Shown here piece by piece: positions 1 to 64,000 of a DNA stretch of 64,000 nt. The stretch is taken from positions 2,112,001 to 2,176,000 of the forward strand of contig OZ242214.1 in the NCBI GenBank assembly GCA_965206595.1. Direction: 5' to 3'. Both the position numbers and the translations under genes were made by a program. Every line of letters begins with the position of its first letter. Position 1 is the first letter of the stretch. The notes under the pieces are model-generated. The model worked only from the letters and a program-made list of their open reading frames with translations, did not search any database and was not told where the DNA came from. The DNA comes from Candidatus Latescibacterota bacterium (GTDB lineage: Bacteria > Latescibacterota > UBA2968 > UBA8231).

Positions 1-972
1 GGACTCGCGCAGCCGCGGGATCAGCGGGTTGACCGCGGCGACGTAGAAGAACGAGGGCAGGAAGATGGCGACCGTCGCCACCAGGGCTCCCCAGGGGCCG
101 GCGATCACGTAGCCGATGAAGGTCGCCGTCGACAGCACCGGGCCGGGGGTGAACTGGCCCACGGCAACCGCCTCCATCAGCTGCTCGCCGGTGATGAGGC
201 CGAGATCGTCGACGAGGCCGCCTTCGAGGAAGGCGATCAGCACGTAGCCGCTGCCGAAGAGGACGGCCCCGACTTTCAGGAAGAAGAGGCCGAGTGCCCA
301 CAGCGGCACCGATACTGCGGCTCCGCCCGCGGCCATGGCGGCCGCGGAAATCGCCGCGGCCCGCGCCGGCACGGCTCCCAGGGCCGCGGTCAGACCGGCC
401 CAGACCGCGGGCCCGGCCGGTTTCCGGATGCCGAGCCAGAGCATCCCGAGGAGGCCGGCGGCGAGCAGGGCCACCACCTCGAATCCCTGTCTGTAGGAGA
501 CCGCGGCCACCGCGATCCCGATCAGCGCCAGGCGCCAGTCCCGGGCCGCGGTGCGCCCGAGCCGGAGGAGGGCCGCGGCGATGACGGCGACGACCACCGG
601 CTTCACCCCGGCGAGGATCGGCTCCAGCTCCGGCAGGGTTCCCCAGCGCACGTACACGGCGGCGAGCACCCCCGTGATGAGGACCGCCGGGAGAATGAAG
701 CAGATTCCCGCGGTCAGCAGTCCGGGCCAGCCGCCGCGGCGGTACCCGACATGGATCGCCATCTCGGTCGAGTTCGGCCCCGGGATCAGGTGCGTCGCCC
801 CCAGGAGATCGAGGAAGCTTTCGCGCGACAGCCACTTGCGGCGCCCGACGACCTCCTCCTCCATCATGGCGATGTGCGCCGCGGGGCCGCCGAAGCCGAT
901 AGTCCCCAGCTTCAGGAAAAGGCGGGCAATCGCCCCGACCGGGACCGGACGCGGCTCCTTCGTCTCCGTCAT
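1..972 (-). CDS. chrA: Chromate efflux transporter ChrA (3' end runs off window)
   Basis: Manual translation from ATG at 972: MTETKEPRPVPVGAIARLFLKLGTIGFGGPAAHIAMMEEEVVGRRKWLSRESFLDLLGATHLIPGPNSTEMA; second FGSG/TPGP half-domain near 130-270. Confidence 0.9.
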   Translation of the reverse strand, partial: MTETKEPRPVPVGAIARLFLKLGTIGFGGPAAHIAMMEEEVVGRRKWLSRESFLDLLGATHLIPGPNSTEMAIHVGYRRGGWPGLLTAGICFILPAVLITGVLAAVYVRWGTLPELEPILAGVKPVVVAVIAAALLRLGRTAARDWRLALIGIAVAAVSYRQGFEVVALLAAGLLGMLWLGIRKPAGPAVWAGLTAALGAVPARAAAISAAAMAAGGAAVSVPLWALGLFFLKVGAVLFGSGYVLIAFLEGGLVDDLGLITGEQLMEAVAVGQFTPGPVLSTATFIGYVIAGPWGALVATVAIFLPSFFYVAAVNPLIPRLRES

Positions 973-1254
973 CGGTAGTGAAACCCTGTTGTCATCAACA
1001 GGTGCCTGGTGTCGCGCTCCTTCCGGCGTCGATTCGGCCGAACCAGCATCAGGGGAAATCGACCCGTTGTCCAACCACATCATCCGTGGATTCACCTCAT
1101 TGCTCTTTCTGGGGCTCCTGCGGTCCGGGCCCTTCGGCATAGGTGGGACGGCTCGCCGGAAAATAACCCGGCTCTTCCCCGGCTCAAACTGCTCCTCACC
1201 CCTGTTTTCCTTAGTCTTGTCGCCCACTTCTTCCCCTGACCAGGAGCTGGTTCA

Positions 1255-2551
1255 ATGTCGATCAGGACAGGTGCGGCCCAAACCGACATAACCCCTGCCG
1301 GGCCGGTGTGGATGGCCGGGTACGGGGACCGCGACCGGCGCTCCGAGGGGGTGTACCAGCCCCTGAGCGCCGGGGCGATCTATCTCGGGGGAGCTGCCGA
1401 CGAGGCCCTGCTGATCGCCGCGGACCTCATCGGCTTCGACCTCGCGTACGCGGCGCAGGCGAAGCAGCGGATCGCCGCGGCCACCGGCATGCTGCCGCGG
1501 CAGGTGGTGCTGACGGCGACGCACACCCATTGCGGCCCGCTCTTCTACCCGATGATGATGCCGGGCGAGCCGGAGCTGGAGTACGCCGGGCAGCTGTGCG
1601 AACGGCTGGTCGCCGTCGCCGTGGCCGCCCGCGGCGGCGCCGTTGCCGGGCGGGTCTCCTTTTCGAGGACGCGCTCCGGGTTCGGGGTCAACCGCCGGTT
1701 GCCGCGCCATGGCAAGAGCGGTGTTCGCTCCCAATCCGGACGGACCGGTCGACCGCGACCTCGACACCCTCTGGTTCGAGAGCGAAGCCGGCAAGCTGCT
1801 GGCAACCCTGACCGTGTACGGCTGTCACGCCACCAGCATGGGCGGCTACCTGGTCGGCGGGGATTACCCCGGGTTCCTCTGCGCGGGACTGCGGGAAAAA
1901 ACGGGGGCGCCGGCGTTCTTCAGCGCCGGATGCGCCGGCGACGTGCGGCCCTGGTACAACCCTGGGGGAGTCGGCTTCCGGCGCCCTGAGATCGACGAGG
2001 TCGCCGCCGCGGGAAGCGGCCTCGCCGAGGAAGTGCTGGCCGGCCGGGCTTCCTCGCTTCCTGTCGAGGCGGATGGGCTCGAGATCGCAGGTGACTTCCA
2101 CCTGCTCCCCTACGCGGGTCTCCCCGACGCCGCCCACCTCGACCGCTTCGCCGCCCGGGAAGCGGGACAGCGCCGCCGCTGGGCGCAATACATGAAGGAG
2201 CTGCTTTCCCTGGGAGCGCTGCCGGGGGGCTGTCCGCACGAGGTCCAGGTGCTTCAGCTCAACCCGGAATTCCGCGTTCTATTTCTGGGAGGGGAGGTGC
2301 TGAGCGAGATCGGCCTGCACCTGAAGCGGGCCCTGTCTCCCGCGGTCACCGTCGCCGCGGCCTGCAGCAACGGCCTGATCGGGTACATCCCCTCGAAGAA
2401 CGCCTACCCGCTGGGCGGGTACGAAGTCGACGGATCCCACCACTACTTCCGCCTGCCGGCGCCCTTCACCGAGGACGTCGAGGACCGGCTGGTGAGCAAG
2501 AGCGTCAGCGTCGTGGAGTCGATACGCCGGGCACCCCGTGGCCTTGCGTGA
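1255..2551 (+). pseudogene. Neutral/alkaline ceramidase-like hydrolase, split by a +1 frameshift near 1716
   Basis: DITP..MAGY, ATHTHCGP and GVNRR in ORF 1255-1989 continue as PNPDGPVD, GCHATS, DYPG, GCAGD, GYIP..GGYE in ORF 1643-2551; removing one A in GGCAAGAGCG restores the frame. Confidence 0.75.
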
Positions 2552-2573
2552 ACCTCCTCCCCGCGGTCCCCAT

Positions 2574-3676
2574 GTTTCAATCCGCTCCCCTCACCGAAGC
2601 GAGGGGAGATTTTGTGCCCTGGTACTTGTTTCAATCCGCTCCCCTCACCGAAGCGAGGGGAGATAGCCATGCGCAGCCTGTGGCGGGATGTGACCAGTTT
2701 CAATCCGCTCCCCTCACCGAAGCGAGGGGAGGGAGACAAGCGAGGCTGATCTCGACGCGAGAATGTTTCAATCCGCTCCCCTCACCGAAGCGAGGGGAGA
2801 TTTTCCGGCGGCGAAGCGGAGAAATCCCAACTTGAGCGGTTTCAATCCGCTCCCCTCACCGAAGCGAGGGGAGATCCGTTGACCCCCAGACTGGTGACGA
2901 TCGTAGCCAGGCTGTTTCAATCCGCTCCCCTCACCGAAGCGAGGGGAGATCCCCCGAGGCGGTCGGCGGGATCGATCTTTCTGTTTCAATCCGCTCCCCT
3001 CACCGAAGCGAGGGGAGATCCCGACCTCCTCGACGCTCGGGCCCCGACCTCCTAGCCGTTTCAATCCGCTCCCCTCACCGAAGCGAGGGGAGATATGCTC
3101 GGCTGGCGTAGCGATTCAGCTACTTCCGAACGTTTCAATCCGCTCCCCTCACCGAAGCGAGGGGAGATCCAGAAGGAAGGGGCCGAACTTCCTTGCCAAA
3201 CGAGGGGTTTCAATCCGCTCCCCTCACCGAAGCGAGGGGAGATTCCGCGCACCTGGGCGAGGCTTCGGCTTCCTGGTAGTTTCAATCCGCTCCCCTCACC
3301 GAAGCGAGGGGAGATCGATACCCTGGAGGTATTCGAGTATTTCTCCGGCGTTTCAATCCGCTCCCCTCACCGAAGCGAGGGGAGATCTGTCGTTTATGGC
3401 CACTTCAACCAACATCGGGAGCAGTTTCAATCCGCTCCCCTCACCGAAGCGAGGGGAGATGTAATGGGGTTCTGAAAATTTCCGGCCTTCTTGTAAGTTT
3501 CAATCCGCTCCCCTCACCGAAGCGAGGGGAGATCTTTCTCCGAAGGGAATGAACAAACGAAGGGGGAGTTTCAATCCGCTCCCCTCACCGAAGCGAGGGG
3601 AGATTCTGGAATCCAAGAACGGGCTGCAAATCCCAGCTTGTTTCAATCCGCTCCCCTCACCGAAGCGAGGGGAGAT
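2574..3676 (-). CRISPR. Type I-C CRISPR array, 16 repeats of 37 bp and 15 spacers (17-38 bp)
   Basis: Repeat on minus strand ATCTCCCCTCGCTTCGGTGAGGGGAGCGGATTGAAAC with CTCCCCTC/GAGGGGAG stem and ATTGAAAC 3' end; repeat starts on plus strand at 2574, 2628, 2697, 2765, 2839, 2914, 2983, 3058, 3132, 3207, 3279, 3350, 3424, 3497, 3568, 3640. Confidence 0.99.
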
Positions 3677-3858
3677 TGCTGGTTGCAGTAACCAGCAGAA
3701 TAACAAAGGGTTACACAGACCAATGCGCGATTCGGTGAAATCGTTGCCAGGAAGGGCCTGACCCGACTGTCGAAAACCGCGATAACCTGTTGCCATGCAG
3801 CCACTTTCCAGTTGCGCGAAAGCATGGACAAAACTCCGGCACTCCACTTTCGCGCGGG
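3677..3858 (-). promoter_or_regulatory. CRISPR leader
   Basis: Non-coding gap between cas2 and first repeat; GCGCGAAAG...CTTTCGCGC inverted repeat, IHF-like TAACAAAGGGTTA, repeat-proximal palindrome TGCTGGTT-N5-AACCAGCA. Confidence 0.8.
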
Positions 3859-4149
3859 CTACAAAACCAGTGGTGCGTTCAGGTCCACGGGTTCCTTGAT
3901 TCCGTGATGTTCCGTCTCCTTTCTGGCGTCTTCGTCGATGTGATAAAACCTGAGAGAATCCTGTTTTGGATCGATTTTCTGCAGCAGACGGTTCCTGAGC
4001 GTTGCCCATTCGGTTTTTCCTACCTGACATTCGAACAGCGATTTTTGCACCCGAACGCCGTAATCCTTACAGGCTCTTGCCACTTGGCGCAGCCGCTTTT
4101 GCCCGGCTCGGTCGACAGTGGAAACGTCGTATGCGATCAGGATAAACAT
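3859..4149 (-). CDS. cas2: CRISPR-associated Cas2
   Basis: MFILIAYDVST...RVQKSLFEC...DSLRFY; 96 aa. Confidence 0.97.
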   Translation of the reverse strand: MFILIAYDVSTVDRAGQKRLRQVARACKDYGVRVQKSLFECQVGKTEWATLRNRLLQKIDPKQDSLRFYHIDEDARKETEHHGIKEPVDLNAPLVL

Positions 4150-4198
4150 GCGTCAATCCCTTCAATCCGTTCTTCTCATCAAGCGCGGGGTGATACTG

Positions 4199-5260
4199 CT
4201 ACTTCGAGATGAATGGGATGTAGTCGGAGATGTCGCCGCGAAGTGTTCGGGCCAACAGCCTGGCTTGAACACTGAACACTTGCCCGATACGAATATTCTG
4301 CTTGAACAGGGGGTGCTTTACTTCTGCTTGCTTGCGCCGTTGCCAAGCCTCGATGACCTCCTTCCTTCCCCGGTCGGTGAATTCTACGGCGCCGCCTTCT
4401 CGTTCGCGAAAGTGCTTGGACTCGATCTGCCGACGATTGACGAGGGTCAATGCCAGTCGCTCTGCCAGACAGGGCCGAAACTCTTCCATCAGGTCGAGGG
4501 CGCAGGCGGGCCTCCCGGCGCGCGTCGCATGAAGCCAGCCGACGTATGGGTCAAGCCCCGAGGTCGTCAGCGCGGCGAGGCAATCGTGGCGGAGCAGAGC
4601 ATAGATGAAGGAGAGCAGGCAGTTTATCCGATCCCGGGGCGGACGCCGCGTGCGGGTTACGAACCTGAAATCTTCGCGCTGTTGTTTGAGCATGCATCGG
4701 AACACCGAGAAATACGCCTTGGCGCCCAGGCCCTCCATGCCCCTGATCGGGTCGAGCGCTTCCCGTAGCCCGCAATCTGGGGCAACGGGCGGGGCATTGC
4801 CGAGTTGGTGAATCAGTTGGGCAAGTTCATCAGCCGCGCCCGTCAATGCCTTGCGATCCGCATCGCCATCGGTTTCCCGGCCGGAGCGCAAGAGGTTGGA
4901 GCGTGCGTTTTGCATTTTCCCCGCGACGAACTGCCGGGCGATGCGAGTCGCGTCCCGCGGGCTGTCCGCTGCGGCATACTGAGCACGCCGCAGCAAGTAG
5001 CGGGTGTCTCCACTTCCCAAGACTTGCGCCAAGAGGTAGCCGTTCTCGGTGTGGTAATGCACCGCCACCTGATGATCCCAGCACAGGGCCATGGCCGGCG
5101 GCGTAACCACGACCTGCCCGAACGCGCAAATACTTTCCAGATGGTGAATCGGCACGGTCAGGCGGGTTTGTTTTTCGATCTCGACCCGGAGTGTCAAGTG
5201 ATCCCTGAGCACCACGGTTTTCGGTGTCGTCAAGTAAAGAGTGTTTTGGATAACGGCCAT
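4199..5260 (-). CDS. cas1: CRISPR-associated Cas1 (I-C)
   Basis: NTLYLTT, EGLGAKAYF, RTRRPPRDRINCLLSFIY, GLDPYVGWLH, ALDLMEEFRP. Confidence 0.97.
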   Translation of the reverse strand: MAVIQNTLYLTTPKTVVLRDHLTLRVEIEKQTRLTVPIHHLESICAFGQVVVTPPAMALCWDHQVAVHYHTENGYLLAQVLGSGDTRYLLRRAQYAAADSPRDATRIARQFVAGKMQNARSNLLRSGRETDGDADRKALTGAADELAQLIHQLGNAPPVAPDCGLREALDPIRGMEGLGAKAYFSVFRCMLKQQREDFRFVTRTRRPPRDRINCLLSFIYALLRHDCLAALTTSGLDPYVGWLHATRAGRPACALDLMEEFRPCLAERLALTLVNRRQIESKHFREREGGAVEFTDRGRKEVIEAWQRRKQAEVKHPLFKQNIRIGQVFSVQARLLARTLRGDISDYIPFISK

Positions 5261-5321
5261 GTTTTATCTCCCATTATCGAAGCAAGTGGGGACCTCGCTT
5301 CGCACCGAGAGCCGGACGAGT

Positions 5322-6023
5322 CTATTCGGTAGTATCGAACACTGCCCGATAGGCTCGCCCCAGCGTGGGCGGAGCGCTGGTGATTTCGGGAAGGCAATGG
5401 TCGAAAAGCGAGCACTCCGAACATTGGGGCTTGTGGACGGCTTGGGGGACCACTTCCCCTTCGATCAGTCGGTGCATGGCTTCGATGGCCTGTTCGGTGA
5501 GGCGGCGCAAATCCTCGGTAAATTCCACCTCTCGGCGGCGCTTGCTCTTGGCGTGGAAGATCGCCCCCTTGGGAATGTCTAGTCCGAACATTTCTTCGAG
5601 GCACAACGCTTGCGCGCAAAGCTGGGCGTCGTCGTTGTCGAACTTGCGGCGTTTGCCCTTTTTGTATTCAACTGGATAGAGACTGTTGATATTCTCAGGC
5701 GAAAATCGGGATTTTTTTAGCTTTGAGTAGCTTTTGAATTTCACCTCAACAATATCACACTTTCCAGAAAGGCCCAGCCTTTGGGACCACACCGGCAATG
5801 CCCGAAGCACTTCTGTATCTGCCGCTTTCTCATACCCTGGCACATCGGCCTGTTCATGAAATTGACTGCCGATCAGTGTGTGCTCGTTATCGGCAAAGGT
5901 GCCCTCGACATGAATCAATGCCGCCCGCCGAGGGCAATAGAGGTACTGGTTGATAGCGGAGAGCGGAATGATCCGCCCCTCGCTATCGAATGGGTGGACC
6001 GGCTGGATAACCAATTCACTCAT
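5322..6023 (-). CDS. cas4: CRISPR-associated Cas4
   Basis: LSAINQYLYCPRR, GKCDIVE, PVEYKKGK, QLCAQALCLEEM, C-terminal CxxC-x5-C Fe-S cysteines. Confidence 0.95.
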   Translation of the reverse strand: MSELVIQPVHPFDSEGRIIPLSAINQYLYCPRRAALIHVEGTFADNEHTLIGSQFHEQADVPGYEKAADTEVLRALPVWSQRLGLSGKCDIVEVKFKSYSKLKKSRFSPENINSLYPVEYKKGKRRKFDNDDAQLCAQALCLEEMFGLDIPKGAIFHAKSKRRREVEFTEDLRRLTEQAIEAMHRLIEGEVVPQAVHKPQCSECSLFDHCLPEITSAPPTLGRAYRAVFDTTE

Positions 6024-6060
6024 GTTTCAATCCGCTCCCCTGCCGAATTGAGAGGAAGCA
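6024..6060 (-). repeat. Solitary degenerate CRISPR repeat abutting the cas4 ATG
   Basis: Minus strand TGCTTCCTCTCAATTCGGCAGGGGAGCGGATTGAAAC; the 3' 18 nt are identical to the array repeat; 10-bp direct repeat TTCACTCATG at 6015-6024 and 6072-6081. Confidence 0.9.
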
Positions 6061-6072
6061 TATACGTGCAGT

Positions 6073-7026
6073 TCACTCATGACGCCTGTGTAGGAGAACG
6101 CCAGCGGGCACATCGGCACTGTCCCACCCACATCCAACCTCATAATCGGCGAAGGATTCGGGGAATTCCGCGCCATCCTTCAGTTTCACCTCGATTCCCT
6201 CAAAGAGCTTGTGGGCATGGGCACAGCCGAGACGGGCTTCGCGTTTGTTTTGTTCGGCGTTGTTTTCATGTTGGGTGCCGACATGCTCAAAGTCGTAAAT
6301 ACCTCGCACTACCATTTCACCGCGGGCAGCGGAGCGATCATGCTCGAACATGTGGTTGAGCGCATCGAAAAGGATTTCGAGGTCGGCGTTGGTGAAACCG
6401 GTGCGCTCGGCGAAAGCAGGCGAGACGTAAACCTTGGCTGCGTAGAGAGCGTATGGGACGATGTGCTTATTGCCCATGGTACGTTCTTTGTCGGCATCTT
6501 CCTCTTTGGTGACGGCTCCACGGGTGATGGAGATTTCCAATGGCGTGATCGGATGGTACGACTGGCCAAAGGTGAACTGTACCGGGCCACGCACTTGGCC
6601 CCAAGCAGAGCCTTTCATGATGTCGTCGCCCACGGAAAGCACACCACCAAAGGCGCGAATATCAAAGAACTCGCGACACAGCCATTTCATGGCCACTTCT
6701 TGCTTTTGGTCTTTAGAAGCACCAGAATCCAAACTCTCGCCACTTTTCTTAACGGCGGTTGCGATTTCGTTGCCAAGAATAGCACCTTGCCTGACGAATA
6801 GGTTGAAGCCATTGCCATTGTCGCTAGCACGCTCGGGTGGGAACGTTTCCACGAAGTTGCGCACCTTGCGCTTGAGGCACACGTCGGAGACGATTCCCCG
6901 ATTGGTGTTGTGGTCTTGGCGCGGCATGTTACCAGCATCGGGATCGCCATTGGGATTTCCGTTGGTGACCTCGAAGAGCAGCAAAATATCATGCCGATTG
7001 GTGAGAATGTCGTTGTTTTGACTCAC
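6073..7026 (-). CDS. cas7: Cas7c/Csd2 Cascade backbone
   Basis: NGNPNGDPDAGNMPR, SDVCLKRKVRN, FFDIRAFG, QVRGPVQF, RTMGNKHIVPYALY, MFEHDRSAARG. Confidence 0.97.
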   Translation of the reverse strand: MSQNNDILTNRHDILLLFEVTNGNPNGDPDAGNMPRQDHNTNRGIVSDVCLKRKVRNFVETFPPERASDNGNGFNLFVRQGAILGNEIATAVKKSGESLDSGASKDQKQEVAMKWLCREFFDIRAFGGVLSVGDDIMKGSAWGQVRGPVQFTFGQSYHPITPLEISITRGAVTKEEDADKERTMGNKHIVPYALYAAKVYVSPAFAERTGFTNADLEILFDALNHMFEHDRSAARGEMVVRGIYDFEHVGTQHENNAEQNKREARLGCAHAHKLFEGIEVKLKDGAEFPESFADYEVGCGWDSADVPAGVLLHRRHE

Positions 7027-7049
7027 GATGATTTCCTTTCTGTGGAGGA

Positions 7050-8897
7050 TTATTGGTTGCTTCCCTTTTTTTCTTTTGCTGCCTCGCGGGCGACGCGATC
7101 AGCGGCTTTTTGCTGATAAAAGCCGAGGGCAAAACGCCCCTGCGCGTGCAAATCCAGTGTACGGGGGAATGGGTAGATTTTAGTTGACACTTCTTGAATA
7201 GCCTCGTCTAAGAAGCGGTCATGTCCTTTGTACTTATCGGATTTGCGGATATTGTTGAGATGGTGGCGGTTGAGCTTGAGGAGGACGGGGAACACCGAGG
7301 CTGGCGAAGCCATGGCAGTACCAAAATAACGCTCGACGACTCCGGCCCCTTCGAGCTGATAATCATGTGCCTTGGCTTGGGTCTCGGCGAGTACAGCGAG
7401 TAGGCGTCCGCATTGATAGGCGGCATCTTTCGCTTTTGCGTCCTGTTGTTCAGTAATTTCCATAGTGCTTTCCTTTCGGTTCCGATTGAGAATGAGCTTC
7501 GCCAAGGCGAACCGTGAATGGTTCAACAATGCCGTGCTTCCATCGCGTGCCATATCAACGCGCAGGCGGTTCAACATGGGATGCAAAAGAGCAAGCGAGG
7601 GCGCAGTCCCTTCCAGCGCGGTACGAAACAACTGAGCGGTCACTTCCGTCTGCAAATCTTTTGCGTCGCGTACTGTAGTGCAAGCTAATCGGAACAGGGC
7701 TAGTGGCGGCATCTTTTCTTTGCCGGTGGGCAGGCGCACCGGCTCCAGATCGAGATCGTGGAACCAGCGCCGCAGGTTTTCCGTGGCGGTTTCCAGCGTA
7801 GTCTGCATCCAGTGGCGCACAACAATCCGCCCGCTGTTGCCTGCGAGAGTGACTGCATGGAATTGTTCCTGCCTCAGTGCCTCGCGTTCCCGGCCAGCCC
7901 ACGGAGACTTCAGGAAATCCGCCACTGCTTTGGGGTCGGCTTGGTTGAGTAAAGCCCCAAAAGTGCTGGTGGCGTCCGTTTCATTCCGGGTCCAAAAACA
8001 GCACGATGCTTGCCCTAAGCGGATAGAATGATCGTCGTGGCTAAGCATGGCATTAAGCGCGGTGCAATAGGCGGTGGCCGCCCGGGTGGAAGTAGAAGCG
8101 TTGAGACTTTGCTCAAAACCGTAGGAGGCGAAGGCATCCTTATCAAACGAGACAATCGCCGCGCCAAAGGCTTGGGTGTTGGGTACGCTTTGGATTTTGG
8201 GGTTGTGGGTCAGCGCAATAGGCTGATCGATCTCCCCGGTGACCAAGCAGAGTCCGTGAGGTGCATCCGCCTCGTGGTCTTCATTTTCCTTCTCGAATTG
8301 GCTCCGCCAAAAGGGCCGGATGCGAGTTTCATCCTCCAGCAGCAATTGTTCCTCCACACGGAATGAGAAGTTGTCCGGCCCCATTTTAACCTCTTCCCCA
8401 TCGGCTTTGGTGATCCACCAAGCAGGTTTCTCCCTAGACTTGGCGTCGGAACTGATACCCCAGCGCAAAAAAGATGGCATCTGCCCCGGTTCTGGCTTGA
8501 AGGCTAACAGAGTCTTGAGCGTAGGGCTGAGTGTTTTCTCATGGGCCTGTTCAATCTGTGCCCAAAAGTCATTGTACTTACGGAGGTTGTTCTCATTCCG
8601 GTTCTTCCGCTTCTTTTCGGACATAGGTTGTTCCGGATTTGTGTCCAATCCGAATACAGCCGTAATGCCGTCCGCCATGAACTCGGCCACCCCGCCAGCC
8701 ACCTTGGGCCGAGTTGTCTGTGGGCAATCGAACTCCTTGCCCCGGTTCCTTTCCCCCTCGGTTTCCACCGGTCCCTGCCCCACGAGATTGCCCATCGTGT
8801 CCAAAGTAATGATCCATCGCACCGCCTTGGGTTTGAAAGCTAGGTTATCGAGCAGGTTGCGAGAGTTCGCAAAATCGTTCAAATGTTGCAGCAGCAT
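7050..8897 (-). CDS. cas8c: Cas8c/Csd1 large subunit
   Basis: MLLQHL start, CLVTG, IVSFDKDAFASYG..Q, NSGRIVVR, AYQCGRLLAVL, QGRFALGFYQQ. Confidence 0.95.
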   Translation of the reverse strand: MLLQHLNDFANSRNLLDNLAFKPKAVRWIITLDTMGNLVGQGPVETEGERNRGKEFDCPQTTRPKVAGGVAEFMADGITAVFGLDTNPEQPMSEKKRKNRNENNLRKYNDFWAQIEQAHEKTLSPTLKTLLAFKPEPGQMPSFLRWGISSDAKSREKPAWWITKADGEEVKMGPDNFSFRVEEQLLLEDETRIRPFWRSQFEKENEDHEADAPHGLCLVTGEIDQPIALTHNPKIQSVPNTQAFGAAIVSFDKDAFASYGFEQSLNASTSTRAATAYCTALNAMLSHDDHSIRLGQASCCFWTRNETDATSTFGALLNQADPKAVADFLKSPWAGREREALRQEQFHAVTLAGNSGRIVVRHWMQTTLETATENLRRWFHDLDLEPVRLPTGKEKMPPLALFRLACTTVRDAKDLQTEVTAQLFRTALEGTAPSLALLHPMLNRLRVDMARDGSTALLNHSRFALAKLILNRNRKESTMEITEQQDAKAKDAAYQCGRLLAVLAETQAKAHDYQLEGAGVVERYFGTAMASPASVFPVLLKLNRHHLNNIRKSDKYKGHDRFLDEAIQEVSTKIYPFPRTLDLHAQGRFALGFYQQKAADRVAREAAKEKKGSNQ

Positions 8898-8899
8898 TA

Positions 8900-9703
8900 T
8901 CAGATCCCCTTGGGTTCGAGGATTTCAACTTCGTCGGGATGACAAGCCAAGGTAGAATCCTCTATCTTGGCGCGAAAGAAACAGGCCCTAGGTTGAGCCT
9001 TTTCGCCGACAAAACGCGGGGTATTCTTCTTGGTCTTGGATCCCAATTCATCGGGGCGTTTCCAGCGAAAACCTTGAGCGCGGGCCGTGGGCGAAAAAAC
9101 ATCGTAGAGCATCAAGCCCAAGTCCTCCACGGGCTGTCGCCAACAGGTGCCCAACTCAGTAGCTCGCTGTTCCAAGGTAGCCTGTGGATCATCCACCCAC
9201 TCGAAATCCGCCGCGAATTCACGCATACCCAAAGCAGGCCGGTGGAAGCACTTGCCTTGCTGAGCGCGGCGTTTGAATTCAGCGAAGTACTTCATCGGCG
9301 TATCGGTCGGGCGATCCGCTAACGGCGTGGTACGCAGTTCGGCACTGATGATGTATTCCACCTCTTGTAGCGCCAACATGTTGCGCTGGGTACCATCAGG
9401 CGCACCGCCCCCGGCCTCGATGGGCGATACTTTCTCCGGCTGTGCCATCCATTGGCCGACATTGCGCAGGCTGATGACCGACTGCACTTCATTGCGCCGA
9501 ATCGAAGCCCACCGGCCTCGCCGAATCACTCGGATGGCAGCGACGCAATAGCAAACTTGAGGTTCCCAAAAAACGGCTTCCAAGATTCCCCGTGCGGCAG
9601 AGGGCGTCATCACCGGATAGCTGACGCGCTCCACTTTCATTTCGGGGCGAGTGAAACAGGCCCAATCTCCCCATACTCTCAGGTGTACGTGGTTGTTTTT
9701 CAT
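8900..9703 (-). CDS. cas5: Cas5c/Cas5d crRNA-processing endoribonuclease
   Basis: VWGDWACFTRPEMKVERVSYPVMTPSAARGILEAVFW, RRNEV, GKCFHRPALGMREF, DLGLMLYD. Confidence 0.97.
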   Translation of the reverse strand: MKNNHVHLRVWGDWACFTRPEMKVERVSYPVMTPSAARGILEAVFWEPQVCYCVAAIRVIRRGRWASIRRNEVQSVISLRNVGQWMAQPEKVSPIEAGGGAPDGTQRNMLALQEVEYIISAELRTTPLADRPTDTPMKYFAEFKRRAQQGKCFHRPALGMREFAADFEWVDDPQATLEQRATELGTCWRQPVEDLGLMLYDVFSPTARAQGFRWKRPDELGSKTKKNTPRFVGEKAQPRACFFRAKIEDSTLACHPDEVEILEPKGI

Positions 9704-9716
9704 TTCGATCCCCGAA

Positions 9717-11933
9717 TCATAACAAGAAATCCTCGGTCGGACGTTGGTCGATAACTACGCCGAGATGTTCGTGATAGGCTGCCTCATCCAATACGCTCAG
9801 TTCCATACCGGGCAACAGCGGGCGAAGCAGTCCCATTTTATCAGCCTTCTGAAAGTCGCGCAAATGCAGATTGACCATAAAGCGTTGGAGATCGCGCAAA
9901 TCTTTACGAGTGAAACGCGCACTATCTATTTGGGTGCGCTCCCGGATAGCGGCTACCTTTTCCAAGGCTCTCTCCCTTGGCGCAATTACGGCTCGGGTGT
10001 CATCGGAGATTACCTTCGCTTTTCGGGCTACTTCGCGGAAACGCAATGCCTCCCGATCCTCCTGAATAGAGCTCTCTCGTCGGTGCTGATGATCCGTGGG
10101 TACGTATTGAAAAAGTTCGCCAAAATAGCGACGGAATAGATCCGGCTTACCAGACAAGTCATCCGCAGATAACTGATCCAGCAAACGCGCCGCGATGTCC
10201 GTAGCTACGCGATATACTCCTCCGGGTAGCTTGGCGTCCGTTGGTCGGAATACTACTACACGCCCCTTGTCTGGCAGGAGTCCTTCCCGATTGCAGCGAC
10301 CCGCTGCCTGCACGATCGAATCCAGTGGCCCCAAGGCGCGATAAACCAACGGAAAATCAATATCCACACCGGCCTCTATCACCTGCGTTGCCACCAACCA
10401 GCAAGGTTTGTCGTTTTCCAAACGCCATTGTGCCTCCGCCAGCACTTTGGTACGATGTTCGGCGCACATGGCAGAGGAAAGATGCATCACTCCTTCTAAT
10501 CTTTGTCTATGCAACAGTTCCCACCATTCAGCCGCCTGTTTGCGCGTATTCACCACGCCTAAAGCTTGAGGCTCGATCGACCATTCCTCAGCCAATTCCG
10601 ACCAATCGTTTTCCGTGGACCGCACCTCGTAAACTACCCGGCCTAACTTCTGAAACAACTCGCCAGGCTCCGACGCAATCTCTTTCACTTCCTCCGCATC
10701 GAAACCATTCGACAACGATCTGCTGCGACTAAAGGCTGGTTGGGTTGCGGTGGAAAAAACGAAACTCGCGTGGTAGTGTTCCTTGATATCTCGCAGGATA
10801 TGCAGGAGCGGATTGAGCAGATGCGAAGGCAGCGTCTGCACCTCATCCAGTAATACCACGGAATTCGCAATGTTGTGTAGTTTCCGACACTTGGAGGTAC
10901 GATTGGCAAAGAGTGACTCGATGAACTGCACTGAGGTGGTGACCATGACCGGTGCGTCCCAGTTTTCCGCTGCTAGTTCCTCTGGAGATCGGCATTGCTC
11001 CTCATCGTCATCCCTTGTAACTACTGCCGAATGATGCTCGATCACGATGCCTTCGTTTTTCGGATCAAGCACTTTGCGATATTCGGCGGCGTTTTGCTCA
11101 ATGATTGATAGGTAAGGTATAACCACTACCACACGCTCCATCTCATGTCTCCGCGCATGTTCCAAGGCAAAAGCCATGCCCGATAGCGTTTTTCCCCCAC
11201 CAGTCGGCACGGTTAAAGAAAAGAAACCTGCTGGCTCCGCTGCCTGCGCCAAGCAGTCCTCAAACACTCTGTTGCGCAACCGATTGAGTTCGCCGAAAGA
11301 ATTAAACTTGACTCGGTGCGCTTGCAGTCGCTTCAGCAGCAACGGGGCATTCAGCTTCACCGGACAGCGTTCTCGCCCTGTGCTGAATTGTTCTGTATCC
11401 AGAAAATCCGCGTCAACTAGGCAGGAAAACAGCATTCTCACGTAGAATTCGGTGACGGCCTTATCCTTCTCGGGATTGGCAAATTCCGGCTCGACCAGTT
11501 CTGCGGGAACTTTCCCCAGTTCCTCTTCAAACTGCTTTACCAGAGGACTGAGCCGGTTCATGGCATCGTATTTTTCTCCGCAGACGAATTCCTGCAAATC
11601 ACTCACGTTATGAAGGCCCGCATGATGTCCGCCAACGGCAAACGCCGGTCCCAGCCATTCTCTGTTGAAGGCCAGCGCAGCACCATACACTGCATGATGG
11701 GTTTCAACCGACCCCGGACGCTCCCCTGCCAGATACTCTTGAAAAGCCTCACTATATTTTCCCAGATCGTGGAGCAAACCGGCCAATTTGGCAGCGTTGG
11801 CAAAACCAAGTGGCTCGGCGAATTCCCGAGCATTGTCCGCTACGTTTTGCAAATGCTCGGATAATGGTTGCCAGTGTTCTTGGTTTAACCGCCCCCCAGT
11901 AGCCGTTTCAGCTGTATGGGCGTAATAGTTCAT
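9717..11933 (-). CDS. cas3: Cas3 HD nuclease-helicase
   Basis: YYAH, HDLGK, SCLVDADFLDT, VPTGGGKT, DEVQ, TATQP, QAAGRCNREG. Confidence 0.97.
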   Translation of the reverse strand: MNYYAHTAETATGGRLNQEHWQPLSEHLQNVADNAREFAEPLGFANAAKLAGLLHDLGKYSEAFQEYLAGERPGSVETHHAVYGAALAFNREWLGPAFAVGGHHAGLHNVSDLQEFVCGEKYDAMNRLSPLVKQFEEELGKVPAELVEPEFANPEKDKAVTEFYVRMLFSCLVDADFLDTEQFSTGRERCPVKLNAPLLLKRLQAHRVKFNSFGELNRLRNRVFEDCLAQAAEPAGFFSLTVPTGGGKTLSGMAFALEHARRHEMERVVVVIPYLSIIEQNAAEYRKVLDPKNEGIVIEHHSAVVTRDDDEEQCRSPEELAAENWDAPVMVTTSVQFIESLFANRTSKCRKLHNIANSVVLLDEVQTLPSHLLNPLLHILRDIKEHYHASFVFSTATQPAFSRSRSLSNGFDAEEVKEIASEPGELFQKLGRVVYEVRSTENDWSELAEEWSIEPQALGVVNTRKQAAEWWELLHRQRLEGVMHLSSAMCAEHRTKVLAEAQWRLENDKPCWLVATQVIEAGVDIDFPLVYRALGPLDSIVQAAGRCNREGLLPDKGRVVVFRPTDAKLPGGVYRVATDIAARLLDQLSADDLSGKPDLFRRYFGELFQYVPTDHQHRRESSIQEDREALRFREVARKAKVISDDTRAVIAPRERALEKVAAIRERTQIDSARFTRKDLRDLQRFMVNLHLRDFQKADKMGLLRPLLPGMELSVLDEAAYHEHLGVVIDQRPTEDFLL

Positions 11934-11977
11934 TCACTCAGCTTCCGACCATGTTGTGAAACAACCCCCCCGGCGCC

Positions 11978-12376
11978 TCAAATCGGATGCCGAGCGGCGC
12001 TTTTTATTCCGACGGCCTTCAACAAAACGGCCGGCAGCCGCTTCAGTTCTTTGTTGCGCGGATCGACCTCGAATCCGCCTGACTCCAATGCCGTAACGCC
12101 GAGCAAGGGTTCCGCGCCTTCGTCCCCGTACACGATCGCGCCACCGACGACTTCTCCCTCGAACTCGATCTCGGCGATGGTTATGTCAAAGGCGATGGAC
12201 TTTCCGTCCGGAAGCACGTATTCGCGGCGGCCCCTCGGTTCGAGTCCGATCGCTTCGAGGCGCGCCCTCGGAACGAGTGAGTCGAACGCGCCTGTATCGA
12301 CCAGGAATTTGCCGGTCCAGCTGCGTTGCGGGTCTGCGGGATTGCGGATCGTTACGTCAACATAGGTCGCGCCCAT
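11978..12376 (-). CDS. Clan AA (retropepsin-like) aspartyl protease, AF_0612-like
   Basis: FLVDTGA catalytic motif and PLLGVTALE; 132 aa. Confidence 0.85.
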   Translation of the reverse strand: MGATYVDVTIRNPADPQRSWTGKFLVDTGAFDSLVPRARLEAIGLEPRGRREYVLPDGKSIAFDITIAEIEFEGEVVGGAIVYGDEGAEPLLGVTALESGGFEVDPRNKELKRLPAVLLKAVGIKSAARHPI

Positions 12377-12458
12377 GGTGGTTCTCTCCTGAGTTGGCTG
12401 ATGAATATGGTGCCATTCCGTTCACTGCACAAGAGAGTAGTCTGCGCCAACGACAGGA

Positions 12459-12737
12459 TCACTTCCGGCGCTCGTGAAGCCGCGCGGTCTTTCCGAGGAA
12501 CCCTGCAATCTCCAGATCGTCGTCCAGCTCACCCAGAAGAGTTGGGGCCAGTTCGGGGCGCAGGCGGAGGGGACGCGACTCCACAACGAACGGCCGGACC
12601 TCCGATTCCGGATCTGACGGATCCAGACCCCGGCGCAAGGCATCGTTCAGGGTCTCCTTGAACCCCTTGCCCTTCCTGCGCATCTCCTCCCTCAGGAGTT
12701 GCTCCACATCGGCGTCCAGTGTGACTGTGGTTCTCAT
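12459..12737 (-). CDS. VapB-type RHH antitoxin (orphan)
   Basis: MRTTVTLDADV...FKETLNDALRRGL; stop overlaps GTG-ATC-CTG (start of a lost PIN toxin). Confidence 0.75.
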   Translation of the reverse strand: MRTTVTLDADVEQLLREEMRRKGKGFKETLNDALRRGLDPSDPESEVRPFVVESRPLRLRPELAPTLLGELDDDLEIAGFLGKTARLHERRK

Positions 12738-12748
12738 GTTTCACGTCC

Positions 12749-13522
12749 CTACCTGCAGGAAGCGAGGATCTCTCCGCTCAGCACCGTCGGGCACCAGAAC
12801 TTCTCGATGTACTCGACCACCAGCCGCGTGCCCTCGTCGTGGCTGACGTAGGGGGGCATCGCCGGATCGTACATCGCGTCGGTCAGGTCGCGGACCAGGA
12901 CGAGGTTCTTCCCCCAGCGCACCATCTGCTTGATCGCGAAGCTGCGGTTGAGGACGCACATGTTGGTGTGCACCCCCATGATCAGCAGGTTGTCGATCCC
13001 CCGGTGGTGCAGGCAGCTGAACACCTGCCTGCCGTCGTCGCTGACGAGGTCGGCGCCGTCGTCGATCTCTATGCCGGGGTGCTGCCGCGTCCATGCGATG
13101 CCGTCCCGGTCCGGGTCGTGGTAGCGCCGGTCGATCGCCTCGGTGTCCGAGCCCCCGTCGCTGGAATCGACCGGCTGCGGCGGGTCCTCCCGCTCGAGGT
13201 CGGACGGCGGGGCGACGGGCTCGGCGTCGAGAACGCGCTGCCGGGCGGGGGTGCCGGCGTAGAATTCCATGGTACTCGAAGGGGCGTGCACGATCTGCAC
13301 CCCGGATGCGCGCGCCGCGGCGACCACCTCGTTCATGCGCGGCACCATGGCGTCGACCCGTTCCGAGGCGCCGCGGCTCCAGTGCTTGTTCCAGACGTCG
13401 CACAGCAGCAGCGCGGTCGCTGCACAGTCGTACTCCGCCCCGGTGGCGACCACCTCCCAGCGGGCGCGGCCCCCATCCTGCCCGAGCCGCTGATGCCGCA
13501 GATTCAGATGAAGCTCGCTCAT
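12749..13522 (-). CDS. Isochorismatase/nicotinamidase-like cysteine hydrolase
   Basis: TALLLCDVW, IVHAPS, MGVHTNMCV, VRDLTDAMY. Confidence 0.8.
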   Translation of the reverse strand: MSELHLNLRHQRLGQDGGRARWEVVATGAEYDCAATALLLCDVWNKHWSRGASERVDAMVPRMNEVVAAARASGVQIVHAPSSTMEFYAGTPARQRVLDAEPVAPPSDLEREDPPQPVDSSDGGSDTEAIDRRYHDPDRDGIAWTRQHPGIEIDDGADLVSDDGRQVFSCLHHRGIDNLLIMGVHTNMCVLNRSFAIKQMVRWGKNLVLVRDLTDAMYDPAMPPYVSHDEGTRLVVEYIEKFWCPTVLSGEILASCR

Positions 13523-13523
13523 T

Positions 13524-14414
13524 TCAGTTGCCTCCCGTCGTCACGGGTGCAGAAACCGGAAGCGGTTCCCCCCCTTTGCAGACCGCGGGAAAATGGGGGC
13601 CTGCGGCGCTCATCCCCCCGCCGTCGGCCACCTCGACGAACTGCTTCATGAGGTGCTCTCCGCTGGCGTCGAAGACCGCGTCCCCGGTCATGTAGTGGAT
13701 GGCTATGGCCCGGCGCGGACGCTGCGACCTGTTGAACGGCGACCCGTGCCAGTTGAGGCTGTGGTGGAAGGAGACCTCCCCCCGCATGACCGGCAGCGGC
13801 CGCGGCCGGACTTCGGAAATCTCCGCTCCCTCCGGTGGGGAGAACCCCTCGATATCCCCGAACTCGTCCAGCTGCGTCAGCGCCCCCTGGGTGCGCAGGA
13901 ACTCGATCCGGTTCCCCCAGCGGAAGCTGCCGGGGACCATCCACATGCAGCCGTTCTCCTCGTCGGCGTCGTCGAGCGGCACCCAGGCCGACACCGGGGT
14001 CATCGGCTTGATGATCGGCCACAGCGGCGCATCCTGGTGCCATCGGGTGGAGCCGCCGCGCGCCGCCGGTTTGTACTGGATCTGGTCGTGCCATACCATG
14101 AGGTCGGGATGGCCGGTCAGCTGACTCACCGCCCGCACGAGGAAGGGGTGGGACATCAGGCGCCGGAAAGCGTCCGATGCCTCCCATATGTTGACGATCT
14201 GCCACACCGGATGCTCGCTGGCCCCGCCGCCACGGGCCCCCATGTCGCGAAAGGAGACCGGCTGCGGGTGCCCCGGACCGAACCCGTCCGGACCGATGTC
14301 GAGAATGCGGTCGAGCTCCGCCCCGAGCTCGTCGACCTCCTCCAGCGACAGCGCCTTGCCCGCGTTGATGAAACCGTTGCGCTCGAACTCCTGCACCTGC
14401 TGCTCGCTCAGCAC
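13524..14414 (-). CDS. Phytanoyl-CoA dioxygenase (PhyH) family Fe/2OG oxygenase
   Basis: WHQD, WVPLDDADEENGCMWMVPGS, FHHSLNWHGS, RRA. Confidence 0.88.
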   Translation of the reverse strand: MLSEQQVQEFERNGFINAGKALSLEEVDELGAELDRILDIGPDGFGPGHPQPVSFRDMGARGGGASEHPVWQIVNIWEASDAFRRLMSHPFLVRAVSQLTGHPDLMVWHDQIQYKPAARGGSTRWHQDAPLWPIIKPMTPVSAWVPLDDADEENGCMWMVPGSFRWGNRIEFLRTQGALTQLDEFGDIEGFSPPEGAEISEVRPRPLPVMRGEVSFHHSLNWHGSPFNRSQRPRRAIAIHYMTGDAVFDASGEHLMKQFVEVADGGGMSAAGPHFPAVCKGGEPLPVSAPVTTGGN

Positions 14415-14425
14415 GTTGTTCCTCC

Positions 14426-14950
14426 GGGAATTATGTACTTAACTGCACAAGGTAACTTTAGTAATCTCATCCGCGAATTTAAAGAAAATCTGGTATAATA
14501 TAGTAGAGAAAATACCAGAGAGAAGGACATCCCGGTCCTCAAAGTGTTTAGCCCGGAAACTCGAAAGCATGTCAGATTGACACCACGGGTTAAGCTGTCG
14601 CGGCGAGCGATACCGACGAGAGGCAGCGAGCAGCGGGTTGTCACCTTGCTGACCATTTGGAATGATTCGCTCGTTCCCTCGACCGATGATGAGTGAAGGG
14701 AGCCGGAGGGATCTCCGCCCCCACCAGATCCAGATACGTCAGCCGTTTCCCCACCATCCCGGAAGCAAGCAGTTCCATCTGTTCCAGGATATCCACTCCT
14801 CTGGTATTGTACCTCCCTACCATCTCGATGAGGTATCGGGGAAAATACTTGGGAGATAGGTGGTGATAGATCCCGCGATAGATTCGTTTCGCCAGAGCCC
14901 AGAACGATTCAATGCCGTTCGTATGGACATCGCCCCTGACGAATTCTTTT
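14426..14950 (-). mobile_element. IS1595-family 3' remnant
   Basis: VHTNGIESFWALAKR..GIYHHLSPKYFPRYL..GKRLTY in 14641-14946; end GGGAATTATGTA at 14426 fits the ISNwi1-type ggnnatTAT pattern as recalled. Confidence 0.8.
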
Positions 14951-15028
14951 GGCTCGTCAGTAGAATTCGTGGGTGAATTGGGGCTCGGGTAAATCGCCAA
15001 GCTGATGGAATGAAGCGATTTGGAGTGC
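14951..15028 (-). mobile_element. ISL3-family right-end remnant inserted in the IS1595 transposase
   Basis: Minus-strand ALQIASFHQLGDLPEPQFTHEFY* resembles ISL3 transposase C-termini; GGCTC terminus at 14951. Confidence 0.6.
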
Positions 15029-15892
15029 CTTGAACCTATCTCAAAATTGAAATTGTTTAAGTAAAATCAAAATGGATGCAAGTTGGACGAAGCCAAGAAA
15101 ATTCTCCGGATACAATTCCCAGCGAGTGATCACTCGATCGACGCTGCCATTGAAGCCAAGCAAAGAATCTCTCAACCATCCAAGGCCGCACATATCGCCG
15201 CAATCGCCGTCCATCCTGAGTCTTTTTCTTGGTCCGATTCTGGCGATGCGGGGCGATCATCTCGATCCCGTCTTTCTTAAGCTCTTCATCCAACGAATCG
15301 CTGTCGTACGCTTTATCGCCGATCAAGTTGTCAGGTTGGTCTTCGATCAAGTAAAAGTCAAAGGTCAACTGAACCAGCGTCACTTCATGATGGTTCGCTG
15401 CATGCGTGCTCACCGACAAGGGAAGCCCATTGCCGTCCACGATCCCCATGACCCGCACCCCCTTACCTCGCCTGGTTTGGCCGATATCGGCACCTCCACC
15501 CTTGGCCGCCGAGAACATGCCATCGATGAAAGCCTCCGATTCGTCCAGGCCCCCTTGCTCGTGAAGGGTCTGGGCCAGGTCCATGAGAACTTCGCGTACC
15601 ACCCCTTGACGACACCCGTTTTGAAAACGGCGATGCACGGTTTTGTAGTTCGGATAGCACGGCGGCAACATAGGCCATTGAGCCCCGGTGTTTAGAATCC
15701 AAAGGACGGCTTCAAAAACATCACGGGTGCAAACCGGTTTGCGACCCGGATGGCTCTTGGGACGAAGTTCTTCAGGAAAGTGATGGCGGATTCGTTGCCA
15801 TTGCATGTCGGTCAGATTGACCATACACCAATGGTACATCACTGTCATTTCGAAAACAAGTTTAAGTTTGCCTATTTTGAGATAGGTTCAAG
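15029..15892 (-). mobile_element. IS5-family element (transposase 15057-15848, C-terminal frameshift)
   Basis: 19-bp perfect inverted repeat CTTGAACCTATCTCAAAAT at 15029-15047 and 15874-15892; LTDMQW, TGAQW, TVHRRF, GDKAYDSD, VERFFAWL; a 4-bp TCGA duplication shifts the RR-VITRWE tail. Confidence 0.92.
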
Positions 15893-16195
15893 AGAAAAAA
15901 GATCAATTCTCAACTACCTGAAGGGAGGACTGTCAAAAGCGATCTTGAGCTACATAGAGCCCCGTCGCCCTCAACACATCGAGAGTCTGCTTGTTCGTCT
16001 CGATTGGAAAGACTTTTGACACTTCAAGCTGCGTCCCGGACCCTGCGTCTTTCTGCACGATATTCGCGCATCCTCGCAAGTGGCACTTTGTCCGATGTTC
16101 TCTGATTGCGCCTTAGCTACCGGTTCGGCCCAGCGGGGCAGTCTGTAGGACGTGCAAGCCGAATGGCGTTCTGCTCGCCTTGAATCTGTTGTGCA

Positions 16196-16269
16196 AGCGG
16201 TCGAGGCGAAGTTCCTCACCGGTTGCGTAAAGCATTTTCTGAGCGGTCGAGGCGATGTTCCTCACCGGT
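16196..16269. repeat. Two 28-bp direct repeats with internal dyad
   Basis: AGCGGTCGAGGCGA(A/T)GTTCCTCACCGGT at 16196-16223 and 16242-16269. Confidence 0.85.
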
Positions 16270-16331
16270 CGCAAAGACCATTATTGGAGGATTGTCCCGA
16301 AAATGATGGTCAATAAGAAAATTTCATGGTA

Positions 16332-16361
16332 TTGACACAGTCCATAGGCAATGCTTATACT
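16332..16361 (+). promoter_or_regulatory. Near-consensus sigma70 promoter
   Basis: TTGACA-N18-TATACT. Confidence 0.7.
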
Positions 16362-16428
16362 TGAAAAACGAGGCAGGATGGATCGCCAAGACGCCGCAAG
16401 CCGGTCGAGCATCCATTGAAGGACGTGC

Positions 16429-16466
16429 GCCCAGCTGCGATCCAGCTCGCAGCTGGGCTTTTTTTT
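16429..16466 (+). terminator. Intrinsic terminator 1
   Basis: GCCCAGCTGCGA/TCGCAGCTGGGC perfect 12-bp stem followed by T8. Confidence 0.85.
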
Positions 16467-16542
16467 GCGAAACTCCGATAATGGCTTACGATTGAGAATG
16501 GAAGCATCCTCGCTTTCATTTTCGTTCATTGCTCTACTCCTA

Positions 16543-16592
16543 CCTCGCCTGGTGTGATTCTGTGGCAGATCGCATCAGGCGGGGATTTTTTT
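16543..16592 (+). terminator. Intrinsic terminator 2
   Basis: 16-bp stem CCTCGCCTGGTGTGAT/ATCGCATCAGGCGGGG whose three non-WC pairs are all G-U on the plus strand, followed by A then T7. Confidence 0.75.
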
Positions 16593-16780
16593 GTGCCTTG
16601 CACAGAAACGAGGGAAAACGCTATGCCCCGGAACATGCCTTTGCCGGTCAGAAAGATCAGTATCGCAGAATACGAACAACTCTCCGCGTCGCGCACTGTG
16701 CCCACAACAAGGTCCGCCAGCCCTCCTACGGCGCCGACAGCCTCACCCAGGCTCCAGAGGAAGGCCGTCGATCCAGTCAA

Positions 16781-18400
16781 GTAACCGTTCAGTTCCCCTG
16801 GCAGGTTGGGGCCGGGGGCGGAATGGTAGCAGAATATTAGCGAATGGCGGAGTGGGTTGAAGGCAGCAGCGAGGGCGCCGGCTGCTGAGACACGGCCGCG
16901 TCACAGGCCATCCTGAGATAGTCGAGGACGTTGCGCTGCTGCTGGCGCAGGGTATCGCGTACCGTGAGCAGGCGCTCTACGAAACGGCTGCCTTCGGCAC
17001 TGTGGGTACCGAAGCTGGTGTGACGCCACAACACGCCATGGCGAAGGGCTCGTTCGGCTTCGTTGTTGGTCGGCTCGACGCCGGGCCGGCGTGCGCAGGT
17101 CCACAGGGCCGGCCCGAGGTCGAGGAGATTGGCGCAGGTGGCCGCCGTCTTGGCGTCGGCGAACTGCTGCCCATAGCACAAATGAAAACGAAAGCGCAGA
17201 CACAAATCGTCGATATAGTCCTGGAAGCGGGCGCGGGACAGGGTACCGTCGCGGACTTGATGCCACCAGGTAAACAGCTGCTCGCTGCGGTCCAACAGGT
17301 GTTGACCGACGCGCCCGGCCTCTCCGCCCCGGGCCACGAACTCCTCGAAGGCGCGCCGCAGATGAGCCCAGCACACGTGCCGGCGTCGTAGCGGCAGATG
17401 CGCGTAGGCCGAATAGCGATCGGAGCCGACCACCGCCCGGTTGTCCGCACCCAGCACCTCATCGACCCCGTCCCGTCCCCGGCTTGGGCGAATGGCGAAC
17501 ACGGTGACGCCGGCCGTCACCGCGGTCCACAACCAGGCCTTGGCGCGGCGCTGGCGCCAGCCGGTCTCGTCGACGTTGACGAGGCCCTGTCGGCGAACGA
17601 AGGCGCGCGCCTCCTCGACCGGAGCCGCCAGGGCCGCGGCCACCTCCCGTTCCAGTCGGCTGACCGTACCCAGCGACACCTCGAGGCCGAAGGCGTCGGA
17701 CAACAACGCCCGGATGTTGCGCTTGCTCAGCCGGTAGGCCCCGGCCAGCAGGCCGACCCAGGCTTGCACGCTGGGACCGAAGGTGTGGCGCGACACGCCC
17801 TCGGGCCAACCGGCTGCGGTCAGGCGGTCGCAGTGACCGCAGCGCAGGGTGTGCAACTGATACTCGATGACCTCGGCCCGCAGCGGCGGGAGGACGACTT
17901 CCTGGTGACGCTGCGGATGAGGATCGTCTCCCGTCAACGGGTGCCCGCATCCGTGGCACGTACTCGGCTTGACCGGGATCCGTTCGTCCACCTGCTCCAC
18001 CGATACCCACGAGCGGCCGGGTCCTTCGTGCCCGGGCTGTCCGCCCGGCGAGCGCCCCGAGGATCGGCGTCGGGAGGTGTCGGTGCGCGGCGAGGAGGAA
18101 GCGCCCGATTGCGACGAGGCGGCCCGGGCACCGCGGCGGGAGCGCCCCTTGCGGCGGGCCAATTCCCGCTCCAGCTCCCCGATGCGCGCCGTCTGTTGTT
18201 CCACGATCTGCTCAAGCTGGACAATGCGCTGGCGCAGGTCGCCTTCGGAAATCGTACTCTCAGGAGGTCTCTTCATGGGGTCGCCGTATCCAGGGAAATC
18301 TGCAACACACAACCGATCCCGAAAATACCGACGAACCCGAAAACCCGCTTAGGTATTTCTTTATATGCTCAAACTACTGCAGGGGGGACTGAACGGTTAC
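16781..18400 (-). mobile_element. IS66-family element (single-ORF, ISBst12-like)
   Basis: TIRs GTAACCGTTCAG...CTGAACGGTTAC; 8-bp TSD CCAGTCAA at 16773-16780 and 18401-18408. Confidence 0.96.
16837..18276 (-). CDS. tnpC: IS66 transposase
   Basis: GGQPGH, CxxC zinc finger, VDETGW, CWAHLRR, PTNNEAERALR. Confidence 0.93.
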   Translation of the reverse strand: MKRPPESTISEGDLRQRIVQLEQIVEQQTARIGELERELARRKGRSRRGARAASSQSGASSSPRTDTSRRRSSGRSPGGQPGHEGPGRSWVSVEQVDERIPVKPSTCHGCGHPLTGDDPHPQRHQEVVLPPLRAEVIEYQLHTLRCGHCDRLTAAGWPEGVSRHTFGPSVQAWVGLLAGAYRLSKRNIRALLSDAFGLEVSLGTVSRLEREVAAALAAPVEEARAFVRRQGLVNVDETGWRQRRAKAWLWTAVTAGVTVFAIRPSRGRDGVDEVLGADNRAVVGSDRYSAYAHLPLRRRHVCWAHLRRAFEEFVARGGEAGRVGQHLLDRSEQLFTWWHQVRDGTLSRARFQDYIDDLCLRFRFHLCYGQQFADAKTAATCANLLDLGPALWTCARRPGVEPTNNEAERALRHGVLWRHTSFGTHSAEGSRFVERLLTVRDTLRQQQRNVLDYLRMACDAAVSQQPAPSLLPSTHSAIR

Positions 18401-18643
18401 CCAGTCAAAGCCCGCAAGCCTCAGAAGGCCAAAAAGACCGTCAAAAAGCCCAAGGGACTGAAGCAGGGGGACGCACGGCCCACCTTGGAGAATGAAGGTG
18501 TGGCGCCGAAAGGGTAGGGACGTGAAGCGGGATATTTCGATGCGTTACTTGTGCGATGAATGCCATTCCGCATTGATGCAGCCAGCGGAGAAGGCGACAT
18601 TGTTAGCTGCGCAATGATGCGCAACTGGCAAGGAGAACCTGCA

Positions 18644-18835
18644 ATGAGTGAACCACGCAGACCCGTTTTTTACCTCAAGATTCCATCTGGCCCAAAGTGC
18701 GTTGTCTGCAATGATGGTTCCGTTTTCCGTTATGCGGAGCACATCGAAAAGGGCAAAGGCAAGGGGTGGCTACGTATGCCACCAATACCCGGAACCCCGG
18801 CAGACGTAGAAAAGGAGAAGAACCGTGAGCCTTGA
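18644..18835 (+). CDS. Small hypothetical protein
   Basis: AGGAG RBS; MSEPRRPVFYLKIP...; overlaps next ORF. Confidence 0.55.
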   Translation: MSEPRRPVFYLKIPSGPKCVVCNDGSVFRYAEHIEKGKGKGWLRMPPIPGTPADVEKEKNREP

Positions 18836-19160
18836 CGAAACCGTTGCTGAAGCCAGAGAGCTACGAGGTGAACTAATTGGCTTACAGAAAAAATTGAAGG
18901 GGATGGCTGAAAATCTGAATGGTGTGGCCACCACGCTGCATAACGTAGACAAGCCGGAAGGGGTGTTTTTCAGAGGAACCTTTTCCTTCCAGGAAGAACT
19001 TCCTTCCTTCCAGAAAGGGGAGGCGAAAATCGAAGCGATACTGCCTTCCAAGGAGGAAGTTGAAGAAGCATTCCAAGAGTACAAGGCCAAGAATTCCCGT
19101 TATTTTGACCTCTGCAAGATTCTGGAAAACAACGAGTTGCAACTACTCCCGAAAAAATAG
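18825..19160 (+). CDS. Hypothetical coiled-coil protein
   Basis: AAGGAG RBS, GTG start, followed by strong hairpin. Confidence 0.65.
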   Translation: MSLDETVAEARELRGELIGLQKKLKGMAENLNGVATTLHNVDKPEGVFFRGTFSFQEELPSFQKGEAKIEAILPSKEEVEEAFQEYKAKNSRYFDLCKILENNELQLLPKK

Positions 19161-19174
19161 CCAACCTCCACCAC

Positions 19175-19210
19175 AGAAGCCCCCCGGAATCGAGGTTCCG
19201 GGGGGCTTCT
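19175..19210 (+). terminator. Hairpin/terminator after small-ORF operon
   Basis: AGAAGCCCCCCGGAA/TTCCGGGGGGCTTCT perfect 15-bp stem. Confidence 0.75.
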
Positions 19211-19356
19211 TCTATAATTTAGCCGCGACTAAATCGCCCTTTCCGAATAATCAAATAAGAACTCAAACGGATATTAGTATACATACGATCCCCTCATATA
19301 CAATTGGGCAGGTGATTTCGAAACCTATTGTTTTTAATGAGGTTAGTAATACTTCC

Positions 19357-19742
19357 GCAACTGCCGGGAGGCGTTCGAGTTCTACCGGTCCGTATTCGGG
19401 GGTGAGTTCGCGTTCATCGACACCTTCGCGAACGGTCCTGAGGACTTCGAGGTTCCCGAGGAGGAGCTCGACAACATCATGCACGTCTCCCTTCCCATCG
19501 GAACGAGCGTGCTGATGGGAAGCGACGTCCCGTCGAGCTTCGGGCCTGCGAACATGGGCAACAATTTCTCCATCTCCTGCCAGACCCAGAGCCGTGAGGA
19601 GACCGACAAGCTGTTCGCCAGGATCTCGGAGGGCGGGGCCGTGACATGTCCGCTCGCCGACATGTTCTGGGGGGCGTACTTCGGCTCCTGCACCGACAAG
19701 TTCGGCATCAACTGGCAGTTCAACTGCGAGCACAAGGAGTAG
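19357..19742 (+). pseudogene. PhnB-like VOC protein, 5' truncated at island edge
   Basis: NCREAFEFYRSVFGGE...IMHVSL...MFWGAYFGSCTDKFGINW; upstream frame closed by stops in AT-rich DNA. Confidence 0.8.
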
Positions 19743-19778
19743 GGATTCCCCATCCGGGGCATGGGGCTGACCTGACCA

Positions 19779-19860
19779 ATGGAAGGCCTCGAGTTTCACC
19801 CGGTCGACGGCGAGCGCTGGAACGACCTGGAGCGCCTGTTCGAGGCCAGGGGCGGCAGCA
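19779..19860 (+). pseudogene. GNAT acetyltransferase N-terminal fragment
   Basis: MEGLEFHPVDGERWNDLERLFEARGG, then similarity is lost. Confidence 0.5.
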
Positions 19861-19932
19861 GGGGTCGGGGTCGTGTTTGTCGCCGCCCCATCCCATTCCT
19901 CCCTTCCATCCCCGAAACAGAAAGCCTCAACC

Positions 19933-20736
19933 ATGTCTGACGTCCCTCGCTCCATCGAGTTGGAGATCGAAGTTACCGGCAGCCCTGAAGAGGTGTGGCG
20001 CGCCATCGCCACCGGTCCGGGCATCTCCTCGTGGTACGTCCCCCACACCGTCGAGGAGCGCGAGGGAGGGGCGGCTGCCGTCTCCTTCGGCCCCTCCCCG
20101 GAGATGCGGGTCGAGGGGAGGGTCGCTGCCTGGGAGCCGCCCCGCCGGGTGCTTTTCGACGGCGGCGAGGATGTCGAGGGGCTGGCGTTCGAGTGGTCGG
20201 TCGAAGCCGGCAGCGGCAGTTGCTGCGTCGTGCGGCTCGTCAACACCGGTTTCGGCAGCGGCGGGGAGTGGGACGCCCAGTACGAGGACATGGTGAAGGG
20301 CTGGCAGCTGTTCCTGCTCAACCTCAGGCTGCACCTGGAGCACTTCCGCGGGCAGACCGCCTGGGCGGCCCTGCCCACGGCGATCTGGCCCGGACCGCGA
20401 GAAAAAGCCTGGACCACCCTCGCCGATGCGCTGGGCATCCCCGCCGCCCCCGCGGTCGGCGAGCGGATCGAGGTCAGCGGATCGGGCGCCCCTGCCCTGG
20501 CTGGCACGGTCGCCGACCGCGCCCCGTGGCGGCTCGCCCTGCTGCTCGAGGAACCGGCGCCCGGTACGGCTTTTCTGGCTGTGGAGGGCAGCGGCCAACA
20601 GGTCAGCGTTTCGATCTGGTCCTACCTGTATGGAAAGGAAGGCATCGCTGCCGCGGAACGGGACGAACCGGCCTGGAGACAGTGGCTTGCCGAACGCGGC
20701 CTGCATCCATCACCCCCGAATCCGGATTCCGCCTGA
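19933..20736 (+). CDS. SRPBCC/AHSA1 domain protein
   Basis: IELEIEVTGSPEEVWRAIATGPGISSW, WEPPRR, GWQLFL. Confidence 0.85.
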   Translation: MSDVPRSIELEIEVTGSPEEVWRAIATGPGISSWYVPHTVEEREGGAAAVSFGPSPEMRVEGRVAAWEPPRRVLFDGGEDVEGLAFEWSVEAGSGSCCVVRLVNTGFGSGGEWDAQYEDMVKGWQLFLLNLRLHLEHFRGQTAWAALPTAIWPGPREKAWTTLADALGIPAAPAVGERIEVSGSGAPALAGTVADRAPWRLALLLEEPAPGTAFLAVEGSGQQVSVSIWSYLYGKEGIAAAERDEPAWRQWLAERGLHPSPPNPDSA

Positions 20737-20851
20737 GGACGGACACTCCCGGTGGAAGTCGGCTATCGGGGAACCGCTGCCGCAAGACCGGTCTCATCCC
20801 AAGGGAGCCGAGCCGTCCCTGAATCAGTCGCCACCCGACAGGAGGGACACT

Positions 20852-21172
20852 ATGGCGAAATACCTGTTCCGCACGAAATACACGAAGGCCGGTCTCGAGG
20901 GCTTGCTCAGGGAGGGGGGCACCGGACGACGAGAGGCTTTGCGGCAGACCATCGAGGGGGCGGGCGGTGCCCTCGAGGGCTTCTACTACGCCTTCGGTGA
21001 CGACGATCTCCTTCTGATCGCCGAGCTCGCCGACGAGGCGACGGCAGCGGCCGTCTCCCTCAACATTGGGGCCGCGGGCGCCTTGGAGGTCGCCGTTACG
21101 GTCCTGATCGCGCCGGAAACTATCGACGAGGCGGTAAAGAAGGGCGTGCCCTACCGGGTTCCAGGAGCATGA
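20852..21172 (+). CDS. GYD-domain protein
   Basis: GGAGG RBS; MAKYLFRTKYT...GGALEGFYYAFGDDD. Confidence 0.85.
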   Translation: MAKYLFRTKYTKAGLEGLLREGGTGRREALRQTIEGAGGALEGFYYAFGDDDLLLIAELADEATAAAVSLNIGAAGALEVAVTVLIAPETIDEAVKKGVPYRVPGA

Positions 21173-21756
21173 ATTTCCGCGCCGGTGCCGCTTGGCGCCG
21201 GCGCATCCGGGACCACCGCAGGGACCATCCCCGCCGCTGGTCTCGCGAGAAAGCGGAAACAGCCTGCGGCGTCCTTGTGCCAGCATCGGTATCGGCGCGA
21301 CTCGGGGATTGGCCGCAGGCGCTTTCCGGGCGAAACCGCTAACGGCCAGGGGGGAACCCTCGCCGGTCTGTGAGCGTCGGACCTGCCAGAAGCGGAAGAA
21401 TTCCCCGTGTCTGCGCAGGGAGACAAGCATCTGAATCGGAACGGGCGTTCCATGCAAATTGCCACGGTCGATTCGCTCGGGGAGACCGACTGTTGGTTTC
21501 CTATCCCCCCTCAGGAGTCCACGAAGCGCATCGGTCGAATATACGGCGGCAAGGATGGGCCGAGAGCCGAAGGTCTCACCGCGGCTACTGCGAGCAAGAT
21601 TGAAGCGCCCGCCTCGCCTTCATCTGTCGGCCCTATATTTTGCATAAAACAGCATTCTTGACTTGGAGTAACTCAGTGCCATCTTCCACTGAATCGCCCG
21701 GTGATCGAGGTAGCCAACCGCCAACCATCGAACGACCTCCATTTCCTTCAGACACA

Positions 21757-22506
21757 GTGAAAAAATACCCCAAGGCACCTGTATCCGAGGTGATTTTTGG
21801 CGTGACCTTTTCGGATGCACGTCTATCCACAAGGGACCTGTTTGACGCACAGCAGTCCCTATCGGACGAATACCCGCGAGTAGAAATCCTCCCCCCTCTT
21901 GTCGACGAAACGATGTCCGGATTCCAGATAACCCAGGAACTGAACCCCGAAAGGATGGGGTCTGTTCTCATTCGTCTGCGCAGCGACCACTGGATGTGCC
22001 AAGTTCAGGCGAATAAAATCTATCTCAACTGGATTCGTCCGGACCATGAACCAGTCGGCAACTATCCGGGTTACACCGCCATATATCGCAGATTTGGGAA
22101 GGCGCTCGACGCACTGAGCCTTTCTTCCGCAGATTTCACGACGGATTCAGTCAAATACTACGACCTCAGCTATCATGATCGTCTTGAGTGGCAGGAGTAC
22201 ATCGCCAGCCTGAGTGATGTCCACAGAATCATGCGCCTCAAACCTCCGGAAATCGAAACCATAGAGGGACTCAACAATTTAATCTCACGCTATACCTACA
22301 GGTATGATCCCCTGGGCGGATACGGCATCTTTGCGGTGAACACGGCCACTGACGCCAGGGGAAAACAGGTCCTTCGGATCGAGAGCATCCTTCGCGGTAT
22401 CACCCCACGCCACTCCAGTGACACCTGGTTCACCGAGGCACACATGGTCCAGTACGATCATTTCAGCAGGATTTTCACGCCGGAGATTCTTGCGCAATGG
22501 ATCTAG
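21757..22506 (+). CDS. TIGR04255-family protein
   Basis: KYPKAPVSEVIFGVTF, QVQANKIYLNW, NYPGY, LSYHDRL, WFTEAH..FSRIFT. Confidence 0.75.
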   Translation: MKKYPKAPVSEVIFGVTFSDARLSTRDLFDAQQSLSDEYPRVEILPPLVDETMSGFQITQELNPERMGSVLIRLRSDHWMCQVQANKIYLNWIRPDHEPVGNYPGYTAIYRRFGKALDALSLSSADFTTDSVKYYDLSYHDRLEWQEYIASLSDVHRIMRLKPPEIETIEGLNNLISRYTYRYDPLGGYGIFAVNTATDARGKQVLRIESILRGITPRHSSDTWFTEAHMVQYDHFSRIFTPEILAQWI

Positions 22507-23090
22507 ACACAGTCAACGTCGGATACGTAACAGAATCGCCATCTGTATTTCACGAAGACAGGACGGGATCTTTCGATTCACTGGACCCGACTCCTGTTTC
22601 AGTTTTTGGTGCGAAGGCCGCCCCGGCTACCTCGGATATTTCCGGCCTTGGGGCTGTCTCTGACCTTGGTCGTGGCCGGTCAGCGGACTGGAAAGAAACC
22701 GGACTTCGAAATTTCGCCTCTCTCGTGTCCAACAGGTTCAGCTACCTCGGAGGATTGCAGGATCTCGAACCAGACTGGGTTTCCGGTGGGGCAGTCAAGC
22801 CATCTCCCTCTGCACTTTTCCTTTCCCAGAAATTGCTTGTCTCCATCAGCAAGAAGGTTATCAGTGAAGAAGTCAGCCTCATTCCGAGGATAGTTATGGG
22901 CCCTATCCCAAGTGGAGGAATAATCGTTGAACTCCATGCGGATGACGAAAATGCCATCAACGTGACTATCACGAACGAGGATCGCGTAGAGCTGGAAGTG
23001 CTCTACAGCGGCTGCTATTTCGACGTCAACATATCGAGAAGCGAGTTGATCGGCATGGTATCCGCTCAATATGCCTCCATCTCCCGGTAG
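22497..23090 (+). CDS. Hypothetical protein (low-complexity N-terminus + LxxLxxDW..GA..P / P..GGI domain)
   Basis: Overlaps both neighbours; LQDLEPDWVSGGAVKPS, PRIVMGPIPSGGIIVE. Confidence 0.7.
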   Translation: MDLDTVNVGYVTESPSVFHEDRTGSFDSLDPTPVSVFGAKAAPATSDISGLGAVSDLGRGRSADWKETGLRNFASLVSNRFSYLGGLQDLEPDWVSGGAVKPSPSALFLSQKLLVSISKKVISEEVSLIPRIVMGPIPSGGIIVELHADDENAINVTITNEDRVELEVLYSGCYFDVNISRSELIGMVSAQYASISR

Positions 23091-23478
23091 TGAGATCCCC
23101 AACGGAGAGGTGTTATACAGATGGTGTCGCAGCGATGCCTTTCCGAAAGACCAAGTGGAAATACCCGCCTCGCTGTTTAGTGATATCGAGCTCTCCTGTG
23201 ACTGGGCGAGGTTCCGTCCAGATCCTTCGACATCCTTCCACGTTGTAGAAGGAAAGACCCGAGTGATTGAAATCTCGGTTTGTGACCAGATCAAGAATCC
23301 TCGCAATCCCAAACGAAAAGGCGAGATAGTCCCGGCTTGGAAGCAACAAATTATGTACGATCCAATTGAGGATCCTGTTCATGGCCCAAACGATGCCCAT
23401 TCCCTGATAAAGGGACGCAAGAAAATGGCAGTCCGCGACGCTATCGTTGCGAATTCCAACTGGCGGGACATCGAATAG
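23071..23478 (+). CDS. Small putative ART/RES-fold toxin
   Basis: EVLYRW (R), ELSCDW (S), NDAHSLIKG motifs; 135 aa. Confidence 0.55.
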   Translation: MPPSPGSEIPNGEVLYRWCRSDAFPKDQVEIPASLFSDIELSCDWARFRPDPSTSFHVVEGKTRVIEISVCDQIKNPRNPKRKGEIVPAWKQQIMYDPIEDPVHGPNDAHSLIKGRKKMAVRDAIVANSNWRDIE

Positions 23479-23535
23479 GAGGCTCTGGTCCCCGACGATC
23501 CTTCCAAAGGCCGCTAATCCGGCGATCTCCCGCCC

Positions 23536-23964
23536 TCACCCCAGCTGCAGCAGCTCCAGCCAGTTGCCGTCCGGGTCCTGCAGGTAGCAGCCGAAGCGGC
23601 CGGGCGCCAGCTCGGCCGGCGGGTTCATCACCCTGGCGCCGCCCTGCTCCAGGCGCCGGAAGGTTTCCTCGATATCCTCCACCTCGAAGGCGAGGTGGGC
23701 AGCTCCCAGGACGTTGCGCTCTTCCGAGGGCCTTGCGGCCGGCGCCGGGTTCAGGTACTGGATCAGCTCGAGAATGTGTCCTCCCCCGAGGTCGAGGACG
23801 GCCGACCGCAGCTCGGTGCCCTCGTACCCGACGACCTGGTCGACGCCGGGTCCCTTGCGTCCGTACTCGCTGATCACGCTCAGTCCGACCACGTCCCTGT
23901 AGAAGGCGACCGCGGCGGCGCGGTCGCGGACGACGAATCCGGTGTGGTTCAACGCTTTTATCAT
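23536..23964 (-). CDS. VOC/glyoxalase family protein
   Basis: NHTGFVV, FYRDVVGL, LELIQY, HLAFEV, DPDGNWLEL. Confidence 0.9.
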   Translation of the reverse strand: MIKALNHTGFVVRDRAAAVAFYRDVVGLSVISEYGRKGPGVDQVVGYEGTELRSAVLDLGGGHILELIQYLNPAPAARPSEERNVLGAAHLAFEVEDIEETFRRLEQGGARVMNPPAELAPGRFGCYLQDPDGNWLELLQLG

Positions 23965-24205
23965 GTCCTGCTCCTGTCGGCAGTCAGCGCCGAGAGACGA
24001 TGCCCGGTGCTTGACTCAGCTTGAATCCCCCCCGCCCTTGTTAAGTGCTCGGGCTTGTCGAGGCATGCCCAGGCTCCGGTGCCCGTGTGAATCGGGCGAG
24101 ACCGCAATCCCTGGGGAACCCCGGCCCTGCCCCGAGTCCACCCCGGGAGCACTCCATCAAGGGCCTGTGGTCCGCATCGGCGAGCCGGCCGCCTCCGCGG
24201 CTTGA

Positions 24206-25147
24206 TCACTCCGGGAACCGGTCGATGCTGGAAAGGGCGTGCGCGAGGCGGCGGCCCAGGGCCGCGACCCTCTCCTCGTCCCACTTGTAGAATCCCCTTC
24301 CCGACTTCACCCCGAAATCTCCGCGGGCGACCATCTCCTTGAGCACCGGGAAATTCTCCGGGCTGGTGTCGAGGTCGGGGAACAGCTCGTCGATGATGTG
24401 GGAGATGGTGTCCCAGCCGGCGAAGTCGAAGACCTCGAGAGGGCCGGCGACCGCGAGCCGGCGGCCGAAACTGGTCCTGACGACGGCGTCGACGTCCTCG
24501 GGAGTGGCGATCCCCTGGTCGACGATGGCCAGGGCTTCCCTCAGCAGCGCGAACTGCATGCGGTTGCCGATGAATCCCAGCGACTCCTTCTGCAGCACGA
24601 TCGGCCGCTTGCCGGCCGCCTCCAGGAAGCCGCAGAGCACGGCGATGGTCTCGTCGCTCGTCTCCGGGCCGCGCACCACTTCCACGAGCGGCACCAGGTA
24701 GGCCGGGTTCCACCAGTTGGCGACCACCACCCGGTCCGGCCTCCCCGTCGAGGGAGCTAGCTGGCTGGTCATGAAAGAGGAGGTGTTGCTAGCCAGCACC
24801 GCATGCGGCGGGCAGTGACGGTCGAGGTCGGCGAACACCTTCTGCTTGAGCGCGAGGTCTTCGTACACCGCCTCGACCACCAGGCCGGCGTCGGCCCCGG
24901 CCTCGGGAAGCGAGGTGGTCGTGCGGATGCGCCCCGGAGCCGCGGCGGCCTCGGCCTCGTCGACAATCCCCTGCTGCCGCAGGGTATCGAGCGCCGCCCG
25001 TATGTCGGCGAGCGCCTTTTCCAGCTGTTCGCCGGTGGTGTCGTGGAGCGCCACCTCGAAGCCGGCCACGGCGAACTGCAGGGCGATGCCGTGACCCATC
25101 AGCCCGGCGCCGATGACGCTGACGTTCCCTGCTTCTTCAACTTTCAT
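24206..25147 (-). CDS. 3-hydroxyacyl-CoA dehydrogenase family
   Basis: GAGLMGHGIA, EAVYEDL, ASNTSS, PLVEVV, GFIGNRMQ, GVKSGRGFY. Confidence 0.92.
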   Translation of the reverse strand: MKVEEAGNVSVIGAGLMGHGIALQFAVAGFEVALHDTTGEQLEKALADIRAALDTLRQQGIVDEAEAAAAPGRIRTTTSLPEAGADAGLVVEAVYEDLALKQKVFADLDRHCPPHAVLASNTSSFMTSQLAPSTGRPDRVVVANWWNPAYLVPLVEVVRGPETSDETIAVLCGFLEAAGKRPIVLQKESLGFIGNRMQFALLREALAIVDQGIATPEDVDAVVRTSFGRRLAVAGPLEVFDFAGWDTISHIIDELFPDLDTSPENFPVLKEMVARGDFGVKSGRGFYKWDEERVAALGRRLAHALSSIDRFPE

Positions 25148-25316
25148 CGATTGCGTCCCTCACTTTCTCTGTTGGCAGGCCGTAGAGCGGGATGAGGATG
25201 AGTTGTCCCGGGGGGGCCCCATGCTGGCGGCGCTGCGAGGTGGGGTTGTAATTAGCGGCTCCGTGGTCGACTGAACGCGGGCATCATCTTCACCAGGAAG
25301 ATAGCGAGACGAGATC

Positions 25317-25997
25317 ATGCCGGAGGTGAAGGAGTTGAAGTTCACGGCTCACGAGCAGAAGGGAGAGGTCTCCGCCCTGTACCTGCGGCCCAGGGAAGCC
25401 GAGGCCCTGCTGGTGCTGGGCCACGGCGCCGGCACCAACATGCGCCACACCTTCATGGAGGAGCTGGCGCAGGCCCTTGCGGCTGCCGGGGTGGCGACCT
25501 TCCGCTACAACTACCCGTACTCGGAAAGAGGGGGCGGCGGCATGGATGCCGAAAGGGTGCGCCTCGCCACGGTGCGCGCCGCGGTGGCCGCGGCCGCCAG
25601 GCAGGCCCGCGGCCTGCCCCTGTTCGCCGGCGGGCACTCGATGAGCGGGCGCATGACCTCGATGGCCGCCGCGGAGGAGCCGCTCGACGGCCTGCGCGGA
25701 ATCCTCTTCTTCGCCTTCCCCCTGCACCCGGCGGGCAAGCCGGGAAGCGAACGCGCCGCCCACCTCGACATGGTGACCGTGCCGATGCTCTTCCTCTCCG
25801 GACCCAGGGACGCGCTGGCCGAGCGCACCCTGCTGGAGCCGGCGGTGAAGAAGCTCGGCGGGCGGGCGACCCTCCACCTCGTCGACACCGCCGACCACGG
25901 CTTCCGTGTGAGGAAGCGCGGCCGCTCCTCGACCGAGCCGGTGATGGAGGAACTGGCGCGGATGGCGGCCACATGGATGCAGCAGCAGAGCGCCTGA
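25317..25997 (+). CDS. Alpha/beta hydrolase (KANL3/Tex30-like)
   Basis: LGHGAG, GGHSMSGR, FPLHPAGKP, ADHGF. Confidence 0.88.
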   Translation: MPEVKELKFTAHEQKGEVSALYLRPREAEALLVLGHGAGTNMRHTFMEELAQALAAAGVATFRYNYPYSERGGGGMDAERVRLATVRAAVAAAARQARGLPLFAGGHSMSGRMTSMAAAEEPLDGLRGILFFAFPLHPAGKPGSERAAHLDMVTVPMLFLSGPRDALAERTLLEPAVKKLGGRATLHLVDTADHGFRVRKRGRSSTEPVMEELARMAATWMQQQSA

Positions 25998-26096
25998 AGC
26001 GGCTGGCGGGACCGACGTTCTACCCGCGGATCGGCAGCCCGCATATGGGTGTTCACCGCCGGTCCCCACACTTACCGAAACCGAAAGGATAACGTT

Positions 26097-27248
26097 ATGA
26101 AGACCTATCGCGTCGGCATTCTGGGTTGCCGCGGCCGGGGTACCGCGGCCGCCCGGGCCTACCACGCCCACCCCCGCACCGAAGTCGTGGCCCTGTGCGA
26201 TCTCAAGCCCGAGCTGCTCGAAACACTGGGTGAAGAGCTCGGTGTATCCGCCCGCTTCACCGATGTCGACGAGATGATCCGGCAGAGCGAGCCGGACATC
26301 GTGGCGATTCCGACCGGCACCGAGTTCCACTACGACCTCTGCCTGCGGGTGCTGAAGCACGGGGTGCACATCGAGGTGGAGAAGCCGATCTGCGTCGACC
26401 TCGAGCAGGCGGACGCGGTGTTGGAAAAGGCCGCGGCAAAGGGGGTGCGCACCGCCGTCCACCACCAGGGGCGGACCGGACCGGCCATGCAGGCGATGGC
26501 CCGGGCCCTGCGCGAGGGGCGCATCGGCACCCTCCGCCACATCGTCGCCAGCGGCAAGGGGTACTACGGCGGCTACGGGCTGATGAACATCGGCACCCAC
26601 TTGCTGAACGGAGTCCTCGAGCTGGCCGGGCCCTGCCGGCGGGTGACCGCGAGCGCCCTGACGGACGGCCGCCCGATCACCCCCGGGGACGTGGTCCCGT
26701 CCCCAAGCGGCATGGGCACGATCGCCGGAGAGCACATCACCGCGGTCCTGGAGTTCGCGGGCAACACCACGGCCTCGCTCCTGCAGCAGCGGTTCCCTTC
26801 CGTGGATTCGTCCGCCTACGGGCTCGAGGTGTACGGCACCGAGGGACGGATGTTCTGGAAGAGCACCGGGGCCTGGTGGCTGCCGGTCCCTCACTTCGTG
26901 CCCGGGCAGGACAGCCAATGGGAGCCGCTGGAGCTGGAGCATCCCGACCACTTCGATCCGGAGAAGTCGTCGGCCGAGGACTACGCCTTCACCGACGAGT
27001 ACGTGCGCGCCCTCGACGAAGGGCGGGAGCACCTGTGCAGCGGGTCCGAGGGCCGGCACGTGCTGGAGATGCTGATGGGGATCTTCGAATCGGCGGCCTA
27101 CGGAAGGCCGGTGGACCTGCCCCAGCAGGGGCGGGAGCATCCGCTGCTGCGCTGGCGCGCCGAGGCCGGGTTGGAGCCGCCGGCGGCGATGCCGCGGCCC
27201 TACTGGGATTGGCTCGAGGCGGAGGACAGGCGCCTGGGCCGAGGCTGA
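26097..27248 (+). CDS. Gfo/Idh/MocA oxidoreductase
   Basis: RVGILGC, EKP motif, GTH. Confidence 0.88.
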   Translation: MKTYRVGILGCRGRGTAAARAYHAHPRTEVVALCDLKPELLETLGEELGVSARFTDVDEMIRQSEPDIVAIPTGTEFHYDLCLRVLKHGVHIEVEKPICVDLEQADAVLEKAAAKGVRTAVHHQGRTGPAMQAMARALREGRIGTLRHIVASGKGYYGGYGLMNIGTHLLNGVLELAGPCRRVTASALTDGRPITPGDVVPSPSGMGTIAGEHITAVLEFAGNTTASLLQQRFPSVDSSAYGLEVYGTEGRMFWKSTGAWWLPVPHFVPGQDSQWEPLELEHPDHFDPEKSSAEDYAFTDEYVRALDEGREHLCSGSEGRHVLEMLMGIFESAAYGRPVDLPQQGREHPLLRWRAEAGLEPPAAMPRPYWDWLEAEDRRLGRG

Positions 27249-27397
27249 AGGAGCGGGTCCACCCTGGGCCACGTCCCGGCGGGTTTCCAGAGGGCTTCGG
27301 GCAGCAGGGGGCTCGCCGGGCAAGTTCACTCACAGGTAGCCCGGCCCCCAGGACCGTTCGCCCTGGTGCCCCGTCAGAGACAGGAACAATGCCATCT

Positions 27398-28549
27398 TCA
27401 GGCATCGGTTGGCCGCATAGAATCAAATCTGAACGTTAATTCCGCCGGTCTGGTGCCCTTCTCCATGGCGTGTCCGAGATAACGACCTGTTCTCCACTCC
27501 TCCGGGTAATCACCCACCAGGGATAAACTGTAGCAGCAGTGATGGATTCTGAGAGCCGCCAGAACTTTTTGGAAGACGGTGGTATCGTCCTTGTCTTTAA
27601 TCCCATTCACCACGAATCGGATGTTGACTCCGGGCGGAGCACCAGGTACAAACTCTTCACAATACGGGCGGTAATCCTCTTCTGCACCATGTTGTATGAA
27701 CTGCCTGGCGTCTGAAAGGCCCTCGGACAAGGCAAGGTCAGGATGTGCTGTCGCCAAGGCCAGGTAAGCCATCTTGTGTAGTGCCCGAGAGTAATGCACC
27801 GTGGCCGCTTCTTCCAAGGGTACCTTGATGGTCAGTGTGCCAGGTCCTCGTTCTAATGCAGGCATTTCCATCTTTGTATAGGGGAAATACATCTGAAACC
27901 CATCTGTCGGGTCGTTTCTCAGTATTACCTTGCCTGTACTCTCGTCCCCGAAGGTTTTTTCTTTTTTCGAGCCCATGTAGAAAGGTCGAAGGGCTCCCAG
28001 CAGGCCTAGCTTGAGTAATCGGCTCTCTGCATAAGAGCATCCGTTGTTGCAGCGCTTGCAGACTATCCCTGCCGGCAGCTTACCCCATTTGATTCCGAGG
28101 CCCTGGAGAACTACGTGCTCCTCTGCCCCATTGGACGCGGTAGTGCTTTTGCCGCAAATCAGACACTTGTCGCGGAATCTGGTCTGCAGGAAGGACTCCA
28201 GGTTCGTTACGAGATGGCGCCAGGATCCCGGGTTTAGAGCAAAATGCCTGGCAGTTCTACAGCCGCCGTCACCGATACCGAGGAAAATCTGCGTGTCGAT
28301 AGTGATAAGCGGATCACTTGCTATTTCAAAGACCGTGCTATCCTTGGGATCAAGTCCGGCAGTCTCATTCATCTGCCCAAGCAGATTATCGACTTCCTCC
28401 ATGATCGGATCCTCGATGGAAAACTCCGTGCAATCACTGCACTCCAGCACAGGTAGCTGTTTGATCACGACGATACGGTTCGGACCAAGGCGAAATGGAA
28501 GATCCGTAATAGCCGACACCAGGTGTCCTCCACAAACATGGCACTTCAC
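27398..28549 (-). CDS. YgiT-type zinc-finger antitoxin fused to an HNH-type endonuclease domain
   Basis: GTG start overlapping toxin TGA; KCHVCGG...LECSDCTE, then KCLICG..EEHVVLQGLG..VCKRCNN in one open frame. Confidence 0.7.
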   Translation of the reverse strand: MKCHVCGGHLVSAITDLPFRLGPNRIVVIKQLPVLECSDCTEFSIEDPIMEEVDNLLGQMNETAGLDPKDSTVFEIASDPLITIDTQIFLGIGDGGCRTARHFALNPGSWRHLVTNLESFLQTRFRDKCLICGKSTTASNGAEEHVVLQGLGIKWGKLPAGIVCKRCNNGCSYAESRLLKLGLLGALRPFYMGSKKEKTFGDESTGKVILRNDPTDGFQMYFPYTKMEMPALERGPGTLTIKVPLEEAATVHYSRALHKMAYLALATAHPDLALSEGLSDARQFIQHGAEEDYRPYCEEFVPGAPPGVNIRFVVNGIKDKDDTTVFQKVLAALRIHHCCYSLSLVGDYPEEWRTGRYLGHAMEKGTRPAELTFRFDSMRPTDA

Positions 28550-28654
28550 GATGATTTCCTCCGCGTCTTCAAGTCCGCAGACCACTCCAAGTTACTCGGC
28601 CGATAGGTGGTTACAATCCGAACGTTTTCATCTTCCACATCTGTTGCAAAAAGA

Positions 28655-30118
28655 GGCTATATCCGGGTTTTTCAAAGGACATTTTATAGCATGTACAGAG
28701 AGAGATATTGAGTGATTCACACGGTACGGAATCGGGCCGGAATCTGCGCAGGGATATCGAGGTCTCCGACGCACAGGTAAATGAGGTCGGCAAAGGCATC
28801 CAGAGATTTAAATCCACTGGCTCGATTCTTGACCATGCGGATGATTCGATTGAGCCCTTCGGCGGCGGCGTTGGTCAGGTGCGTGTCGACGAAGGCCGTG
28901 ATGCCGGCCGCATGCTTGCGCACCGTGTTGACGAACCTGCGCAGGGGCTCCAGGCGGCTGCGCAGGGCCGCCGTCGTCCACTTCTTGAGGAAGCGTTCGG
29001 CGGCCCAGCGCGCCTTGTAGCGCCAGAAGTGCTCGAACTCGTCCTTCAGGCGCCAGGCGCGGTAGATGCGGCGGTTGGCCTTCTCCAGGGTTTGGAGCGT
29101 GCGCCGGTCCTTTGGCGAGCGCCGGGCGGAGTGATGCAGCAGCACCCAGCGCAGGCCCTTGAGCAGCTTGCGGTCCTCGCCGCAGGCTTGCCGCCACTGT
29201 TCCTTGCGCACCTCGTCGACGGCTTCGTTGAGGGCCTTGACGACGTGGAATCGGTCCAGGACGAGCTGGGCGTTGGGGCCGTGCTGGCGGATGGCGCCGA
29301 TGAAGGTCTCGCTCATATCGCAGCAGGCCCAGCGGATACGGGCCTTCCGGAAGGCGCTGAGATGGTCCCGGAAGAACGTATCGATCGTTTCGCGGGCCTT
29401 GCCCTTGCCGACCCAGACGACACAGGAGCGCTCCAGGTCGTAGACCAGGGTGGCGTATTTATGGCCCTTGGCGTAGGAGATCTCGTCGATGCCGAGGGTC
29501 GTCAGCGCGCGGATGCGATGGCCTGTACGCCGGCGCTCGATGAGCCGGTGCACCTGGTCGGACAGGGTCGAAGGAGCCAGGCCCAGCAAGCGCGCGGCGG
29601 TGACCTGCGGCATCCACTGGCAGTAGGTCAGCAGCAGGTATTCGAAGCGGTAGCTGACCCGGGCCGAGGGCGCCGCCCAGGGCACCTCCTCGACGTGCCG
29701 GCCGTGGGTCGGACAGCGGATCTCTCGAGGGCGGTGGTACAACCAGACGGTACGGCCGCAGATGCGGACGTCGCGCCAGCGGCGGGGCTCCATGACCCGT
29801 ACGATCTTGCCCCGGCGCCCACACTGGGGACACCGGCACCCATTGTTGTGGGGCTGCACCGAGACCACGACGGCCGCTTCCTCCCCGTGTCCTTCGAAGC
29901 ACACGTCGACAGCGCCAAACCCCTTGAACTTGAACAGCTTGGAGACGAACTTCATAGCGGTCATAGGTCGCCTTCCCTTCCCTTTCCTGGGGAGTGCTTG
30001 ATGGGGATACACCAAGCATAGGGAACGACCTATGGCCTTGTCATGTACTCAGATGAACAGCAAGGGCTCAGGTACTTTCCGTACTTACGTTTCGGCGTTG
30101 AAAAACCCGGATAGACCC
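28655..30118 (-). mobile_element. ISL3-family element
   Basis: TIRs GGCTATATCCGGGTTTTTCAA / GGGTCTATCCGGGTTTTTCAA; near-perfect AAAAAGA target duplication. Confidence 0.93.
28717..30015 (-). CDS. ISL3 transposase
   Basis: CPQCG zinc finger, GIDEIS..KGHKY, CDMS, LDRFHVV, TNAAAEGLN. Confidence 0.93.
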   Translation of the reverse strand: MVYPHQALPRKGKGRRPMTAMKFVSKLFKFKGFGAVDVCFEGHGEEAAVVVSVQPHNNGCRCPQCGRRGKIVRVMEPRRWRDVRICGRTVWLYHRPREIRCPTHGRHVEEVPWAAPSARVSYRFEYLLLTYCQWMPQVTAARLLGLAPSTLSDQVHRLIERRRTGHRIRALTTLGIDEISYAKGHKYATLVYDLERSCVVWVGKGKARETIDTFFRDHLSAFRKARIRWACCDMSETFIGAIRQHGPNAQLVLDRFHVVKALNEAVDEVRKEQWRQACGEDRKLLKGLRWVLLHHSARRSPKDRRTLQTLEKANRRIYRAWRLKDEFEHFWRYKARWAAERFLKKWTTAALRSRLEPLRRFVNTVRKHAAGITAFVDTHLTNAAAEGLNRIIRMVKNRASGFKSLDAFADLIYLCVGDLDIPAQIPARFRTV

Positions 30119-30281
30119 AAAAAAGAATGTGATAATATTCCCTTTGTGTTCAGTGTATGCCAGAAAACTTGGCAAGTATTTGTCATCAGGGTACGACTCG
30201 ATGATTTCAAACGTATCCACAGAGTCCATAATCGACTTTCTACTGATCTCCTTGGTCCGAAGCCGCATATTCACATGATAA

Positions 30282-31661
30282 CTGGACTTTTGCAAAAGGC
30301 AGAATTCCTGGATAATCGGTCAAGGATTAGAGGGTAGCACGAATTCGATGGAACTTGGTATGTTTGGTAGGACGAAGGCATCCCCGGCCTCGGTTTCCCC
30401 TGGCCATGAGAGAGGTTGTTCATGCCAGGTATTGTTGATTTTCCCACGGTGGTTGAAGAAGCGGTGGCCGAGTTCGGCGGCCTCTTCGCCAACGCCCCGG
30501 AGCGCCGTCACTTTGGCGAGTATCTAACCGGGTTGATGGTGGCCGAACGCAAAAATGTATCGGCGATCAACGCCGAGTTCGTCGAGACCACCGATCAGTC
30601 CTGCCTGAACCGCTGGATTACGCAGGTGCGGTGGGACGGAAAATGGCTCAACGAACATCGCCTGGAATGGTTGCAGGAGCACCCCTCGACGCGCTATTCA
30701 GGGCGCGGGGTGATCGCCATCGACAACACCTTGGTCGGCCACAGCGGAGAAAAGATCGAGGATGTGGGGTGGTTTTGGGATCACTCGGACAAGCGCCATA
30801 TGATTGCGCACGACTACGTCATCGCCAACTACGTGTGCACCTCGGGGAAATACTATCCGTTGGAATTCCGTCGCTTTCGCAAGGGCCGGGAAGGGGAGAC
30901 GGACCCCTCCTTCAAGAGCCATACCGAGCTGTTCAAAGAGCTGGTGGACTGGGTCGTGTTCCGACAGATCCCGGGCGATTTCGCCTTCGACTGCTACTTC
31001 AGCAGTGTCGAGTGTCTCGATCACCTCCATAGTCATGAGCGCGGCTACGTAGGAGCCCTGAAGAGCAACCGCAAGGTCGAGTTCAAGGGCGGCCTGATGA
31101 AGGCCGCGGAAGTGGCTGCGAATATCCCGCCCGAGGATCGCAAACAGGTCAGCATCGGCAAGCGCAAACAATGGTATTTCACCAAAACCCTGAGTCTGCC
31201 CAAGCTCGAGCACCGGGTTCGCCTGGTGATCCTGTGGGATCGCAAGAACGGCAGGGAAGCGGTCAAGTTTCTACTGACCAATCGCGTGCACTGGGAGATC
31301 AGTCGTATTCTGAATGTTTATCGCAAACGCTGGACGGGCACCGAGACTTTTCATCGGGACGGCAAGCACCATCTGGGCATGGGAGACTGTCAGTTACGCA
31401 GCGGCGAGGGCCAGACCCGGCATAGGTACCTCGTGATGCTGACGCACAGTCTGCTCATGGCACGGATGCGGCAGGGCCGTGCGCGTGACTGGGCTCATAC
31501 CGTGCTGACGACCATTGGCGAAGCCTGTCGAGCCGTGTCGCGAGAGACGCTCAGCAAAACCATCTCCTGGGTAGTGGACCAAGCCTCAATAGGGTGGACA
31601 GAGCAGCGAATTGTCGCACATCTCAAACTTTAGTAAAAAAGCGGAGTTTGCAAAAGTCCAG
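30282..31661 (+). mobile_element. IS701-family element
   Basis: 15-bp perfect TIR CTGGACTTTTGCAAA; 6-bp TSD TGATAA at 30276-30281 and 31662-31667. Confidence 0.93.
30422..31633 (+). CDS. IS701 DDE transposase
   Basis: YLTGL..ERKN, IAIDNT, FDCYF, LKSNR, RWTGTETFHRDGKHHLG. Confidence 0.88.
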   Translation: MPGIVDFPTVVEEAVAEFGGLFANAPERRHFGEYLTGLMVAERKNVSAINAEFVETTDQSCLNRWITQVRWDGKWLNEHRLEWLQEHPSTRYSGRGVIAIDNTLVGHSGEKIEDVGWFWDHSDKRHMIAHDYVIANYVCTSGKYYPLEFRRFRKGREGETDPSFKSHTELFKELVDWVVFRQIPGDFAFDCYFSSVECLDHLHSHERGYVGALKSNRKVEFKGGLMKAAEVAANIPPEDRKQVSIGKRKQWYFTKTLSLPKLEHRVRLVILWDRKNGREAVKFLLTNRVHWEISRILNVYRKRWTGTETFHRDGKHHLGMGDCQLRSGEGQTRHRYLVMLTHSLLMARMRQGRARDWAHTVLTTIGEACRAVSRETLSKTISWVVDQASIGWTEQRIVAHLKL

Positions 31662-31935
31662 TGATAAGTCCAGATTTTTCTGCTTTCCCGAACACAGCAC
31701 TGGATAAACTCTAGTGGACGCGAGGAGTGTACGCGATTTTTCTCTACCACCCGATCAATCTTTCTGCCTGAATGGGATCAATAGTCAGGCCCGGCTTCTT
31801 CGCCACGATGACGGGCACCAGCAGATCCCTTGACAGGATAAGAAAGAAGCAACAAACCGGACGCATCCTGTCAAGAGGACGAACACGGTCGAATTCCGAC
31901 TTCCAGAAACAGTTCAGCGGGGTTGCCGGCAGCTT

Positions 31936-33201
31936 TCAATTCCCTGCAGCGGCGTCCACTCCCGTCTCCCCTTCCGAGCGCGCGATGATGGCGGCGCCGC
32001 AGGAATCGCTGAAGACGTTTACCATGGTGCGGAACATGTCGAGCGGCCGGTCGATCGCCAGCATGAAGCCGACGATGAGATCGACGTTCGGTCCGCGGAG
32101 CCCCACCGACTCCAGCACGATGAAGATGATCACCAGGCCGGCAGAGGGCACCGCGGCCGCCCCGATCGAGGCGAGAAGCGCGGTCAGGACCACGATGGCC
32201 TGCTGGCCGAAGGCGAGGTCCGCCCCCAGGGCCTGGGCGATGAACAGCACCCCGACGCACTCGAAGAGCGCCGTCCCGTCCATGTTGACGGTTGCCCCCA
32301 TCGGCAGCACGAAGGACGCCGTGCGGTTGGAGACGCCGACCTTGCTCTGAACCGTCCTCATCGTCACCGGCAGGGTGGCCCCCGACGAGCTCGTCGAGAA
32401 GGCCACGACCAGCGGGTCGATCATGTTGCGGAAGTGGATGCCCGGACGGATGCGCCCCAGCAGCAGGAGCAGCAGCGGCAGGGTGACCAGGATGTGGATG
32501 GACAGGCCGGTGGCTATGGTGGCCCAGTATTTGGCCAGAGGTCCGAAGGCGCCGAGGCCGAACTTGGCCACCGCGGCGGTCATCAGCCCGAAAACCCCGA
32601 GCGGCAGGAAGCGGATGATGCCGCTCGTCAGCGCCATCATCACCTCGAAGGCCGCCGCGAAGAAGCCGGCCAGCAGCTCCTGGTGCGGGGACCGCAGGCT
32701 GGCGATGGCGATTCCCAGCAGGATGGAGAAGAAGATCACCGCCAGCATGTCCCCCTGGGCGGCGGCGGCGAGGAAGTTCTGCGGGACGATGTCGAGCAGC
32801 AGTTCGACCGGCGAGCCCGGGGTCTCCAGCTCCGGAAGCGCCTCCCCCTCGGCGGACCCGAGGTCGGCCCCGGCTCCCGGGAGGATGAGATTGACGAGGG
32901 CAAGACCGGCGAAGATCGCCAGGGCGCTCGACAGCAGGTAGTACCCCAGGGTCTTGCCGAACAGCCGCCCGAGGGCGCGGCCCCCTCCCACCGAGGCGAT
33001 ACCGCTGACGATGGAGACGACCACCAGGGGGATGATGACCATGCGCAGCAGCCGCATGAACAGGGTGCCGAGCCAGCCCACCCAGGCCGCGGCGGTTTCG
33101 CCGCCCAGGAGGCCGGCGGCAGCCCCCACGACCATCGCGACGAGCACCTGCCAGTGAAGTTGCCGGTACCACGAGAGGGTGGTGTTCCTGTTTTCGGTCA
33201 T
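31936..33201 (-). CDS. Dicarboxylate/amino acid:cation symporter (DAACS, GltP-like)
   Basis: FMRLLRM, AFSTSSSGATLP, GATVNMDGTA, IDRPLDMFRTMVNVFSD. Confidence 0.93.
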   Translation of the reverse strand: MTENRNTTLSWYRQLHWQVLVAMVVGAAAGLLGGETAAAWVGWLGTLFMRLLRMVIIPLVVVSIVSGIASVGGGRALGRLFGKTLGYYLLSSALAIFAGLALVNLILPGAGADLGSAEGEALPELETPGSPVELLLDIVPQNFLAAAAQGDMLAVIFFSILLGIAIASLRSPHQELLAGFFAAAFEVMMALTSGIIRFLPLGVFGLMTAAVAKFGLGAFGPLAKYWATIATGLSIHILVTLPLLLLLLGRIRPGIHFRNMIDPLVVAFSTSSSGATLPVTMRTVQSKVGVSNRTASFVLPMGATVNMDGTALFECVGVLFIAQALGADLAFGQQAIVVLTALLASIGAAAVPSAGLVIIFIVLESVGLRGPNVDLIVGFMLAIDRPLDMFRTMVNVFSDSCGAAIIARSEGETGVDAAAGN

Positions 33202-33338
33202 ATCGTTTGTCCCCGGGGTATCAGTGCGGTTTTCGGCGCCGGTCCATATTCCGGTCCATATTATAGTTGAGCATTGACCCTCCATTCAGCAGAAAGAGCC
33301 GGCCTTCCCTGCCGGCGCTCCGGAGGTGCCGAATCCTC

Positions 33339-33480
33339 ATGAACGAAGCCTCGGCGCGCATCAAGATCAACAAGCTGCTCGAAGCAGCCGGATGGCGTTT
33401 CTTCGCCGAGGGAGACAACCCCGCCAACATCCGCCTCGAACCGAGTCACGATCGCACCATCCGACCTCGACGCGCTGGGC
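33339..33480 (+). pseudogene. Type I restriction HsdR N-terminal remnant
   Basis: MNEASARIKINKLLEAAGWRFF..NIRLEP, then frameshifted TIAPSDLDALG. Confidence 0.65.
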
Positions 33481-33556
33481 CGCGGCACGCTGACGCCGGA
33501 CGACAAGGGCGGCTGATGGTTACTCGCACCCCGCAGCAGGCCCGGCGGGGATACCG

Positions 33557-35866
33557 ATGCCGGTAGACGCCGAGACCCTGTTTTGCGCCGTGGTGCCGCC
33601 GCGGGTTCGGCGCGAACTGGCCGGGGCGGTGGCCCTCGACGATGAGATCCGCCTGGCGGTGGCCACTGATATCAAGCTCGACGGCCAGTACGGCGAGGCC
33701 TGGCTGTTGGCCACCGGCGACCAGCTGGTGGCCTTCAGCCCCGACGGCCGCGGATCTCCCACCATCGTCCGTCTTCCCCTGGGGGAAATAAACGGGGTGG
33801 AGGTGCGCGAGGATTGGGGCACCGCGGCCCTCAAGGTCCGCACCGGGAAGAAGGGCGCCACCATGGCCGTGTTCTCCAAGAGCCTGGTGCCGGCCTTGTC
33901 CGAACTGCCCGGTCGTCTGGAGAAGCTGGTCGAGGAAGCACGCCCTGCGGCGGCGGCGGGGCAGTTGCTCAAGGGCCGCCTGGCCGGGGCGCGCGGCGGG
34001 CGCAAGCGCTGCGACCGCTGCGGTCAGGTCATTCCGCGCCACTACGGCATCTGCCCGGCCTGCCTGGAAAAGGGCAAGCTGCTGTTCCGGCTGCTGGGCT
34101 ACGCCAGGCCGCACTGGAAGGCGATCGCCGCGAGCCTGTTGCTCATGGTGGCCGCCACCACCATCGGTTTGAGCCAGCCGCTGCTCCAGGGCATCCTCAT
34201 CGACGGAGTCCTCGACGGCGGCAGCGGGGCTTCGGACCTCGATATTCCCGGGTTCTCGCCCCTGTCCGGGGAAAATCCGCGGTCCGCCCTGGGCTGGCTG
34301 GTGGTCCTGCTCCTGCTCGTTTTTGTCTCCCGCAGCGGACTGTCGGCCCTGCGCAGCTACATCATGGCCCGCATCGGCCAACAGGTCACCTATGGCCTGC
34401 GCAACGAGGTCTATACCCATCTCCATGCCCTTTCGCTCAGTTATTACAACAAAAACGAGACCGGGCGCATCATGGCCAGCGTCACCCAGGACGTGGGCCG
34501 CCTGCAGGACTTTATCAGCGACGGCTTGCAGGAAGCCATCCGCGACGTTCTCACCCTGGCCATCATTTGTATCATCCTGTTTGCGCTCAATCCCGGCCTG
34601 GCCGCCCTGGTGTTGCTTCCCACCCCCTTGTTGGTGCTGGCGACGCTGCGTTTCGGACGGCGACTGCACGCCATGTACCGGCCCTTGTGGCGCCGTTGGG
34701 CGGGTGTAAGCGCCCTGCTCGCCGACACCATCCCGGGGGTGCGGGTGGTAAAGGCTTTTGCCCAGGAACAGCGGGAAGTGGGCAAATTCGAGACCCACAG
34801 CCTCGCCCTGCTCCGGGGCGAGCTCAAGGTGGCCTGGATGCGCAGTCTGTTCAGCCCGGTCATGACGTTCATCACCTCCATAGGCACGCTCGTTATCTGG
34901 TGGGTCGGAGGCCACAAGGTGTTGGACGGGGAGTTGCCTTTGTGGGCCTTTGTCGCCTTTACCGGGTACATGTGGCAATTCTACGGTCCGGTGGAAAGCC
35001 TGTGCCGTCTCAACCATCGCTTCCAGCGCGCCGCCACCTCGGCCGAGCGCGTCTTTGAAGTGCTCGATACCCATCCGGAGGTGATCGACCAGCCCGGGGC
35101 CATGACCATGCCGCCCATTGAAGGCCGGGTCGAATTCCGGGGGGTGCATTTCGGCTATGAAGAAGACAAGCCGGTCATTGAAGATTTGAATTTCGTGGTC
35201 GAACCGGGCGAAATGATCGGCCTGGCCGGCCACAGCGGCGCCGGCAAGAGCACCTTGATAAACCTCATCGGCCGCTTCTACGAGCCGCAGGAGGGGGCCG
35301 TTCTCATCGACGGCCGCGACACCCGCGCCGTGGCGCTCAAGTCGCTGCGCGAGCAGATCGGCGTGGTTCTGCAGGATCCCTTCCTGTTCAACGGCACGGT
35401 GGCCGACAACATTGCCTACGGCCATCCCGAAGCCTCCCTCGAACAGATCGTGGCCGCGGCCAAGGCCGCCAATGCGCACGACTTCACCATGAACATGGCC
35501 GACGGGTACGATACCCTGGTGGGCGAGCGCGGCACCCGCGTATCCGGGGGCGAGCGCCAGCGACTGTCCATTGCCCGGGCCATTTTGCGCGACCCGCGCA
35601 TTCTCATCCTCGACGAAGCCACCTCCAACGTCGATACCCAGACCGAAGCGCAGATCCAGGAGGCGTTGGAGCGGCTCGTCAAGGGGCGCACCACCTTTGC
35701 CATCGCCCATCGCCTGTCGACCCTCAAGAACGCCCACCGCCTGCTCATTCTCGAGCACGGCAGGCTGGCCGAGCTGGGAACCCACGACGAGCTGATTGCA
35801 CGGGACGGCATCTACGCCAATCTGTGCCGCATGCAGACTGAAATGTCCAGACTGAGGGCCTGGTAA
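33557..35866 (+). CDS. ABC exporter (TMD+NBD) with N-terminal extension and Zn ribbon
   Basis: GHSGAGKS, SGGERQRLSIAR, ILDEATS; CDRCG..CPAC before the TMD. Confidence 0.92.
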   Translation: MPVDAETLFCAVVPPRVRRELAGAVALDDEIRLAVATDIKLDGQYGEAWLLATGDQLVAFSPDGRGSPTIVRLPLGEINGVEVREDWGTAALKVRTGKKGATMAVFSKSLVPALSELPGRLEKLVEEARPAAAAGQLLKGRLAGARGGRKRCDRCGQVIPRHYGICPACLEKGKLLFRLLGYARPHWKAIAASLLLMVAATTIGLSQPLLQGILIDGVLDGGSGASDLDIPGFSPLSGENPRSALGWLVVLLLLVFVSRSGLSALRSYIMARIGQQVTYGLRNEVYTHLHALSLSYYNKNETGRIMASVTQDVGRLQDFISDGLQEAIRDVLTLAIICIILFALNPGLAALVLLPTPLLVLATLRFGRRLHAMYRPLWRRWAGVSALLADTIPGVRVVKAFAQEQREVGKFETHSLALLRGELKVAWMRSLFSPVMTFITSIGTLVIWWVGGHKVLDGELPLWAFVAFTGYMWQFYGPVESLCRLNHRFQRAATSAERVFEVLDTHPEVIDQPGAMTMPPIEGRVEFRGVHFGYEEDKPVIEDLNFVVEPGEMIGLAGHSGAGKSTLINLIGRFYEPQEGAVLIDGRDTRAVALKSLREQIGVVLQDPFLFNGTVADNIAYGHPEASLEQIVAAAKAANAHDFTMNMADGYDTLVGERGTRVSGGERQRLSIARAILRDPRILILDEATSNVDTQTEAQIQEALERLVKGRTTFAIAHRLSTLKNAHRLLILEHGRLAELGTHDELIARDGIYANLCRMQTEMSRLRAW

Positions 35867-35869
35867 CCC

Positions 35870-36382
35870 ATGCAACAGCGCTATGGTTTAACCGATGAAG
35901 TGACCTATCTCGACCCGGACAAGGCGCGGTTTTTCATCGACGCCTTCGAAGACCTGAACCTGGAGCTGGCCGGGGATGGGACCTATGCCGGGGTCCGCGT
36001 CAAGCGGGCTTTTCCGCTGACCCGCGATGACTGCTTTATCGTCGTCCAGGACCGCGAGGGCGGGGAAATCGGCTCTCTGGCCCGGCTCGACGAGCTGGAC
36101 CGGGCCAGCCGTCAAGTGGTGGAAGGAGAGTTGGAGCGCGCCTATTTCACTCCGCGCATCCAGCGCATCACCAAGGTGACAGTGGCCTACCGGGTGCCGC
36201 GCTGGGAGGTGGAGACCGACCGCGGGCCCCGCGCCTTTGAAATCTATTCCAGCCGGCGCGATATCCGCCATCTGGGCGGCGGGCGGGTACTGGTGCAGGA
36301 CGCCGACGGCAACCGTTACGAGATTCCCGACTACCGGCGCCTGGAGCCGGCCAGTCGGGCCCTGGTCGAGGAAATGGTGTGA
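35870..36382 (+). CDS. DUF1854-domain protein
   Basis: RAFPLT, YFTPRI, WEVETDRG, DADGNRYEIPD. Confidence 0.82.
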   Translation: MQQRYGLTDEVTYLDPDKARFFIDAFEDLNLELAGDGTYAGVRVKRAFPLTRDDCFIVVQDREGGEIGSLARLDELDRASRQVVEGELERAYFTPRIQRITKVTVAYRVPRWEVETDRGPRAFEIYSSRRDIRHLGGGRVLVQDADGNRYEIPDYRRLEPASRALVEEMV

Positions 36383-36478
36383 CAGGTGAATTGCTACGAA
36401 ATTTGACGCCTCCAAGGGCCGGAATTCCATTCCACTGGATCGCCGCCCCGCCCTCTCGGGCCCGAGCGAACTGAGATT

Positions 36479-37984
36479 ATGAGCGAGCAAACCACCTTCT
36501 TCGCCGACTCCGGCCTCCCGGCCGCCCTCGGCGACAACCTTCTGCGCTTCAATCCCTGGTGGGAAGAAGAGGCCATGCCGCCGCAGCCGGCGACCCGCCG
36601 GCACCTCGTGGGGCAGATGCGCCGGCGCCTCGATGCCGGGATCGCTCCAGTCGTCGTCGTCCGGGGACCGCGCCAGATCGGCAAGACCACGGCGCAGTTC
36701 CAGATGATCCAGGACCTGCTCGACGAGGGGGTGAACCCGAGGCGGATCCTTCGCGTCCAGTTCGACGACCTCGATACCTTGGGCAGATTGCCGGAACCGA
36801 TCCTGCGCATTTCGGACTGGTTCGAACGCCGCGTTGCGCCCAAGCGGTTCAACAGCCTGGCCCGCGACGGCGAGCCCGCCTACCTGTTCTTCGACGAGAT
36901 CCAGAACCTGAAACGCTGGGACGTGCAGTTGAAGTCGCTGGTCGACAACGCTTCGGTCAGGGTGGTGGTCACCGGAAGCTCGGCTCTGCGCATCGAGCTG
37001 GGGCGCGACTCTCTCGCCGGTCGCATCAATACGATCGAGGCTGGGGTTCTGTCTCTCACCGAGATCGGTGCCCTGCGCGGCCTGGGACCGCCGGCCCCCT
37101 TCCTCCAGGACAACGGCCTGGCGGACCTTCTGCAGAAGGGGTTCTGGGCCGGCCTGCGGGAATACGGGATCGACCATGGAGCATTCCGCGAGGAGGCTTT
37201 CCTTCATTTCTCCGAACGCGGCGGCTATCCCCTGGTCCATCGCGAGAAGGACATGGAATTCGCCCAGCTCTCGGATCAACTGAACGAGACGGTGATCAAG
37301 AGGGTCGTTCAGCACGATCTGCGCACCGGGGAGCGGGGCCGCAAGCGGGACGGGAATCTGCTGGAGGAACTGTTCCGGCTGGTCTGCCGCTACGCCGGTC
37401 AAACACCGAGGACGGCCACCCTGGCCGAAGAAGCCCGGCTGTCGCTGGGTGCGAACATCGGCTCCCATCGCGTCACCCAGTACCTGAAGTTCCTCGGGGA
37501 CACGCTCCTGCTGCGCCTCGTGCCCCCTTTGGAGATTCGGCTGAAGCGCAGACGGGGCAGTCCCAAGCTCTGCCTGGTCGACCACGGACTCAGGGCGAGC
37601 TGGCTTCAGGAGCGGATCCCCCTGGTGCCGGGGCTGCTTGCGCAGCGCCCCGAGCTCACCACCATGGCCGGCCACCTGGCGGAGTCTGTTTTCGGCTCGG
37701 TGGCAGCGACAATCCACGGCCTCGACATCGCCCATTTTCCCCCGCGAGGCACCGACCAGGAGGTCGACTTCGTTCTGACTGTCGGCAGCACCCGTATCCC
37801 GGTGGAGGTCAAGTACCAGAGACGAATCGATTCCTTCCGGGACACCCTGGGCCTGCGCTCCTTCCTGGAAAAATCCGTGAACAACGCCCCGTTCGGGATT
37901 CTCGTTACCCAGGACAACTCCGGGACGGTCGACGATCCGCGCATCGTCAGCCTGCCGTTGTCGACCTTCATGATGCTCCGCTGA
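36479..37984 (+). CDS. AAA_14 ATPase with C-terminal DUF4143 (PD-(D/E)XK-like)
   Basis: FNPWW, GPRQIGKT, FFDEIQ, TGSS, LAGR, GGYP, EVDFV..PVEVK. Confidence 0.88.
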   Translation: MSEQTTFFADSGLPAALGDNLLRFNPWWEEEAMPPQPATRRHLVGQMRRRLDAGIAPVVVVRGPRQIGKTTAQFQMIQDLLDEGVNPRRILRVQFDDLDTLGRLPEPILRISDWFERRVAPKRFNSLARDGEPAYLFFDEIQNLKRWDVQLKSLVDNASVRVVVTGSSALRIELGRDSLAGRINTIEAGVLSLTEIGALRGLGPPAPFLQDNGLADLLQKGFWAGLREYGIDHGAFREEAFLHFSERGGYPLVHREKDMEFAQLSDQLNETVIKRVVQHDLRTGERGRKRDGNLLEELFRLVCRYAGQTPRTATLAEEARLSLGANIGSHRVTQYLKFLGDTLLLRLVPPLEIRLKRRRGSPKLCLVDHGLRASWLQERIPLVPGLLAQRPELTTMAGHLAESVFGSVAATIHGLDIAHFPPRGTDQEVDFVLTVGSTRIPVEVKYQRRIDSFRDTLGLRSFLEKSVNNAPFGILVTQDNSGTVDDPRIVSLPLSTFMMLR

Positions 37985-38097
37985 ACCGCGGCCCCTGTCG
38001 GACGGCGGCTGCCCGGAGGCCTTGGCCGCCCGCCCCACTCCCGGCAGCGCCGCCCGGCCAAGGGTTCGCCGGGACATCACGGCACCCAAAGGAGAGT

Positions 38098-38754
38098 ATG
38101 GGCATGCCCTTTACCGTCTATTTCGCCGGCGACCTGTTCGACCACAAGCACCTCATCGGCAACGCCCTCCTCGCCGATGCGATCGCGCGCCATTCCGACG
38201 GCCGCTACACCTGCGTCATCCCGCAGGATCTAGAGCAGTCCACGGGGCGGGCAGCGGACATCCGCAACCAGGACCTGAAGCAGGTGATGGCCTGCGACCT
38301 CGGGCTGTTCAACTTCGACGGCACCGATCTCGATTCCGGCACCGTGGTCGAGTTCATGATGGCGAAGTTCCTCGACATCCCCGCAGTGGTTCTGCGCTCG
38401 GACTTCCGCTCCTCCGGGGACCAGGACAAGGACGGCGACGACTGGAACCTGATGTGCTCCTTCTACCCGCGCGTGCGCCAGGTCCGGTTCAACGCCATGG
38501 CCTGGTACCAGGAGGCGCGCGCCGGCGCCGCGGACACCGATGACTGCTCGGGCAGGCTGTACGCGCGGGTCGCCGCCGCGGTCATCGAGCAGTTGGACGC
38601 GGTCCGCGCCGAGCCCCCGGTGCTCGATAGCGGCCGGGTGAAGGAGCTCTACCGCTGGGCGACCCGCTTTCCGGGAGAGGGCTTCGAAGCTGCCTGCGGC
38701 CCCGGTTTCGTCGAAAAGACGATCGAGGCCAAGCGCCGCAAGGGGCTGCTCTGA
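38098..38754 (+). CDS. Nucleoside 2-deoxyribosyltransferase-like protein
   Basis: VYFAGDLF, IPQ, DGTDLDSGTVVE, RSDFR, WNLM. Confidence 0.8.
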   Translation: MGMPFTVYFAGDLFDHKHLIGNALLADAIARHSDGRYTCVIPQDLEQSTGRAADIRNQDLKQVMACDLGLFNFDGTDLDSGTVVEFMMAKFLDIPAVVLRSDFRSSGDQDKDGDDWNLMCSFYPRVRQVRFNAMAWYQEARAGAADTDDCSGRLYARVAAAVIEQLDAVRAEPPVLDSGRVKELYRWATRFPGEGFEAACGPGFVEKTIEAKRRKGLL

Positions 38755-38836
38755 AGGCAGCCTTTCCCCGTCCGGTGGTGCAGTTGAAACCGCCGGATCC
38801 CCCAGTCGGGTTGGAGTTCCACCCGGGCGGGACCGC

Positions 38837-39010
38837 GACTGGACGGCGCTCATCCACCTCAACCCGGAGGCCGGGCGCACGGGAACCCGGTACGAGCTCT
38901 ACGACCGGCGCCGCGACCCGCTTGAGCAGAACCACAGGGCGGAAAAGCTGCCGGAGGCGTCAGATCGCCTGGAGCTCGCCCTTCTGCGGGAGCTTCTCCG
39001 GTTGTGCTGA
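38837..39010 (+). pseudogene. Sulfatase C-terminal remnant
   Basis: YELYDRRRDPLEQN resembles the ELYDxxxDPxExxN motif. Confidence 0.4.
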
Positions 39011-39156
39011 TCCCTTGCTCGCCCCGCGTCGGCTGAGCGTGGGGGAACGGGGTTGTCATTCTTTCACTAAAATCAAACAAATTAATTTTTTGCATTGAAA
39101 TTTTCATATTATAGAATATAATTACGCTTAATATTTGAATTTTATGGAGCTTTGAC

Positions 39157-39549
39157 ATCAAAGACTGGAAAGAGCTGACCGACCTGACCAAGGGGGCGCC
39201 AATCCTGGTGGAGAGGGTCCTGCTGCCGGACAGCGGCATCGCGATCGAAGGAGAATTCGAGCCCCCCGCGCTTGCCCGTCTTTCCGAAGAGGATCAGGTA
39301 TTCGTGATCGCCTTCGTCCAGGTCCACGGCTCGATCAAGGAGATGGAGCGGATATTCGGCATCAGCTACCCGACGGTGAAAAACCGGCTCAACCGCCTTG
39401 CGGAGCAGCTGCAGCTCGTCGAGACCGTTCACCGGGCCGGGAGATCTGCCGGGAAACCACGCCCGAATCCGGAATCGGTGGCGGTGCTCGACAACCTGGA
39501 AAGCGGCGAGATCGACGTCGAAGAGGCGGTGAGGAGGCTCTCCGAATGA
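39157..39549 (+). CDS. DUF2089-family HTH regulator (apparent ATC start)
   Basis: KDWKELTDLT..ILVERV, GSIKEMERIFGISYPTVKNRL, LESGEIDVEEA. Confidence 0.82.
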   Translation: MKDWKELTDLTKGAPILVERVLLPDSGIAIEGEFEPPALARLSEEDQVFVIAFVQVHGSIKEMERIFGISYPTVKNRLNRLAEQLQLVETVHRAGRSAGKPRPNPESVAVLDNLESGEIDVEEAVRRLSE

Positions 39550-39824
39550 TCCTGCCGCCTGCCTTCCTCAGGCTGCACCTGCGCACTGAAGAGCGCCGTG
39601 TGCGGCTCTGGCTGCCGCTGGTGCTGCTGTGGCCGGTGGTTGCCGCGATACTGCTGCTGGCGGCACCTCCCGCGGTTCTCGCGGCGGCGCTGTCATGGCA
39701 TCGCGGTTGGGGCCGCCCCATCCTGCGGGTCATCCCCTTGCTTGTGTACCTGTTTGCCTCGCTGCGCGGCCTGCGCCTCGATCTGGCCACCGGCGATTGC
39801 CGCCTGTTCCTCTCTATCGATTAG
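39546..39824 (+). CDS. Small membrane protein
   Basis: ATGA overlap; RLWLPLVLLWP hydrophobic segment. Confidence 0.7.
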   Translation: MILPPAFLRLHLRTEERRVRLWLPLVLLWPVVAAILLLAAPPAVLAAALSWHRGWGRPILRVIPLLVYLFASLRGLRLDLATGDCRLFLSID

Positions 39825-39833
39825 GAGAGCGCA

Positions 39834-40790
39834 ATGACGGAAGAACAGCGAAGAATCCTCGAGATGCTGGCGGAAGGGAGGATTACCGTAGACGAGGCGG
39901 AGCGTCTGCTGAAGGCACTGCAGGACTCCGGGCGCCGCGACAGCGGCGGGCAGGACCACCTCGGGGGCGAAGAAAGCGGTACCCATGGCGACAGGGACGG
40001 AGAGGCGTCCATGCACGACGACACCTTCGAAGTGAACGCCAACCCGAGCCTGGAAGTGCGCGGTTTCAACGGCCGCGTCCGGGTCACTGCCGGAAGCCCC
40101 GGATCGATTCGCGTGCGGGCGAAGCTGAAGAACCCTCACCTGGTCGAGTACAGCGCTGTTCAGGAAGGCGACCTCGTCACTGTCGAGGCCAGGCCGGCAC
40201 GCCGGTCCGGGGGGCTCCTGTCCGGCCTCTTCGGGGAAAACACCGGAGCGAACATCGAGGTGGTGGCGCCGGTCGCCTCCCGCGTCGAACTGGAGACCAG
40301 CAACGGGCCCGTAGAGCTGATGGGAACCGAGGGGGGCGGAAGGTTGCAGACGGCAAACGGACGCATCAAGGTCGAGAGCTCAAAGGGGGATCTCGACGCG
40401 AAGAGCAGCAACGGCGCGATAACGATCAGGACTTTCCAGGGGGCCGCGGAGCTGGCCACCTCGAACAGCCGCGTGGCCATCGAGGACGGACACGGCCGCT
40501 TCGATGCGCGGACGACCAACGGCTCGATAAAGTTTCAGGGGAGCATCGAACCGGGAAGCCCCAGCCGGCTTGCCACCTCCAACGGCAGCGTCAAGGTGAC
40601 CCTGGATTCAGAACCGAGCCTGAGGCTGGATGCGTCGACGGTAAACGGCCGGGTCCGCTGCGGGCTGCCCGGCTTCGCCGCCTCGGTCGATACCGGCCGC
40701 AAGCTCGAGGGGACCGCGGGAAAGGCGGAGGCCGAGCTGACCCTCGAGACCAGCAACGGCTCCATTGCGATCCAGCCCTACAAGGATTGA
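39834..40790 (+). CDS. SHOCT-like + DUF4097 beta-repeat protein (YvlB/LiaX-like)
   Basis: EEQRRILEMLAEGRITVDEAERLL; repeated TSNG motifs. Confidence 0.85.
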   Translation: MTEEQRRILEMLAEGRITVDEAERLLKALQDSGRRDSGGQDHLGGEESGTHGDRDGEASMHDDTFEVNANPSLEVRGFNGRVRVTAGSPGSIRVRAKLKNPHLVEYSAVQEGDLVTVEARPARRSGGLLSGLFGENTGANIEVVAPVASRVELETSNGPVELMGTEGGGRLQTANGRIKVESSKGDLDAKSSNGAITIRTFQGAAELATSNSRVAIEDGHGRFDARTTNGSIKFQGSIEPGSPSRLATSNGSVKVTLDSEPSLRLDASTVNGRVRCGLPGFAASVDTGRKLEGTAGKAEAELTLETSNGSIAIQPYKD

Positions 40791-40819
40791 AAGGAGTACT
40801 AAGGATTGAAAGGAGTACT
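40782..40819 (+). repeat. 19-bp tandem duplication covering stop codon and RBS
   Basis: AAGGATTGAAAGGAGTACT twice. Confidence 0.9.
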
Positions 40820-40820
40820 C

Positions 40821-41240
40821 ATGAACGAGAACAGCAGACGCGTGCTCGAGATGCTGGCGGAGGGCAAGGTGACCGTCGACGAAGCGGAGCGCCTGATCTC
40901 CCTGGTCGACGAAGAACCCGTGGCCGCAGCATCGACGCAGCAGATAGCGCACCTGGCCCCGGGAGCGGCGAGATTTCTGAGAGTCACCATCGACTCGGAG
41001 GGAGGGGAGCACGTCGACGTCCGGGTGCCCCTGGCCCTGATCAAGGCCGGAGTCAAGCTGCACACCCTGCTGCCCGAGCAAGCGGCGAAAGGAATCACGA
41101 AGACGATGAAGAAAAAGGGCATCGACGTCGACCTTCACGACCTGCGAACCGATGGCCTCGAGCAGTTGATAGATGCACTGAGCGAAATCGAGGTCAACGT
41201 CCAGGACGGGGAGGACAAGGTCCGGGTCTATTGCGAGTGA
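40821..41240 (+). CDS. SHOCT-like domain protein
   Basis: RRVLEMLAEGKVTVDEAERLI, VDVRVPLAL, DKVRVYCE. Confidence 0.8.
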   Translation: MNENSRRVLEMLAEGKVTVDEAERLISLVDEEPVAAASTQQIAHLAPGAARFLRVTIDSEGGEHVDVRVPLALIKAGVKLHTLLPEQAAKGITKTMKKKGIDVDLHDLRTDGLEQLIDALSEIEVNVQDGEDKVRVYCE

Positions 41241-41527
41241 TCCCTGCATGGAGGTACGGCGGTCTCCGTCGCCCATGCTTGGGGGCCGTTTGCGAAAAAC
41301 TGTAAACCATGTTCCCGGGCTCTTGCGACGGGTATGTATCCGACCGCCCAACGGCTTGCTGGCGACAATCGAAGCCGCCGGAGAGGGCTGAACTCGATAA
41401 CCCGCCGGATACCGGAGCCAAGCGTAGTTCGACGCGGCTCGGAGGAGGCGTTGACGACAACAGTCTGTTGTAAATGACGTGGAGGCTATGCGAGGCGCTG
41501 GAACTGCGGGGGGTTACCTTGCCTTCC

Positions 41528-41917
41528 CTAAACCGCTGCCGCGATGTCGGTCAGGGAAAAATCGTCGCCTTTGAACAAGAGCGGTAACCCCCTGACCGAA
41601 GCCGGAGCGTAGGCGAAAGTGTCACCGAAGTTCAGCTGAGCACTACCGAACCTCCTGCCGAAACGCCGGTAAGCGTCCGTGGCAATGCGGTACTGTTCCT
41701 CGTCGAATGGAATCAATCTGACAAAGGGGTATTCAAGAAACTGGGCCGCTGCATGGTAGATGTCATCCCCTTTACCCATTCCGACTATCATGAATTCGAC
41801 GGCAGTGGCGGTGGAAACGAGCACTTCTCCGTCGCTGCGCATGGCGTTGTGAAATGCCGGCCCTTCCGTTTCGTCCATTATTACCGCCATCAGCGCCGAC
41901 GTATCCGCTACCATCAT
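41528..41917 (-). CDS. vapC: VapC PIN toxin
   Basis: VADTSALMA, LNFGDTFAYA, LLFKGDDFSLTD. Confidence 0.92.
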   Translation of the reverse strand: MMVADTSALMAVIMDETEGPAFHNAMRSDGEVLVSTATAVEFMIVGMGKGDDIYHAAAQFLEYPFVRLIPFDEEQYRIATDAYRRFGRRFGSAQLNFGDTFAYAPASVRGLPLLFKGDDFSLTDIAAAV

Positions 41918-42213
41918 TTCGGGAGACCTTCCTCGTCGTACAGTTCATCCTGCCATGCTTTGGAAGGCGGATTGTTTTCGTCGTATTCATCGGGATGCTC
42001 CTCACGCCACCGGCGGCCCGCCGCGCTTAAAACCTTGTATTCAGCCGCTAACTCTTCGGGGGTCATCTGATGGCATGGCCGAAAAGTTTTAACGTCCAGG
42101 CTGTCCAGCGCCATCTCGATAACCCGATCCTGTTCGTTCGGTCCGGCAAAGCCCAGCCGCTTGGCCAAGTCGGCGATGCGAGCTTCCGTCTCCGGTTTGA
42201 GTGTGGTAGCCAT
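41914..42213 (-). CDS. vapB: VapB antitoxin
   Basis: ATGA overlap with vapC; C-terminal ELYDEEGLPK. Confidence 0.8.
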   Translation of the reverse strand: MATTLKPETEARIADLAKRLGFAGPNEQDRVIEMALDSLDVKTFRPCHQMTPEELAAEYKVLSAAGRRWREEHPDEYDENNPPSKAWQDELYDEEGLPK

Positions 42214-42242
42214 AACACCCTCCAAAGGTGACATCCTTGCGG

Positions 42243-43196
42243 TTATTGCTCTACCTGCAAAAATACATCGGCGGTATTCTTGCCGTATTGCTGCAACAGC
42301 TTTTTTGTGTTATTCCTGATTTGTCCGGCGTTGAGATTCACATTCACGAATAGTGGCGTTCCACTGATGCTTATGTGGCTTCCGAATTGTTTGCCGGTCG
42401 GATGTACCGGCTTGGTATTGACCATATAAGTCTGCTTGCCCGATCGTATCGGAACATCATCGATCGTGAGCAGTCTCTCCGAGAAAAGCTTCTCTATAGT
42501 TTGTGCAAGTATTTCCTTCCAATATCCCAGCCTCCTTTCGCTCCCGTCCCAGAATCTGATTGCCGCCGGACATGGCGTGCCTGCTGGTGGACTGTACTCA
42601 GATAGCCCAACCCATCCCGGAGATTCCTGTCGTGGCGCCGGGGCTGGTTCCACCTCGGGCGGAATTGGCGCCGGCATTGGAGGATCGAAAGCAATCGGCC
42701 CGCTGGCCGGGACAGGCTGGCCGGACTCCAGGTTGGGCCGCCAGAGCAGCAGCAGCTTCAGCGCACTTTCGTGCGCGGGAGCGTCGGCGATGGATACATC
42801 GAGAATCCGCCTTTCCTCCAGCTTGCCCCGCTCGAATACTTTGTACAGTTCCCAATGGTTGCCGTCGGTAAGCCCGGCGTATTCAACGCCCGACGCATTG
42901 GAGTAATTGAGCATCTGCATCCGGTGGGAATCCAGCGGCTCGCCCATCTTCTTGGCCTCCACTGTGGCTGCCGGCTGGCCGTCGGATCGCAGCAACGCAT
43001 AGTCAGCCCAACCGTCACTCACCTTGTACTCCGGTATCACCACTTTCGGGTCGGACACATCCCATCCCAGCGCCTGCAGCAGCGGGTCAATCAGCGCCAT
43101 TCGGGTTCGCGTTTCATTTTCCCGTAGCACGGCGTCATGCGACCGTATTCGTTCTCGCAGCGATTCAATACCGCCTACCAAGTCTTCAAGCAGCAT
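42243..43196 (-). CDS. HsdR-N-type restriction endonuclease domain + linker + putative SeqA-C-like domain
   Basis: NETRTRMALIDPLLQALGWD, PEY, ADYAL, VEAKK, LTDG..W; Pro-rich linker; ISGTPLFVNVNLN. Confidence 0.75.
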   Translation of the reverse strand: MLLEDLVGGIESLRERIRSHDAVLRENETRTRMALIDPLLQALGWDVSDPKVVIPEYKVSDGWADYALLRSDGQPAATVEAKKMGEPLDSHRMQMLNYSNASGVEYAGLTDGNHWELYKVFERGKLEERRILDVSIADAPAHESALKLLLLWRPNLESGQPVPASGPIAFDPPMPAPIPPEVEPAPAPRQESPGWVGLSEYSPPAGTPCPAAIRFWDGSERRLGYWKEILAQTIEKLFSERLLTIDDVPIRSGKQTYMVNTKPVHPTGKQFGSHISISGTPLFVNVNLNAGQIRNNTKKLLQQYGKNTADVFLQVEQ

Positions 43197-43465
43197 TGCC
43201 TGTCTCCTGTGAAAAACATTCAGTCAAGGTCCATATCCGGAGAGGGAAAATAAGCGTATCTGATCTTCCATCCCATCCCAAGCAGCGTAGTCGGCCCCAC
43301 GAGAGGAGGGCTGCTGGGCATGCGGCCATCGGCCACAATCGAACCTTGCGGGCGCCCTTCGTATTGTGGTTCATAACCACCTTGGAAATCGCCAATGAGG
43401 GGTCAGCCCTGTCCGGAACCGCTCCGGGCATGGGATGTCCGTGAAACCTCCGCAGAGCCGTTACC

Positions 43466-44245
43466 GTGGAAATAGGATACCTGGTCAGCAGTTTCGAGCA
43501 GCTGGATTCAGCCCTGGAGTGGGGCTACGACTACGCCGAGTGGAACCCCCCGGGGATCGGCTTCGAGGCGGAGGATGCCGGCGAGACCGCCCGCCGCCTC
43601 GGCGCTTCCCGCCTGCCCGTGGAAACCATCTGCGGCTTCATCGCCGATCCGGAAGACTGCGGTCTCATGGTGGTCGGACCGGACCGCGACCTGCAGCGCC
43701 TGCAGGAGTACGTCACCGGGCTGTTCGACCGCATGCAGGCGGTCGGGGTGGAGGTGATCGGGTACGGCAGCGGGGGGTCGCGCTGGGTCCCTGACGGCTT
43801 CGACCGCGGCCGTGCGCGCGGGCAGGTGCGCGAGTTTCTCGAGCTCTGCGGCGAAATCGGGACGAGCCGCGGCGTCGTCACCGCCCTGGAGCCGTACAAC
43901 CGCGACGACGCCAACCTCCTCAACACGGTCCCGGAGGCCTGCGACCTGGTCCGTGAGATCGGCCACCCCAACGTCCGCCTGATGGCCGACTTCTTCCACA
44001 TGAAGCTCAACGGAGAGTCATTCGAGGAGCTCGACGAGGCCGGCCCTTTTCTCGCCCACGCCCACATCGCCGAGCCCGGCCGCGGGCGCCCGCAGACCTA
44101 CCCGTCCGATCACTCGGAGTACCTGCATGCCCTGCGCCTCGCCGGATACGACGGCAGGTTGACGGTGACGGGAGAGCTTCCGGCCTACGAGTCGCCGGCC
44201 GAAGCCGCCATGGCCTTGAAAACCGCGGCCTCGGCTCCCCTGTAG
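43466..44245 (+). CDS. Sugar phosphate isomerase/epimerase (AP-endonuclease-2 TIM barrel)
   Basis: GSGGSR, ALEPYN, DFFHM, HAHIAE. Confidence 0.85.
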   Translation: MEIGYLVSSFEQLDSALEWGYDYAEWNPPGIGFEAEDAGETARRLGASRLPVETICGFIADPEDCGLMVVGPDRDLQRLQEYVTGLFDRMQAVGVEVIGYGSGGSRWVPDGFDRGRARGQVREFLELCGEIGTSRGVVTALEPYNRDDANLLNTVPEACDLVREIGHPNVRLMADFFHMKLNGESFEELDEAGPFLAHAHIAEPGRGRPQTYPSDHSEYLHALRLAGYDGRLTVTGELPAYESPAEAAMALKTAASAPL

Positions 44246-44252
44246 GGAACCG

Positions 44253-44939
44253 GTGAACGCGCCGACCTTCAACTACAGCCGCGTCGTCGACCTGTCGCGG
44301 CCCCTCGACACGGGACCGGATCAGCACCCATGGTTCCGCTACGAAACCAGGATCGAGAGCATCGTCTCCGACTTGGAGTCCGCGCCCCCTGAGGGTCGCT
44401 GGTACGTGGTGACCACCCTGAACATGAGCGGACACGCCGGCACCCACGTCGAGGCCCCCCTGCACGCGGTCGAGAACGGGGCCTCGGTCGGCGAGGTGCC
44501 GGTGGAGCGCTTCTTCGGGGAGGCGGTGGTGCTCGATCTGACCGCGGTTCCCTGGAGGAGGCCGCTGGAGCCGGAGGCGGTGCGGGAAGCCGCGGCCAAA
44601 GCGGGTGGCATCCGCCGCGGCGACATCCTCTTCCTGCACTTCGACTGGGACCGGCGGCAGGCGACGGAACAGGGCCACCCGTTTCCCTCGAACGAAACCC
44701 TTGAGTGGCTGGTGGCCCCGGACGTCAAGCTGGTGGGCATCGATTCCCCCGGTCTCGAGGTGGCCGGGCGCCGCGACCTGCCGAACCACCGCACCCTGTT
44801 CGACAGGGGGATCCCGCTGATCGAGAGCCTCGCCAACCTCGGCGAGCTGCGCTCGAGCCGGGTCTACGTGATGGCGCTCCAGCTGCCGGCCCTGAAGACG
44901 GACGCGATTCCCCTGCGGGTGCTCGCCTTCGAGGCTTGA
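44253..44939 (+). CDS. Cyclase family (kynurenine formamidase-like) protein
   Basis: VDLSRPL, HAGTHVEAPLH, VGIDSP, HRTLF..IESL. Confidence 0.87.
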   Translation: MNAPTFNYSRVVDLSRPLDTGPDQHPWFRYETRIESIVSDLESAPPEGRWYVVTTLNMSGHAGTHVEAPLHAVENGASVGEVPVERFFGEAVVLDLTAVPWRRPLEPEAVREAAAKAGGIRRGDILFLHFDWDRRQATEQGHPFPSNETLEWLVAPDVKLVGIDSPGLEVAGRRDLPNHRTLFDRGIPLIESLANLGELRSSRVYVMALQLPALKTDAIPLRVLAFEA

Positions 44940-45097
44940 GGTTTCCGCCGCTTCCCCGAGGCCGCGGCGGCGCCACTCCTTCCCTTCTCAGTGAGGGGAG
45001 GATGTTCCCGGCCCGTTCAGCAGCACCGCCTCGATTAGGCGCAGTCCCTGCGTCTTCTCCTTGCAGCCGACGACACCCTGGCCATAACCCGGCCCCG

Positions 45098-47587
45098 CTA
45101 CTGGCGGCGGCGGAGCAGCTCCTCCTGGGCCTCCCGGAACAGGGCGATCAGCCGTTCCCTGACCGCCTCCTCCCGGAAGACGCCGATGCGCTGCGCCCAG
45201 GTGATCCCGCCTTCCATGTGCGTCATCAGGTACTGGCCGTCCGCCGGCTCGAAGGCGCCCCGGCCGCCGACGCTGACGTAGACGGGCGACGAGTGCGCCA
45301 TCACCGGGCCGGCGTCGGTCAGGTGCGGGCCCCAGCAGCGGGCCGCCACCCAGCAGGGCTTCTCCGTCGTCAGCTTGTGGCGCAGGGTGATCTTCGTCGT
45401 CGACCCGTGCGCGGTCTCGCGCACGTCGGGAACGCCGTTGACGATCAGCTCGACCGCGGTCAGGGGCCAGACCGACTCCGCGGTGGCCTCGACCTCGACG
45501 GTGCCGCCGTTGCCCGGCAGGTGGATCTCCTGACCCATGCCCCGCCCCTCGACCTCGAGGTCGATCATCGCCCCGGTGCTGGCGAAGGTGGTGCCGCGGC
45601 GCACCGCCCGGCACCAGTTGTCGAAGGTGAACTCCTCCCCGTCGGCGAGCCGCGCGTAGGTGCGCGAACCGCCGAGAACGCGGTCGTTCGACATCTTGTC
45701 GGTGCCGCCGACAATGGGAAGCTTCTGGCCGACGTTGAGCCAGCGGTAGTAGCCGCGCTCCCCCTGGCCGATCCGCTCCCCCTGCCATATCCAGCACATC
45801 TCCGCGGCGTCGGCATGGCCCATGACGATGTTGGCGGCGTTCTCGAAGTCCGGCACCGGCATGTGGGGCATGATCACCAGTCCCCCCTGGTTCCGGCAGG
45901 CCTCGGCCCAGTCCGCCATCAGGACTTCGATGGCGCCCCCGATCCAGTCTTCCTGGGGGCCGCCGCTGCAGAGCGGGGCGACCATCTCCTTGAGTCCCAG
46001 CAGGCTGATGTGGCCGAGCACGTGCTGCCTGTTCTCCTGGCTTACGTAGATCAGGTTCTCGTCGCTGCTGGTAGGCGCCAGTCCCCCGGTGAACTCCTCC
46101 CAGCTGGTGAACAGCCGCCCCCACTGGCTGGCGAGCAGGTGGGTGACGTTGAGGTCTTCGGCCGCGGCCTCGAGGTGGGCGGACTGCGACGACAGGAAGT
46201 GCACGTGGGTGTCGCCCGAGTAGTAGCCGCGCTCCTTCATGTCGAAGGCCCGCTTCAGGGTAAGGGTCAGGTGGCGCTGCCCCGGCTTGATCTCCAGCTT
46301 GCGGCGCAGGGGCCGGTACTCGAACCCCCGCACCGCCTCGACGTAGACCTCCCCGACCGGCAGGTCGATCTGGCAGGTGCCGTCGATGTAGGCGTACGGG
46401 GTGCCGCGCACCTTGCAGTCGCCGCCGAGGTCCTCGAACCAGGCGGTGTTGATGTCAGCCTGGTGGCCGTGGGGAGCGAAGTACGCCCCCTGGGGCGAGC
46501 GGAAGTGCACTCGCGTGCCGACCGGTTTCCCGCTCTCCTCGTCGACGACCCGCACGTGCACCCACTGCTTTCCGCGCGCGCCCACCATCTCCACGCGCAC
46601 CTTCCCCCGCTGCACGGCGCCGGAGTCGAGCACGTCCCCCCAACGGATCTCCTCCCCGTCCTCAGCCGGCCCGACGCGGAACCGGCCTTCGGCGGAGCCG
46701 TGGATCTCGGCGTAGCCCCCGGGGCGGATCTCCTGCTCCCCGAGTCCCCATCCGCGTTCCTCCGAGTCGAGATAGCGTTCCCCGGGGACGAACAGCGTGT
46801 CCTGGCGGGCGATCACGCCGCGCTCCATCGACAGCTCGGGAGCCTCCGACCCGCTGCCGGCGGAGATGGCGATCTCCGTCCGCGGCCGCCAGGCCAGGGG
46901 GTCGCTGGCCTCGTCGCACAGAGTGACGGCGCCTAGCGCCACCGCGGCAGCTCCCGCGGCGCTCAGCTCGATCGCCTCGATCCTCCTGTCCGGGTGGGGA
47001 TTCTCCCAGTCGAACAGCCACCAGCCCTCGAGGTCGCTGCCGTTCTCGGTGACCGTGCCGACCTGGTTGCGGCCCCAGGGACCGGTCTGGTCGTGGAGGG
47101 AAACCGACAGGAACTCACGGCAGTTGCGGCAGGCGAACGGGTGGTGCCCCCAGGGCACGTTGACGTCGTGGATCTCGAAGCGGCGGCGCAGCTCCTGCTC
47201 GATTGCGGAACCGTCCTCGAACAGGATACGGTAGGTCCCCACCTGCTCTCCGGCCCCCTCAATGGTCGCCCACTCCCCGTTGCAGGGGGAACAGACGTGC
47301 GCGAACAGGAGCCGCCTGGCTTTGGCGCCCACGGCCAGGGCAACTGAGTCCGCGACCTCCCTGCCGCCTCCCCCGGCCACCATGGCGAAGCGCCTGCCAC
47401 TGCCGGCTGGCGCCAGGTTAAAGGGGACTCCCCAGAAGCGGTGCTCCCCTGCCGGCATGTTGGCGAGCCCGGTTCTGTCCGGGTCCCCGGGAGGACAGGG
47501 CCACAGCCAGTGGCCGTCGACCTCGACGTTGCCGGGGTTGGCGTTGAGGGCGCTTTCGATATTCAGTGGAATGAAAGGATCGGACAT
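45098..47587 (-). CDS. CehA/McbA-family PHP-like metallohydrolase
   Basis: RGFEY, YSGDTHVHF, LGHISLLG, YYRWLNVG..GGTDKM, AHSSPVY. Confidence 0.8.
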   Translation of the reverse strand: MSDPFIPLNIESALNANPGNVEVDGHWLWPCPPGDPDRTGLANMPAGEHRFWGVPFNLAPAGSGRRFAMVAGGGGREVADSVALAVGAKARRLLFAHVCSPCNGEWATIEGAGEQVGTYRILFEDGSAIEQELRRRFEIHDVNVPWGHHPFACRNCREFLSVSLHDQTGPWGRNQVGTVTENGSDLEGWWLFDWENPHPDRRIEAIELSAAGAAAVALGAVTLCDEASDPLAWRPRTEIAISAGSGSEAPELSMERGVIARQDTLFVPGERYLDSEERGWGLGEQEIRPGGYAEIHGSAEGRFRVGPAEDGEEIRWGDVLDSGAVQRGKVRVEMVGARGKQWVHVRVVDEESGKPVGTRVHFRSPQGAYFAPHGHQADINTAWFEDLGGDCKVRGTPYAYIDGTCQIDLPVGEVYVEAVRGFEYRPLRRKLEIKPGQRHLTLTLKRAFDMKERGYYSGDTHVHFLSSQSAHLEAAAEDLNVTHLLASQWGRLFTSWEEFTGGLAPTSSDENLIYVSQENRQHVLGHISLLGLKEMVAPLCSGGPQEDWIGGAIEVLMADWAEACRNQGGLVIMPHMPVPDFENAANIVMGHADAAEMCWIWQGERIGQGERGYYRWLNVGQKLPIVGGTDKMSNDRVLGGSRTYARLADGEEFTFDNWCRAVRRGTTFASTGAMIDLEVEGRGMGQEIHLPGNGGTVEVEATAESVWPLTAVELIVNGVPDVRETAHGSTTKITLRHKLTTEKPCWVAARCWGPHLTDAGPVMAHSSPVYVSVGGRGAFEPADGQYLMTHMEGGITWAQRIGVFREEAVRERLIALFREAQEELLRRRQ

Positions 47588-48068
47588 GGCGGTTCTCCGG
47601 GAACAGGAAGCCAGGCGAAGGGCTCCTCAGGGGTGAAACCAAATGCCTTGGCGCAGGGGCTGGCGGCATTGCTGTTCGCCCGCCGTACACCCTCGCAGGG
47701 CTCGCTCAGCCGCCTCGCGAGCCGGGGGGACCGCGTTCTCCTGCCCTACGCTTTCCTGCGCGGAGCAAACCCTGGCGAGCCTGGTTGGGCCGGACGCGAG
47801 CAGAGGCGAATCAGGGGGATTCCGTGGGCGGGCGCAACGTCGAATCCGCCGGGGCCGGGCACGGCCGTTACCTCCGGACGTGCGGGATCAGCAGGTGGCG
47901 GCCTCGAGCTTTCCCTTGGTGATTGGGCGGGCTTCGTTCACCGCAGAGGGCGCCGTACCCGGCAGGTCCGGGCGCGGTCCGGGGCTCGAGATCCGTTCCC
48001 TTGATATGGGCTCGAGCCGGGGGGCGCTGTCGCTGTGGATTTCCAGGCAGGGCGGAAATAGTCCTGCC

Positions 48069-49172
48069 TCACGCACGCTCCTTCAGGTACTTCGCCCCTT
48101 TCCGGGCGATCTCGAAGGCGGTCTTGCCTCTCTTGTTGAGGACCGTGGGGTCGGCTCCCGCTTCGAGCAGGGCCTCGGCGGCTGCGGCGCAACCCTGGTA
48201 GGTGGCGCGGTGGAGGGGAGTACGTCCCTTCCTGTCCTGGGTTTTCAGGTCGGTCCCGTGCCGGGCGAGCAGGCGGATCATCTCCGGCTGGTCCCCCTCT
48301 GCGGCCAACTGCAGCGGCGTGCGTTGCGCCTTGTTCAGGGCGTTCACCTCGGCCCCCCGGGCAAGCAACATGTCCGCACACTCCTTTGAGCCTGCCCGCG
48401 CCGCCCAATGAAGCGGCGTCATGCCGTAGTCCTCGGCGGCATTGACGGCCTCGGCGCCTTCTTGGATGAGCTCTTTCAGGCGTAACGTGTCGTTGAGGGC
48501 GCAGGCCGAGAAGACATCGTAGTACGCGCCGTCTTCGATGAAGATGCGCGCAACCGCAAGCCTGCCCTCAAGTCGCGAAAAGTCCTTCCCCCAGTGGCTC
48601 GGCGCCACCGCTTCCTGAAGGGATGTCGTCCCCCGCTCACCGTTCCCCTTGATCGGCAGCTCGTGATGAACGCCGGCGCCGTACCGGATCAGGAGCCTGG
48701 CGCACTCGACATAACCGCCGCACGCCGCCCAGTACATGAGCGAGAGGTTGTCGGGCCAGCCGACGTGCGGCTTCAGTACTGAAACGCAGGTCGCGTCCGC
48801 GGCCCCCGACTCGAAAACCGCCCGGAGGGTATCCTCCATGCCTCCCCACGCCGCCTCGTGGAGCACGTTGTACGCCGATTCGTCGATCTCCAGGGGCACG
48901 CCGCGGGCAAGCAGGAACGTCACCGCCTGCCCGCACCCTCTCATGCCGGCCACGACCTGAAGCAGATGCTCACCGATGCGGTCGAGCACCTGCGGGTCTG
49001 CGGTCAGTATCTCCTCCATCCGCTCGACATCGGGAGTGCCGTCCCATCGCTTCGGGTCCGGCCCCATCGCCGCGGCGACAAGCTGCCGCTCCGCCGGGGT
49101 GAGCTCCGGTTTCCGCCGGTCGCGCAGGAACCAGTTCCTCTCGAACAGCTCTACCGCTTTGGTGGTGTCCAT
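48069..49172 (-). CDS. Ankyrin-repeat protein
   Basis: GMTPLHWAA, RTPLQLAA, GRTPLHRA. Confidence 0.9.
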   Translation of the reverse strand: MDTTKAVELFERNWFLRDRRKPELTPAERQLVAAAMGPDPKRWDGTPDVERMEEILTADPQVLDRIGEHLLQVVAGMRGCGQAVTFLLARGVPLEIDESAYNVLHEAAWGGMEDTLRAVFESGAADATCVSVLKPHVGWPDNLSLMYWAACGGYVECARLLIRYGAGVHHELPIKGNGERGTTSLQEAVAPSHWGKDFSRLEGRLAVARIFIEDGAYYDVFSACALNDTLRLKELIQEGAEAVNAAEDYGMTPLHWAARAGSKECADMLLARGAEVNALNKAQRTPLQLAAEGDQPEMIRLLARHGTDLKTQDRKGRTPLHRATYQGCAAAAEALLEAGADPTVLNKRGKTAFEIARKGAKYLKERA

Positions 49173-49238
49173 GTTCTCCTCGAGCCCCCCCGGAGCGAAC
49201 GCAGATGGTCCGGCGGAAGCTGCTGGGAAAAGCTCAGG

Positions 49239-49757
49239 CTAATCGAAGATCTCGTCTTCCTGAAACCGGGTCCACGACTTGAAAACCGGAAAGGGGGAGG
49301 GCAAGTCGTTGCCTGGGTCGTTCAGCTTGAAGGAGATCCTCTCAGGGTCGAGGACATTCCGGATCGAGATCGAGAACCGCGAGGTTGGAATGCAATCCAC
49401 GCACTCTTCGGGAAACTGCTGCCTCGAACCGGGTTCGTCGAAGTGGATGTTGATAACGGAACTCCCTTCCTGTTCAATGCGGTAATCCTCCGCGGTTACT
49501 TCCCACTCGGAGACCGCCCGGTTCCCTTCGGAATACTGCGCCCAGAGGGTGATTCCATCGAAGAAATCGAGAACGACTCCTTTTCTTCGGTCCGCGTCCC
49601 TGGAAGGATCGAACTGCCGGAAGGAGCGATCCTCCAGCTCGGTCTTGATCCTCTCTTCTTCCGTTCCGCTGACTGGTTGCGCCGGATCCTCCTTGCCGCA
49701 CGAAGTAGCGAAGAGGAGAACGGAGGCGAAGGCGAGGGGCTTCCCCCATCGCCGCAT
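49239..49757 (-). CDS. Putative lipoprotein
   Basis: MRRWGKPLAFASVLLFATS-C lipobox-like signal. Confidence 0.65.
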   Translation of the reverse strand: MRRWGKPLAFASVLLFATSCGKEDPAQPVSGTEEERIKTELEDRSFRQFDPSRDADRRKGVVLDFFDGITLWAQYSEGNRAVSEWEVTAEDYRIEQEGSSVINIHFDEPGSRQQFPEECVDCIPTSRFSISIRNVLDPERISFKLNDPGNDLPSPFPVFKSWTRFQEDEIFD

Positions 49758-50125
49758 TCTCGCATTTCCCAACAGGAGGGGTTCATTGTTGAACTGTTGC
49801 ATCACCTTGGATTTCACTCGGAACCTCCTATTCAAACGCCTGATCTGTGGACCCGGCGGGGAACTGCGTTCCGGAAGGTCGCGAAACCTGTGTGGCCCAC
49901 CGACGAATTGGTTTGGCGAACGTCCCGATATCCGCGCGGGCGGAAACCGGGAATCGGCTGGGCGGAACCGTGGCAAGTGCGCCGTACCGGCTGTTTCCGG
50001 CCATCGCGCATCCCATCCGGACTGCGACCGGTTCCTGTTCGACTCGCCCGACCTGCCCCCTGTTCTGAGGACTTCCAAAGCACCTGACAAACAAACCGAC
50101 CTCTCGCTGCGGCCGCGCTTGTTTT

Positions 50126-51490
50126 TCACACGTACCCGAAAAGCGGCGGGAAGAGAACGGCGACGATCCCTGCCCAGACCGCATACACCGGCAGGTAGGC
50201 GGTCTGCCAGCGCTCCAGGGCGGAGAAAGAGCCGCGACCGCGCAGGAAGCGCACGTACAACCAGGCCGACCAGGCGAGGTTGACGAGCAGGATGAGGTTC
50301 TCCCCGAGGGCGGCCACCTTGTTGGCGCTGAACCCGAACTCGGAGATGCGCGCCGAGACCGCGGCCAGGGCGGCGGCGTCCGCGGCGAGGGCGGCGATCA
50401 GGAGCAGGAGCTGAAGCAGATCGAAGAGGCCGGGAGGCGCCCCGGGGTCGCGCGCGGAGACCGCGTACAGCAGCAGCCCGAGTACGAGCACCAGCAGCAG
50501 GTCGAAGCCGATCAGCACTTCCCTCTCCATCCCGACCCCACTGCCCGTCCACACCATGGCCCCGAGGAAAGCGAGCAGAACCGCGGCGAACAGCGGCGTG
50601 AAAAGGCGCGTCAGCATGGGGGCGATGTTCCCGGCGACCGTCTGCCTGACCTCAGCCAGCCAGGCGGCCACGAGGACGGCCCCCATGGCCCCGCAGGGCA
50701 GCAGCAAGGGTCCAAGCGACTCGATGTCGAGACCGATGCCGGCGAACATCATCCCCGTGACCCCCGTCAGCACGCCGCCTCCGAGGGCGATGAGCACGTA
50801 GTAGATGAACATCTCCCCGGAGAAACGCACGAACTCCATGCGCCGGCCCGAGGAGCCCCAGCGGCCCCCGGTGTGGGCGACGCCGACCGCCAGCCATAGC
50901 GCTATCGGCAGGTGCAGCGCGGTGAGCACCTCGGTGGCGCCCTCCGGCGAGAAGGGGTAGATGTTGGCGAACAGGGCGGCCGCGGCGAACGGCAGGGCCA
51001 GCCGCAGGCAGTGGGCCCTGCCGAGCCGGCGCTTCCAGGCGAAGTACCCGGTCAGGAGGATCAGCGCCAAAAGGCCGAGGTTGCGGGCGTAGAAGCTGCC
51101 GCAGTCCCCGAACATCGAGCAGCCGAACAGCTCGGGTACCTTCATTGCCACGGCGCCCGCGACGGCCAGCCCGAGGACGACCGCGGTCTCCCCGGGAACG
51201 GTCCGGGTCGCAGCCGCGACGGGGCCGGCGACGAGTTGCTTCCACAGGCCGGCGGCATCCGCCGGGGCGAACCTGCCCGACTGCGGGTCGACGCTGCCGG
51301 TCCGCTTGACCGCCACCAGGAATGCTTCGTCCGAGTCGAGGCCGGCCTCCTCGAGGGCAGCCGCTTCCTCGCGCAGGCGGCTCTCCCGCTGCTCCAGCTC
51401 GGAGTCGGGAATGCCGCCGCGGCGCACCAGGGCGCGCCATTCGGAGACCCGCGCTTCGATACCGTCTCCGCTCTCTTTCCCCGTCCCCAT
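50126..51490 (-). CDS. Permease-prefix-domain / DUF4153-like membrane protein
   Basis: GLDSDEAFLVAVKR, many TM segments, RISEFGFSANKVAALGENL. Confidence 0.78.
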   Translation of the reverse strand: MGTGKESGDGIEARVSEWRALVRRGGIPDSELEQRESRLREEAAALEEAGLDSDEAFLVAVKRTGSVDPQSGRFAPADAAGLWKQLVAGPVAAATRTVPGETAVVLGLAVAGAVAMKVPELFGCSMFGDCGSFYARNLGLLALILLTGYFAWKRRLGRAHCLRLALPFAAAALFANIYPFSPEGATEVLTALHLPIALWLAVGVAHTGGRWGSSGRRMEFVRFSGEMFIYYVLIALGGGVLTGVTGMMFAGIGLDIESLGPLLLPCGAMGAVLVAAWLAEVRQTVAGNIAPMLTRLFTPLFAAVLLAFLGAMVWTGSGVGMEREVLIGFDLLLVLVLGLLLYAVSARDPGAPPGLFDLLQLLLLIAALAADAAALAAVSARISEFGFSANKVAALGENLILLVNLAWSAWLYVRFLRGRGSFSALERWQTAYLPVYAVWAGIVAVLFPPLFGYV

Positions 51491-51900
51491 CAGTCAGTCC
51501 AGATCAGGCTTGGCGGACATGTCTCTGATCCCCCGTACGGCTCCCCATCGGGTGCGGTACGGTCCGGGAACCTTGGTGGCGTAGATGATGTACTGGATGA
51601 TGGCGCCCAGCTCGCGGGCACGGGGTCTTCGTTCAATCGCCGGATCGGTGTCGTCTTGTCCATGCCGTGTCGCCTTGTCCATGCCGTGTCTCCTTCGTCG
51701 ATGGCGGCAATCCTTCCTAAGACGGGGATTGCGCGGGAACGTTCCCCGATGCACGGCCGCCAGGGAAACCCCGAGCCACCTCCCGCATCGGGGTGGGCTT
51801 CTCCCCCCTCGACAGCTTACATAATCGTTTCCTATCGTCCCGGAACAATACAGGAATATCGCGCTGCCCGACTCCGGGCAGCCAACCCGCGAGCGCACCC

Positions 51901-53145
51901 ATGACTGCTGAAAACCGGATAGAACGGATGGAAGCGCGGATCCGGGAGGCAGGCGAGCTGGCTGCCGCCTTCGCCCGCGATCCGCACCGGCCGGCCTGGC
52001 ACTTCACACCTCCGGCCGCCTGGATGAACGACATCAACGGCGCCCTCTACTGGAAGGGGCGCTACCACATCTTCTACCAGCTCAACCCGGAGGGGGCCTA
52101 CTGGAACCGCATCCAGTGGGGGCACGCCTCGAGCGCCGACCTCGTGCACTGGGTCCACCATCCGGTAGCGCTGACGCCGGAAGCGGAGGGACCGGACCGC
52201 ATCGGCTGCTTCAGCGGCGGCGCCCTGGTCGACAAGGAAGGAGTTCCGACGCTGATCTACTACGGCAATCCCGGCGGCGTCTGCCTCGCCCGCAGCAGCG
52301 ACGACCTGCTGCTCGAGTGGACGAAAGACCCGGGCAATCCCGTGATCCCCCAGCCGGAAGAAGGGAGCGCGGACTTCGGCCGCTACACCATCCACGACCC
52401 CTGCGGCTGGTTGGAGGGCGGCCTCTACTACGCCGCGGTCAACAGGCGTGACCCTCAAGGCCAGGGGGACGGGGCCTACCTGTTCAGATCGCCGGACCTG
52501 CGGAACTGGGAGTACGCCGGCCTGTTCTACCAGTCGCGCCGGGAGTGGACGGAGGGAGGCGAGGACTACGCCGTGCCCGACTTCTTCCCGCTCGGCGGCC
52601 GGCACATGCTGCTCTTCTGCAGCCACCTGCAGGGAACCCAGTACTACATCGGCGAAGTCCGGGAGGAACGGTTTTACCCCGACGTTCACGGGCGCATGAG
52701 CTGGGAAGGGGGCCATCTCGGCGGCCCAAGGACCCTGCTGGACGCAAAAAGCCGGCGCGTCTTCTTCGACTGGATCCGCGAGCTGCGCGGCGTCGAGCGC
52801 GAGCGCGCCTCCGGATGGTCGGGGGTCATGACCGCGCCGCGCCTGTTGTCGCTGGATTCGGACGGTCACCTGCAGATCGAACCTGTGCCGGAGCTTGAGG
52901 TATTGCGGCTAGATCAGGTCCGGCACGAATCCATTGACGTGCCCGCCGATTCCGAGGTGGCGGTGGTGGGGGTCAGCGGCGACTGCCTGGAGCTGGCGGT
53001 CGAGATAGATCCCCTCAAAGCGAAGGAGGTGGGACTGAAGGTGCGGCGCTCCCCGGGAGGCGAGGAGGAGACCGCGGATGTGATACCCTTTGGCGTGAGG
53101 CCATTTGTCCCGGGCGAAAGCACTCCTGCACCGGCGCAGACCTGA
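51901..53145 (+). CDS. GH32 glycoside hydrolase, C-terminally truncated
   Basis: HRPAWHF..WMNDING, YHIFYQ, WGHA.S.DLVHW, FSG, HDP; beta-sandwich cut after GGEEET. Confidence 0.82.
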   Translation: MTAENRIERMEARIREAGELAAAFARDPHRPAWHFTPPAAWMNDINGALYWKGRYHIFYQLNPEGAYWNRIQWGHASSADLVHWVHHPVALTPEAEGPDRIGCFSGGALVDKEGVPTLIYYGNPGGVCLARSSDDLLLEWTKDPGNPVIPQPEEGSADFGRYTIHDPCGWLEGGLYYAAVNRRDPQGQGDGAYLFRSPDLRNWEYAGLFYQSRREWTEGGEDYAVPDFFPLGGRHMLLFCSHLQGTQYYIGEVREERFYPDVHGRMSWEGGHLGGPRTLLDAKSRRVFFDWIRELRGVERERASGWSGVMTAPRLLSLDSDGHLQIEPVPELEVLRLDQVRHESIDVPADSEVAVVGVSGDCLELAVEIDPLKAKEVGLKVRRSPGGEEETADVIPFGVRPFVPGESTPAPAQT

Positions 53146-53250
53146 CTTTCCTTGCCGTAGGCAGGGCCACCTGGTTCGGCGGAGACCCCGGCTCCAAGGG
53201 GCCCTCGGCCTGATCCCGCAGGACAACCAGATTACTTCAGGACAAACGGA

Positions 53251-56200
53251 TTACTTGAGATAGAGCAGCCGCTGCGTCTGCACCCCGCCGGGGTACTGCA
53301 GCCGCGACAGGTAGACCCCCGCCGCCACCGGGGCGCCTCCCTGGTCGCGGGCGTCCCAGGAGACCTGGTGCCTGCCGGGAGCAGGGACCTCGTCCACCAA
53401 GGTGCGCACCCGCTGCCCCAGGGTGTTGTAGATCTCCAGCCGCACCGGGCCCGAAGTGAGGATGAACCAGGAAAAGACAGTCCGGCCGTTGAACGGGTTG
53501 GGCGCGTTCTGCAGCTGCGGGCCGTCGGGCAGGCCGATCATCTCCCGGGCCAGCGCCAGCAGCTTGCCCCGCGCCGGCTGGCCGAAGTGGTCGGCCAGGA
53601 GGAAGAAGTCGCCGAAGTCGACGCTGCCGCTGCCGTCGAGGTCGAAGCGAGGGTCGCTGCCGCCGAAGGCGTCCGCAAACAGGAAGAAGTCGCCGAACCC
53701 GACGGCCCCGTCCCCGTCGAAATCCGCTTCCGATGGATCCAGATCGACAGGTTGACAGACTGGCAGGTCGTCTGCCCACTTGCTCAACGCCTCCGGTACG
53801 CAGGTGAACTGGTTGTCGTCGAGGTCGACCGATTCAAGTTGGGTGAGTTGGCCAAGGGCGGATGGAATTGGGCCTGTCAACTGGTTGCCGTAGAGGTATA
53901 AAAACCTCAGTTGGGTCAGTTGCCCCAGCTCCGGAGGAATAGGACCCGCCAGCTCATTTAAGCCAAGGTCAAGCTCTTTTAAGCTGAGTCAGTTGACTCA
54001 ACTCCGGGGGAATAGGACCTGTCAACCGGTTTAAGCTGAGGTATAAAAACCTCAGTTGGGTCAGTCGCCCCAGCTCCGGAGGAATGGGACCCGTCAGCTC
54101 ATTTTCGCTGAGATCGAGCTCTCTGAGCTGGGTCAGTTGACCCAACTCGGGAGGAATGGGACCCGTCAACGATTCTAACATAAGGACAACGCTTTCCAGC
54201 CCTGTCAGCCGGTTCAGAAGAGACAAGGATGACTCCCTCGTAACAACCCCGTTTTCAAGACAGAGGTTTTTTTCTTGAAACTTTAGTTTCACCAACATGA
54301 AAAAGAATCGGGAATGCGCCGCTATGTAAGCAGCTTCAGCGCCATATCGTCCGATGGCCTCGAATCGGGCTTATAAAGCCTTTTGCGGCGCCGAAAGGAA
54401 CTTCCGTTCCCTTTTTCAGCCCATCGCCGGAGCTATGGCTTCAGGTTTGGGCGTAAGCGCCCGCAGCATTCTCTTGAAATTGCAAGCCAGGGCTTTGAGG
54501 TAAACGGCCAGCTCCACGCGCCAACGCCCGCGCACGCGCAGGGCGCCCAGCCCGTGTCTTCGTTTCAGTTCCGAGACCGTGGCCTCGATGCCGGCGCGAA
54601 TGCGATAGCGCTCCCGGAAGGCGCCGCTGGCCATGGCGCGGCGGCGACGTTCGAGGTTGACGGCTTTCAGGTCCACGGTCACGGCGTAGCCGTCCCCGTC
54701 CTGGTTCGGCCGCACCGGGCAGAGGGGAAACAGGGCGCAGGTCTGGCAGCTTCGGCGCTCGAAGGTCAGCACCACGTGGTGCTTCTTCTTCTCATACGAC
54801 GTTTGCTCGCGGGCCAGGTGTCCGGCCGGGCAGATGGCCGGATCCCGGAGACGGGCCTCGACGAGGAAGTCGGCCTCGGTCACCGTATCGGGCCGCTCCT
54901 CGACGTCGACCTGGGGGCCTTTGACCGGGCTGACCAACTCGGTGCCGAGGCGTTCGGCGTGGATGGCATGGTCGCCGGAGCCGAAGGCGGTGTCGGCGAC
55001 CAGCTCGTCGGGTCGCTGCCCGCGCTCTTCGAGGGCCTCCAGCACCGGCATCGTCGCGTGCTCGTCACTGGCGCAGGCATCGGTCACCGCTACGTGGGTG
55101 ATCATGTTCACGGTGTCGGTCTGGTCGTCGTCGGTCTGGTCGTCGTCAGTCTCGACGCAGGTCTCGGCGATCTGCACCTCATACCCCTTTGCCCTTGCGG
55201 CCGTGGTAGGTGGCCTCGGCATCATAGGGGCTTTGCAGCGAGTCGCTGCCGACGTGCTCCGGCGCCTTCAGCGCCACCGGCACGCCGCCTTCGCCGGCGT
55301 CGTCGTCCTCGGTCGAGGGGCGCTGCTTGTCCGCGACCACGTCGCACTGCTCCCACAGCAGGCGCTGCAGCAGCGCCCAGGACTCCAGGCCCTCGGCCGC
55401 CGTGCCCGCACACAGCTGATGGAGACGGTAGAGGTCGCGGGCGCACACCGGCAGCCGCCTCTTGCCCGTGCCGGAGGGCGCGTCCTGGTAGGATGTGGCG
55501 CTGCCGTCCTCCTTCAGGTAGCGCTCGCGCAGGCGCTTCGACACCCGCCCGTACAGGCGCGGATGCTCCGCCGCCAGGGTTTTCAGAAAGTGACGGAGGG
55601 TCTCACACAACAGCCCCAGACGCGACAACACCGCGATGTTGCTGAGCACGTGGGTGGAGTCCAGGCGTTGCCGGGTGACCTTCGTACCCAACGCTTGCAG
55701 AATGCCATCCGTAGTCGCCTCGAACGCCTGCCGGCCGCGGTCATGGGCCAGCAAGCGGGCGCGGAAGTTGTGCAGCGTCAGGACGTTGTTAGTCCTCGTC
55801 TTCTGTGCCAGGTGGGCCTCCTCCGGGGTCAGCTCCAGGGCGTGCTGCCACAACAGGCTGAACTCCAGCTGCTCCAGCGCCTCGGCGTCGGTCAGAGCGA
55901 ACATCTCCTTGAGCAGAAGCACGCCCAAGACCGTCGCCACCGGCTGGTTGGGACGACCGTTGTCGTCGCAATACAAGGGCGCGAACTGTTCTTCGTCGAT
56001 CAGCGGCAAGGCGTGCGCGCGAAAGGTCTCGGCCCAGCTCGCCTGCAGGCGCCGCTGCTTGGCCGCAGGCACCAGGTTGCGACTCTCGAACAGGGTGCGT
56101 TGCGAATCCTTCGTACGAAACATCAGCCCCATCCAGTAAAGAGGAAGTGTGTGACGGATTGGTATAACCCAATATACCAAGAATCCCTGATTATCGGGGC

Positions 56201-58487
56201 TGTGAGAGGGGGGTTTTTACGAGAGAATCAAGGATGGGCCTGAGAGGGAAGGAAATGGCCATCCTGATACCCACTCCCCAAACCTGATACCTCTCACCCG
56301 TGAGTCGCGGACCTCCACCCCGGGCCAATAATCAATGAGTGTGGCCGCGTTCCACCCCGGATTCCCGTGCCCTGGATCCCATGAGTCTCGTGAGGCCAGG
56401 ATGGCACGACAGTCTTCCAGCAGGTCGCGATTGATTCTCGGATACGGCACGGCAGTGCCGTTGGAGCAGGGATCCGGGTTGGGCTCCCCCAGACGCTCGA
56501 TAGCCACCACTTTCACCCCACCTCCCAGAGTAAGCTCCAGGATCTGGCGCTGACCGTCCTCGAGGAAAATATCTTCCCACGTGCCCACGAGGGCTCCCTT
56601 TTCATTGCGAGCCCGGGCCTGGTAGAGGCCGCTCACTCCAGCGGGGTCTCTGATGGAGATGTCCAGCGCAAGACGGCCGGCCTCATCAGTAACAGCTCTC
56701 CATGCATAATCTGCCTGGACTCTCGAACCTGTGGGAACGAACTCGATGGTCAAGCTCCCGACCTCGTCGCCTTCCACCGTAGCATGCACCGCCGTACGGC
56801 TTACCCGCGCCGTATGGGTGGACGTGGCCGGTAGTGGCACGTCCAAGGCAATTCCCCCAATGCGCACCAATCCGGTGACCACCTCTTCGACGTTGGCACC
56901 GTCAAGGTCGGATCGCCAAATTTTCCCATTCCCGGCCCCCTTGTTCACCCGGTACATCTTTCCTCCAACTATGTTCAGAGCGATCCTCGAGGTGCCAATG
57001 CCGACGGCAACGAATTTCCCCCCGGACCCGTCGAGATTTGCCCGGAAAATCCCGGCGCCATTATTGCGGACATACAGATACATCATTCCCGCAACAGGGT
57101 CCAAAGCGATGTCATCTGGATCGCGCAATCCGGCGAGGAGAATTTCAACATTGGAGCCGTCCAGGTTTGACCGCTGAACCATACCCGAGTCCGAAAAACG
57201 AGAAGAGGCGCCGCGGACCGTCCAGTACACCTTCCCCCCAGGGATATCCAATGCGATACCTTCCGGATTTTCTATCCCCGTGAGGAAACTTTCGACATCG
57301 GTCCCGTCCAGATTGGCACGTCGAATTGATCGCGTCCTCTTGTCCAACCAGTACAGCATGTCGGCTGAAGTATCTACGGCAATGCTTCCGGCCCCCCCCT
57401 CCATACCCAGAGAGATTGGTTCTTCATCATGGAAGCCGTATGATATTGTGTTCGATTCCCACCTTGAGAAATAAAACCCTTCATTTTCGCTGATAGGATC
57501 CAGGGCGAAATTAATCCGTCCCTCAATTTCCTTTACTACTCCGACGTAGTTGCCATCCAGGTCGGCCCCTTTAAGGATGGTTGTAAACGAGTCCCAATTC
57601 ATCTCCGTCCAGTATATCGCGCCCCAACTCTCTTTCAGGGCGAAAGCGATTATTGATCCTGATTCGCCGGTAACGAGGGTTTCTATATTGGAACCGTCCA
57701 AATTGGCCCGGCGAATGGTGTTTGTCTCCAAATCCGCCCAGTACATACTTCGATAGACCCGGAGGCTTGCATTCTGCACAGACCTATCCAAAAGGATGCC
57801 GCCCAGATGTCCAATTCCCGTGAGAAGGGTTTCTATGTTGGACCCGCCCGGATCGGCCCGGCGAATCGTGCCTGTACCCGCTTCGGTCCAGTACAGCTTG
57901 GAGGCAGGCTCTCCCTCATAGAAAAATTCCATGTCGGCACTGTGGGCGAACCTCTCAAACCCGTCCAGGACAATGCCAGAAACAAAGTCTTCAATCCCTG
58001 CGATAAGGGTTTCTACATTGGAACCGTTCAGGTCCGCGCGTCGAATAATACTCGTTTCCCTATCCCATTCCCCCCAGTACAACTTGCCTCCAAACGGGTC
58101 AAGTGCCAGGGCAGTTATATATCCTTCCATCGTTACCGTGAGGAGAGTTTCGACGTTGCCACCTCTCAGATCCGCCCGCCGGAAGGTACGCTTTCCGGAA
58201 CTCCAGTTGTGCTCCGTCCAGTATATTTTTTCTCCCCACGCATCGACGGCGAGGAGAAATATTGGATCCATCTGAAGGTCGGTCTGAATATCGGTGGTTA
58301 GAACGCTTTCTACGTTCCCACCATCCAGATCGGCCCGCTGAATCCAGCCCAGGTCCCTCTCCTCAGTCCAGTATATCCTTTCCCCTCCGTCCTGCTGACC
58401 CTGGCAGACTCCCCGACCGCCAAGGACCACCAATAGCGCCGCTGAAATCGCTATTGCGGATTTTTTGTGTGCGATTCGGTTCTTCAT
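53251..58487 (-). pseudogene. Large secreted eukaryotic-like protein (YWTD/LDL-receptor-B propellers + LRRs + dockerin/EF-hand + FlgD-Ig), IS-interrupted and frameshifted
   Basis: Signal peptide; many (K/I)YWT..IRRA(N/D)LDGSN(V/I)E repeats; LTGPIPPELG LRRs; ADFDGDGAVGFGDFF; NAPNPFN..WDARD..GVY; in frame after IS removal, one extra A near 53978. Confidence 0.85.
54232..56228 (-). mobile_element. IS1182-like element (DUF772 + DDE), frameshifted transposase 54416-56123
   Basis: TIRs ACTCCCTCGTAACAACCCC / ATTCTCTCGTAAAAACCCC; 8-bp TSD CAAGGATG at 54224-54231 and 56229-56236; NGRP, QRLDSTH, ADTAFG, RAGIEATVSELKR. Confidence 0.9.
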
Positions 58488-58531
58488 CAGTGGCCCCCGT
58501 GGTTGCTGTAGACCGAATTGTAATTTGGCGG

Positions 58532-58906
58532 CTAACTCCGGTTCGATATCTGAAAGCGATGGCCTTCGGGGTCCCAACCATCGCACACCACCAAGTCGTC
58601 GAAGGTCTCGACCTCTTGCATCGGGGCCCCGCGGCGTACGAGCTCTTCCCGCATCGCCGCTACGTCTTCGGCGTAGAACACGAGCTTGTGTGGATTGCCC
58701 GGACCACCGGTCGGGGTGTCGATCGGACCCTCGGGTCCGTACGCCTTGTGGAACCCCAGGCGGCAGCCCCCCGCGTCGAGCTCGAGCCATACGTCGGGGG
58801 AATATTCGCTCTCGAGCGGCTCCAGATCGAAGAGGTCTCGGAAGAACCCGGCGCACTTCTCGACGTCGCCGACGAAGATGATGACTCGGTTCATCGGGGC
58901 CAGCAT
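58532..58906 (-). CDS. VOC family protein
   Basis: IIFVGDV..FFRDLF, DPEGHRFQI. Confidence 0.82.
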   Translation of the reverse strand: MLAPMNRVIIFVGDVEKCAGFFRDLFDLEPLESEYSPDVWLELDAGGCRLGFHKAYGPEGPIDTPTGGPGNPHKLVFYAEDVAAMREELVRRGAPMQEVETFDDLVVCDGWDPEGHRFQISNRS

Positions 58907-58980
58907 GATCGATTTCTCCTCACCTGACAGGTGGTTGGGCAGGGCATCCCCACATCCAATGTGCCGCGCCCGTGGAAATA

Positions 58981-59778
58981 CTACGCAACGTCCAAGACGG
59001 CCTGGATTTCAGGACGACCGTAGGTCGCTCCGCCGGTACGGACCAAGAGGTTCGGCAGGACCCTGCAGGTTCCCGACCCATGAGTATGACCGCACAGAAC
59101 CGTCAGCTTGCGGTCGGGGTTATCGCGCATCGAGGACTTCAGCACCTCGCCCACTACGCCACAGCAGAAGAAGGGCAGCCATTCCTCACCGGAGAGCCTG
59201 CCTTCGTGCCATGTGGCCTCGCGGAAGGGGGGAACGTGGGTAAGCAGGATCACCTCCTCGTGCGCGCAAAGAGCTTCCGGCAGTGTTCGACGAAGATGCT
59301 CCGCTGCCTCCTCTGCCAGGCCCTGAATCTTCTTTAGTCGGTCCGACTTTGTGCAGCCCGTAAGCTCTTCGATCAAGCGGAAGTCGTTGAGCTCGACGGA
59401 GCTCCCATAAAAGTCCCCGAGCCGTCCATCCGCCCACGAATCGTGACCGATGAGGGCAGTTCGGGGAGTCAACGAAACAGGGTGCTCCCTGTTCAGCCAG
59501 AACAGGTACGGAGAATCGCGGGTCAACGACTCGACCTCGCATCGGACGGAAGCGATCGAGCCGCCGTAGAAATCGTGATTGCCGAGCACGAAGTAAACGG
59601 GTCGCGCGAGCAGGCGCTCCATCTGTCTGAGGAAGGTGATCACGGAGTCCGCCTCTCCGATATCCCCGCCGAGCAGGACGATGTCGGGGGATGCCTCGGC
59701 GACCCTGCTCAGAAACCGCGTTCTCAGGTGCCGGTCGAGGAAGTTGAGATGGATGTCAGTGAGCCAGGCCGCTCGCAT
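58981..59778 (-). CDS. Calcineurin-like metallophosphoesterase
   Basis: TDIH, GGD, GNHD, THVPP, GHTH. Confidence 0.9.
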   Translation of the reverse strand: MRAAWLTDIHLNFLDRHLRTRFLSRVAEASPDIVLLGGDIGEADSVITFLRQMERLLARPVYFVLGNHDFYGGSIASVRCEVESLTRDSPYLFWLNREHPVSLTPRTALIGHDSWADGRLGDFYGSSVELNDFRLIEELTGCTKSDRLKKIQGLAEEAAEHLRRTLPEALCAHEEVILLTHVPPFREATWHEGRLSGEEWLPFFCCGVVGEVLKSSMRDNPDRKLTVLCGHTHGSGTCRVLPNLLVRTGGATYGRPEIQAVLDVA

Positions 59779-60116
59779 CTCGCTGCGCCAGTGCGGGGTC
59801 GCAATCGAACCAACAGGTCTCCGCTATCGTACGGGAATCGATCAGCAAAAGATTCCTTTCATGGGTGTATCCTCTGACCCTCTTGAGTTATCTGGAGGTA
59901 TGGTCACTCCCGAGGTAACGCTCTCTTTATTCCTCTTGGCGGCGGTGACGACGCCGCGAACTGCTGCCTTTACTTACGGCTATCCGGCAATGGAAATGCG
60001 ACAGGAGAATTTCCGATGAGACTGGCAGTGGCATTCTGGAACGGGATCGACCCGGCGCAAGTGGACCGCACTCTCGAGCGCCTCGAGGGGATCGGGGTCG
60101 GGGGGATCGGCCATAC

Positions 60117-60220
60117 GGGTCGACTGGGACGCCCGCGATCAGCGCGGCGCGACCGTGGCCGCAGGGGTGTTTCTGGCGCGCCTGCGCTATCCGGGGGGCG
60201 TGCAGACGCGGCGCCTCGCG
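60117..60220 (+). pseudogene. Remnant of an FlgD-Ig C-terminal sorting domain
   Basis: VDWDARDQRGATVAAGVFLARLRYPGGVQTRRL, very similar to the 53251-53370 tail. Confidence 0.7.
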
Positions 60221-60465
60221 GCTCCCCCACTACCCGGTTCGGCTCGATGCGCCACAGCCATAGTGCCTACGTTGCTCAATTCACATCGGACCCTCACCGA
60301 AGGTTTTGTCGAGGCCCCGGGACAGACCCTGTCGCCACCAGCGCCGGCGGGGACCGGCCTCCCGGTTTCGTTGACGGAAGCAGGGGTGGCTCCGAGATTC
60401 CAGAAGCACGCGACGAAGAAAAAAACCGGCTACCCGGAATAGGCCACAGCGGCCTGGAGACCGTG

Positions 60466-61191
60466 ATGACCGTCATCCATACAACCGATGACCTGATTCG
60501 CCTGCTGGAAGAAAACGACGAGTTCCGCCAGGCCGTCCGCCGCCATGTACTGTCGGACGAGTTGGTTCAGCTCCCCGAACGGCTTGCCAGATTCGCCACG
60601 CGCATGGAGACCTTTGTCGACGAGCAGAAGCAGTTCAACAAGGAGCAGCGGCAGTTCAACAAGGAGCAGAACCAGTTCAACAAGGAGATGCGGGAGTTCA
60701 AAGAGGATCAGCTGCAGTTCAACGAGGAGCAGCGGCAGTCAAATCAACGAATGGAGACTGCCATAGGCGAGCTTCGCGGCAACGTGGCCCGGCAGGTGGT
60801 CGGCGCGCATTCCAAGGAAATCGCCGAGGGTATGGGCTTTCAGGTGAAGCGGCTCCTGGCGAGACCGGATCTCTTCCGACTGCTCGTCCGGAACGATCCC
60901 GGCGACCTGACGCGCGGCGAACGGCAAAGCTTCTTTCGCGCGGACCTGGTCCTGGAAGCCACGGATCCCGACGGGTCTCTCCATTACATCGCCATCGAGG
61001 CATCCTACACCGCCGACAAACGGGATACCGACCGCGCCCTGCGCAACGCCGAGCTGATGGAAACGTTCACCGGGCACCGGGCCCACGCCCTCATCGCCAG
61101 CGTGCGGAACGTCCGCGAAATTCAGGGACTGATCGACGCCGGCACGGTGTCCTGGTACGCCCTCGAGACCGACGACTTCACGCCGGAATAG
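60466..61191 (+). CDS. Coiled-coil heptad-repeat protein with PD-(D/E)XK-like C-terminus
   Basis: DDLIRLLEENDEFRQAVRR; EQxQFNK repeats; RADLVL..YIAIEAS. Confidence 0.72.
   Translation: MTVIHTTDDLIRLLEENDEFRQAVRRHVLSDELVQLPERLARFATRMETFVDEQKQFNKEQRQFNKEQNQFNKEMREFKEDQLQFNEEQRQSNQRMETAIGELRGNVARQVVGAHSKEIAEGMGFQVKRLLARPDLFRLLVRNDPGDLTRGERQSFFRADLVLEATDPDGSLHYIAIEASYTADKRDTDRALRNAELMETFTGHRAHALIASVRNVREIQGLIDAGTVSWYALETDDFTPE
60622..60747 (+). repeat. About six 21-bp coding tandem repeats
   Basis: GAGCAG-NNN-CAGTTCAACAAG units. Confidence 0.85.
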
Positions 61192-61456
61192 CGCCGTTAC
61201 CGAAGCTCGGGCATGGCGGGGTTGAACCGATCCGATCTTCCGGGTCCATCGAGGCGCGGGGGCTCCTGCCCTGACGGACAGGCCGCCCACACATTGCAGC
61301 TACCCCACTACCCGGTCCGCGTGATCGCCCGCCGGTCTTGAGGCGCGCCATTGCGCGGGCATTTCCCCGGCGCGGACCCGGTGTCCCTGCCGGCTCTTCA
61401 GCGACCGACCAGGGCACGCGCCTGGCGTCGGGAACCCCTCCTGCCACGGACCGCTC

Positions 61457-62590
61457 TCACTGCCAGAGCGGCTCGCCGTCGTCGAACTGGCTCTGCAGGA
61501 AATCCTCGTTGAGCTCCACCCCGAGCCCCGGCTTCTCCGACAGCACCACGTGCCCCTGCTGTATCGCCGGCTTCTCCGAGAGGATGACGTCGTTCCAGGT
61601 CGGGTCGTCGTAGCGGTGGAACTCCAGCGCCAGGAAGTTCGGCACGCTGGCGCAGACGTGGGCGTCGGCGACGGTGCTCAGGGCGCTCGAGTTGTTGTGC
61701 GGCGCGAAGGGGATGTAGTAGATCTCCGCCATGTTGGCGATCTTGCGGCACTCGGACAAGCCCCCGCACTTGGAGATGTCCGGCATGATGACGTCGACCG
61801 CCTGGCGCTCGAGCATCTCGCGGAAGCCGTAGCGCAGGTAGGCGTTCTCGCCGGCACAGATCGGCGTGCTCGTCGACTCGGTGACGCGCTTGAGGGCGTC
61901 GATGTTCTCCGGCGGCACCGGCTCCTCCAGCCACATCAGGTTCAGGTCTTCCATCTCCTGCGCCACCTTCGTGCCCGCGGTGGCGTCGTAGCGGCCGTGC
62001 AGGTCGATGGCGAGATCGATCTCCGGGCCGACCGCCTCGCGGATCTCGTGGGCCTGGTCGACCATGATGCCGAGCTCTCCCGGGGTCACCGACCAGTTCC
62101 AGGGGTCGAGCTTGTGCGGGTTGGCGGCGTCGTCGAGGTCGAATTTTATCGCCGTGAAGCCGTCCCCCCGAACCGCGGCGGCGCGCTCCTCGTAGTTGGA
62201 GTGGGCGCTGTCGACGTAGAGCCGCACCCGGTCGCGGAACCTGCCGCCGAGCAGGCGGTAGACCGGCACTTCCTGGGCCTTGCCGGCCAGGTCCCACAGG
62301 GCGATCTCCAGCCCGGTCAGGGCGGAGATCGCCAGGCCGGAGAATCCCCCCCGGAAGATGTAGCTGCGCCTGATCCCCTCGAAGCAGGCGTCGACGTCGC
62401 GCGGGTCCTGGCCGATCAGCTGCTGCGCCATGGTCCGGGTCGAGCCGCGCCAGCCGCCGTCGACGTGGCTGGCCTCCCCGGTGCCGTAGATCCCGGCATC
62501 GGAGTGAACGCGCACGTAGTGGTAGGTGTAGCGGGGGGCGCCGCTGACCTTGACGGTCACCTCCGCGGTCCTGATCTCGGTGATTTTCAT
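61457..62590 (-). CDS. Mandelate racemase/muconate lactonizing enzyme family dehydratase
   Basis: ALWDLAGK, PVYRLLGG, IDLHG, WLEEP, GEN, PDISKCGG, APHN. Confidence 0.92.
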   Translation of the reverse strand: MKITEIRTAEVTVKVSGAPRYTYHYVRVHSDAGIYGTGEASHVDGGWRGSTRTMAQQLIGQDPRDVDACFEGIRRSYIFRGGFSGLAISALTGLEIALWDLAGKAQEVPVYRLLGGRFRDRVRLYVDSAHSNYEERAAAVRGDGFTAIKFDLDDAANPHKLDPWNWSVTPGELGIMVDQAHEIREAVGPEIDLAIDLHGRYDATAGTKVAQEMEDLNLMWLEEPVPPENIDALKRVTESTSTPICAGENAYLRYGFREMLERQAVDVIMPDISKCGGLSECRKIANMAEIYYIPFAPHNNSSALSTVADAHVCASVPNFLALEFHRYDDPTWNDVILSEKPAIQQGHVVLSEKPGLGVELNEDFLQSQFDDGEPLWQ

Positions 62591-62639
62591 CTTGACCCTC
62601 TCCTTTCGAACTGCCGAATTCTACGTACTATCGATTCCC

Positions 62640-64000
62640 ATGGCTACGTCGCATTTCAGTCTCAGAGGCATGTTCATCGGGGTGATTCTCTGTCTGGGCA
62701 TCGGTCTGCTCGCTCCCTTCTGGACCGTCTTCAGCTATATGTGGATCGGGTTCAATCCCTCTTCGCCGGGGGCCATTTTATTCTTCGCGATCACCGTCCT
62801 CGGGAGCGCCGTCATCGGCCTGGTCAGCCGCCGGTTGTCGCTGCCGAAGGCCGATCTCGTGCTGATCTACTGCATGTTGCTGATGGCCGTAACCGTGCCG
62901 ACCTGGGGGCTGATGTTCTTCCTGCTCGGCACCATGGTCTACCCCTACTACTACGCGACCCCGGAGAACCGCTTCGAAGATCTCCTGCACTCGCACATTT
63001 CCTCCTGGATGGTTCCCCAGGATGAGCGGGCGATCAAGGATTATTACGAGGGCTTGCCGAGGGGGGCGTCGATCCCGTGGGAAGCCTGGATCGAGCCGAT
63101 GGGGTACTGGCTGGCGTTCGTGGGGGTGCTCTGTTTCATGCTGATCTGTGCGAGCGCCATTCTGCACCGCCAGTGGTCGGTCCACGAGCGGCTCACTTAT
63201 CCGATGATGCAGTTGCCGCAGCAGATGACAGAGGGCGGCCGAGTCGGCAGCCGCCTGGCCCCTTTCTTCAAGAGCTGGCCGATGTGGGTGGGATTCGCGA
63301 TTCCGCTCCTGCTGCTGAGCATGAACGGTCTCAATTTCTTCTATCCGGAAGTGCCGCAGTTCAGGCAGGGAAGCAGCCTGAGCCTGTTCAACAACACCGT
63401 CCACCTCGGGTTTCACTTCAAGCTCGCCTACATCGGTTTCTTCTATCTCGTCGACCTGCATATATCGTTCAGCATCTGGTTCTTCTACGTGTTGTGCAAG
63501 CTCGAGGACGGCCTGTTCAACACCCTCGGCATTTCGAGCACCGAGAAGCTGAGCACGTACGAATACTCGCAGTCGGCCGATCTCACCCACCAGCTGACCG
63601 GCGCGGTCTTCGTCTTCGTGCTCTACGGCCTGTGGAACGCCCGCGGCCATCTCGCGGACGTCCTGCACAAGGCGTGGAACCCGGACGCCGGGAGCGACGA
63701 CGGCGAGGAATTGCTCAGCTACCGCACGGCGGTGGCCGGGTTTCTCGCGAGCCTGCTTTTCGCCGGCGTCTGGCTGTGGCGATCCGGGGTGCCGGCGGTC
63801 TTGGTGCCGGTGCTGCTGATCACCGGCGTCATCTTCTTCATCCTCGTTGCCCGGGTCGTAACCACCGCCGGGGTGGCGACGGCGCGCAGTCCGATCGTAC
63901 CGGCCTACTTCATCATATCGGGGTTCGGCACCTCCATTCTCGGCGCCAAGGGCCTGGTGGCGTTGAATTTCACCTTCATCTGGCAGGGGGGGGGAATCGC
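62640..64000 (+). CDS. DUF6785-like polytopic membrane protein (3' end off window)
   Basis: Manual translation: MATSHFSLRG..., ADLVLIYCML, IPWEAW, LHRQWSVHERLTYP. Confidence 0.75.
   Translation, partial: MATSHFSLRGMFIGVILCLGIGLLAPFWTVFSYMWIGFNPSSPGAILFFAITVLGSAVIGLVSRRLSLPKADLVLIYCMLLMAVTVPTWGLMFFLLGTMVYPYYYATPENRFEDLLHSHISSWMVPQDERAIKDYYEGLPRGASIPWEAWIEPMGYWLAFVGVLCFMLICASAILHRQWSVHERLTYPMMQLPQQMTEGGRVGSRLAPFFKSWPMWVGFAIPLLLLSMNGLNFFYPEVPQFRQGSSLSLFNNTVHLGFHFKLAYIGFFYLVDLHISFSIWFFYVLCKLEDGLFNTLGISSTEKLSTYEYSQSADLTHQLTGAVFVFVLYGLWNARGHLADVLHKAWNPDAGSDDGEELLSYRTAVAGFLASLLFAGVWLWRSGVPAVLVPVLLITGVIFFILVARVVTTAGVATARSPIVPAYFIISGFGTSILGAKGLVALNFTFIWQGGGI

Follow-up and report, generated by a model that had tools for sequence, protein, structure and literature searches.

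Degenerate CRISPR repeat copies ahead of the adaptation genes of a type I-C operon, possible sites of control by the repeat-cutting Cas protein

The balance that cells keep between low spacer acquisition, in view of autoimmunity, and its availability is poorly understood. To our knowledge, the known repeat-derived regulators (CreR, crlRNAs and long tracrRNA) all guide an effector to promoter DNA. The CreR/CreA mini-CRISPRs are described as repeat-derived elements of cas loci through which the effector senses its own abundance relative to crRNA; they act on transcription via a partial DNA match and are mostly reported near cas3, cas8 or cas6, in long gaps (10.1101/2023.03.10.532045, 10.1101/2023.03.03.530964). 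Type I-C crlRNA units, regulators of Nezha, Gabija and other defence genes, are single degenerate sense-strand repeats with a conserved 11-nt handle, which are located between cas3 and cas5c and act in trans on DNA, their pseudo-spacer matching a PAM-adjacent promoter; according to the same preprint, Cas5c cleaves such single repeat-like units of I-C cas operons 3' of the hairpin in E. coli, so that the 11-nt handle remains (10.1101/2024.12.27.630466). Racrs, including RacrIC1, are reported as phage- or plasmid-borne solitary repeat mimics that engage Cas5c/Cas7-type proteins and inhibit immunity, the I-C example being functional (PMC10651486).

The locus described here was found in a window of 64,000 nucleotides, the whole stretch of DNA that was analysed. 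It shares with CreR/CreA the derivation from a repeat within a cas locus, with the I-C crlRNA units the single degenerate sense-strand repeat with conserved handle inside an I-C operon, and with the Racrs the mimicry of a solitary repeat. In contrast to the crlRNA units, the copies directly adjoin the cas4, cas1 and cas2 start codons, coding sequence stands in for the “pseudo-spacer”, and no PAM-flanked target was found in the genome; unlike crlRNA, CreR or CreA, the copy at cas4 has neither a promoter-like nor a terminator-like site of its own, and the cas4 frame directly follows it. Whereas Racrs are mobile and often accompanied by acr genes, the present copies are fixed parts of a host operon at gene starts, with the cas4 copy in the same place in four relatives. 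No description of repeat copies at cas4, cas1 or cas2 start codons was found in the literature searched, to which the supplement of the Shmakov survey and Supplementary Data 1 of the I-C crlRNA preprint, both of which could list such elements, did not belong; in the main text of the former, as a preprint, no mention of I-C or cas4 was found.

The operon and the repeat copy before cas4

The window carries, on the minus strand, a type I-C operon in the order cas3, cas5c, cas8c, cas7, cas4, cas1, cas2, leader and an array of 16 repeats; the type I-C signature set (cas8c, cas5c and cas7/Csd2) forms a single operon with cas3, cas4, cas1 and cas2, adjoining the array. Genes were named by NCBIfam scores, all of which exceed the curated cut-offs: cas3, a HD nuclease and helicase (9717–11933; cas3_core 113.8 bits, cut-off 102.45; cas3_HD 107.2 bits, cut-off 43.45); cas5c, the I-C pre-crRNA endonuclease and 5'-handle binder (8900–9703; TIGR01876, 116 bits, cut-off 85); cas8c (7050–8897; TIGR01863, 332.3 bits, cut-off 218.65); cas7 (6073–7026, stop codon 6073–6075; TIGR02589, 289.7 bits, cut-off 182.25); cas4 (5322–6023; TIGR00372, 131.7 bits, cut-off 65); cas1 of the I-C type (4199–5260; TIGR03640, Cas1c, 414.7 bits, cut-off 385); and cas2 (3859–4149; TIGR01573, 59.2 bits, cut-off 24.5). 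The cas4 start (ATG 6021–6023) is common to the relatives, in which the tblastn match begins at residue 1. The leader extends from cas2 to the first repeat (3677–3858), and its 3' end is kept in relatives. The array (2574–3676) consists of 37-nt repeats, each with an 11-nt 3' tail, the later 5' handle of the crRNA, behind a 10-bp stem that closes a 4-nt loop; they fold with -19.6 kcal/mol in RNAfold (0 of 200 shuffles as good), and tail positions 28–37 do not vary among 22 distinct array repeats of this I-C family.

The gap between cas7 and cas4 comprises 49 nt (6024–6072) and contains a degenerate repeat (6024–6060, minus strand) made up of the 11-nt handle (6024–6034), a G-rich 3' arm (6035–6041) and, upstream, a drifted loop and 5' arm. 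The original prediction had placed here a degenerate repeat whose last 18 nt, adjoining the cas4 ATG, match the array repeat, and this is borne out by the sequence itself, by 18-mer counts and by a covariance model: the terminal 18 nt of the gap are an exact copy of the 3' end of the array repeat, with the ATG directly next. A search of the window for this 18-mer with up to two mismatches returned 17 matches, all of them exact (the 16 array repeats and the cas4 copy, versus 0.02 in shuffles), and the same 17 are all the copies of the 7.05-Mb genome. The covariance model, built from the 22 distinct array repeats of the family, recovered 6024–6059 with 21.5 bits (E 1.6e-5) as the sole significant match within 3700–12400. 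Aligned to the locus' own repeat, the copy scores 23, a value reached by 0 of 100 shuffles, and it keeps the cut-site G (position 26) along with the exact handle. A comparison to Rfam related the array repeats weakly to CRISPR-DR9, with scores under the gathering threshold, and gave nothing at the cas7–cas4 junction.

As predicted, a stem with G-U pairs can be drawn for the 37-mer (8 bp, three G-U pairs, -9.5 kcal/mol in RNAfold), but its stability is matched by 44 of 200 shuffles (z -0.73), which is chance level, and the whole 49-nt gap folds best into another structure (z -0.07). Thirty elements of this kind have a mean z of -0.58 (-0.98 for the cas4 class, +0.07 for the cas2 class), compared to -2.7 to -5.4 for eight array repeats; one compensatory pair change (U-A versus C-G) is seen between the copies of L014 and L015, two of the related loci. 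The GGGGAG proposed as the Shine-Dalgarno (SD) sequence of cas4 is indeed part of the 3' arm; its distance to the ATG is 11 nt, whereas SD spacing in this genome peaks at 6–9 nt.

Further copies, their recurrence and their origin

The repeat is not solitary, as had been assumed, since weaker relics on the same strand also occupy the cas4–cas1 and cas1–cas2 gaps. The former (5261–5293) ends at the cas1 ATG, has its handle shortened to 7 nt and scores 13 (0 of 100 shuffles); in the DNA run X1, three extra bases (an indel at 5267) restore part of the handle. The latter (4160–4194) scores 20 (0 of 100 shuffles) with no hairpin left, and between it and the cas2 ATG a second, partial handle-like copy (4150–4159) can be read from the sequence. 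Both relics are too decayed for the covariance model in the scanned interval 3700–12400 and rest on alignment. Their positions are also shared with clearer copies in relatives, the cas1 relic being located at the position homologous to clear copies there.

Such copies recur among 38 related loci, 18 of which carry at least one before an adaptation gene. Counting matches with a score of at least 13 within 70 nt before a gene, repeat-like sequence was found upstream of cas4 in 5/38, of cas1 in 11/37 and of cas2 in 1/35 cases (7/35 at shuffle p <= 0.01), compared to 0/20 for cas3, 1/26 for cas5, 0/26 for cas8 and 0/31 for cas7 among the interference genes; all copies are on the sense strand, and the reverse-complement control gave 1/213. 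The cas4 copy occupies the same junction in four relatives besides the window, and the covariance model scores the relatives' copies at 17.1 to 34.4 bits (E 5e-4 to 8e-10). Of 26 elements, 10 have the start codon immediately after the projected last base of the repeat, and in five further cas2 cases an in-frame TTG is located within the handle. In ordinary I-C loci from another phylum the corresponding counts are 0/21 for cas4, 0/24 for cas1 and 2/24 for cas2 (1/24 in reverse). On the comparison of these 38 related with 24 outgroup loci the layout is specific to this type I-C family. Judged by its sequence, the element is one repeat mimic within a set, in which each of cas4, cas1 and cas2 can be preceded by a sense-strand copy whose handle leads up to the start codon.

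A pattern scan of 168 genomes of the phylum (up to two mismatches) matched 13, four of them exactly: the source genome and the relatives G085, G106 and G145. Inspection of seven of the 12 matches outside the source genome located four within arrays and three away from a cas4 start, with no array nearby. A loose, gapped pattern matched at least 120 stretches of metagenome, and no relative of Cas4 or Cas7 was encoded among the matches listed.

The cas4 element was inserted where the cas7 stop and the cas4 start formerly overlapped, the overlap now being duplicated on either side: a 9-nt segment overlapping the cas7 stop (6072–6080, minus strand, preceded by GTC) is identical to the first 9 nt of cas4, which form the second copy. 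The match extends to 13 nt in L014, and mismatches at positions 4–5 occur in L015 and a further locus, L035. In loci lacking copies, the stop and start codons overlap (by 8 nt at cas7/cas4, and as TAATG at cas1/cas2), whereas gaps of 40–60 nt are found at the junctions that carry them. This duplication flanking the insert had been missed in the original prediction. The insert may have originated as a tandem duplication of the first 57 nt of cas4 that was later overwritten by the repeat; its likeness to the cas4 5' end has p values of 0.056, 0.010, 0.014, 0.015 and 0.123 in five loci, but most of this likeness stems from cas4 codons 12–18, which contain a repeat-like motif that is significant in just 3 of 38 loci. 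Origin of the copies as self-spacers defined by a PAM was rejected, because the three bases preceding the start codons differ between junctions.

An unlikely explanation is that the copies are neutral scars with no function, left by gene conversion, slippage or recombination between array and operon at the junctions at which adaptation modules are exchanged, their likeness being refreshed now and then by the array. Cas1 matches, present in 36 loci, are mostly 81–90% identical to the Cas1 of the window, with a minimum of 48%, and the adaptation module is found behind three different I-C-like effector modules, with the breakpoint at the 5' end of cas4. The five loci with a cas4 copy are not monophyletic (AU test p 0.0006 for Cas4, 0.032 for Cas7 and 0.062 for Cas1), and 3–4 changes are required on the trees. 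Four loci contain tandem partial handles, L035 carries a leader-like piece and a repeat between cas4 and cas1, the copies of L014 and L015 resemble the loop of their own array, and both the 3-nt indel polymorphism of the window's cas1 copy and the decayed hairpins fit as well. Neutral scars would not be expected to end at a start codon as often as here (10 of 26 elements) or to lie on the sense strand throughout, and a one-off insertion, which the original prediction had named as its null case, is not borne out by a cas4 copy that recurs at the same junction in four relatives. Even if the copies are scars or ribosome sites, array repeats have repeatedly been copied into cas operons, and the adaptation module and the array move as a unit between effector modules.

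The same shuffling, with its breakpoint at cas4 and the leader-like piece and repeat of L035, could point to a role at the DNA level, which we regard as improbable: the copies, located around the adaptation genes and oriented like the array repeats, would serve as integrase sites for Cas1–Cas2(–Cas4) or as homology patches for exchange or excision of the cas4–cas1–cas2–leader cassette, with the solitary repeat and the array as its boundaries. Exact matches extend over at most 18 nt, which is short for this purpose, the abutment to start codons is left unexplained, and no joints skipping the cassette were found in the DNA runs examined.

Conservation of the copies and ribosome binding

Identity to the array repeat, averaged over 30 elements that were chosen by repeat likeness, which favours the 3' half, decreases from 0.85 in the handle to 0.57 in the 3' arm, 0.42 in the loop and 0.38 in the 5' arm. 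In the 32 most diverged pairs, the handle of the cas1 class is 0.80 identical, compared to 0.53 at 4-fold sites there. Two sister pairs are identical at 42/49 and 44/49 positions of the cas7–cas4 gap, versus 0.68 and 0.73 at 4-fold sites; the binomial P values of 0.004 and 0.003 are uncorrected for kinship and overstate the difference, because kin are not independent. Certain G's within the handle have been retained at 77–83%, whereas the cut-site G is kept in 13% of the 15 cas1-class elements. Handles may resemble each other for reasons other than function, as gene conversion from the nearby array could maintain the likeness. Better conservation of the handle than of 4-fold sites argues against neutral scars, and so does a derived base adjoining the handle that is common to the cas1 class and is at odds with repeated overwriting by the array.

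An alternative that dispenses with Cas proteins, and which appears unlikely, is that the copies are repeat-derived translation start regions: they would have landed between formerly coupled genes, the G-rich arm and the A/T-rich 11-nt tail forming a ribosome landing site that was unmasked when the 5' arm decayed or was selected to decay. The 40- to 60-nt gaps at copy-bearing junctions, in place of overlapping codons, require a new start region. The decay is suited to a freed ribosome site, given the 5' arm at 0.38 versus 0.57–0.85 for the 3' arm and handle, and a hairpin z near 0; in five loci cas2 translation apparently begins at the TTG in the handle. The shortened handle of the cas1 copy in the window sets GGAG 7 nt from the ATG, within the 6- to 9-nt SD optimum, which looks like tuning for ribosome binding. 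The G-run of intact copies, however, is 11–13 nt before the ATG, where SD motifs of the genome are near background, and a spacer region would not need the specific handle G's. In L014 and L015, the strongest copy precedes cas1 (27 and 32.3 bits) and is kept despite a separate SD-like AGAGGA between copy and ATG; therefore, a role as ribosome site alone is insufficient for these copies. The restriction to adaptation genes would likewise be explained only by nearness to the array.

Possible engagement of the operon mRNA by Cas5c

Cas5c is reported to recognise the cut site and the downstream handle but not to read the loop and the 5' end, and stem-base mutations impaired one studied Cas5c (PMC8524198). 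The cas4 copy shares the corresponding substrate features of the array repeat, i.e., the 11-nt tail as cognate handle, the G-rich 3' arm and the cut-site G at the 3' foot of the stem. It differs from the array repeat in that a reading frame follows instead of a spacer and repeat, and the stems of the copies have weakened from approximately -19 to between -0.5 and -12 kcal/mol. The conservation pattern, strongest in the handle and the adjoining 3' arm, matches what Cas5c is described to read (PMC8524198). The window's own Cas5c has the I-C Cas5c chains 3kg4, 8dej and 3vzi as nearest PDB relatives (E approximately 1e-37 to 1e-39); according to the PDB alignment, K138 is kept and F45 and Y139 are found at the other two of the three catalytic positions. 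Replacements at these positions are described to occur, but F and Y at two of them count against recognition followed by cutting, and the activity of this Cas5c is putative.

Worn repeat copies precede cas4, cas1 and cas2 in a layout common to relatives, and therefore an RNA-cutting Cas protein may control the spacer-acquisition genes. Building on the observed sequence, placement, recurrence, conservation pattern and insertion origin of the copies, we consider it possible, with a probability of about 0.4, that they act in cis on the operon mRNA, as Cas5c/Cascade sites through which the synthesis of Cas4, Cas1 and Cas2 is tuned. The autoregulation by Cas5 that had been originally proposed is thus retained in part: recurrence, handle-biased conservation and placement at adaptation genes speak for it, and the mostly decayed hairpins and the loss of the cut-site G in the cas1 class against it.

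Provided that the operon is co-transcribed and the copies are recognised by Cas5c, the process could be as follows: Cas5c would cut at the cas4 copy 11 nt before the ATG (6035/6034), detaching cas4–cas1–cas2 from the interference genes and removing the sole SD-like run. Cas5c, possibly with Cas7, would remain on the first bases of the message after the cut. Copies without the cut-site G might be bound without being cut, each acting as a translational operator. Output of adaptation proteins would then depend on the amount of Cas5c/Cascade protein left free of crRNA. Any direction of the feedback, for example less acquisition when Cascade is abundant, is pure inference; the copies may also act as a Cascade sponge. 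In its most comprehensive and rather doubtful form, the cas operon mRNA would be built like a CRISPR transcript, Cas5c cutting or occupying each adaptation message start, so that the balance of Cascade and crRNA sets the capacity for acquisition at the RNA level and in cis. If Cas5c and Cascade do act in this manner, CRISPR systems would regulate themselves in a new way, unlike that of the DNA-targeting CreR and crlRNA circuits, by a simpler, purely RNA-based circuit linking interference proteins to adaptation output. Ribosomal proteins and the MS2 coat protein repress translation via a target mimic at the start codon. The present copies would resemble these operators by analogy only, as substrate mimics on a ribosome site of the same operon, with the difference that the protein here is also a nuclease.

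Cascade could also use the copy as a guide, although this seems highly improbable: in a crlRNA of the CreR type, the handle and the first 30-odd nt of cas4 as pseudo-spacer would lead Cascade to partly matching DNA, such as the duplicate at the cas7 end, and block transcription of the adaptation genes. Single-repeat crlRNAs of types I-C and V-A are reported to need approximately 10 matching bases (10.1101/2024.12.27.630466, 10.1101/2024.10.29.618823), and the junction duplication provides a 9-nt match from position 1, 57 nt upstream (13 nt in L014). This match is required anyway for both reading frames, however, and the duplicate is mismatched at positions 4–5 in L015 and L035. The PAM motif of type I-C is TTC, and the site is preceded by GTC instead. 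Genome-wide, there are 0 seed matches flanked by that TTC, fewer than in 19 of 20 shuffled controls, and the only non-self matches of the pseudo-spacer in the window are 9-nt runs preceded by ATG, GCA or GTC. A terminator-like 3' end is also missing: a consensus scan, restricted to sigma-70-type sites for promoters, yielded three promoter-like sites (4.3 expected) and nine terminator-like sites (10.6 expected) in total, none of them at the junctions and none on the minus strand from 3600 to 7100. Among assembled contigs, where no junction was covered in an RNA library, the RNA library X20 contained repeat-plus-spacer contigs and one 207-nt piece inside cas2, and X19, a library guessed to be RNA, contained one 220-nt piece of cas2.

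The operon and the repeat copy before cas4

A complete type I-C operon occupies the minus strand of the window, with the gene order cas3-cas5c-cas8c-cas7-cas4-cas1-cas2, followed by the leader and the array. The genes cas3 (9717-11933; Cas3 core and HD domains), cas5c (8900-9703), cas8c (7050-8897), cas7 (6073-7026), cas4 (5322-6023), cas1 (4199-5260; Cas1c) and cas2 (3859-4149) all exceed the curated cut-offs of their NCBIfam models, and the array (2574-3676, minus strand) comprises 16 repeats of 37 nt. The array repeat forms a 10-bp hairpin with 4 nt in the loop, followed by a 3' tail of 11 nt (-19.6 kcal/mol, equalled by 0 of 200 shuffles). This is the type I-C arrangement described in PMC8524198, in which Cas5c cleaves where the stem ends on its 3' side and the tail is retained as the 5' handle of the crRNA. 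The Cas5c of the window is a putative nuclease: in an alignment to solved I-C Cas5c chains it retains the invariant lysine K138, and the two remaining catalytic positions hold F45 and Y139; such replacements are reported to occur (PMC8524198). No promoter-like or terminator-like sites were found at the junctions in a consensus scan, which weakly favours co-transcription of the operon. In an RNA library (X20), several contigs of ~100 nt join the repeat of 3640-3676 to other spacers, indicating that arrays of this repeat family occur in the library; being contigs, they are proof of neither transcription nor processing. Outside the CRISPR locus, 3.3 copies of a 22-nt unit make up a short, imperfect tandem repeat at 16198-16271.

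In the 49-nt gap between cas7 and cas4 lies a degenerate repeat copy (6024-6060, minus strand), whose 3' 18 nt, as originally predicted, equal the 3' end of the array repeat exactly and directly precede the cas4 ATG. This 18-mer occurs 17 times in the window (16 array copies and the cas4 copy; 0.02 expected) and nowhere else in the 7.05-Mb genome. A covariance model built from 22 distinct array repeats of this family scores 21.5 bits at 6024-6059 (E 1.6e-5), the sole significant match within 3700-12400; a weak antisense match within cas3 (10779-10816, plus strand; 8.2 bits, E 0.47) is probably due to chance. The predicted stem can be drawn, with 8 pairs (3 of them G-U) and -9.5 kcal/mol, but 44 of 200 shuffles fold equally well, and the full gap prefers a different fold. 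As had been claimed, cas4 has no SD-like motif other than the G-run of the 3' arm, but this run stands 11 nt from the ATG; the spacing of SD cores in this genome peaks at 6-9 nt (2417 long ORFs). The observation of the copy is solid, and it is wider than first noted. Within cas4, codons 12-18 (5971-5990, minus strand) resemble repeat positions 13-31 and are separated from the copy by roughly the length of a spacer (33 nt). Only 3 of 38 loci show this resemblance at a significant level; it also occurs in loci without a copy, and may be a seed for conversion by the array or chance.

Insertion at a formerly coupled junction

A Cas4-based search of species-representative genomes yielded 37 loci (L009-L045), mostly from Latescibacterota-labelled metagenome-assembled genomes, the others labelled Binatia, Terriglobia, Verrucomicrobia and further groups. 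Among the 36 loci where Cas1 was matched, identity to the Cas1 of the window is 81-90% in most and 48% at the lowest. The same adaptation module and repeat family are joined to three I-C-like effector modules, namely the window's kind, one with a Cas7 of ~42% identity, and a divergent one ordered cas5-cas8-cas7-cas3, the breakpoint being the 5' end of cas4.

Recurrence at the cas7-cas4 junction, to which the original prediction had tied its regulatory reading, is seen in L009, L014, L015 and L035, where a copy of the locus's own repeat ends either directly at the cas4 ATG or 2 nt upstream of it (covariance scores of 23.5 bits in L014, 23.1 in L015 and 17.1 in L035). The element is found in 5 of the 14 loci that have the window-type effector module and cas7 directly before cas4. 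L011, L012, L013, L017 and L020 have an 8-nt overlap of the cas7 stop with the cas4 start, L044 has one of 4 nt, and in L027 and L042 cas7 and cas4 touch or share a few bases. In the loci carrying the element, this overlap segment is doubled around the insert: 9 nt in the window (6072-6080 and 6015-6023), 8 nt in L009, 13 nt in L014, 12 of 13 matching bases in L015, and imperfectly in L035. The doubling identifies the element as an insertion of ~36-49 nt between genes that had been coupled, accompanied by a duplication resembling that of a target site. Four other loci (L010, L016, L018, L039) have an extra ORF of ~120-160 aa between cas7 and cas4.

The five carriers do not form one clade: AU tests of their monophyly gave p 0.0006 for Cas4, 0.032 for Cas7 and 0.062 for Cas1, and 3-4 changes are needed on the trees. 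Moreover, the unusual loop of L014's own array is common to the cas4 copies of L014 and L015. Given this scatter and the L014-type loop, the element must have been gained more than once, lost through recombination of the duplicated segments with each other, or exchanged at the junction. That the copies are merely neutral scars of array-operon recombination at the module breakpoint is an unlikely reading, and a DNA-level role in integration or cassette exchange is an improbable one.

Copies before the other adaptation genes

The 70 nt upstream of each cas gene start were aligned to the array repeat of the same locus, and scores of at least 13 were counted. Such matches precede cas4 in 5 of 38 loci, cas1 in 11 of 37 and cas2 in 1 of 35 (7 of 35 cas2 upstream regions match at shuffle p<=0.01). 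For the interference genes the counts are 0/20 (cas3), 1/26 (cas5), 0/26 (cas8) and 0/31 (cas7), and the reverse-complemented repeat as control reached the threshold in 1 of 213 cases. When the threshold is relaxed to a score of at least 11 with p<=0.01, one or more copies precede adaptation genes in 18 of 38 loci. The cas4 copy thus belongs to a set spanning the other adaptation-gene junctions; the clearest cases, all of them cas4-cas1 copies, score 34.4 (L021), 32.3 (L015), 27.2 (L035), 27.0 (L014) and 26.4 bits (L026). The only clear copy before an interference gene (L012:2345-2381, plus strand, score 14) ends exactly at the cas5 ATG, in a locus where cas3 is in pieces.

In the window itself, a 33-nt relic (5261-5293, minus strand, score 13) ends at the cas1 ATG and a 35-nt relic (4160-4194, minus strand, score 20) precedes cas2, each beating 100 of 100 shuffles; a second partial handle (4150-4159, minus strand) ends at the cas2 ATG. 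Both relics are too decayed to be recovered by the covariance model and are therefore named by alignment and position, not structure. At 5267, DNA run X1 carries three additional bases (one contig, depth 24.6 of 24.6), which the window and a second run (X4) do not have; they partly restore the handle, supporting the repeat origin of the cas1 relic and showing the handle to be polymorphic. Where no copy intervenes, cas1 and cas2 overlap in TAATG. In 10 of 26 elements the repeat, as projected, runs right up to the start codon, and in five cas2 cases an in-frame TTG within the handle is the likely start. Partial handles are duplicated in tandem beside the start codon in four loci (the cas4-cas1 gaps of L010, L015 and L035, and 4150-4169 in the window), which could reflect slippage or renewal of a decayed handle. 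The cas4-cas1 gap of L035 (6655-6768, plus strand) contains a leader-like stretch, the 27.2-bit copy and half of another repeat with a TTG that may be the cas1 start; the arrangement resembles a duplicated leader-repeat junction or the decayed remnant of a mini-array.

As an outgroup, 401 genomes of another phylum were drawn evenly, of which 30 have an I-C Cas1 above cut-off and 24 of these loci an array within the fetched stretch. Repeat-like matches of at least 11 were found before cas4 in 0 of 21 and before cas1 in 0 of 24; for cas2, 2 of 24 forward versus 1 of 24 reverse matches is chance level. The layout is therefore a trait of this adaptation-module family and not of type I-C generally.

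Conserved handles and candidate Cas5c sites

When 30 elements were anchored at the repeat end, identity to the array repeat fell from 0.85 in the handle through 0.57 (3' arm) and 0.42 (loop) to 0.38 (5' arm), with the caveat that indels lower the 5' values and that elements were chosen by likeness to the repeat. In the cas1 class (12 loci, 66 pairs), handles are 0.76 identical versus 0.60 at 4-fold cas1 sites, and 0.80 versus 0.53 in the 32 most diverged pairs, figures overstated by non-independent kin. The same overstatement applies to the cas7-cas4 gaps, with 42 of 49 positions identical between the window and L009 (4-fold 0.68, binomial P 0.004) and 44 of 49 between L014 and L015 (4-fold 0.73, P 0.003). 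The hairpins are largely lost (mean z -0.58 over 30 elements; -0.98, -0.87 and +0.07 in the cas4, cas1 and cas2 classes), with array repeats ranging from -2.7 to -5.4 (eight repeats); between L014 and L015 one stem pair changed on both sides (U-A versus C-G).

What Cas5c recognises is the cut site with the handle downstream of it, not the loop or the 5' end, and the handle is held inside Cascade after cleavage (PMC8524198). Single degenerate repeats within I-C operons are cut likewise in E. coli, leaving an 11-nt handle, according to 10.1101/2024.12.27.630466. The copies retain the part that Cas5c reads, lie on the sense strand, reach start codons and stand almost only before adaptation genes. 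The favoured reading, with a probability of about 40%, is that they are cis sites for Cas5c/Cascade on the operon mRNA. If the operon is co-transcribed, cleavage at the cas4 copy would split the adaptation genes off from the interference genes, take away the G-run and keep the start of the message occupied by protein; other copies may be bound without cutting, as operators. In the cas1 class, the cut-site base is derived and common to the class (G retained in only 13% of 15 elements), which argues against frequent overwriting by the array and raises doubt whether cutting takes place at the cas1-class copies. The mechanism, a hypothesis at this stage, is plausible and should be readily testable.

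Rather unlikely is a role as ribosome landing sites replacing lost translational coupling. It would fit the decay of the 5' arm and the cas1 relic of the window, where the shortened handle places GGAG 7 nt from the ATG, but it poorly fits the 11-13-nt spacing in intact copies, the conserved handle G's, and the layout of L014 and L015, which have a separate SD-like motif downstream of a strong copy.

Repeat-derived regulation as such is known, from CreA/CreR, crlRNAs, long tracrRNA and phage Racr and Cracr RNAs; in the portions of this literature covered, these guide an effector to DNA or sequester Cas proteins, and sit near cas3, cas8 or cas6 or on mobile elements. In full texts no report was found of repeat copies at cas4, cas1 or cas2 start codons; supplementary tables of surveys could hold cases. 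The start-codon copies are therefore an apparently undescribed variant on a known theme. The target-flanking motif expected for I-C systems is TTC, and it is very improbable that the cas4 copy yields a guide-like crlRNA: the genome has 0 TTC-flanked targets, and a 9-nt self match at the cas7 end is preceded by GTC. Opposite-strand copies do occur in the long cas3-cas5 gap of loci with the second kind of effector module (L021:2141-2167, L024:740-766 and L030:2424-2450, minus strand; 24.1, 24.1 and 20.6 bits). Their downstream bases are conserved, and they are candidate guide-like regulators because their position equals that of published I-C crlRNA units.
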